Positions 1-17,331 of a stretch of DNA of 17,331 bases are shown piece after piece (within the stretch, counting starts at the first letter, position 1; each line of letters starts with the position of its first letter). This stretch comes from Promethearchaeota archaeon. Lineage in GTDB: Archaea; Asgardarchaeota; Lokiarchaeia; Sigyniarchaeales; SOKP01. The stretch spans positions 1 through 17,331 of the forward strand of contig JAHLWH010000082.1 in assembly GCA_019058015.1 (NCBI GenBank). The letters run 5' to 3'. Below the pieces are notes generated by a model. The model was given only the letters and a program-made list of their open reading frames with translations, did no database searches and was not told where the DNA came from. Made by a program: the position numbers and the translations under genes.

Positions 1-1
1 C

Positions 2-343
2 CTCATGATAACTCTGAGTCTTTGTTTATTAATATGGGGGTTAACCGAAAATCTCATTATTTTTGCTATTTTATTTTTTACTTTTGGGGTATGTATCTCA
101 TTTTTCTACAGTTTTTCGTTCAAATTAGTAATTTTTCGTAATATTGCCGAAAATACAACAAAATATAGCATATATTTTGAAACTGCGGTCGGTATTTTCT
201 TCTTTATTGGGCCGATATTAAGTGGTTTTTTAATCGCAATCGATTTTAACTTAGCGTTTTTTATTATGTCGTTTATTGCACTTCTTAGTTTCATTATTTA
301 TCTTTCATTGAAAAATAAAATTAAAAGTGAAAAGATTAAATAA
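2..343 (+). CDS. MFS transporter, C-terminal part (truncated by window start)
   Basis: Frame is open from the window edge. About four hydrophobic helices, including an MFS TM11-like 'GIFFFIGPILSGFL', and a basic tail. Confidence 0.7.
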   Translation, partial: LMITLSLCLLIWGLTENLIIFAILFFTFGVCISFFYSFSFKLVIFRNIAENTTKYSIYFETAVGIFFFIGPILSGFLIAIDFNLAFFIMSFIALLSFIIYLSLKNKIKSEKIK

Positions 344-394
344 ACAGATAAACAATAAACCTAAGAAAAAGTGAAGATTAGAAATAATTTTAAT

Positions 395-414
395 TTTTAA
401 TGAGTTTTAATGAG
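395..414. repeat. 10-bp tandem direct repeat TTTTAATGAG x2
   Basis: Exact copies at 395-404 and 405-414; reverse-complement core CTCATT at 448-453. Confidence 0.6.
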
Positions 415-423
415 AATTTAAAA

Positions 424-440
424 GTAAAAGGTTTAAATAT
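424..440 (+). promoter_or_regulatory. Putative BRE + TATA box for the 504 gene
   Basis: Purine-rich 'gtaaaagg' followed by TTTAAATA (432-439), about 65 nt upstream of ATG 504. The AT-rich background lowers specificity. Confidence 0.45.
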
Positions 441-503
441 TCTTAGACTCATTTGTTAATTTATAAACAAGATTTTTTATAAAAAATAATAGAGTTGTAA
501 ATA

Positions 504-1019
504 ATGGGCACTGGAAAAATTATAAGTATTTTAGCTGGGATTTTAATTATAGTCGCTACTTTTGTATTATCTTGGTTTACAGTTGCTGGTCCCGAATATG
601 CTTATGGTATTGGATTAGTAAAGAATATAATGGGAATGTTTACAGATGCTGCAACATTAGCAACTTCATGGGGGGTTGAAACATTTGTAATTTACATTGT
701 AGCAATTGTGTATATTTTATTCTTGGTTTCTGGAATTTTAGTGCTAATCGGGGCAAAAGTTCGCGTACTGGCAATAATAGGAGCAATTATACCTATACTT
801 TTATGTTATGCGATCATAGCGGGTGCTTTTAATATTCCACCAGATTTTTATCCTTATATTTCAGTATTTCTAGACTCTGAACCTCTAGTTGCAGGTATTA
901 TTCCTTTCGATTTACCTTTAGCTCCTGCCAATGCATCAGCAACAGTATCTCTTGGGACTTATGTGCTTCTTGCAGGCGGTATTTTAGGTCTTATTGGCGG
1001 AATTATGGGTCGAGATTAA
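504..1019 (+). CDS. Hypothetical four-TM membrane protein
   Basis: 171 aa ATG ORF with about four hydrophobic segments and a Gly-rich C-terminal helix (GGILGLIGG). No family recognised with certainty. Confidence 0.8.
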   Translation: MGTGKIISILAGILIIVATFVLSWFTVAGPEYAYGIGLVKNIMGMFTDAATLATSWGVETFVIYIVAIVYILFLVSGILVLIGAKVRVLAIIGAIIPILLCYAIIAGAFNIPPDFYPYISVFLDSEPLVAGIIPFDLPLAPANASATVSLGTYVLLAGGILGLIGGIMGRD

Positions 1020-1037
1020 AAAATTTAAAATTTAAAA

Positions 1038-1062
1038 TTTATTTTTTTCATTTTTACTTTTT
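1038..1062 (+). terminator. Archaeal poly-T terminator
   Basis: T-tracts (tttatttttttcatttttacttttt) just after the stop at 1019, between convergent genes. Confidence 0.5.
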
Positions 1063-1087
1063 GAAAACGTTATCTTTAAGCTGGAGT

Positions 1088-2371
1088 TTAATTGTGACGT
1101 TTATGCTTAATTCGATTTAAATAGATTTTTAAAAATATAAAAATTATCAATCCAATTGAGCAAATGAACACCCCTGCAAAAAATGATACTTGATAGGCAA
1201 AAATTTCTTCTCTGCCTTCACTGATCAAAAAGTCAATTAAGGGACCGGAGATAATGGTGCAAGCCAATCCCCAAGAAAGGAAAAACGTAGTGTTGTATAC
1301 TGCAAACAACTTAGCTCTCTTTTTTGGGGGCATTAAAGCTGAGGCAAAAGCATATGATGATGCCATAATTAAAACATCGGCAATTCCAATTAAAAAACTC
1401 CCTGTGAATATCAGCGGTAAATACATAGAAACAGCCGTAATTATAATTGCAAGCATACCTATAAAGGTTCCGAGGATTAAAGCAACCGCATGTCCTAATT
1501 TTTTGCTTAATAATCCTGCAAAAAATCCAATCATTATATTTGCGATTGAGCGAGTGTTTGCTATAAAACTTAGCAGAATACTATCTACTGCTAAACCAGA
1601 TTCCAAAGTTAAAAATTGCGAATAAGTTGTCGCTATAGAATTCCTACCGAAATTGATAAATATCAAAGCAATGATAAAAACTATAAAAATAGTTGTGTTG
1701 TTTTCATTATTCTGATCATTATTATTGGAAGCAATCTCCAATTTTTCTATTGGATTAATTCCACCCTCCGGAGTGAATAACATGGGAATAGTAGATACAA
1801 ACATGACAAACGATGCAACAAAAAATAACGGTCCATTCCGAAATCCTAAACCATTGGCATATAATAATCCACCGATTGAGATTCCAATTATACGCCCTAC
1901 TCCTCCAAGACTGATTAAGTTACCCATTATTCTACTTCTATCTTTAAACGGGTAGAGATCGGATAATAAAGCACTCCAACCAATATTGGACATGCTCCAA
2001 AAGATTTCTACACAAGCAAGTCCAATAATAATTACATACCCTGCAATAAATAAATCGGCTACCATTGAATGAATAAACCAAACAGAAATAGTTCCAATGC
2101 CAGCCAAAACTTCACCCATTATGATTAATGTTCTACGTCGCTGAAATTTATCAGATAATGGACCCCAAACAAGGTTCTGAAAGATTACACTCATTATCAT
2201 GGGAAGAGTGGCATATAGAGTAGTCTCAGTCACAGACAAGTTCAAATAAAATCTTAAATAAATAGATAAATAGGTGTAGAACAGCCCTCGTCTAAACATT
2301 GCAAGCATTTGAAAAGAGGTTAGACCAATAAATGTGCGTGATAATGATATTTGATGTTTTTTAATTTCCAT
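1088..2371 (-). CDS. MFS transporter (12 TM)
   Basis: 427 aa. Motif A 'WGPLSDKFQRRR', second-half repeat 'GLLSKKLGH', and a hydrophilic central loop. Confidence 0.92.
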   Translation of the reverse strand: MEIKKHQISLSRTFIGLTSFQMLAMFRRGLFYTYLSIYLRFYLNLSVTETTLYATLPMIMSVIFQNLVWGPLSDKFQRRRTLIIMGEVLAGIGTISVWFIHSMVADLFIAGYVIIIGLACVEIFWSMSNIGWSALLSDLYPFKDRSRIMGNLISLGGVGRIIGISIGGLLYANGLGFRNGPLFFVASFVMFVSTIPMLFTPEGGINPIEKLEIASNNNDQNNENNTTIFIVFIIALIFINFGRNSIATTYSQFLTLESGLAVDSILLSFIANTRSIANIMIGFFAGLLSKKLGHAVALILGTFIGMLAIIITAVSMYLPLIFTGSFLIGIADVLIMASSYAFASALMPPKKRAKLFAVYNTTFFLSWGLACTIISGPLIDFLISEGREEIFAYQVSFFAGVFICSIGLIIFIFLKIYLNRIKHKRHN

Positions 2372-2518
2372 TTTTTGTTATATTAGTTAGTGTAGTGTTG
2401 TATTTCTACTATAGTGTTTTGATATTTTAGAATTTTATTTAAATTTCTCTTTATAAAAAATAAAATTAAAAGTAATTAGAGAGTAATTAATACATAAAAC
2501 TAAATAAGGTTAGAAAAT

Positions 2519-2995
2519 ATGGCAGAAAATCGAATTGAAATTGATCCTTATGAACATATTGATAAATTTTTCACAAGAGCTTCATTATTGGCGACAATGA
2601 GTAAGGATGGAAAACCGAATGTAATGTCAGTTCTTTGGAGGTCTATAGGTGAATTGTGGATGTATCCAGTAATTACTGTAGCAGTCTCACCTTCCCGTTA
2701 TAGTTATGAACTCTTAACAAAAGGAATTAGAGAGTTTACATTAAACGTTCCTTCAGATAAGATAAGCTCTGCTATTGATATTTGTGGTACGTATTCAGGG
2801 AGAAATACTGATAAATTTAAACAAGCAAACTTAACTATAATTCCGGGAAAACGAATTAAAGTTCCTACAATAAAGGATTGCGTGCTGAGTTATGAATGTA
2901 AAATAATTCACGAGACAGACTCAGGGAATATTGAACCACATCATTTATTTTTTGGTGAAATTCTTGCTGCTTATACTCTAAAGGAAGAGATTTAA
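2519..2995 (+). CDS. Flavin reductase-like FMN-binding split-barrel protein
   Basis: 158 aa with family motifs 'GKPNVM', 'SRYSYELL', 'EFTLNVP', 'CGTYSGRNTDKF', 'YECKI' and 'HHLFFGEI'. Confidence 0.9.
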   Translation: MAENRIEIDPYEHIDKFFTRASLLATMSKDGKPNVMSVLWRSIGELWMYPVITVAVSPSRYSYELLTKGIREFTLNVPSDKISSAIDICGTYSGRNTDKFKQANLTIIPGKRIKVPTIKDCVLSYECKIIHETDSGNIEPHHLFFGEILAAYTLKEEI

Positions 2996-3168
2996 AGTAT
3001 TTTTTTTTTAATAAATTCGAAATTATTCTTATATTAGTAATTTTCATTCACTTTTTTCGAAAATTTAGTTATCAATTTAAAAAAGCTTTTTATTTTTTTT
3101 CTCAAATTATTAACTGTATTCAAATATGAATTAAAATATCAATAAAAACAAAAAAATGTGTGATAAAT

Positions 3169-3996
3169 ATGGCAGAAGAAAAGAAATTTGAGCATATTGT
3201 TATAGAAAGAGTAGCTGATGGAAACTATGCAGTTATAAGTTTGAATCGCCCAGATAAGTTAAATGCACTTACTGCTCAAACATGTCGAGAAGTTGCCGAT
3301 GCATTAGAAAGTATGGAAATGGACCCAGAGGTCCGATGTGTTGTCCTTAGAGGGACTAAAAATGTTACTAAAAAACCTGCATTCTCTTCAGGTGCAGATT
3401 TATCAGCAGGATTTGGACCCGGATTAAACCCAAAAATTCCAATGCATATGGATTATTCGATGTTTGATCGTCATAGAAGTTATTTACGAATCGAAGCCTT
3501 TCCAAAACCATTAGTAGCTGCAGTAGATGGTTATGCTTTTGGTGGTGGCTGCGAACTTACATTAGTCTGTGATCTTGTAATTGCCAGTAAAAGAAGCTTT
3601 TTTGGATTCCCAGAAATTGTAAGAGGTATTTTTCCGGCAAATGGAGGCACTCAACGAATGGCTAGGCATATAGGACTCGGTAGAGCCAAGTGGATGATTT
3701 ATACTGGTGAAAGAGTATCAGCTGAAGATATGTATGATTGGGGATATGTTTCTAAAGTTGTAGATGATGACAAATTTGAAGAGGAAGTTCACAATTTGGC
3801 TTCAAAAATAGGAAAAGGGGCTACAACATCTTATTATTGTATAAAGAAAGCCATGAACTATGGAACTCAAGCGCCTCATTATATTGGAATCAATTTTGAA
3901 CAATTGGGATTCGCAGTGAATTCTCAAGCTAGTGATGTAGTCGAAGGAATTAATGCCTTTTTAAGGAGAAGAGAGCCTAACTTTAAAGGTATATAA
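3169..3996 (+). CDS. Enoyl-CoA hydratase/isomerase (crotonase) family
   Basis: 'LNRPDKLNAL', 'FSSGADL', 'AFGGGCEL' and 'FPE...GIFP..GGTQR' carry both catalytic Glu. ATG 3169 follows an SD-like GTGA (the ORF track uses GTG 3160). Confidence 0.95.
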   Translation: MAEEKKFEHIVIERVADGNYAVISLNRPDKLNALTAQTCREVADALESMEMDPEVRCVVLRGTKNVTKKPAFSSGADLSAGFGPGLNPKIPMHMDYSMFDRHRSYLRIEAFPKPLVAAVDGYAFGGGCELTLVCDLVIASKRSFFGFPEIVRGIFPANGGTQRMARHIGLGRAKWMIYTGERVSAEDMYDWGYVSKVVDDDKFEEEVHNLASKIGKGATTSYYCIKKAMNYGTQAPHYIGINFEQLGFAVNSQASDVVEGINAFLRRREPNFKGI

Positions 3997-4035
3997 GAAA
4001 ATAAATAATTCTATAAAGAAAATTTGATTAATATC

Positions 4036-4078
4036 TTATTTTTTTCCTTTTTTTCATTTGATTTTTATTTTTTTTCTT
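4036..4078 (+). terminator. Poly-T terminator after the hydratase
   Basis: Several T5-T8 runs 40-80 nt after the stop. Confidence 0.5.
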
Positions 4079-4272
4079 AAAGTGATTTTAAAAACGTAAT
4101 TTATTGTTAACCAGTAAAAAATTTAAGATTTTAACAATTCTATTTTCAATTTCATCATATTTTTTGGTCTTTTTAGAAATAAAATGTTAAAGATTAAAAA
4201 AAAAATAAGATATATTTATATGTCTTAAAAATAAAAAAAACTATTTTATATTCAAAAAAAAGGTTGAAATAT

Positions 4273-5448
4273 ATGGTCGATGTTAAGAAAATAGTTGTAG
4301 TTGGCAGTGGTCTTATGGGCAATGGAATTGCACAAGTAAGTTTAATGGCTGGCTATAATGTGACTTTAGTTGATATTAAAGATGAGTTTCTTGATAAAGC
4401 TTTTGCTAATATTGAAAAAGGTCTCAAAAAATCTGAAAGTAAGGGACAATTAGGGGAGGGGGTAACTGCTGACGCTCTTATGGCAAAGTTGAAGAGAACA
4501 TTAGATTTAGCATCTGCTGTAAAAGATGCAGACTATACAATCGAAGCAGTCGTTGAAAACATGAAAGTTAAAAAAGAAGTTTTCAAAACAATGGCAGAAA
4601 ATTCTCCTGCACACTGTATTTTAGCAACAAATACTTCTACAATGAGTATTACTGAGATTGCGAAAGATTGTGGAAGACCTGAAAATGTCATCGGTATGCA
4701 TTTTTTTAATCCCGTTCCTTTGATGCGATGTATTGAAGTAATTGCTGGTGAGAAAAGCTCTGAAGAAGCTATGGAGACAGGAATGGCTGTTTCAAATTCA
4801 TTACCTTGTTTAAGAGGAAATAGATATGTTGCTAAAGTTTTAATAGACAGGCCTGGATTTATCGTAAATAGAATGAACGCCCCTGGTCAAATATATTTAA
4901 GCTGGGTCTTTGATCAAGCCAAAGAGAAACAAATACCATGGAACCAAATAGATGCTGACGGTGGGCATGCAATGCCGATGGGTCCATGCGAATTATGTGA
5001 TTATGTTGGATTGGATACTATGCATCATGTAATGGAATATTATGCAGAAACACTTTCACCCAATTTTAAACCAGGAAAAGTTATCTCAGAACTAGTTGAG
5101 GCAGGAAATCTAGGTGCTAAGACCGGTAAAGGCTTTTATGATTGGTCTGGAGGAAGACCAAAAATTGACAAATCGCAAAAAGCAGGATTGTTTGACCTTC
5201 AAACTATGATGGCTATTATGTTAAACGAAGGTTGTAGGATTTTAGAGGAAGGTGTAGCTTCTGGATTTAAAATCATTGATGATGCAAATATGGCAGGTAT
5301 GAATACACCTGGACCTTTTGGTGCTGGCAAAAAGAATTTCGAAGCATGGTCAAAATTATTGGATGAAATAGCAGACAAGACGGGAGCGGAATATTTAAGG
5401 CCTTGTGAGCTTATGAAGTCAGGTGGCTTCGTGAAAATGCGAAAATAA
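4273..5448 (+). CDS. 3-hydroxyacyl-CoA dehydrogenase (NAD), paralogue 1
   Basis: Rossmann GSGLMG, 'EAVVE', 'TNTSTM', catalytic 'GMHFFNP', 'PGFIVNR', 'LGAKTGKGFY' and a second C-terminal helical domain. ATG 4273 is preferred over TTG 4264. Confidence 0.95.
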   Translation: MVDVKKIVVVGSGLMGNGIAQVSLMAGYNVTLVDIKDEFLDKAFANIEKGLKKSESKGQLGEGVTADALMAKLKRTLDLASAVKDADYTIEAVVENMKVKKEVFKTMAENSPAHCILATNTSTMSITEIAKDCGRPENVIGMHFFNPVPLMRCIEVIAGEKSSEEAMETGMAVSNSLPCLRGNRYVAKVLIDRPGFIVNRMNAPGQIYLSWVFDQAKEKQIPWNQIDADGGHAMPMGPCELCDYVGLDTMHHVMEYYAETLSPNFKPGKVISELVEAGNLGAKTGKGFYDWSGGRPKIDKSQKAGLFDLQTMMAIMLNEGCRILEEGVASGFKIIDDANMAGMNTPGPFGAGKKNFEAWSKLLDEIADKTGAEYLRPCELMKSGGFVKMRK

Positions 5449-5469
5449 ATTATTAGAAAAATATTAACA

Positions 5470-5498
5470 TTTTTATTTTTTTCTTTTTTTTCTTATTT
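5470..5498 (+). terminator. Poly-T terminator after paralogue 1
   Basis: tttttatttttttcttttttttctt starting about 22 nt after the stop. Confidence 0.5.
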
Positions 5499-5542
5499 AA
5501 CATTATTCCTATTAAATAAATATTGGAAATTATTTACAAATT

Positions 5543-6733
5543 ATGTTTGATATTAGCAATATTAAGACATTTACAGTAATTGGCGCTGGTACTATGGGTC
5601 GAGAAATTGCACAAGTAGCCCTCATGGCTGACTTTGAGAAAGTTATATTGACCGATATTGAAAAGGATGTAATGAATAGAGCTGAAGAATATATTATCAA
5701 TGGACTTAAGAGGCTTGAAGCTAAAAATAAATTAGGTGAGGGAGTTAGTACTGAAATGATCCTGGCAAAATTAGTAAAAGAAACGGATTTAATAAAGGCA
5801 GTATCAAATGCAGATTTCGTGATTGAAGCAGTTCCCGAAATTATGAAGATAAAGCAAGAAGTATTTGAGAAATTGGGTAAATTTTCACCAGAGCATACAA
5901 TTTTAGCATCAAACACATCAACAATGAGTATAACAAAAATAGGAGAACGTTCAGGAAAACCTGAAAAGGTAATAGGTATGCATTTCTTTATTCCTATTGT
6001 AGTTCTTAGGCTAATTGAATTAATTAAAGGAGAAAAAACATCTCAAGAAACAATGGGTATTAGTTATGCGGTTGGAATGAAATTACCAGCCCTTAAGGGA
6101 AAAAGATTTATTGTTCAAATTGAAAAAGAAAGCCCAGGATTTATCGTAAATAGATTAACAATTGGAGGTAATATGTATTTAAATTGTGTTGTTGATGAAG
6201 CATTCGAGAAAGGAATTCCATGGGAAGATGTTGATGCTGATGCTGGAGATTTAACACAATGGGGTCCTTTAGTAAAATTTGATTTTCTCGGCTTAGATGT
6301 AATATATCATTGTCAAAAATATTTTGAGGAGGCTCTCTCCTCAGATTTTAACCCAGGAAAAGTCATTACAAACCTTGTAAAAGAAGGTAATTTAGGAAGT
6401 AAAACTGGCAAGGGTTTTTATGAATGGACTGCAGATGGAAAACCTAAAATAAAAAAGGGAAAAAAAGCAGGGCTTTTTGATCTTGAAACTTATATGGCTG
6501 TTCAATTAAATGAAGGTTGTAGATTATTAGAAGAGGGAGTCGTTTCTGGTTATAAAATAATTGATGATACAATGTTGGCAGGTATGGATATGCCAGGTCC
6601 ATTTAGTGCTGGAAAAAGAAATTATGAAAAATGGGCAGAATTGTTAGAACAATTAGCAAACAAGACAGGAAAAGAATATTTTAGACCTTGTACTCTGATG
6701 AAATCGGGTGGTTTTATTAAGATGCGAAAATAA
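5543..6733 (+). CDS. 3-hydroxyacyl-CoA dehydrogenase, paralogue 2
   Basis: GAGTMG, EAVPE, SNTSTM, GMHFFIP, PGFIVNR, LGSKTGKGFY. Colinear with paralogue 1 and shares the KMRK end. Confidence 0.95.
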   Translation: MFDISNIKTFTVIGAGTMGREIAQVALMADFEKVILTDIEKDVMNRAEEYIINGLKRLEAKNKLGEGVSTEMILAKLVKETDLIKAVSNADFVIEAVPEIMKIKQEVFEKLGKFSPEHTILASNTSTMSITKIGERSGKPEKVIGMHFFIPIVVLRLIELIKGEKTSQETMGISYAVGMKLPALKGKRFIVQIEKESPGFIVNRLTIGGNMYLNCVVDEAFEKGIPWEDVDADAGDLTQWGPLVKFDFLGLDVIYHCQKYFEEALSSDFNPGKVITNLVKEGNLGSKTGKGFYEWTADGKPKIKKGKKAGLFDLETYMAVQLNEGCRLLEEGVVSGYKIIDDTMLAGMDMPGPFSAGKRNYEKWAELLEQLANKTGKEYFRPCTLMKSGGFIKMRK

Positions 6734-6831
6734 AAGATTAAAATATTACAAAAATATAATCGAATTTATTTGAATAATTTAATATAACGATTTTAAATAA
6801 AGAAAAGATTTTAAACTAAAGGGGAAAAGAG

Positions 6832-8019
6832 ATAATCGATATTAGCCATATTAAAAATATTGTTGTAGTTGGAGCTGGTATAATGGGTCTCGGTATCACT
6901 CAATCTGCATTATGGGGTGGTTTTGAGAAGGTTGTCTTAAATGATATTAAAATGGAACTAATTAATAATGGAGCAAAAAAGATTAAGGATGGATTGAGAA
7001 AATCTGAATCTAAAGGACAGTTAGGAGAAGGTATCACTACTGATGCGCTTATACTAAATCTGGCTAAAGAGGTGGATCTTGCAAAAGCTGTTGTAGATGC
7101 TGATTTTATATTTGAAGTAGTTACTGAGGATTTGAAAATTAAACAAGAAGTATTTAAAAAATTAGGAGAAAATGCACCTGAACATACTGTTTTTGCATCC
7201 AATACCTCAACTATAAGGATAACAGAATTGGGAAAAGCTTCAAATCGACCTGAACAAGTAATAGGTATGCACTTTTTCCTCCCTCCATATCGTCAAAGAG
7301 GGATTGAAATAATGAAAGGTGAAAAAACTTCTGATGATACTATGGAAATTTGTATGGCTGTTGGTCAAAAATTACCATGTCTTAATGGGAAAAGAGTGAT
7401 TGCTCAACTTGAAAAAGAAAGCCCGGGATTTATTGTAAATAGGCTACTTCTATCCGCCCAAATTTATTTTAATTGGATTCTTGATCAAGCAGAGGAGAAT
7501 GGGGTTTCATTTGAACAAATTGATGCAGATGCAGGTAAATTATTGTTAATGGGTCCATGTGAATTATCTGATTATCTAGGATTAGACACTTTTTATAATA
7601 GTATGAAATCATTTGAAAAAATACTTTCTCCAGATTTTGCTCCTGGAAAAGTCCTTACAAAATTGGTTTCGGAGGGAAATTTTGGAAAAAAAACTGGGAA
7701 AGGATTTTATAATTGGATTAAAGGAAAACCCAGAATAGATAGATCAATAAAGGCTGGACTGTTTAAAACAGAAATGATGATGGCTATTCAATTAAATGAG
7801 GGATGTAGGCTTTTAGAAGAAGGAATTGTTAAGGGATATAAGATTATTGATGATATCATGTTAAATGGCACTGGTATGCCTGGTCCATTTAGTGCTGGCA
7901 AACGTAACTATGAAAAATGGACTAAAATGTTAAATAAATTAGCGGATCAGATAGGAAAAGAATATCTTAGACCTTGTAAATTATTAGAGTCTGGAAATTT
8001 TATTAAAATGAGAAAGTGA
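6832..8019 (+). CDS. 3-hydroxyacyl-CoA dehydrogenase, paralogue 3 (probable ATA start at 6832)
   Basis: Same motifs (GMHFFLP). The annotated ATG 6883 lies inside the GxGxxG motif. The upstream frame reads (ATA)IDISHIKNIVVVGAGI, aligning with MFDISNIKTFTVIGAGT of paralogue 2. An in-frame TAA sits at 6817. Confidence 0.9.
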   Translation: MIDISHIKNIVVVGAGIMGLGITQSALWGGFEKVVLNDIKMELINNGAKKIKDGLRKSESKGQLGEGITTDALILNLAKEVDLAKAVVDADFIFEVVTEDLKIKQEVFKKLGENAPEHTVFASNTSTIRITELGKASNRPEQVIGMHFFLPPYRQRGIEIMKGEKTSDDTMEICMAVGQKLPCLNGKRVIAQLEKESPGFIVNRLLLSAQIYFNWILDQAEENGVSFEQIDADAGKLLLMGPCELSDYLGLDTFYNSMKSFEKILSPDFAPGKVLTKLVSEGNFGKKTGKGFYNWIKGKPRIDRSIKAGLFKTEMMMAIQLNEGCRLLEEGIVKGYKIIDDIMLNGTGMPGPFSAGKRNYEKWTKMLNKLADQIGKEYLRPCKLLESGNFIKMRK

Positions 8020-8068
8020 GTAGCTAAAGAATTTAAATTATTTAGAGAGAAATTTCTAATCGATTTTA

Positions 8069-9141
8069 TTATTCTATTGCTGAAGTATCTCCCTCTTGGA
8101 GTATAACTCTAATTTTTTCAGCCTCTTTGAGAAATTCATTTCCTAAACTATCATCACCCAATTCAAAGCATAAATCTGCTATTTTTTCACAATATTCTAA
8201 AGCTTCTTCAAACCTTGAGTTAGCAAGTGCTGATTCTGCCTTTTCTAACATAGTATCTCTTTCAAATAATGGTCTTAATAAAGGACTTACATCTCCACTT
8301 ATTTCTAAGATATCTGCAATTATATTAATCATTTTTTCTCTATTACTTGGATCAATAGCAACCATCTTGTAAGTTTTTGTACCTTAAATTTTTTCAATTT
8401 CTATAACGGGAAGTGCTCCTGGTAAATCTAGCTTATTACCAATTATAGCCGCATGAGTATTTGGTGCCTCATCTTTAATTAAATCTAAAAAAAATCTACT
8501 TTTTTCAACATTTTCTAGAGTAGAATCCGTAATTATGAGCACCCCATCACTTCCTCTAATAAATTTATTCCATAAAAAGCTGAATTGCTCTTGACCGGCA
8601 AAATCCCACAGTAAAAACTGCAATTTCCCGATTTTAATTGTCGATACCTCTCCAGAGATAGTAGGAACATGTTCCGTTGGGATTTCTTCCGCTCTAATTA
8701 ACCTTGTAGTTGTAGTCTTTCCGACACCAGAAAATCCGACTAGTGAGATTTTTGGTTTTAAATTACGGTGTATTGCATCTAATGTTGGGTCAAATAAATC
8801 AAAAGTATTAGTATCAAATTTACCATCTGCTAATATATCAGAGAAAAAAGTAAGAAATTCTTCTTTACATTTCAATATCTGGTTTCCAAGTTTTCACAAG
8901 ATAGGGATAAACTGCTTAAATAGATAACTATCAAACCTAATTCTTTAGATGTTGTATAAACTACTCTTGATTTATAATAATCGAAATAATTAGTTTTATC
9001 GGTAGGTCCCTTAAAAGCATCTTTAGATATTTGGTCTAACAAACTTTGAAAGAGTTCTTTAGTAACTGCTTTTCCAAAATTGCGAAAATATAATAAATTA
9101 TTGTCTTTATAGATATAAACTTGTCTTAAAATTAAAAACAC
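8069..9141 (-). pseudogene. Interrupted longin-like domain + Arf/Rab-like small GTPase + C-terminal helical domain (about 355 aa if repaired)
   Basis: Three ORFs join into one gene: a 1-nt frameshift within 8875-8893 and an in-frame TAA at 8384-8386 (EKI*GTKTYKMVAID, same frame). G1 GFSGVGKT, G2 PT, G3 WDFAGQE, G4 NKLD; the G5 region lies after the stop. The longin-like call rests on the beta-beta-alpha-beta-beta-beta-alpha pattern. Confidence 0.8.
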
Positions 9142-9524
9142 CCTATTGAGATTAATAAGTATTTAATGCAAGTTTTTACTTTCTTTATCTCATAATGAAA
9201 AATTTGAAATTTAAATTTATTTACAAAGTATTTTTCTATCAAATAAATTTGTAGATATAGGACTGAGAGTAATGAAAATACTTTTTAGAGATTATTTTTA
9301 TTTATTATGAGAAATATTTATATTAAAATTCAAGATTATGACCAGTAAAAGAAAATTTCTATTCCAGGGTGTTATTAGATGATATTCAAGATGCTTTTAA
9401 TTTCTTTTTTGATGACCATTATAATGCAGCTAACATGAAATATAGAAAAAAAATAGTCCTAGAAGATTTTGAAAAAGTTAATAAAGGAAAAAAATAAAAA
9501 AAATTGTAAAATGTATAACATTTT

Positions 9525-10469
9525 TCACATCTTAATTAATTGTCCAATAGCATCCATTAAAGTTTCTTTTTTAGGAGCCCCTTTCAGTAATTCCGATTTA
9601 ACTCTGTCAGCTAATTCTTGAGGTGTAAATTTCTTTCCATTATTGCTGATACTATTGTAAGTGTGCCATCCTTGAAAGACCCATACTCGATCTGCCACCA
9701 CTCGAAATACTTCACCGTTTATTCTTTTAGCATCATCAGAAGCTAAAAAGACAACCATTGGAGCTATATTGACTGGATTAAACACATCAAAGCCACTTTC
9801 ATCAAATTTATTCATGACTTCAACCATTTGGGGAGTTGCATCAGTTGTAAGTCTTGTTCTCGCTACCGGAACAATGCAATTAACTGTCGCATATTTCTTT
9901 AACTCCATCGCGGCAATAACCGTAAATGCTGCGATTCCTGCTTTTGCAGCGCCGTAATTCGTTTGCCCCATATTTCCTAATAAACCTGCATCAGAAGCGG
10001 TGTTGATAACCCTTCCAAAGTTTTTTAATGATGGGTCCGCTTTACATCGTTGCCTAAAGTAATTAACAGCATGGCGAGTCATATTAAAGGTCCCTTTCAA
10101 ATGAACAGCTATTATATCATCAAATTCTGCTTCACTCATGTTAAAAAGCATACGATCACGGAGGATTCCTGCGTTGTTTACCAAGATATCTAGTTTTCCA
10201 AATTCTGATATCGCTTGATCAATCATTCCCTTGGCTTTATCAAAATCTGTTACTGTATCGTAATTACCAACGGCTTTTACACCCAACTTTATACACTCTT
10301 CAGCAACCTCGTCAGCGATTTTTTTTTCAGAACCAGATCCGTCAAACGCTGCTCCTAAGTCATTAATTACTAGGTTGCAACCTTCTTTTGCCATGGCTAA
10401 GGCTTCTTCACGACCTAAACCTCTTCCAGCACCAGTTATAATTGCAACCTTTCCATCTAACAATCCCAT
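9525..10469 (-). CDS. Short-chain dehydrogenase/reductase, MFE-2/HSD17B4-like hydroxyacyl-CoA dehydrogenase
   Basis: TGAGRGLG, 'VINDLG..FDGSG' insertion, NNAGILRD, VHLKG, GNMGQTNYGAAK (YxxxK). Confidence 0.92.
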   Translation of the reverse strand: MGLLDGKVAIITGAGRGLGREEALAMAKEGCNLVINDLGAAFDGSGSEKKIADEVAEECIKLGVKAVGNYDTVTDFDKAKGMIDQAISEFGKLDILVNNAGILRDRMLFNMSEAEFDDIIAVHLKGTFNMTRHAVNYFRQRCKADPSLKNFGRVINTASDAGLLGNMGQTNYGAAKAGIAAFTVIAAMELKKYATVNCIVPVARTRLTTDATPQMVEVMNKFDESGFDVFNPVNIAPMVVFLASDDAKRINGEVFRVVADRVWVFQGWHTYNSISNNGKKFTPQELADRVKSELLKGAPKKETLMDAIGQLIKM

Positions 10470-10603
10470 ATTTCGATATCCCTCTTATTATGTATTTTAA
10501 AACTCTTTTTTGTTATATTTAAAAAATTTGATGGAACTTATTTATTTCTTATCAAATGATTTAATATTTTTTAAAAATAGAATAAAACAAACAAATTCTA
10601 AAT

Positions 10604-11329
10604 TTATAATATCTCCTTATTTACTTTTTTAATTCCAAAAATCAATTCCTTATTTTTATCTAAATAATTATGACCAAAACCTTTAATCTTTCTAAGTGGT
10701 CCCTCAATTCCCTTTGGATTTCCGGTTTTGGTATATATAGTAAATGAGTGTTTAATTGCTTTGAGAACTTTATAAGGAGTTTTAAAATGATCAATCAATT
10801 GGACTGCTTTTTTTGGACCAGTATCATAAAGTCCTTCAATGATAAAAGACATTCTTTCTTCAATAGATAAACCTTTAGGCGCTTTTCGAGAAATTATTGG
10901 TGCTTTATCTTTTATTTGTTCTCTTATTGCAATTCTTTCAATCACGATTGCAGTATCATTAATATTTCTGGTAGGGATCACACTGATTCCTAATTTATAT
11001 GAAACATATGCTAATGCTCCATAAATTGAACTTATTTTCATTCCGGTATTATCAAAGACCTCGTCATTTAAGCCTTCAATTATAAGAATTGGTGTGGAAT
11101 ATGTATCTTTTAACCTTAAAAGTTGCTCAAACAAGCGATTATCCATAATCGATGTTACAAAATCAAAACCAGTCTTACGTTCTATGGCAATTTCATTAGT
11201 GATAATAATATCTGCAACATCTAATTGCTTAGTTTGCAGTAATATTTGATCCTTCTTTTTGGAAAATATATCTATCAATTTCCTTTCGCGATTATCCAAA
11301 ATAATTTGGAGGAGATTATTTGAAGCCAC
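10604..11329 (-). CDS. xpf: ERCC4-domain structure-specific endonuclease (short XPF/Mus81 type, nuclease + HhH2)
   Basis: 'IILDNRE', 'LDVADII', 'IERKTGFDF..SI.D.RLFEQ', 'LIIEG' and HhH-like 'GLYDTGPKKA' and 'IKGFG'. Start moved to GTG 11329, behind SD AAGGTG. Confidence 0.88.
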   Translation of the reverse strand: MASNNLLQIILDNRERKLIDIFSKKKDQILLQTKQLDVADIIITNEIAIERKTGFDFVTSIMDNRLFEQLLRLKDTYSTPILIIEGLNDEVFDNTGMKISSIYGALAYVSYKLGISVIPTRNINDTAIVIERIAIREQIKDKAPIISRKAPKGLSIEERMSFIIEGLYDTGPKKAVQLIDHFKTPYKVLKAIKHSFTIYTKTGNPKGIEGPLRKIKGFGHNYLDKNKELIFGIKKVNKEIL

Positions 11330-11398
11330 TTTAATACACCTTGAAAAAATAAATGATTTTAGATTTAAATAAGCAATGACTGACAAAATTTTTTTATT

Positions 11399-12217
11399 CT
11401 ATTCAATGGACTCTTTAAATTCCACTCGCTCTCCCGTATCGACAATTCTTCTAACTCTTTGCACATTTACTTTACGCATTTCTGTATTATTTTTAAATTT
11501 TCGAGCAGGTTGGCCAATATAAGTCCAATCTTTTTCTAACCTTTGTCCTATATTAGTCATTGCCCAAACACCAAGAACAGAACCCTTTTCCATAACAGTT
11601 CCGGGAGAAACAACAGCATAACCTCCAATTATGCAATGATCTCCAATTATAACCTTTTTAAGAAGCATATAATCTCCAATAACAATACTAGAAAGAATTA
11701 TAGCACCCTGTCCAACCATAATATTTTTTCCAAATTCTACAAACTCATAATCTACCCATCCATCAAATAAAGTTGATTTAAAATCAGCCTTCATTCCACA
11801 AATTTTAAACGCGAGGTTTGTGATCCATGGGACCGGGAAAGAATTCCATATATAAAAAATAAATTTTTTAATAGTTGCACGAAAGCAATAGTAAGAATAA
11901 TCTTTATCTTTAAGACTAATTTTAAAGATTCCTTCTCTTGGTTTATGGATTAAATTTAAAATAATTAATAGACATTTACCTACTCCTAAAGTTATAAGCA
12001 AAAAGCAAAAATACCAAGCCAAAATATCGATCGGCAACCTAATAATCATAAAATTTAGAATTGTATTTTTCAACACATTACCATAAAATGTAAAAAAAAG
12101 ATATGTAGTAGGAGAAAGGGATATAAAAATCAAAAAAACATAAATTATACTAAATCTTTTCGCGATCGGAGGGCTTGTTGTAACAGGAACCTCGTCAGAA
12201 TTGTGATTAATCTCCAA
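11399..12217 (-). CDS. Membrane-anchored left-handed beta-helix (acyltransferase-like) protein, one TM-TM-LbH unit
   Basis: Two N-terminal hydrophobic helices, 'HKPREGIF', hexapeptide repeats (FGKNIMVGQGAII; IGDHCIIGGYAVVSPG), ending 'YIGQPAR'. TTG start behind GGAGGT, overlapping the upstream gene by 11 nt. Confidence 0.85.
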   Translation of the reverse strand: MEINHNSDEVPVTTSPPIAKRFSIIYVFLIFISLSPTTYLFFTFYGNVLKNTILNFMIIRLPIDILAWYFCFLLITLGVGKCLLIILNLIHKPREGIFKISLKDKDYSYYCFRATIKKFIFYIWNSFPVPWITNLAFKICGMKADFKSTLFDGWVDYEFVEFGKNIMVGQGAIILSSIVIGDYMLLKKVIIGDHCIIGGYAVVSPGTVMEKGSVLGVWAMTNIGQRLEKDWTYIGQPARKFKNNTEMRKVNVQRVRRIVDTGERVEFKESIE

Positions 12218-13883
12218 TATCTATACCTCCTAAATATTTTTTTAATTCTTCTTTAGAAATTCTCCTTAATGGAAAACCAGCATAAAAACCATTATCTCCC
12301 AATTTATCTAATTTTACAGTAGCACACATCGGTAATAAAGTGGATTTTTCACCAACTTCCGTTCCTGGGAAACCTCCACAGTAAGCTGATAATACAGAAT
12401 TATTACCAACTTTAACTCCAAAAAATGTTATATTTTCCTCTCCAAAGAAACCATCAACCAGATGATTGGTTAGATAACAAAATTGACCAAAATAACAATT
12501 TTCTCCAGTATTTAAAAATTCCTTAGTAATAAATTGGTCTTCGAATGTTGTTCTTTTTCCTATTTTATTAGCGCCTATAAAATTTAACACCCAATTAGTT
12601 AGCCAAGGAAATGGACTTTTTGAAAATGCTAATACTGGATATTTTAATAAGAAGGAACGGTGATGATAGAAATTTAATTCTTTTGATCCAAAATTCCTAT
12701 CTAATACTCCTTGTCTTGATGGAGAAAGTTTTTCACTCCACCGATATAACAATTTTGTGAATAATGCCACAAAAAATAGATGCAATAAATACAAGCCCAT
12801 GAGGACAAGTGGCGTAATAAATAATAAAAATTGTGAGAATAAATTTGTAAAATTAACCCACCCGAAAGGAGTGCTAAAAAGATAAGGTATCAAAACTTCA
12901 TATAGAAAGAAAAAAAATGGAATTGCAGGAATTAAAAATGACCCGCCTACATTTAAAATAATTACTGGAATGTAAATATGGAATTGAACTCTTATATGGT
13001 GTTGATTTTCTTTCTTTAAATTATTGGTTTGTTGCTGAACATCTGATTTATCATAAATTAAAGTTTCTGCATGGACATTTTGATATATATCTTTACTATC
13101 GCTTTTTTCAAATAATATTGCCTTAAGATTATCAATTTTTTCATTAACAGTATAATCCCCAATTTTTATTGCTGGAGTTCCTTTATACACACAGCCAGCC
13201 TCTAAGACTTGATTTATATGGGTTGAAGATACCGCATTTAAAATAGCACCCTTTCTAAATTTTGTTCCGGGCGCAACTAAAGAATGAGCACCAATTATTG
13301 AATCATCTTCAATGATTGTTTTTTGAATAATCAAATAATTATCAATGATAATTGCCCCCATTACGACACTTCCTACACCAACAATCACATTTTTCCCAAA
13401 TTCAATGAATTCGCAATCGATCCATCCTTCAAACATGTAATTATTGAAATTTGTTTTCACGCCAAACACTTTAAATAAAATATTATCTAAATATGGCATA
13501 GGAAAGTTATGAGTTATCCATACAGGCCATTTTTTTATAAGCGCTCTTATACTCCAATAAATATAATCTTTATTATCTTTACTTCTCTTAAATACACCTT
13601 CTTTTGGCTTGTGAATTAAATTAACAACGATTAGAAATATTTTTGCTATAAATATTGATGAGAAAATTATAATTAAATAGCAAAATAAGAGTTCTAACGG
13701 AAAGAGAAGATAAAAAATTATAGTTATGGGATTTGTAAAATTAGATAGAAAAATCCAAAAACTAATTAAAGCTGGGTAAAAGCTTAGAGTTATAATACTT
13801 AAATAAATTAATATCAATCTTTTCTTATATGGTAAAGTATTTGTAGTAAATGGTCCAACTCTTAGTGAAGCCGGGATTGAGAT
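12207..13883 (-). CDS. Membrane-anchored left-handed beta-helix protein, two TM-TM-LbH units (probable ATC start 13883; TTG 13817 alternative)
   Basis: Internal duplication: TMs-'HKPKEGVF'-LbH-'YKGTPA', then TMs-'PSRQGVL'-'GANKIG' LbH-'YAGFPLR'. Unit 1 is clearly paralogous to the downstream gene. Confidence 0.85.
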   Translation of the reverse strand: MSIPASLRVGPFTTNTLPYKKRLILIYLSIITLSFYPALISFWIFLSNFTNPITIIFYLLFPLELLFCYLIIIFSSIFIAKIFLIVVNLIHKPKEGVFKRSKDNKDYIYWSIRALIKKWPVWITHNFPMPYLDNILFKVFGVKTNFNNYMFEGWIDCEFIEFGKNVIVGVGSVVMGAIIIDNYLIIQKTIIEDDSIIGAHSLVAPGTKFRKGAILNAVSSTHINQVLEAGCVYKGTPAIKIGDYTVNEKIDNLKAILFEKSDSKDIYQNVHAETLIYDKSDVQQQTNNLKKENQHHIRVQFHIYIPVIILNVGGSFLIPAIPFFFFLYEVLIPYLFSTPFGWVNFTNLFSQFLLFITPLVLMGLYLLHLFFVALFTKLLYRWSEKLSPSRQGVLDRNFGSKELNFYHHRSFLLKYPVLAFSKSPFPWLTNWVLNFIGANKIGKRTTFEDQFITKEFLNTGENCYFGQFCYLTNHLVDGFFGEENITFFGVKVGNNSVLSAYCGGFPGTEVGEKSTLLPMCATVKLDKLGDNGFYAGFPLRRISKEELKKYLGGIDIGD

Positions 13884-14014
13884 TTATTTCTCACTTCTTC
13901 TTATTTGCTAAATAATTGGAAAAAATATATAATCATTATAATATGTTTAAAATTTATTAATCTTCCTTAAATTGATAATTGAATTGAAAAAAACGCATAA
14001 ATAATTAGAAATTA

Positions 14015-15559
14015 TCAAAGATCTATGCAATTAAAGCATAAATCCATAGAATGAACGATTAAAGGAAAATCCTTTATATCACAATTAGGTAAAATAAAAT
14101 TTTTTAAAGCAAAAAAATTATTCATAGAGGGTGTTTGTATAGATACACTTCCTAAATTATTTTTTCCTGGAAGATCTGAAGTCTTTACGATATAAACCAA
14201 TTCTCCTTGAGGGGCTTCTACAACAGAAATTCCAATTTTATCAGCAATCAATTTGATATTTGCAAAATCAAGAACCTCAATTTTGGTAGTATCATTTTTA
14301 AGATAATCTATAGCCCCTTTAATAATAGAAACAGAATTTTTTAATTCCCATAATCTAACCTGAATGCGAGAATAAGCATCTCCTCCATTAAATGTTACAA
14401 CTTCCCATTTATCGATTATATCTTCATCTAGATAGGAATTATATGGAGAAAAATAGCGAACATCGTAGATATGGCCTGATGCTCGAACATTTGGACCAGT
14501 TATTCCTGATTCTAGAACATTCTCTTCTAATAATGTACTTAAACCCTTAAACTGTTTTTTAAGTGTAGAATTATAGATGCTATTATATATATTTTTAAAT
14601 GACGATGAGTAAATTTCCTCGACAGTTTCTCGCAAATCCTCTAATGAATACCAGAGTATATCTTTCACATATCCTATATAATTTAACTCTTCAAAATACC
14701 TTATGCCTAATTCTTTTTCTAAAAAATTAAGAAAATACAGAACTTTCTTAAGAAGAGTATGATATTCCTTAAAAGAATAAGTTAAATACATTAAATTTAC
14801 AAACCAAAATATGTGATTTGTTATTCTCTCCAACTCACAATAAATGGTTCGAATCATTTTAACTCGATTTGACACCGAAATATTAATAATCGATTCCATT
14901 GCTAAAGAATAAGCTAAACTATGATGGAATGAACTAGTTGAGCATATTTTTTCTACAAGTGCTAGATTTTCTTTACCCCAATTCTTATATTTCAACAATG
15001 GGATAATTCCTCTATACAGCCAACCTGTTTTAAAATTTACAGACTTTATAATATTTTTTTCTAAATTACAGTGAAAATAGTTATTAATATGGTGAATTCT
15101 ATTAAAAACACCTTGAGCAAGAATATTCTTTGCAGAATGTGCTGGGAATAATTTAACTGGAAGATTATACAAGCTCTCTTCAAGTTCTTCCTTAAAATAT
15201 AAAAATTTAATCCCATATCTTTTAGATATTTCATCTTCATAACTTTCAACTTGAGGATAAGCAACCCTTACTGAATCAATTTCGTTGGAATCTTTATCCA
15301 CTTCAGTAATTACAAATAAATATTGATTATCTGGAATGTATTCGTTAAAATATTCATAAATTACTTCATAATTACTTTTAAAATCATTGATTAGTATGTT
15401 TTTTAAATTAACTGACTTTTCACTAAAAAAAAAGGCGATATCTCTTACCCTTGATTTATTTATGTAAAATATATTAGCAAAACCACGAGTAGGGGTGTCT
15501 TTTAATTCTGTCCCAAAATAATTTTTAAATTCGCGTACTAAACCAGTGTATATCTGCAT
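14015..15559 (-). CDS. Degenerate group-4 [NiFe]-hydrogenase large subunit / NuoC-NuoD (HycE-like) fusion homologue
   Basis: N-terminal NuoC-like part ('YEDEISKRYGIKF'), then 'IRTIYCELERITNH', 'GITGPNVRASG..YDVR...PY', 'GDAYSRIQVR', 'VEAPQGEL', 'TPS' and terminal 'DLCFNCIDL'. Confidence 0.85.
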   Translation of the reverse strand: MQIYTGLVREFKNYFGTELKDTPTRGFANIFYINKSRVRDIAFFFSEKSVNLKNILINDFKSNYEVIYEYFNEYIPDNQYLFVITEVDKDSNEIDSVRVAYPQVESYEDEISKRYGIKFLYFKEELEESLYNLPVKLFPAHSAKNILAQGVFNRIHHINNYFHCNLEKNIIKSVNFKTGWLYRGIIPLLKYKNWGKENLALVEKICSTSSFHHSLAYSLAMESIINISVSNRVKMIRTIYCELERITNHIFWFVNLMYLTYSFKEYHTLLKKVLYFLNFLEKELGIRYFEELNYIGYVKDILWYSLEDLRETVEEIYSSSFKNIYNSIYNSTLKKQFKGLSTLLEENVLESGITGPNVRASGHIYDVRYFSPYNSYLDEDIIDKWEVVTFNGGDAYSRIQVRLWELKNSVSIIKGAIDYLKNDTTKIEVLDFANIKLIADKIGISVVEAPQGELVYIVKTSDLPGKNNLGSVSIQTPSMNNFFALKNFILPNCDIKDFPLIVHSMDLCFNCIDL

Positions 15560-15696
15560 TTATTTTCTCTAATAGTTATTAGTTTTTTCTTTATTTAAAT
15601 TATTTTAAATATTGTAATATCTTAAAAAATTATAAGAACTCTTTTTAGATTTAATTTAAAATCAAAAATATAAATTGAGATTATTAAAGTATCAAT

Positions 15697-17019
15697 CTAG
15701 ATCAATATAAAGTCGATAAATCGAATTAAATAGAAAAGGATAAGAGAAATTATTATGAAACCAACAGATAAATAAATTGCCTTTTTTACCAGTATGGAAT
15801 ATGGAACGGGTTTTTCCTCATATAAACCTAATATTTTGAAAATTTGTACGATATCAATAAATCCAATAACATTCTCGGATTTTCTCTTTAACATGAAAGT
15901 TTTTGATTTATTAAAAAGTTCTAAGATCTCATCTCTCGTCATTTGGGGTTTTGCCTCCTTTATTAAGGCAATTATTCCTGCACAAATTGTTGCTGAAATT
16001 GAAGTTCCTGATATCTCATAAGTATCAATTCCTTTAACTGGAACCGTAATCTTAGAACCAGGAAAACATACTTCCGGTTTATAATTATTCACATCAATTA
16101 AATCCTTTCCACTGAAATAAGTGATGTTCCCTTCTTTAGATATTGCACCTACAGTTATTGCACTCTTTGAGGCTCCAGGACTCCCTATAGTATTTGATTC
16201 AGGTCCAAAATTACCTCCAGAGGCAACGATAATGATGTTCAATTTATTAAATAAAATATCACAAGATTTGGATAAAATATCATTTCCATTAGATGATGGA
16301 TTTAAAGTGGAACTGCATATTAGAAGGATATCGAATTTGATATTATTTTCCAAGATATGATCAAATACTTCTAAAAAATCAGAGAAATAAGCAACTCCCG
16401 CATTGTTAAATATTTTAAAATCAATTATTTTGACATCGGGGCATAATCCAATAAATCCTTCACCAAATTCACTTGATTTATTCTTTAAAATGTGTGTTAA
16501 TAACGTTGCATGGAAATTTTCATCGGATGGTTCTTCATTAGTGAAATTAATTTGATCAATTGAAGAATAATCAAGCGATTCGAAATTTTTACCTATTCCT
16601 GAATCTAAATGTGCAATTGAAACATTTTTCCCGGTAAAAGGGAGCAAGGAATTTTTAAATCTCTTAATATTTAATAATTCAGAGACTTTATTCATTGATT
16701 GATAAAGTCGTTGATTTTCTTCTATACATTCTATAAGATCATCTTCCGATAAATCAAAAATCGTTTTCGGGTCAATTTCCATTAACAATGAGGGGACTAT
16801 TTCAAAAGTTGATATAATTTCCAGATTTTTATGATTCTTAATGAATTTTTTTCGATCAGAATCATTTTTAAAGGAGATTATTGTTTTAATTTTAGATTCT
16901 TTAGCTAATATTAACTGATCTAATGTACTTTTCTCAATTCTTTCTTCGATTTCCTTAGAAATTACTGGTTTTAGTTTTATTTTTTCAAGAAAAGAAGGAT
17001 GTATTTTATCAACATTCAT
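15697..17019 (-). CDS. S8 subtilisin-family serine protease with I9-like propeptide and C-terminal TM helix
   Basis: Triad: 'AHLDSGI' (Asp), 'NFHATL' (His), 'SGTSISA' (Ser); oxyanion 'GGNFGP'; 'SPGAS..AITVGA'; hydrophobic C-terminus. Confidence 0.88.
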   Translation of the reverse strand: MNVDKIHPSFLEKIKLKPVISKEIEERIEKSTLDQLILAKESKIKTIISFKNDSDRKKFIKNHKNLEIISTFEIVPSLLMEIDPKTIFDLSEDDLIECIEENQRLYQSMNKVSELLNIKRFKNSLLPFTGKNVSIAHLDSGIGKNFESLDYSSIDQINFTNEEPSDENFHATLLTHILKNKSSEFGEGFIGLCPDVKIIDFKIFNNAGVAYFSDFLEVFDHILENNIKFDILLICSSTLNPSSNGNDILSKSCDILFNKLNIIIVASGGNFGPESNTIGSPGASKSAITVGAISKEGNITYFSGKDLIDVNNYKPEVCFPGSKITVPVKGIDTYEISGTSISATICAGIIALIKEAKPQMTRDEILELFNKSKTFMLKRKSENVIGFIDIVQIFKILGLYEEKPVPYSILVKKAIYLSVGFIIISLILFYLIRFIDFILI

Positions 17020-17039
17020 TTTTAAACATACAGAAGGTC

Positions 17040-17330
17040 TTAAATTTTAAATTTGAGTTCTTTTATAACTTCTTCAACAGTATAATTATGATGCACTAAT
17101 AGAGAGATTGCGTTTACCATTTTGGTTGGATCCTCTGCTTGAAATACATTTCTACCCATTGCTACTCCAGATCCTCCAGCCTGAATGGATTCATATATCA
17201 TATAAAAAACGTCTATTTCTGTATTCATTTTTGGACCTCCTGCAATAATCACTGGAACCGGGCAACCTTTAACAATTTCATGAAAAGAATCAACATCCCC
17301 AGTATAATTTGTTTTCACAATATCCGCACC
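17040..17330 (-). CDS. Class I (DhnA-type) aldolase, C-terminal part (FBP aldolase or ADH synthase); truncated by window end
   Basis: 'GADIVKTNYTGD' (Schiff-base Lys), 'PVPVIIAGGPK', 'GVAMGRNVFQ'. Confidence 0.9.
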   Translation of the reverse strand, partial: GADIVKTNYTGDVDSFHEIVKGCPVPVIIAGGPKMNTEIDVFYMIYESIQAGGSGVAMGRNVFQAEDPTKMVNAISLLVHHNYTVEEVIKELKFKI

Positions 17331-17331
17331 G

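Follow-up and report, generated by a model that had tools for sequence, protein, structure and literature searches.

Probable initiation at ATA, ATT and ATC codons behind Shine-Dalgarno motifs in a genus of Promethearchaeia

Introduction

Can an archaeon begin its proteins at AUA, AUU or AUC as part of ordinary gene expression? The question is raised by three genes of the 17,331-nucleotide stretch analysed here (the window), which is an entire contig of an AT-rich metagenome-assembled genome (29% GC, 283 contigs) from Promethearchaeia, the Lokiarchaeia-type Asgard archaea. A preliminary description had proposed ATA 6832 as the start of a dehydrogenase gene (dh3), ATT 9132 as that of a longin-GTPase gene and ATC 13883 as that of a large membrane protein gene (LbH), each behind a Shine-Dalgarno (SD) motif, and had preferred relaxed start-codon selection in the lineage to independent accidents. 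The three sites are as it described them, and its preference is supported by homologues, by the eS4 and Nop5 genes and by a genome-wide excess of SD motifs. We consider it probable (about 0.8) that the three codons are true initiation codons and that AUN, together with NUG, is accepted behind an SD in this genus. In the following, ATH stands for ATA, ATT or ATC, and ATG, GTG and TTG are the canonical starts; the genome holding the window is G000, and the congeners compared are G001, G002 and G004.

Results

Shine-Dalgarno context in the genome

The 3' end of the 16S rRNA (...GGAUCACCUCCU) was located on contig C75. A 4-mer SD motif precedes 504 of 1986 first ATG codons of G000 (25%), with a spacing peak at 4-9 nt on the aligned SD scale. 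Within the window, the start region of xpf (ERCC4; 11327..11342, minus strand) served as the canonical reference, with AAGGTG at 11342..11337, 7 nt and GTG 11329. The spacing of 6-7 nt at the three ATH sites is like that of canonical genes, as had been claimed.

The dehydrogenase gene dh3

The dh3 frame is closed upstream by an in-frame TAA (6817..6819, plus strand), and from there until ATG 6883 it has no ATG, GTG or TTG. An SD-like AAGGGGA (6819..6825, plus strand), which can pair with the 16S 3' end with one G-U pair, stands 6 nt before the proposed initiation codon ATA (6832..6834, plus strand). Read from this codon, dh3 (6832..8019, plus strand) would encode a 395-residue protein of the 3-hydroxyacyl-CoA dehydrogenase family, in which the Pfam domains 3HCDH_N (residues 10-181, profile positions 2-170; 153.7 bits) and 3HCDH (residues 199-295; 83.3 bits) both exceed their gathering thresholds of 22 and 22.1. 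The reference for its N-terminus is the ATG-initiated paralogue dh2 (5543..6733, plus strand): dh3 from ATA reads I-I-D-I-S-H-I-K-N-I-V-V-V-G-A-G-I-M-G and the paralogue M-F-D-I-S-N-I-K-T-F-T-V-I-G-A-G-T-M-G. The expectation that the ATH codons occupy initiator positions was borne out, since the initiator Met of homologues aligns exactly with each of the three. For dh3, the aligned codon is ATA in G000 and G001 and ATG in G004, where it stands behind the same SD, kept as GAGGGGA in G001 and G004. The dh3 ATA is a recent ATG/ATA difference inside the genus.

An alternative explanation is that the nearest canonical codon is used in each gene (ATG 6883 in dh3, GTG 9141 in the GTPase gene, TTG 13817 in LbH), the ATH being untranslated leader or an ordinary Ile codon. 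Such a codon does exist in all three genes; in dh3, however, ATG 6883 is the first one and lies within the GxGxxG motif, so that a start there would cost 17 residues including the G-A-G of this motif and positions 1-9 of the 3HCDH_N profile.

Sequencing or assembly errors in the metagenome-assembled genome would also produce such codons, and the assembly is fragmented, with at least one indel unseen elsewhere. Nevertheless, genomes assembled independently show identical ATH codons, as do contigs of other runs. The dh3 ATA is the same in contigs from three other runs of three studies, one of them possibly the study that yielded the present genome (X3, X6 and X7, with no difference at 6832-6834 when all listed differences are considered). 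The runs listed as containing the stretch included no RNA run. Moreover, near-identical dh3 clusters from several sources were called at 378 instead of 395 residues in 14 of 14 cases, the truncation by gene callers that had been foreseen. We give the error explanation practically no weight.

The LbH membrane protein gene

Read from ATC, LbH (12207..13883, minus strand) would encode a large membrane protein of 558 residues whose hexapeptide repeats are of the left-handed beta-helix type; the Hexapep match reaches 24.6 bits, under the Pfam cut-off of 27. The proposed initiation codon ATC (13881..13883, minus strand) adjoins an in-frame TAA upstream (13886..13884) and is preceded at 7 nt (GAAATAA) by the SD-like GAAGTGA (13891..13897, minus strand), identical in G001 and G004. 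Among 30 loci, the aligned codon is ATG in 15, GTG in one and ATC or ATT in 8 including the window; the 15 homologues carry an initiator ATG exactly at the codon of ATC 13883 (MSVPSSLRVGPFT). The residues that follow are conserved (SxPxSLRVGPFT), and no ATG, GTG or TTG occurs from the upstream in-frame stop to these N-terminal residues. The use of a canonical codon could draw on codon 24, which is ATG or GTG in G004 and G001, yet a start at TTG 13817, the first canonical codon here, would cost 22 residues conserved in 29 of the 30 loci and Met-initial in 15. To judge from the aligned loci, the ATC/ATT start of LbH is common to several genera.

The longin-GTPase gene

The third gene (8384..9132, minus strand) encodes a longin-like N-domain followed by a small GTPase (Arf/Roc/Ras). 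Its SD AGGGTG (9139..9144, minus strand) lies 6 nt (TTTTTA) before the proposed initiation codon ATT (9130..9132, minus strand). In the 30 loci compared, window included, the aligned start codon is ATT in 15, ATA in 5, ATC in 2, ACG in 1, ATG in 6 and GTG in 1, so that an ATH occupies this position in 22 loci (21 besides the window). Two features of this gene had been missed by the preliminary description. First, a 1-nt deletion (8882..8883, minus strand; GGAAA-CCAG here and GGAAAGCCAG elsewhere) breaks the gene into two frames in the present assembly. The deletion is not in G001, whose orthologue is a single open frame of 393 residues, and contigs of four other runs carry the extra base (a minority form in one); from G004 the region is missing. 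Second, the SD itself contains an in-frame GTG (9141..9139).

This GTG, three codons upstream of ATT and found also in G001 and four other loci, could formally act as a canonical start in the window. In 12 loci with ATH or ACG, however, an in-frame TGA takes its place inside the SD, and no upstream start would be possible there because of this stop. The ATH start of the longin-GTPase, as read from the alignment, is also common to several genera, and the three starts thus differ in age, that of dh3 being recent within the genus and those of LbH and the GTPase shared across several genera.

Candidate ATH starts in single-copy and other genes

The candidate ATH starts appear to include those of two single-copy essential genes, eS4 and Nop5, each of which has a single match in G000. 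The eS4 start consists of AAGGAGTGA, 7 nt and ATA in G000, G002 and G004 (three of four congeneric loci); the remaining 27 of 30 loci, namely G001 and 26 others, have ATG. For Nop5, the start is ATT in all four congeners, and 25 other usable loci have ATG (23), GTG (1) or TTG (1). The first canonical codon lies 87 codons downstream of ATA in eS4 and the nearest one 99 codons downstream in Nop5, which also speaks against use of the nearest canonical codon, an explanation that we regard as quite unlikely. The start of RmlA is ATT in 8 of 14 orthologous loci that span four genera. In addition, when nine genes were chosen solely by a long stretch free of start codons and a recognisable N-terminal motif, an SD-like motif was found 4-8 nt before an ATH in 9 of 9.

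Selection on genes with proposed ATH starts

Another explanation is gene decay: in a genome of 29% GC, AT-biased mutation from ATG to ATA could have disabled the original starts and left the ATH codons in their place. The frameshift in the GTPase copy of the window and the absence of that region from G004 would agree with decay, and ATG to ATA, with 80 cases in about 2439 aligned positions, is the commonest change at internal Met codons. Furthermore, among 297 first-ATG starts on contig C10 of G004, 262 are ATG in G000 and four are ATH, and in two of these four changes an ATG or GTG is adjacent, which looks like compensation. Against decay, dh3 is under purifying selection despite its ATA: comparison of G000 with G001, both of which carry ATA, gives a dN/dS of 0.205 (dS 0.30), and that of G000 with G004 gives 0.254, while the value of 0.479 between G001 and G004 comes with a dS of only 0.044, and the frame has no stop over 399 codons in G000, G001 and G004. 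The single matches of eS4 and Nop5 retain ATH in three to four species, the ATH starts of LbH and the GTPase are kept in several genera, where the frames are intact over 540-700 residues, and the GTPase frameshift is found neither in G001 nor in the contigs of four other runs. Decay is therefore a very improbable account of these codons. No start-loss pseudogene was identified among the three genes, dh3 being intact in three species and the sole frameshift being that of the window GTPase copy.

Genome-wide excess of SD-led ATH codons

In the genome-wide test, ATH codons upstream of the first ATG, GTG or TTG were examined, and the frequency of a strong SD before in-frame codons was compared with that before out-of-frame ones. 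A strong SD was found before in-frame ATH about four times as often as before out-of-frame ATH, with values of 66/1345 against 21/1906 for ATT (p = 5e-11), 47/1031 against 23/1512 for ATA (p = 6e-6) and 18/314 against 18/677 for ATC (p = 0.027). The same test gave no SD excess for AAG (15/443 in-frame, 30/992 out-of-frame, p = 0.74), and it gave an excess for ACG and CTG as well, with 6 non-repeat ACG hits and 7 CTG; one repeat protein, gi468, accounts for 8 in-frame ATH hits out of 131 and for 5 ACG hits out of 11. The spacing of SD to in-frame ATH peaks at 6-7 nt, near the ATG peak, whereas that of out-of-frame ATH is flat. The internal coding control stays flat, near 0.083. The statistical excess amounts to about 90 SD-led ATH starts in the genome. 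Under stricter selection, a strong SD preceded 53 of 443 eligible ATH codons, compared with 88 of 2311 codons of other kinds (p = 1.7e-10), 50 genes of one genome qualified as candidates for ATH starts, and contig C10 of G004 gave 14/98 against 10/432 (p = 9e-6). False positives occur among the SD-based candidates, as in eL19 and a methylmalonyl-CoA mutase subunit, where an ATG lies 6-7 codons downstream.

In a tally based on paralogues, ATH did not peak where Met aligns (29/315 at offset 0, 21-41 at neighbouring offsets); the power of this tally was low because ATG itself reached just 61/315. ATG remains the strongly preferred start.

Discussion

Our findings suggest a mechanism in which the SD duplex with the 16S 3' end would bring the codon lying 4-9 nt downstream into the P site, where the initiation machinery would take AUN besides NUG. 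The usual initiator Met-tRNA with its CAU anticodon would most likely pair with the first two bases, and a mismatch at the third position would be tolerated. From these observations we infer that translation begins at the ATH codons with Met as first residue, owing to relaxed proofreading of the aIF1/aIF2 type combined with strong SD dependence; the reach of this mechanism would be the present genus and, at least partly, the wider family. The initiator-like tRNA gene looks ordinary and thereby points to no mechanism, with an A1:U72 pair, three G:C pairs in the anticodon stem and a CAU anticodon.

Instead of relaxed proofreading, AUH initiation might come from a dedicated change in decoding, either a modified wobble base of the initiator tRNA or a second initiator-like tRNA. 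In mitochondria, f5C34 enables tRNA-Met to read AUA. All three AUH codons are in use and interchange among orthologues, as would fit an effect at the wobble position, and the tRNA set is incompletely known, since the 36 tRNA matches included just two recognisable CAU tRNAs. On the other hand, the usual features of the initiator-like tRNA gene do not favour this explanation, a wobble change would leave the ACG and CTG excess unexplained, and tRNA modifications are unreadable from DNA. We consider a dedicated decoding change unlikely.

Relaxed proofreading could extend beyond the genus. An autoregulatory non-AUG start like that of infC would sit on the gene of the fidelity factor itself, here aIF1. 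In the four SUI1 (aIF1) frames read, two from G000, one from G004 and one from G032, there is no ATG before the zinc knuckle, and the candidate starts are GTG, TTG or ATH. The near-cognate spectrum without AAG and an aIF1 itself without AUG would point to a lineage-wide lowered stringency of aIF1/aIF2. Tentatively, and with somewhat less than even confidence, we hypothesize that the working start set of the family is effectively AUN and NUG (perhaps also ACG) behind an SD, and that AUH starts are stable, selected and present in a few percent of genes, ribosomal and snoRNP genes included, some being kept across genera. If true, the lowered stringency would concern the closest archaeal relatives of eukaryotes. 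The factors aIF1, aIF1A and aIF2 set start-codon stringency and are direct counterparts of eukaryotic factors, and a lineage with routine AUH starts, essential genes included, would be a natural system for studying the evolution of stringency and the tuning of expression by weak starts. There is also a practical consequence, as callers restricted to ATG, GTG and TTG shorten or lose such proteins (by 17 residues in dh3, 87 in eS4 and 99 in Nop5), and the longin-GTPase, a family of eukaryote-like signature, appears to start mostly with ATH. Truncated calls skew the assignment of domains, predicted structures, estimates of completeness from markers and comparisons of Asgard proteomes.

In the cultured Prometheoarchaeum, which belongs to the same lineage as G000, SD motifs are described as not prevalent in start regions, and the passages concerned make no mention of non-canonical starts (PMC7531240; PMC12993045). 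G000 differs in that 25% of its first ATG codons have a 4-mer SD motif. Our search of openly accessible literature found no report of AUH starts in Asgard archaea. For bacteria and archaea, NCBI table 11 permits ATT, ATC, ATA and CTG as rare starts, as in the AUU of E. coli infC. The present codons resemble these in being near-cognate AUH that follow an SD; the initiator tRNA presumably reads them, and callers limited to ATG, GTG and TTG miss them. Across 36 groups of closely related genomes, a single AUG-to-AUU switch was reported in a total of 61,358 ancestral AUG starts (PMC5622118). What is exceptional elsewhere would here involve essential genes, the 50 strictly selected genes of one genome and the SD-led excess of about 90. 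Initiation at AUN is also known from mitochondria (genetic code tables 2, 4 and 5), where ATA, ATT and ATC likewise serve alongside ATG and interchange among orthologues, but the present case concerns a cellular archaeon, with SD-led starts, in which internal AUA is presumably not read as Met and the tRNA set is apparently without reduction of the mitochondrial type. In eukaryotes, near-cognate initiation is governed by eIF1, eIF1A and eIF2. Start-codon choice here lies with members of the same family (aIF1, aIF1A, aIF2), and the apparent spectrum takes first- and third-position changes and ACG, not AAG. The archaeal counterparts of these factors have been reviewed (PMC7531240). Unlike the eukaryotic case, SD pairing would here replace scanning, and the near-cognate codon would be the main start of housekeeping genes instead of that of minor upstream ORFs or N-terminal extensions.

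Proposed Start Codons of Three Genes in the Window

The window spans the entire contig C74 of a host genome (G000) of 3.84 Mb in 283 contigs with 29.4% GC, and it is syntenic with two relatives of the same genus, G001 and G004, at approximately 92% nucleotide identity. The 3' end of the 16S rRNA reads ...GGATCACCTCCT, so that a piece of GGAGGTGATC is expected as Shine-Dalgarno (SD) motif. The use of SD motifs by a minority of G000 genes was confirmed by G enrichment at -14 to -7 and by motif spacing; for the first ATG codons of this genome (n = 1986), a 4-mer motif was found in 504 cases and a strong 5-mer in 296. As the enrichment of 4-mers is only about 2-fold, with G-rich coding sequence as a confounder, 5-mers and frame controls were used in their place. 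The preliminary description had proposed ATA 6832, ATT 9132 and ATC 13883 as start codons, and a sequence check of all three sites reproduced them exactly, as it did the canonical spacing reference, the xpf gene (Pfam ERCC4), with AAGGTG, 7 nt and GTG 11329 on the minus strand.

In the 3-hydroxyacyl-CoA dehydrogenase gene (dh3, plus strand; Pfam 3HCDH_N and 3HCDH), TAA 6817 is followed by AAGGGGA (6819-6825), a 6-nt gap and ATA 6832, and the first canonical codon (ATG, GTG or TTG) thereafter is ATG 6883, within GAGIMG. The orthologues of both relatives align without gaps over this region, which reads AAGGGGAAAAGAG-ATA-ATC in G000, GAGGGGACAAAAG-ATA-GTA in G001 and GAGGGGAAAAAAG-ATG-GTA in G004, and the open frame has 399 codons in all three. 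The dN/dS ratio was 0.205 between G000 and G001, both with ATA (dS 0.30), 0.254 between G000 and G004, and 0.479 between G001 and G004, the latter at a dS of just 0.044. Comparison of assembled contigs from other sequencing runs (X3, X6 and X7) indicated that ATA is retained at 6832-6834, since all their listed differences from the window fall outside these positions. All 14 protein clusters at 96-100% identity were called as 378 aa starting at ATG 6883, and an 86%-identity cluster and remoter homologues have 393-402 aa. Counted from the ATA, the 3HCDH_N domain starts at residue 10, corresponding to profile position 2; therefore, the 378-aa call cuts off the start of the domain, the kind of truncation by gene callers that had been predicted.

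The larger left-handed beta-helix (LbH) membrane protein gene, on the minus strand, presents GAAGTGA (13897..13891), GAAATAA and ATC 13883, the TAA adjoining the ATC being in frame. Hexapeptide repeats were found by Pfam in two LbH genes, slightly below the cut-off in the larger one. Most matches of this protein to 41 relatives begin at query residues 1-3, and the codon aligned to ATC 13883, tallied at 30 loci, was ATG at 15, GTG at one, ATC at four (G000, G004, G001 and G014) and ATT at four (G016, G019, G022 and G015); four loci of order-level genomes carry ATG 1-2 codons further upstream, one is ambiguous and one lies beyond a contig end. The residues after the aligned codon are conserved (S-x-P-x-S-L-R-V-G-P-F-T), which indicates that the 22-residue tail is coding and rules out TTG 13817, downstream of it, as the start. 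Codons 23/24 (13812-13817) read TTG-ATA in G000, TTT-ATG in G004 and TTT-GTG in G001; gene callers mistake this internal position, occupied by Met, Val or Ile, for a start. In the group of long orthologues (about 540-560 aa), ATA, ATT or ATC (ATH) occupies the start in at least five genera, and thus the non-canonical start of LbH is old.

The longin-GTPase gene (minus strand) has AGGGTG (9144..9139), 6 nt and ATT 9132. The codon aligned to ATT 9132 at 30 loci was ATT in 15, ATA in five, ATC in two, ACG in one, ATG in six and GTG in one, with the N-terminus [M/I]-L-R-Q-V-Y-I-Y-K. At 15 loci the SD is (G)GTGA, whose TGA is in frame three codons upstream, which makes an upstream start impossible in the 12 of them with ATH or ACG. 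GTG stands at the position of this TGA (in AGGGTG or TAGGTGA) in the window, G001 and four further loci. The alignment is most consistent with AGGGTG as an SD, as had been proposed, and GTG 9141 is a possible start of the window copy. A similar layout recurs in RmlA (L203-L215) and longin-GTPase (L263-L292) loci, where the TGA of the GGTGA core is an in-frame stop 2-3 codons before the start.

Relative to G001, the window carries a 1-nt deletion at 8882-8883 (GGAAA-CCAG) within the longin-GTPase gene (8384..9132), which splits it into two frames, the downstream one matching Pfam Arf/Roc/Ras; in G001 the frame is single and open. The extra base is present in the contigs of X6, X7 and X12 (other sequencing runs) and as a minority form in X3; the deletion reflects strain variation or, alternatively, a mistake in the assembly. 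Window positions 8134-9197, which comprise the gene and a small neighbouring ORF, are absent from the corresponding syntenic stretch of G004, and G001 has about 1.7 kb extra beyond position 9234.

Other Genes and Genome-Wide Frequency

A listing of ORFs with long stretches free of ATG, GTG and TTG revealed many recognisable N-termini without a canonical start in G000. Nine were picked solely by their N-terminal motif (eS4, a Zn-ADH with IKAAVF, two Rossmann proteins, two GTPases, a ParA-like ATPase, an aldehyde:ferredoxin oxidoreductase and SMC), and in each of them an SD-like motif lies 4-8 nt upstream of an ATH codon. The start region of the single eS4 match in G000 reads AAGGAGTGA, AAAAAAA and ATA, as in the congeners G002 and G004; the codon is ATG in G001 and in 26 of 26 loci from other genera. 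Nop5, also a single match in G000, has the start region AAGGGGACTAA-ATT-ATT-AAG in all four congeneric genomes, and the other 25 usable loci have ATG (23), GTG (1) or TTG (1). RmlA starts with ATT in 8 of 14 orthologous loci, from four genera, and in three of these eight a GTG or TTG lies in frame 2-3 codons before the ATT; the other loci have ATG (4), GTT (1) or TTG (1).

For a genome-wide estimate, a set of 3107 ORFs was built for G000 (stop to stop, 100 codons or longer, positive coding score), and strong SDs 4-9 nt upstream of each codon were counted in the stretch from the upstream stop to the first canonical codon, excluding the last five codons. Strong SDs preceded ATT at 66/1345 sites in frame and 21/1906 out of frame (p = 5e-11), ATA at 47/1031 and 23/1512 (p = 6e-6), ATC at 18/314 and 18/677 (p = 0.027) and ACG at 11/76 and 4/121 (p = 0.0056). 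A repeat protein on contig C139 contributes eight of the in-frame ATH matches, as well as 5 of the 11 ACG matches, which inflates the ACG count. The in-frame rate was about 1% for the control codons AAT, TAT and TTT, and deep within genes rates were alike for all codons (about 0.083), so that the ATH excess is not due to amino-acid context. The spacing between SD and in-frame ATH peaks at 6-7 nt, like that of ATG, whereas that of out-of-frame ATH is flat. After subtraction of out-of-frame rates, about 90 excess ATH matches are left, against 419 first canonical codons under the same SD definition; by a rough estimate, ATH would thus make up approximately a fifth of the SD-led starts of G000 and occur in some 3% of its ORFs.

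Under strict criteria (a codon lying no more than 10 codons past the stop and 10 or more ahead of the first canonical codon, with a downstream stretch that looks coding), strong SDs were found on 53/443 ATH versus 88/2311 other codons in G000 (p = 1.7e-10), with 50 genes passing (ATT 25, ATA 19, ATC 6), and on 14/98 versus 10/432 in contig C10 of G004 (p = 9e-6). An artefact of TATA-box promoters at a fixed distance was rejected, as the candidates lie at widely varying distances from the first canonical codon.

Behind strong SDs, CTG was also in excess in frame (7/59, against 8/269 out of frame; p = 0.0085), as was ACG, examples being the AOR gene gi242 on C278 and the LbH paralogue gi1589 on C105; AAG was not (15/443 and 30/992; p = 0.74). 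This suggests a wider near-cognate spectrum.

Among 297 first-ATG starts on contig C10 of G004, the G000 counterpart was ATG in 262, unaligned in 19, gap-affected in seven (ATG kept in most on inspection) and substituted in nine, by ATA (2), ATC (1), ATT (1), GTG (1) or others (4). The four changes from ATG to ATH comprise dh3, one case followed by ATG, one followed by GTG and one in a diverged stretch. Judging from this high conservation of ATG between congeners, ATH is tolerated, yet not equivalent to ATG. The G004 orthologue had the same codon in 36 of 48 SD-preceded near-cognate candidates, and ATG in one (dh3).

A tally at the Met of paralogues with confident starts gave no ATH peak, and it is uninformative because N-termini are too variable, ATG itself reaching just 61/315 at offset 0. 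In 400 kb of three other genera of the family, the ATH counts (7/229 in frame vs 7/317 out of frame) were not significant at low power, nor were those under strict criteria (2/25 vs 2/95), although in the same direction; 400 kb of the outgroup genome G032 likewise gave the same direction without significance at low power (7/170 vs 7/268) and no significance under strict criteria (2/24 vs 4/103). Since these samples are underpowered, the breadth of the trait rests on single-gene comparisons. In total, the analysis covered about 2 Mb of sequence outside G000.

Initiation Machinery

Beyond the positional and evolutionary facts, we infer that SD pairing with the 16S rRNA would set the AUH codon in the P site, and that the initiator tRNA would be accepted in spite of the third-position mismatch. 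The initiator-like tRNA gene of G000 (C81:18254-18350) looks ordinary: it contains an intron, its anticodon is CAU, A1 pairs with U72, and the anticodon stem has GGG/CCC pairs. The Rfam tRNA model RF00005 gave 36 matches in G000, among them a tRNA-SeC and only two tRNAs recognised as having a CAU anticodon; few tRNAs, none of them with CAU, were detected by ARAGORN, because most tRNA genes of this genome contain introns (lengths 90-138 nt).

SUI1 matches, representing aIF1, number two in G000 and one each in G001 and G004. No ATG precedes the zinc-knuckle cysteines in any of four aIF1 frames from G000 (two copies), G004 and G032 (L300:1447-1875(-), L303:1474-1830(-), L299:1372-1773(+) and L301:1474-1860(-)), whose candidate starts are GTG, TTG or ATH behind GGAGTGA- or GAGGTGA-type motifs. 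The lack of an ATG is reminiscent of infC-type autoregulation, the aIF1 starts given here being candidates only.

In the aIF2-gamma gene of G000 (C243; L293:1705-1785, minus strand), an insertion of 29 nt interrupts the P-loop codons, between those for GHVDHG and KTTLVKAI; it is absent from G001 and G004. Its flanks pair in a stable helix-bulge-helix-like fold (-26.2 kcal/mol, z = -4.4), and possible explanations are a small intron of the archaeal tRNA type that can be spliced out, a disruption or an assembly artefact. As a cause of the ATH starts it was rejected, since G001 and G004 use ATH without it.

Comparison with Known Systems

Non-AUG starts of the AUH class are permitted by translation table 11 and known as rare exceptions. 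The observation in the preliminary description is confirmed, and its interpretation as relaxed start-codon selection in this lineage is supported by the genome-wide in-frame SD excess, eS4, Nop5 and the homologue alignments. In our search of the literature on Asgard archaea, Lokiarchaeota and Prometheoarchaeum, no report of non-AUG or non-canonical start usage was found: the passages on Lokiarchaea in two reviews, which deal with initiation in archaea and with Asgard biology, state just that SD motifs are uncommon (PMC7531240; PMC12993045), and in the one paper that contains both Lokiarchaeota and non-AUG (PMC8211752), the passages concerned are unconnected. In a survey of 36 genome groups, a switch from AUG to AUU was recorded for one of 61,358 ancestral AUG starts (PMC5622118). 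The novelty of the present case would lie in its scale and setting, namely what appears to be routine and conserved use of AUH starts, essential genes included, in an Asgard lineage.

Follow-up and report, generated by a model that had tools for sequence, protein, structure and literature searches.

The window analysed here, a stretch of 17,331 nt from a Promethearchaeota archaeon (GCA_019058015.1, contig JAHLWH010000082.1), harbors on its minus strand two overlapping genes, A and B, that jointly encode three membrane-bound left-handed beta-helix (LbH) units. Their features are listed below in the direction of reading.

13890..13896, minus strand: Shine-Dalgarno-like AAGTGAG that precedes the ATC of gene A by 6 nt (from the sequence).
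12207..13883, minus strand: gene A, units 1 and 2; 558 aa from ATC 13883, 536 aa from TTG 13817.
13113..13883, minus strand: unit 1, which consists of an N-terminal arm, the TM1/TM2 pair, a strand, two helices and the beta-helix (AF2 model).
12210..13031, minus strand: unit 2 with TM3 and TM4, two helices and a divergent beta-helix (AF2 model).
12450..12473, minus strand: loop of unit 2 with the sequence LTNHLVDG and the candidate catalytic His452 (449-456 in the 536-aa reading).
12225..12230, minus strand: GGAGGT Shine-Dalgarno sequence of gene B, within the 3' end of gene A (from the sequence).
11399..12217, minus strand: gene B, unit 3, 272 aa with TTG start (ORF listing).
11399..12217, minus strand: unit 3, composed of an N-terminal PVTT arm, the TM5/TM6 pair, two helices and a beta-helix that contains the GDH motif.

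The two genes overlap by 11 nt, and the TTG of gene B (12215-12217) is preceded by its GGAGGT at a distance of 7 nt, which corresponds to the arrangement of two overlapping ORFs with a ribosome binding site and TTG inside the upstream gene that the first-pass annotation had described. The first canonical start codon of gene A is the TTG that yields the 536-aa reading (12207..13817), but this codon is TTT in three close relatives (L017, L051 and L018). A TAA stop at 13884-13886 is directly followed by ATC and the conserved peptide ISIPASLRVGPFTTN, which gives the stop-ATC-ISIPASLRVGPF reading. Based on this sequence context and the lack of conservation of the TTG, gene A most likely starts at ATC 13883 and encodes 558 aa; the stop, the ATC and the peptide also bear out the upper limit of 13883 that had been set for the module. 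In 55 of the 67 orthologous loci, a GTGA precedes the start by 5-10 nt. As a separate observation, the start position is occupied by an ATT, ATA or ATC codon in 65 of these 67 loci.

The three units are true repeats, and their homology is well past chance. In blastp comparisons, units 1 and 3 are 39.8% identical over 231 aa (E 1.2e-60), while the values for units 2 and 3 (25%, E 8.6e-17) and for units 1 and 2 (22%, E 4e-12) are lower. The string of motifs that had been claimed for each unit was found in all three, namely the Y/W-rich helix, the FPMPY / SPFPW / FPVPW series and the YKGTP / YAGFP / YIGQP series; the second helix is followed by HKPKEG, SPSRQG and HKPREG, respectively. Hydropathy and the AF2 model document two long helices per unit. 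The two proteins hence contain between them three pairs of TM helices, six in all, and a soluble domain of about 180 aa comes after each pair. In the model of unit 1 (pLDDT ~90), the helices 2-25, 33-68, 83-103 and 108-117 and the strand 74-77 precede the beta-helix. The helices of unit 2 comprise residues 279-314, 326-364, 378-399 and 404-414, and its beta-helix has a pLDDT of only 45-55 if protein A is modelled alone. The hairpin loops of units 2 and 3 contain no Lys or Arg, while three to five of these residues are found after the second helix and two to four before the first; the beta-helices probably reside on the cytoplasmic side of the membrane.

The Pfam Hexapep family matches protein B with 28.4 bits (cut-off 27) and protein A with 24.9 bits, and the Pfam search detected no adenylation (A) or thiolation (T) domain in either protein, in agreement with the earlier reading. 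Foldseek assigned a probability of 1.00 to MAT/GAT structures, with a match region that represents the soluble part of the unit including its N-terminal helices. The top-ranking structures are galactoside and maltose O-acetyltransferases (3ftt, 3hjj, 1ocx; TM ~0.57 of target, E 4e-5), and the resemblance to these enzymes and to LacA (1kqa/1krr) extends to a His loop between beta-helix turns. The sequence similarity to LacA/Maa-type enzymes is marginal (E 1e-4 to 1e-6) and absent for unit 2, whose profile has no match among the PDB sequences at E<=0.01. LacA/Maa-type enzymes use CoA-thioester donors and have their active sites between subunits. They are soluble and homotrimeric, with three equivalent sites, whereas the Asgard pair exhibits TM hairpins and three differentiated units with the His in only one of them.

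The paired organization is conspicuously conserved. Of 80 related Asgard loci, 69 contain a two-unit ORF followed by a one-unit ORF, and the ORFs overlap in 60 of these 69; six further loci contain three single-unit genes. Moreover, natural fusions of units 1, 2 and 3 are found in P0108 (805 aa), P0177 (797 aa) and P0059 (808 aa, N-terminus cut). The co-conservation of the 2+1 pair, which the first-pass annotation had set as a check, is supported by the count of loci. The unit tree, a quick tree with SH-aLRT support only, comprises three old classes with one member of each per system, and the unit-2 class carries a starred support value (99). The cassettes of single-unit genes are ordered u2-type, u3-type and u1-type, which represents a cyclic permutation. 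Every one of the 68 genomes that were sampled from the window's family contains the LbH system, with several copies, and the genome investigated here harbors additional unit genes as a single (C98) and as a pair (C125).

The prediction of the A+B complex resulted in ipSAE values of 0.75, 0.75 and 0.77, compared with 0.00 for the best of three controls, and the threshold that was applied is passed by 116 out of 157 solved complexes versus 2 out of 215 mismatched pairs. At least 78% of the contacts recur between the runs, with a partner pLDDT of at least 72. The proposal that both proteins co-fold has accordingly passed at the level of prediction, but the score may partly reflect likeness to homotrimeric LbH enzymes, because these are abundant among solved structures. 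In the predicted complex, protein B contacts unit 1 (residues 36-44 and 106-236) as well as unit 2 (282-307, 389-396, 448-461 and 499-519), and the stretch 448-461 represents the region of the His loop. The N-terminal arm of protein B (9-15) docks on the beta-helix of unit 1. Together with the natural fusions, the prediction points to a ring-shaped assembly. The AF2 model of the fusion P0108 (pLDDT 49.8, pTM 0.42) was uninformative with an alignment of just four rows; a mixed alignment meant to deepen it set unit-3 proteins onto unit 1 and was dropped.

LbH enzymes are classically homotrimers, and a scenario without any hetero-ring, in which homotrimers are formed separately by every unit type and the locus is an operon of separate membrane acetyltransferases, would be in line with the soluble LbH enzymes among the PDB matches, the lone and paired unit genes elsewhere in this genome and the bacterial single-unit relatives of 180-264 aa that were retrieved in the Atlas search. 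We regard this scenario as very unlikely, because units 1 and 2 are covalently fused in the great majority of loci, and a fused pair could not form two homotrimers without clashes. The proteins that unite all three units, the presence of one member of each class per cassette and the predicted contacts of protein B with both units of protein A also speak against it, as do the restriction of the His to unit 2 and the poor conservation of unit 1.

The conservation of the units is uneven: positions that are at least 95% conserved account for 22% of unit 2 and 23% of unit 3, but only for 7% of unit 1, the least conserved of the three. Within the LTNHLVDG loop, the residues N451, H452, V454, D455 and G456 do not vary among 38 sequences. 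In the profile column of His452, the C3 units of Pls-type proteins and the bacterial three-unit proteins also have a histidine, while units 1 and 3 do not; the C3 histidine of P0284 and P0324 lies in the sequence QTHLFED. The first-pass annotation had correctly recognized a divergent unit with a His of its own, but placed it last, whereas the loop is located in the second unit, i.e. the C-terminal half of gene A. Its suggestion of asymmetric active sites is in keeping with the uneven conservation and the His in unit 2 only. The retention of the His loop in the middle unit alone, as in C3 of Pls, is suggestive of one active site where units 2 and 3 meet. The TM helices of unit 2 contain conserved polar residues including a His at unit position 84 (H346 in the 536-aa reading), and D64 and K81 in the TM helix of unit 3 are conserved in 70 of 70 sequences. 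The alignment of the His452 loop with the catalytic base of LacA, which we take to be His115, is ambiguous in register by about four residues.

The architecture recalls the C-terminal domain found in the Pls/PosA synthetases (TM1-6, C1-C2-C3; TIGR02353), whose members are epsilon-poly-L-lysine synthetase, delta-poly-L-ornithine synthetase PosA and PDAP synthetase. The AlphaFold model in the portion of the PosA paper considered here comprises three TM pairs with strand, two helices and beta-helix in a pseudo-three-fold arrangement, and the same portion presents the polymerising half as lacking a solved structure or known catalytic residues (PMC10522769). A structure of this half of Pls/PosA was also absent from our PDB sequence and fold searches. 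A mutational analysis of C1-C3 was reportedly performed by Kito in 2013, and published data on catalytic residues of Pls may thus exist. The Asgard pair has the same three units of TM pair, strand, two helices and left-handed beta-helix, and only one unit with a His loop, which is C3 in Pls and unit 2 in the pair. It differs in the split of the units over two genes, or three in paralogous cassettes, and in the lack of A and T domains. Moreover, the Asgard system is archaeal, universal in one family and multicopy, and its donor is probably a CoA thioester rather than a tethered aminoacyl group.

In a search of 1.84 billion proteins, the family profile (A1) matched P0284 (E 6e-28), which combines an A domain with a TIGR02353 match of 471 bits (cut-off 423). 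TIGR02353 is the best NCBIfam match of both Asgard proteins, but they score far below the cut-off of 423.1 bits, protein A with 49.7 bits and protein B with 35 bits, and at E<=0.01 the model also responds in all 14 control genomes. With a profile restricted to the beta-helix, Pls-type units score 23.5-43 bits versus 16-23 bits for the soluble LbH proteins of this genome. The profile of TM helices and linker did not retrieve the true Pls proteins P0284, P0317 and P0324 at E<=10, and only P0261 was retrieved (E 4.9e-4). Only the beta-helix was aligned by hhalign between the unit profile and the single sequence of P0324, and in the tree the Pls units are positioned outside all Asgard classes. On sequence grounds, the pair is akin to Pls-type beta-helix units, with a similarity that mainly resides in the beta-helix part. 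The Pls-like layout proposed beforehand thus holds for the architecture and for the retrieval of Pls-type NRPSs by the profile, but the part preceding the beta-helix shows no significant similarity and TIGR02353 remains far below its cut-off.

A further parallel in domain content is provided by P0244, P0254 and P0302 (650-683 aa), which contain three TM-LbH units without A or T domain and have the His in the same column; P0261 additionally exhibits an N-terminal SDR domain and likewise lacks A and T. Their bacterial origin is indicated only by hints from the Atlas search (bacterial phyla). In contrast to the Asgard system they are single polypeptides. Their TIGR02353 scores of 157-184 bits are below the cut-off. 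P0302 has no PDB match at E<=1e-6, and at E<=0.1 its best match is LacA (1.1e-4). The three units of P0244, the sole bacterial three-unit protein included in the tree, cluster together, and a triplication of this type may therefore be independent of the Asgard one.

The gene context provides little guidance on function. The flanking genes of the window that were tested (NuoCD-like, ERCC4, S8, SDR) recur in only two of 80 loci, both from the same genus, and the nearby acyl-CoA cluster that had been offered as donor source is not a conserved neighbor. The conserved neighbors of the 2+1 pair, counted across the 80 loci, are a 119-aa protein without Pfam family (48), an alpha/beta hydrolase (40), an acyl-CoA dehydrogenase (39), a His phosphatase (38), a nitroreductase (35), GNAT (31) and MFS_2 (29), none of which is located beside the pair in the window; we read them as inherited synteny and not as an operon. 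Among the 80 loci, no relative was found of the 556-aa protein without Pfam match beside the C105 cassette, and this lead was rejected. No consistent hint at the substrate emerged from these loci and the window.

The gene located upstream of the pair (14015-15559) encodes Complex1_49kDa and Complex1_30kDa domains. This neighborhood raises the question of a non-catalytic, structural LbH module that may serve the NuoC/NuoD-like protein, analogous to the gamma-carbonic-anhydrase/CAL heterotrimer of plant and protist complex I, which also combines LbH folds with differentiated subunits on a membrane. PDB sequence matches to its subunits were indeed obtained (7ar9_x, 8iuf_G1, 6x89_L2; E 1e-5 to 1e-4), and we take these assemblies to be 2+1-type heterotrimers at the membrane. 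However, they lack TM hairpins of the same kind, the matches span generic beta-helix turns only, and the NuoCD-like gene is one of the flanking genes that hardly recur. The conserved His/Asp loop and the intramembrane polar residues fit catalysis better, and the best fold matches are O-acetyltransferases, which altogether makes a purely structural role highly improbable.

For an acyltransferase, the donor could in principle be supplied as a CoA thioester or by a carrier protein. The genome investigated here, which is 94% complete, has no match to PF00550 (PP-binding), and within the family a match was obtained in just 9 of 71 genomes. The separate carrier that had been envisaged is thus unlikely, and the lack of a carrier in the genome, the rarity of carriers in the family and the habit of LbH enzymes favor a CoA thioester over a tethered amino acid as the donor. 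These data also bear on the possibility that the pair is a Pls-like poly(amino acid) or amide polymerase, which would cooperate with a separate activating enzyme and, optionally, a carrier, and iteratively link aminoacyl units to a free chain that leaves via the helix bundle. The only relatives that have been studied work in just this way, according to the parts of the literature considered here (PMC9205021, PMC10522769). The three-unit layout and the single His unit are as in Pls, the genome encodes 18 AMP-binding enzymes, and the conserved polar residues in the TM helices of units 2 and 3 could line a conduit. On the other hand, none of the AMP-binding genes is located on the contig of the window (C74), and Pfam detected none among the 15 most frequent neighbor clusters. 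The scarcity of PP-binding domains stands against an LbH system present in every genome sampled from the family; its universal and multicopy occurrence in one archaeal family is unlike that of sporadic secondary-metabolite genes, and the low TIGR02353 scores and the position of the Pls units in the tree also argue against this polymerase, which we consider unlikely.

Most likely, the two Asgard genes with their three units of TM hairpin and beta-helix specify one ring-shaped membrane acyl-transfer enzyme that resembles the polymer-making end of Pls. In its specific form, our preferred reading is a 1:1 membrane ring of A and B that acts as an asymmetric LbH-type acyltransferase with a single site between units 2 and 3 and a CoA-thioester donor, for which we see somewhat better than an even chance. 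Units 1 and 2 of protein A and unit 3 of protein B would close into a pseudo-three-fold ring, in which the N-terminal arm of each unit probably docks on the beta-helix of its neighbor. Unit 2 would provide the invariant N-H-x-V-D-G loop with His452 as candidate general base, unit 3 the facing wall and the conserved intramembrane Asp and Lys, while unit 1 would mainly serve as a scaffold. The CoA thioester would present the same pantetheine arm as the carrier domain of Pls, and the acceptor is presumably associated with the membrane or passed into the helix bundle.

A more far-reaching version of this acyltransferase, which we regard as rather unlikely, would be a membrane polymerase or transacylase of archaea. 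It would accept CoA-activated monomers at the cytoplasmic site between units 2 and 3 and pass either the product or a lipid-linked acceptor through the six-helix bundle. It would generate a new acylated lipid or a polyamide or polyester surface component universal in Lokiarchaeia, and represent a carrier-free, ancestor-like version of Pls. If so, the natural split into three subunits would reveal which unit catalyses and which serves as scaffold.

A full-text literature search of narrow scope, which does not prove absence, retrieved no paper on the split Asgard system. The system represents a natural dissection of the polymerising machine of Pls/PosA into separate, differently conserved units, one of which harbors the His loop, and this split together with the single loop leads to a direct hypothesis on the place of catalysis in both systems. 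The Lokiarchaeal lineage is studied for the origin of eukaryotes, and a membrane modification or polymer made by the complex would bear on the composition of the Lokiarchaeal envelope. Judged by its occurrence in all sampled genomes of the window's family, the LbH system belongs to the core gene set.

The pair under study consists of two overlapping minus-strand genes, gene A with two units and gene B with one:

11399..12217, minus strand: gene B ORF, 272 aa, TTG start
12207..13817, minus strand: gene A ORF as read from the first canonical start, 536 aa, TTG start
13881-13896, minus strand: non-canonical start of gene A with a GTGA-type Shine-Dalgarno (SD) sequence

The two ORFs overlap by 11 nt and the sequence GGAGGT lies 7 nt 5' of the TTG start of gene B, in agreement with the first-pass annotation. 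Unit 1 corresponds to the N-terminal half of A, unit 2 to its C-terminal half and unit 3 to B. Their sequences are clearly homologous to one another (units 1/3: 39.8% identity, E 1.2e-60; units 2/3: 25%, E 8.6e-17; units 1/2: 22%, E 4e-12), which confirms the proposed three repeats across the pair. Common to every unit are two long hydrophobic helices followed by a K/R-P-x-x-G turn, an aromatic helix with an F/S-P-x-P-W/Y motif, and hexapeptide turns with Y-x-G-x-P at the close. The AF2 model of A (38-row alignment; pLDDT 74.1, pTM 0.75; numbering of the 536-aa reading) predicts for unit 1 helices at 2-25 and 33-68, a strand at 74-77, helices at 83-103 and 108-117 and then the turns of a left-handed beta-helix (LbH); the predicted helices of unit 2 (279-314, 326-364, 378-399, 404-414) repeat those of unit 1. 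Pfam shows only weak Hexapep matches in A and B and, as had been claimed, no adenylation or thiolation domain.

The canonical start of gene A is probably not the one in use. Three close relatives have TTT in place of the TTG at 13817, and further upstream in the gene A frame a TAA stop is immediately followed by ATC and then ISIPASLRVGPFTTNTLPYKKR, a peptide that corresponds to the 'MSVPSSLRVGPF...' with which paralogous single-unit proteins begin in the alignment of 20 single units (A1). The loss of the TTG in relatives and the conserved peptide after the ATC thus indicate a start at ATC 13883, the upper limit that had been assigned to the pair. In a survey of 72 loci (71 and the window), the peptide after the start was present in 67 (among L017-L090 and the window). 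Their first codon is ATT in 50, ATA in 9, ATC in 6 and ATG in 2, so that 65 of the 67 use a codon other than ATG, GTG or TTG; in 61, the stretch from the preceding in-frame stop to the peptide contains none of these three codons, and an SD-type GTGA is located 5-10 nt upstream of the start in 55. Judged from this conservation, the protein has at its N-terminus a conserved arm of 22 residues that is missed by standard gene calling, and the notable point is the apparent retention of a non-canonical start codon through the whole orthologous group.

A search for related loci with the gene A alignment retrieved 190 pattern matches and 132 relatives. Among the best 80 of these 132, all records naming a taxon belong to Asgard lineages, the others being 'uncultured archaeon'. 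A two-unit ORF directly followed by a one-unit ORF (2+1) is present in 69 of the 80 loci, with overlap in 60; six contain three single-unit genes (1+1+1), and five are truncated at contig ends or incomplete for other reasons. The pair is thus co-conserved across Asgard genomes, as anticipated. Three proteins are fusions in the order unit 1-unit 2-unit 3, namely, P0108 (805 aa), P0177 (797 aa) and the N-terminally cut P0059 (808 aa). A quick maximum-likelihood tree of the units, with SH-aLRT support only, shows three Asgard unit classes, and each 2+1 locus contributes one unit per class. Unit 1 of the window alone lacks a clean placement: it falls in an unresolved fork with the third genes of 1+1+1 cassettes, and not in the starred clade to which unit 1 of the other loci belongs. 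The order within these cassettes (unit-2, unit-3, unit-1 type) is a cyclic permutation of that in the fusions, which is what a ring would predict. The genome of the window (G000) harbors four paralogous loci (L097-L100):

C105:11828-14358: set of three single-unit genes
C96:238-3006: set of three single-unit genes
C125:9298-10853: set of two genes, with units outside the three classes
C98:12485-13288: lone unit-2-type gene

In three genomes, two-unit proteins of 603-621 aa, a fusion form unlike gene A of the window, are encoded a few kb from 1+1+1 cassettes (L093:8707-10536 and 11079-12944; L094:9566-11383; L095:14648-16459).

A and B most likely form one system. The predicted 1:1 complex passed with ipSAE values of 0.75, 0.75 and 0.77 versus 0.00 for the best of three controls, at a mark that 116 of 157 solved complexes attain, as do 2 of 215 mismatched pairs; with the custom alignments used here, these counts apply only roughly. 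At least 78% of contacts agree between runs and partner pLDDT is at least 72. B is predicted to contact both units of A, in the membrane as well as in the beta-helices, and would thereby close the ring; the N-terminal arm of B (residues 9-15, conserved P-x-T-T) is predicted to dock on the beta-helix of unit 1. Homotrimeric LbH structures are common, and the pass may therefore be owed partly to likeness to solved trimers.

The proposed resemblance to the triple C-terminal domain of the NRPS-type synthetases Pls and PosA stands in part. In the AlphaFold model of PosA described in PMC10522769, the Pls-type domain comprises a pair of TM helices, two further helices with a strand, and a five-turn left-handed beta-helix, three times over with roughly three-fold packing; the order of elements is the same as in the AF2 model of the gene A units. 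The top NCBIfam match of both A and B is TIGR02353, at 49.7 and 35 bits versus a cut-off of 423.1, and at E≤0.01 this model rings in 14 of 14 control genomes; the Asgard pair is outside the curated Pls family. A profile of A1 yielded 6413 matches at E≤1e-3 and 95 at E≤1e-30 among 1.84 billion representatives, and the following proteins, each matched in three stretches, were picked among 150 listed matches:

P0284, 1713 aa, E 6e-28: adenylation domain and TIGR02353 at 471 bits, above the cut-off
P0324, 705 aa, E 7.8e-22: TIGR02353 at 612 bits, no adenylation or thiolation domain
P0261, 960 aa, E 1.0e-32: SDR and three units
P0244, P0254, P0302, 650-683 aa, E 2.6e-39, 1.0e-35, 1.4e-24: three units, TIGR02353 at 157-184 bits

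Profile controls used a local database with 4307 sequences. With the beta-helix alone, Pls-type units score 23.5-43 bits each and ordinary soluble LbH proteins of G000 16-23 bits; adding the preceding columns raises the best unit by 9-27 bits (P0284 from 43.4 to 59.6, P0261 from 24.9 to 51.6). As a profile of its own, the TM and linker block matches solely P0261 (E 4.9e-4) and misses the three true Pls-type proteins at E≤10 in this database. We read the Asgard unit as genuinely related to the Pls-type unit, whose architecture it shares; the sequence evidence comes mainly from the beta-helix. In Foldseek, the structures closest to the soluble part are galactoside and maltose O-acetyltransferases, and PDB sequence and fold searches returned no solved structure of a membrane Pls-like protein. 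The structural reading has good support; A+B is a relative of the Pls polymerisation domain that lacks a carrier and is split, with three subunits. A narrow full-text literature search found no paper on its Asgard members.

Conservation is uneven among the units. Across 70 orthologous sets, positions conserved at 95% or more make up 7% of unit 1, 22% of unit 2 and 23% of unit 3. In unit 2, N451-H452-x-V454-D455-G456...G459-x-E461-N462 is invariant in an alignment of 38 sequences. With all units aligned to one profile, each of the four Asgard unit-2 sequences shown has His in the column of H452, as do P0178 in its second stretch, P0284 and P0324 in unit C3 ('QTHLFED'), and P0244, P0254, P0261 and P0302 in at least one unit each; Asgard units 1 and 3 have no His there. 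The first-pass annotation had suggested asymmetric active sites from a divergent, His-bearing unit; the pattern fits such an asymmetry, but the 'LTNHLVDG' unit is second in gene order, not last. The His loop aligns, in ambiguous register, close to the loop 'TGHPVHHE' in LacA (1kqa, E 1.1e-4), an enzyme with His115 as its catalytic base, and A residues 448-461 contact B in the predicted complex. Conserved polar residues within the membrane helices are found in unit 2 (Tyr, Ser, His and Thr, with His at unit position 84 in 69/70) and unit 3 (Arg57, Asp64 in 70/70, Trp68/69, Lys81 in 70/70); unit 1 has none. We infer that a single active site lies at the interface of units 2 and 3, reaching towards the membrane, with unit 1 as scaffold. 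Units 2 and 3 have no Lys or Arg in their hairpin loops, compared with 3-5 such residues following the second helix and 2-4 preceding the first, a distribution that points to cytoplasmic beta-helices.

A CoA thioester is the default donor of the LbH fold. The suggested alternative, a separate carrier, is unlikely: PF00550 has no match in G000 (94% complete) and occurs in 9 of 71 genomes of its family, mostly in large ORFs (881-3525 aa) and four times in short open frames (88-102 aa). The LbH system is present in 68/68 sampled genomes of this family and 7/7 of a sister family. As PF00550 is rare while the system is present in all sampled family genomes, a tethered aminoacyl donor is unlikely as a general rule. 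Of the 301 genomes sampled across the phylum, 97 match the system at E≤1e-20, with none in three other families (0/76, 0/28, 0/19).

The flanks of the window (NuoCD-like, ERCC4, S8, SDR) recur in just two same-genus loci of the 80. Commoner neighbors elsewhere include a divergent acyl-CoA dehydrogenase (39/80), a 119-aa protein without Pfam family (48/80), hydrolase, phosphatase, nitroreductase, GNAT and MFS genes, and look like inherited synteny. The acidic, conserved ~119-aa protein is encoded upstream on the same strand (e.g. L029:7419-7778), and its G000 homologue lies on another contig (C207:12347-12676). Neighbors of the G000 paralogs, namely, a VTT/DedA protein (C96), a glycerophosphodiester phosphodiesterase with an EamA transporter (C98) and an ADP-forming acyl-CoA-synthetase-like gene (C105), are weak hints of lipid or CoA chemistry; none recurs in the 80 loci. 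The window further contains:

3160-8019, plus strand: enoyl-CoA hydratase, then three tandem 3-hydroxyacyl-CoA dehydrogenase paralogs (394, 396, 378 aa)
8069-8365, minus strand: small ORF without Pfam match, on the other flank of the GTPase gene
8384-8875, minus strand: Arf/Roc-family small GTPase
8872-9141, minus strand: small ORF without Pfam match, overlapping the GTPase gene by 4 nt
9525-10469, minus strand: SDR gene
14015-15559, minus strand: NuoCD-like gene, 514 aa, with Complex1_30kDa (NuoC-like), NiFeSe_Hases and Complex1_49kDa (NuoD-like)

The NuoCD-like gene has a subtilase gene on one side and the LbH pair on the other, and the window contains no further gene for a complex-I or hydrogenase subunit. 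Elsewhere in G000, a TnpB-like gene (OrfB_IS605 and Cas12f1-like TNB domain; C105:7593-8801, equivalent to L097:1594-2802) is located 3 kb upstream of the C105 cassette.
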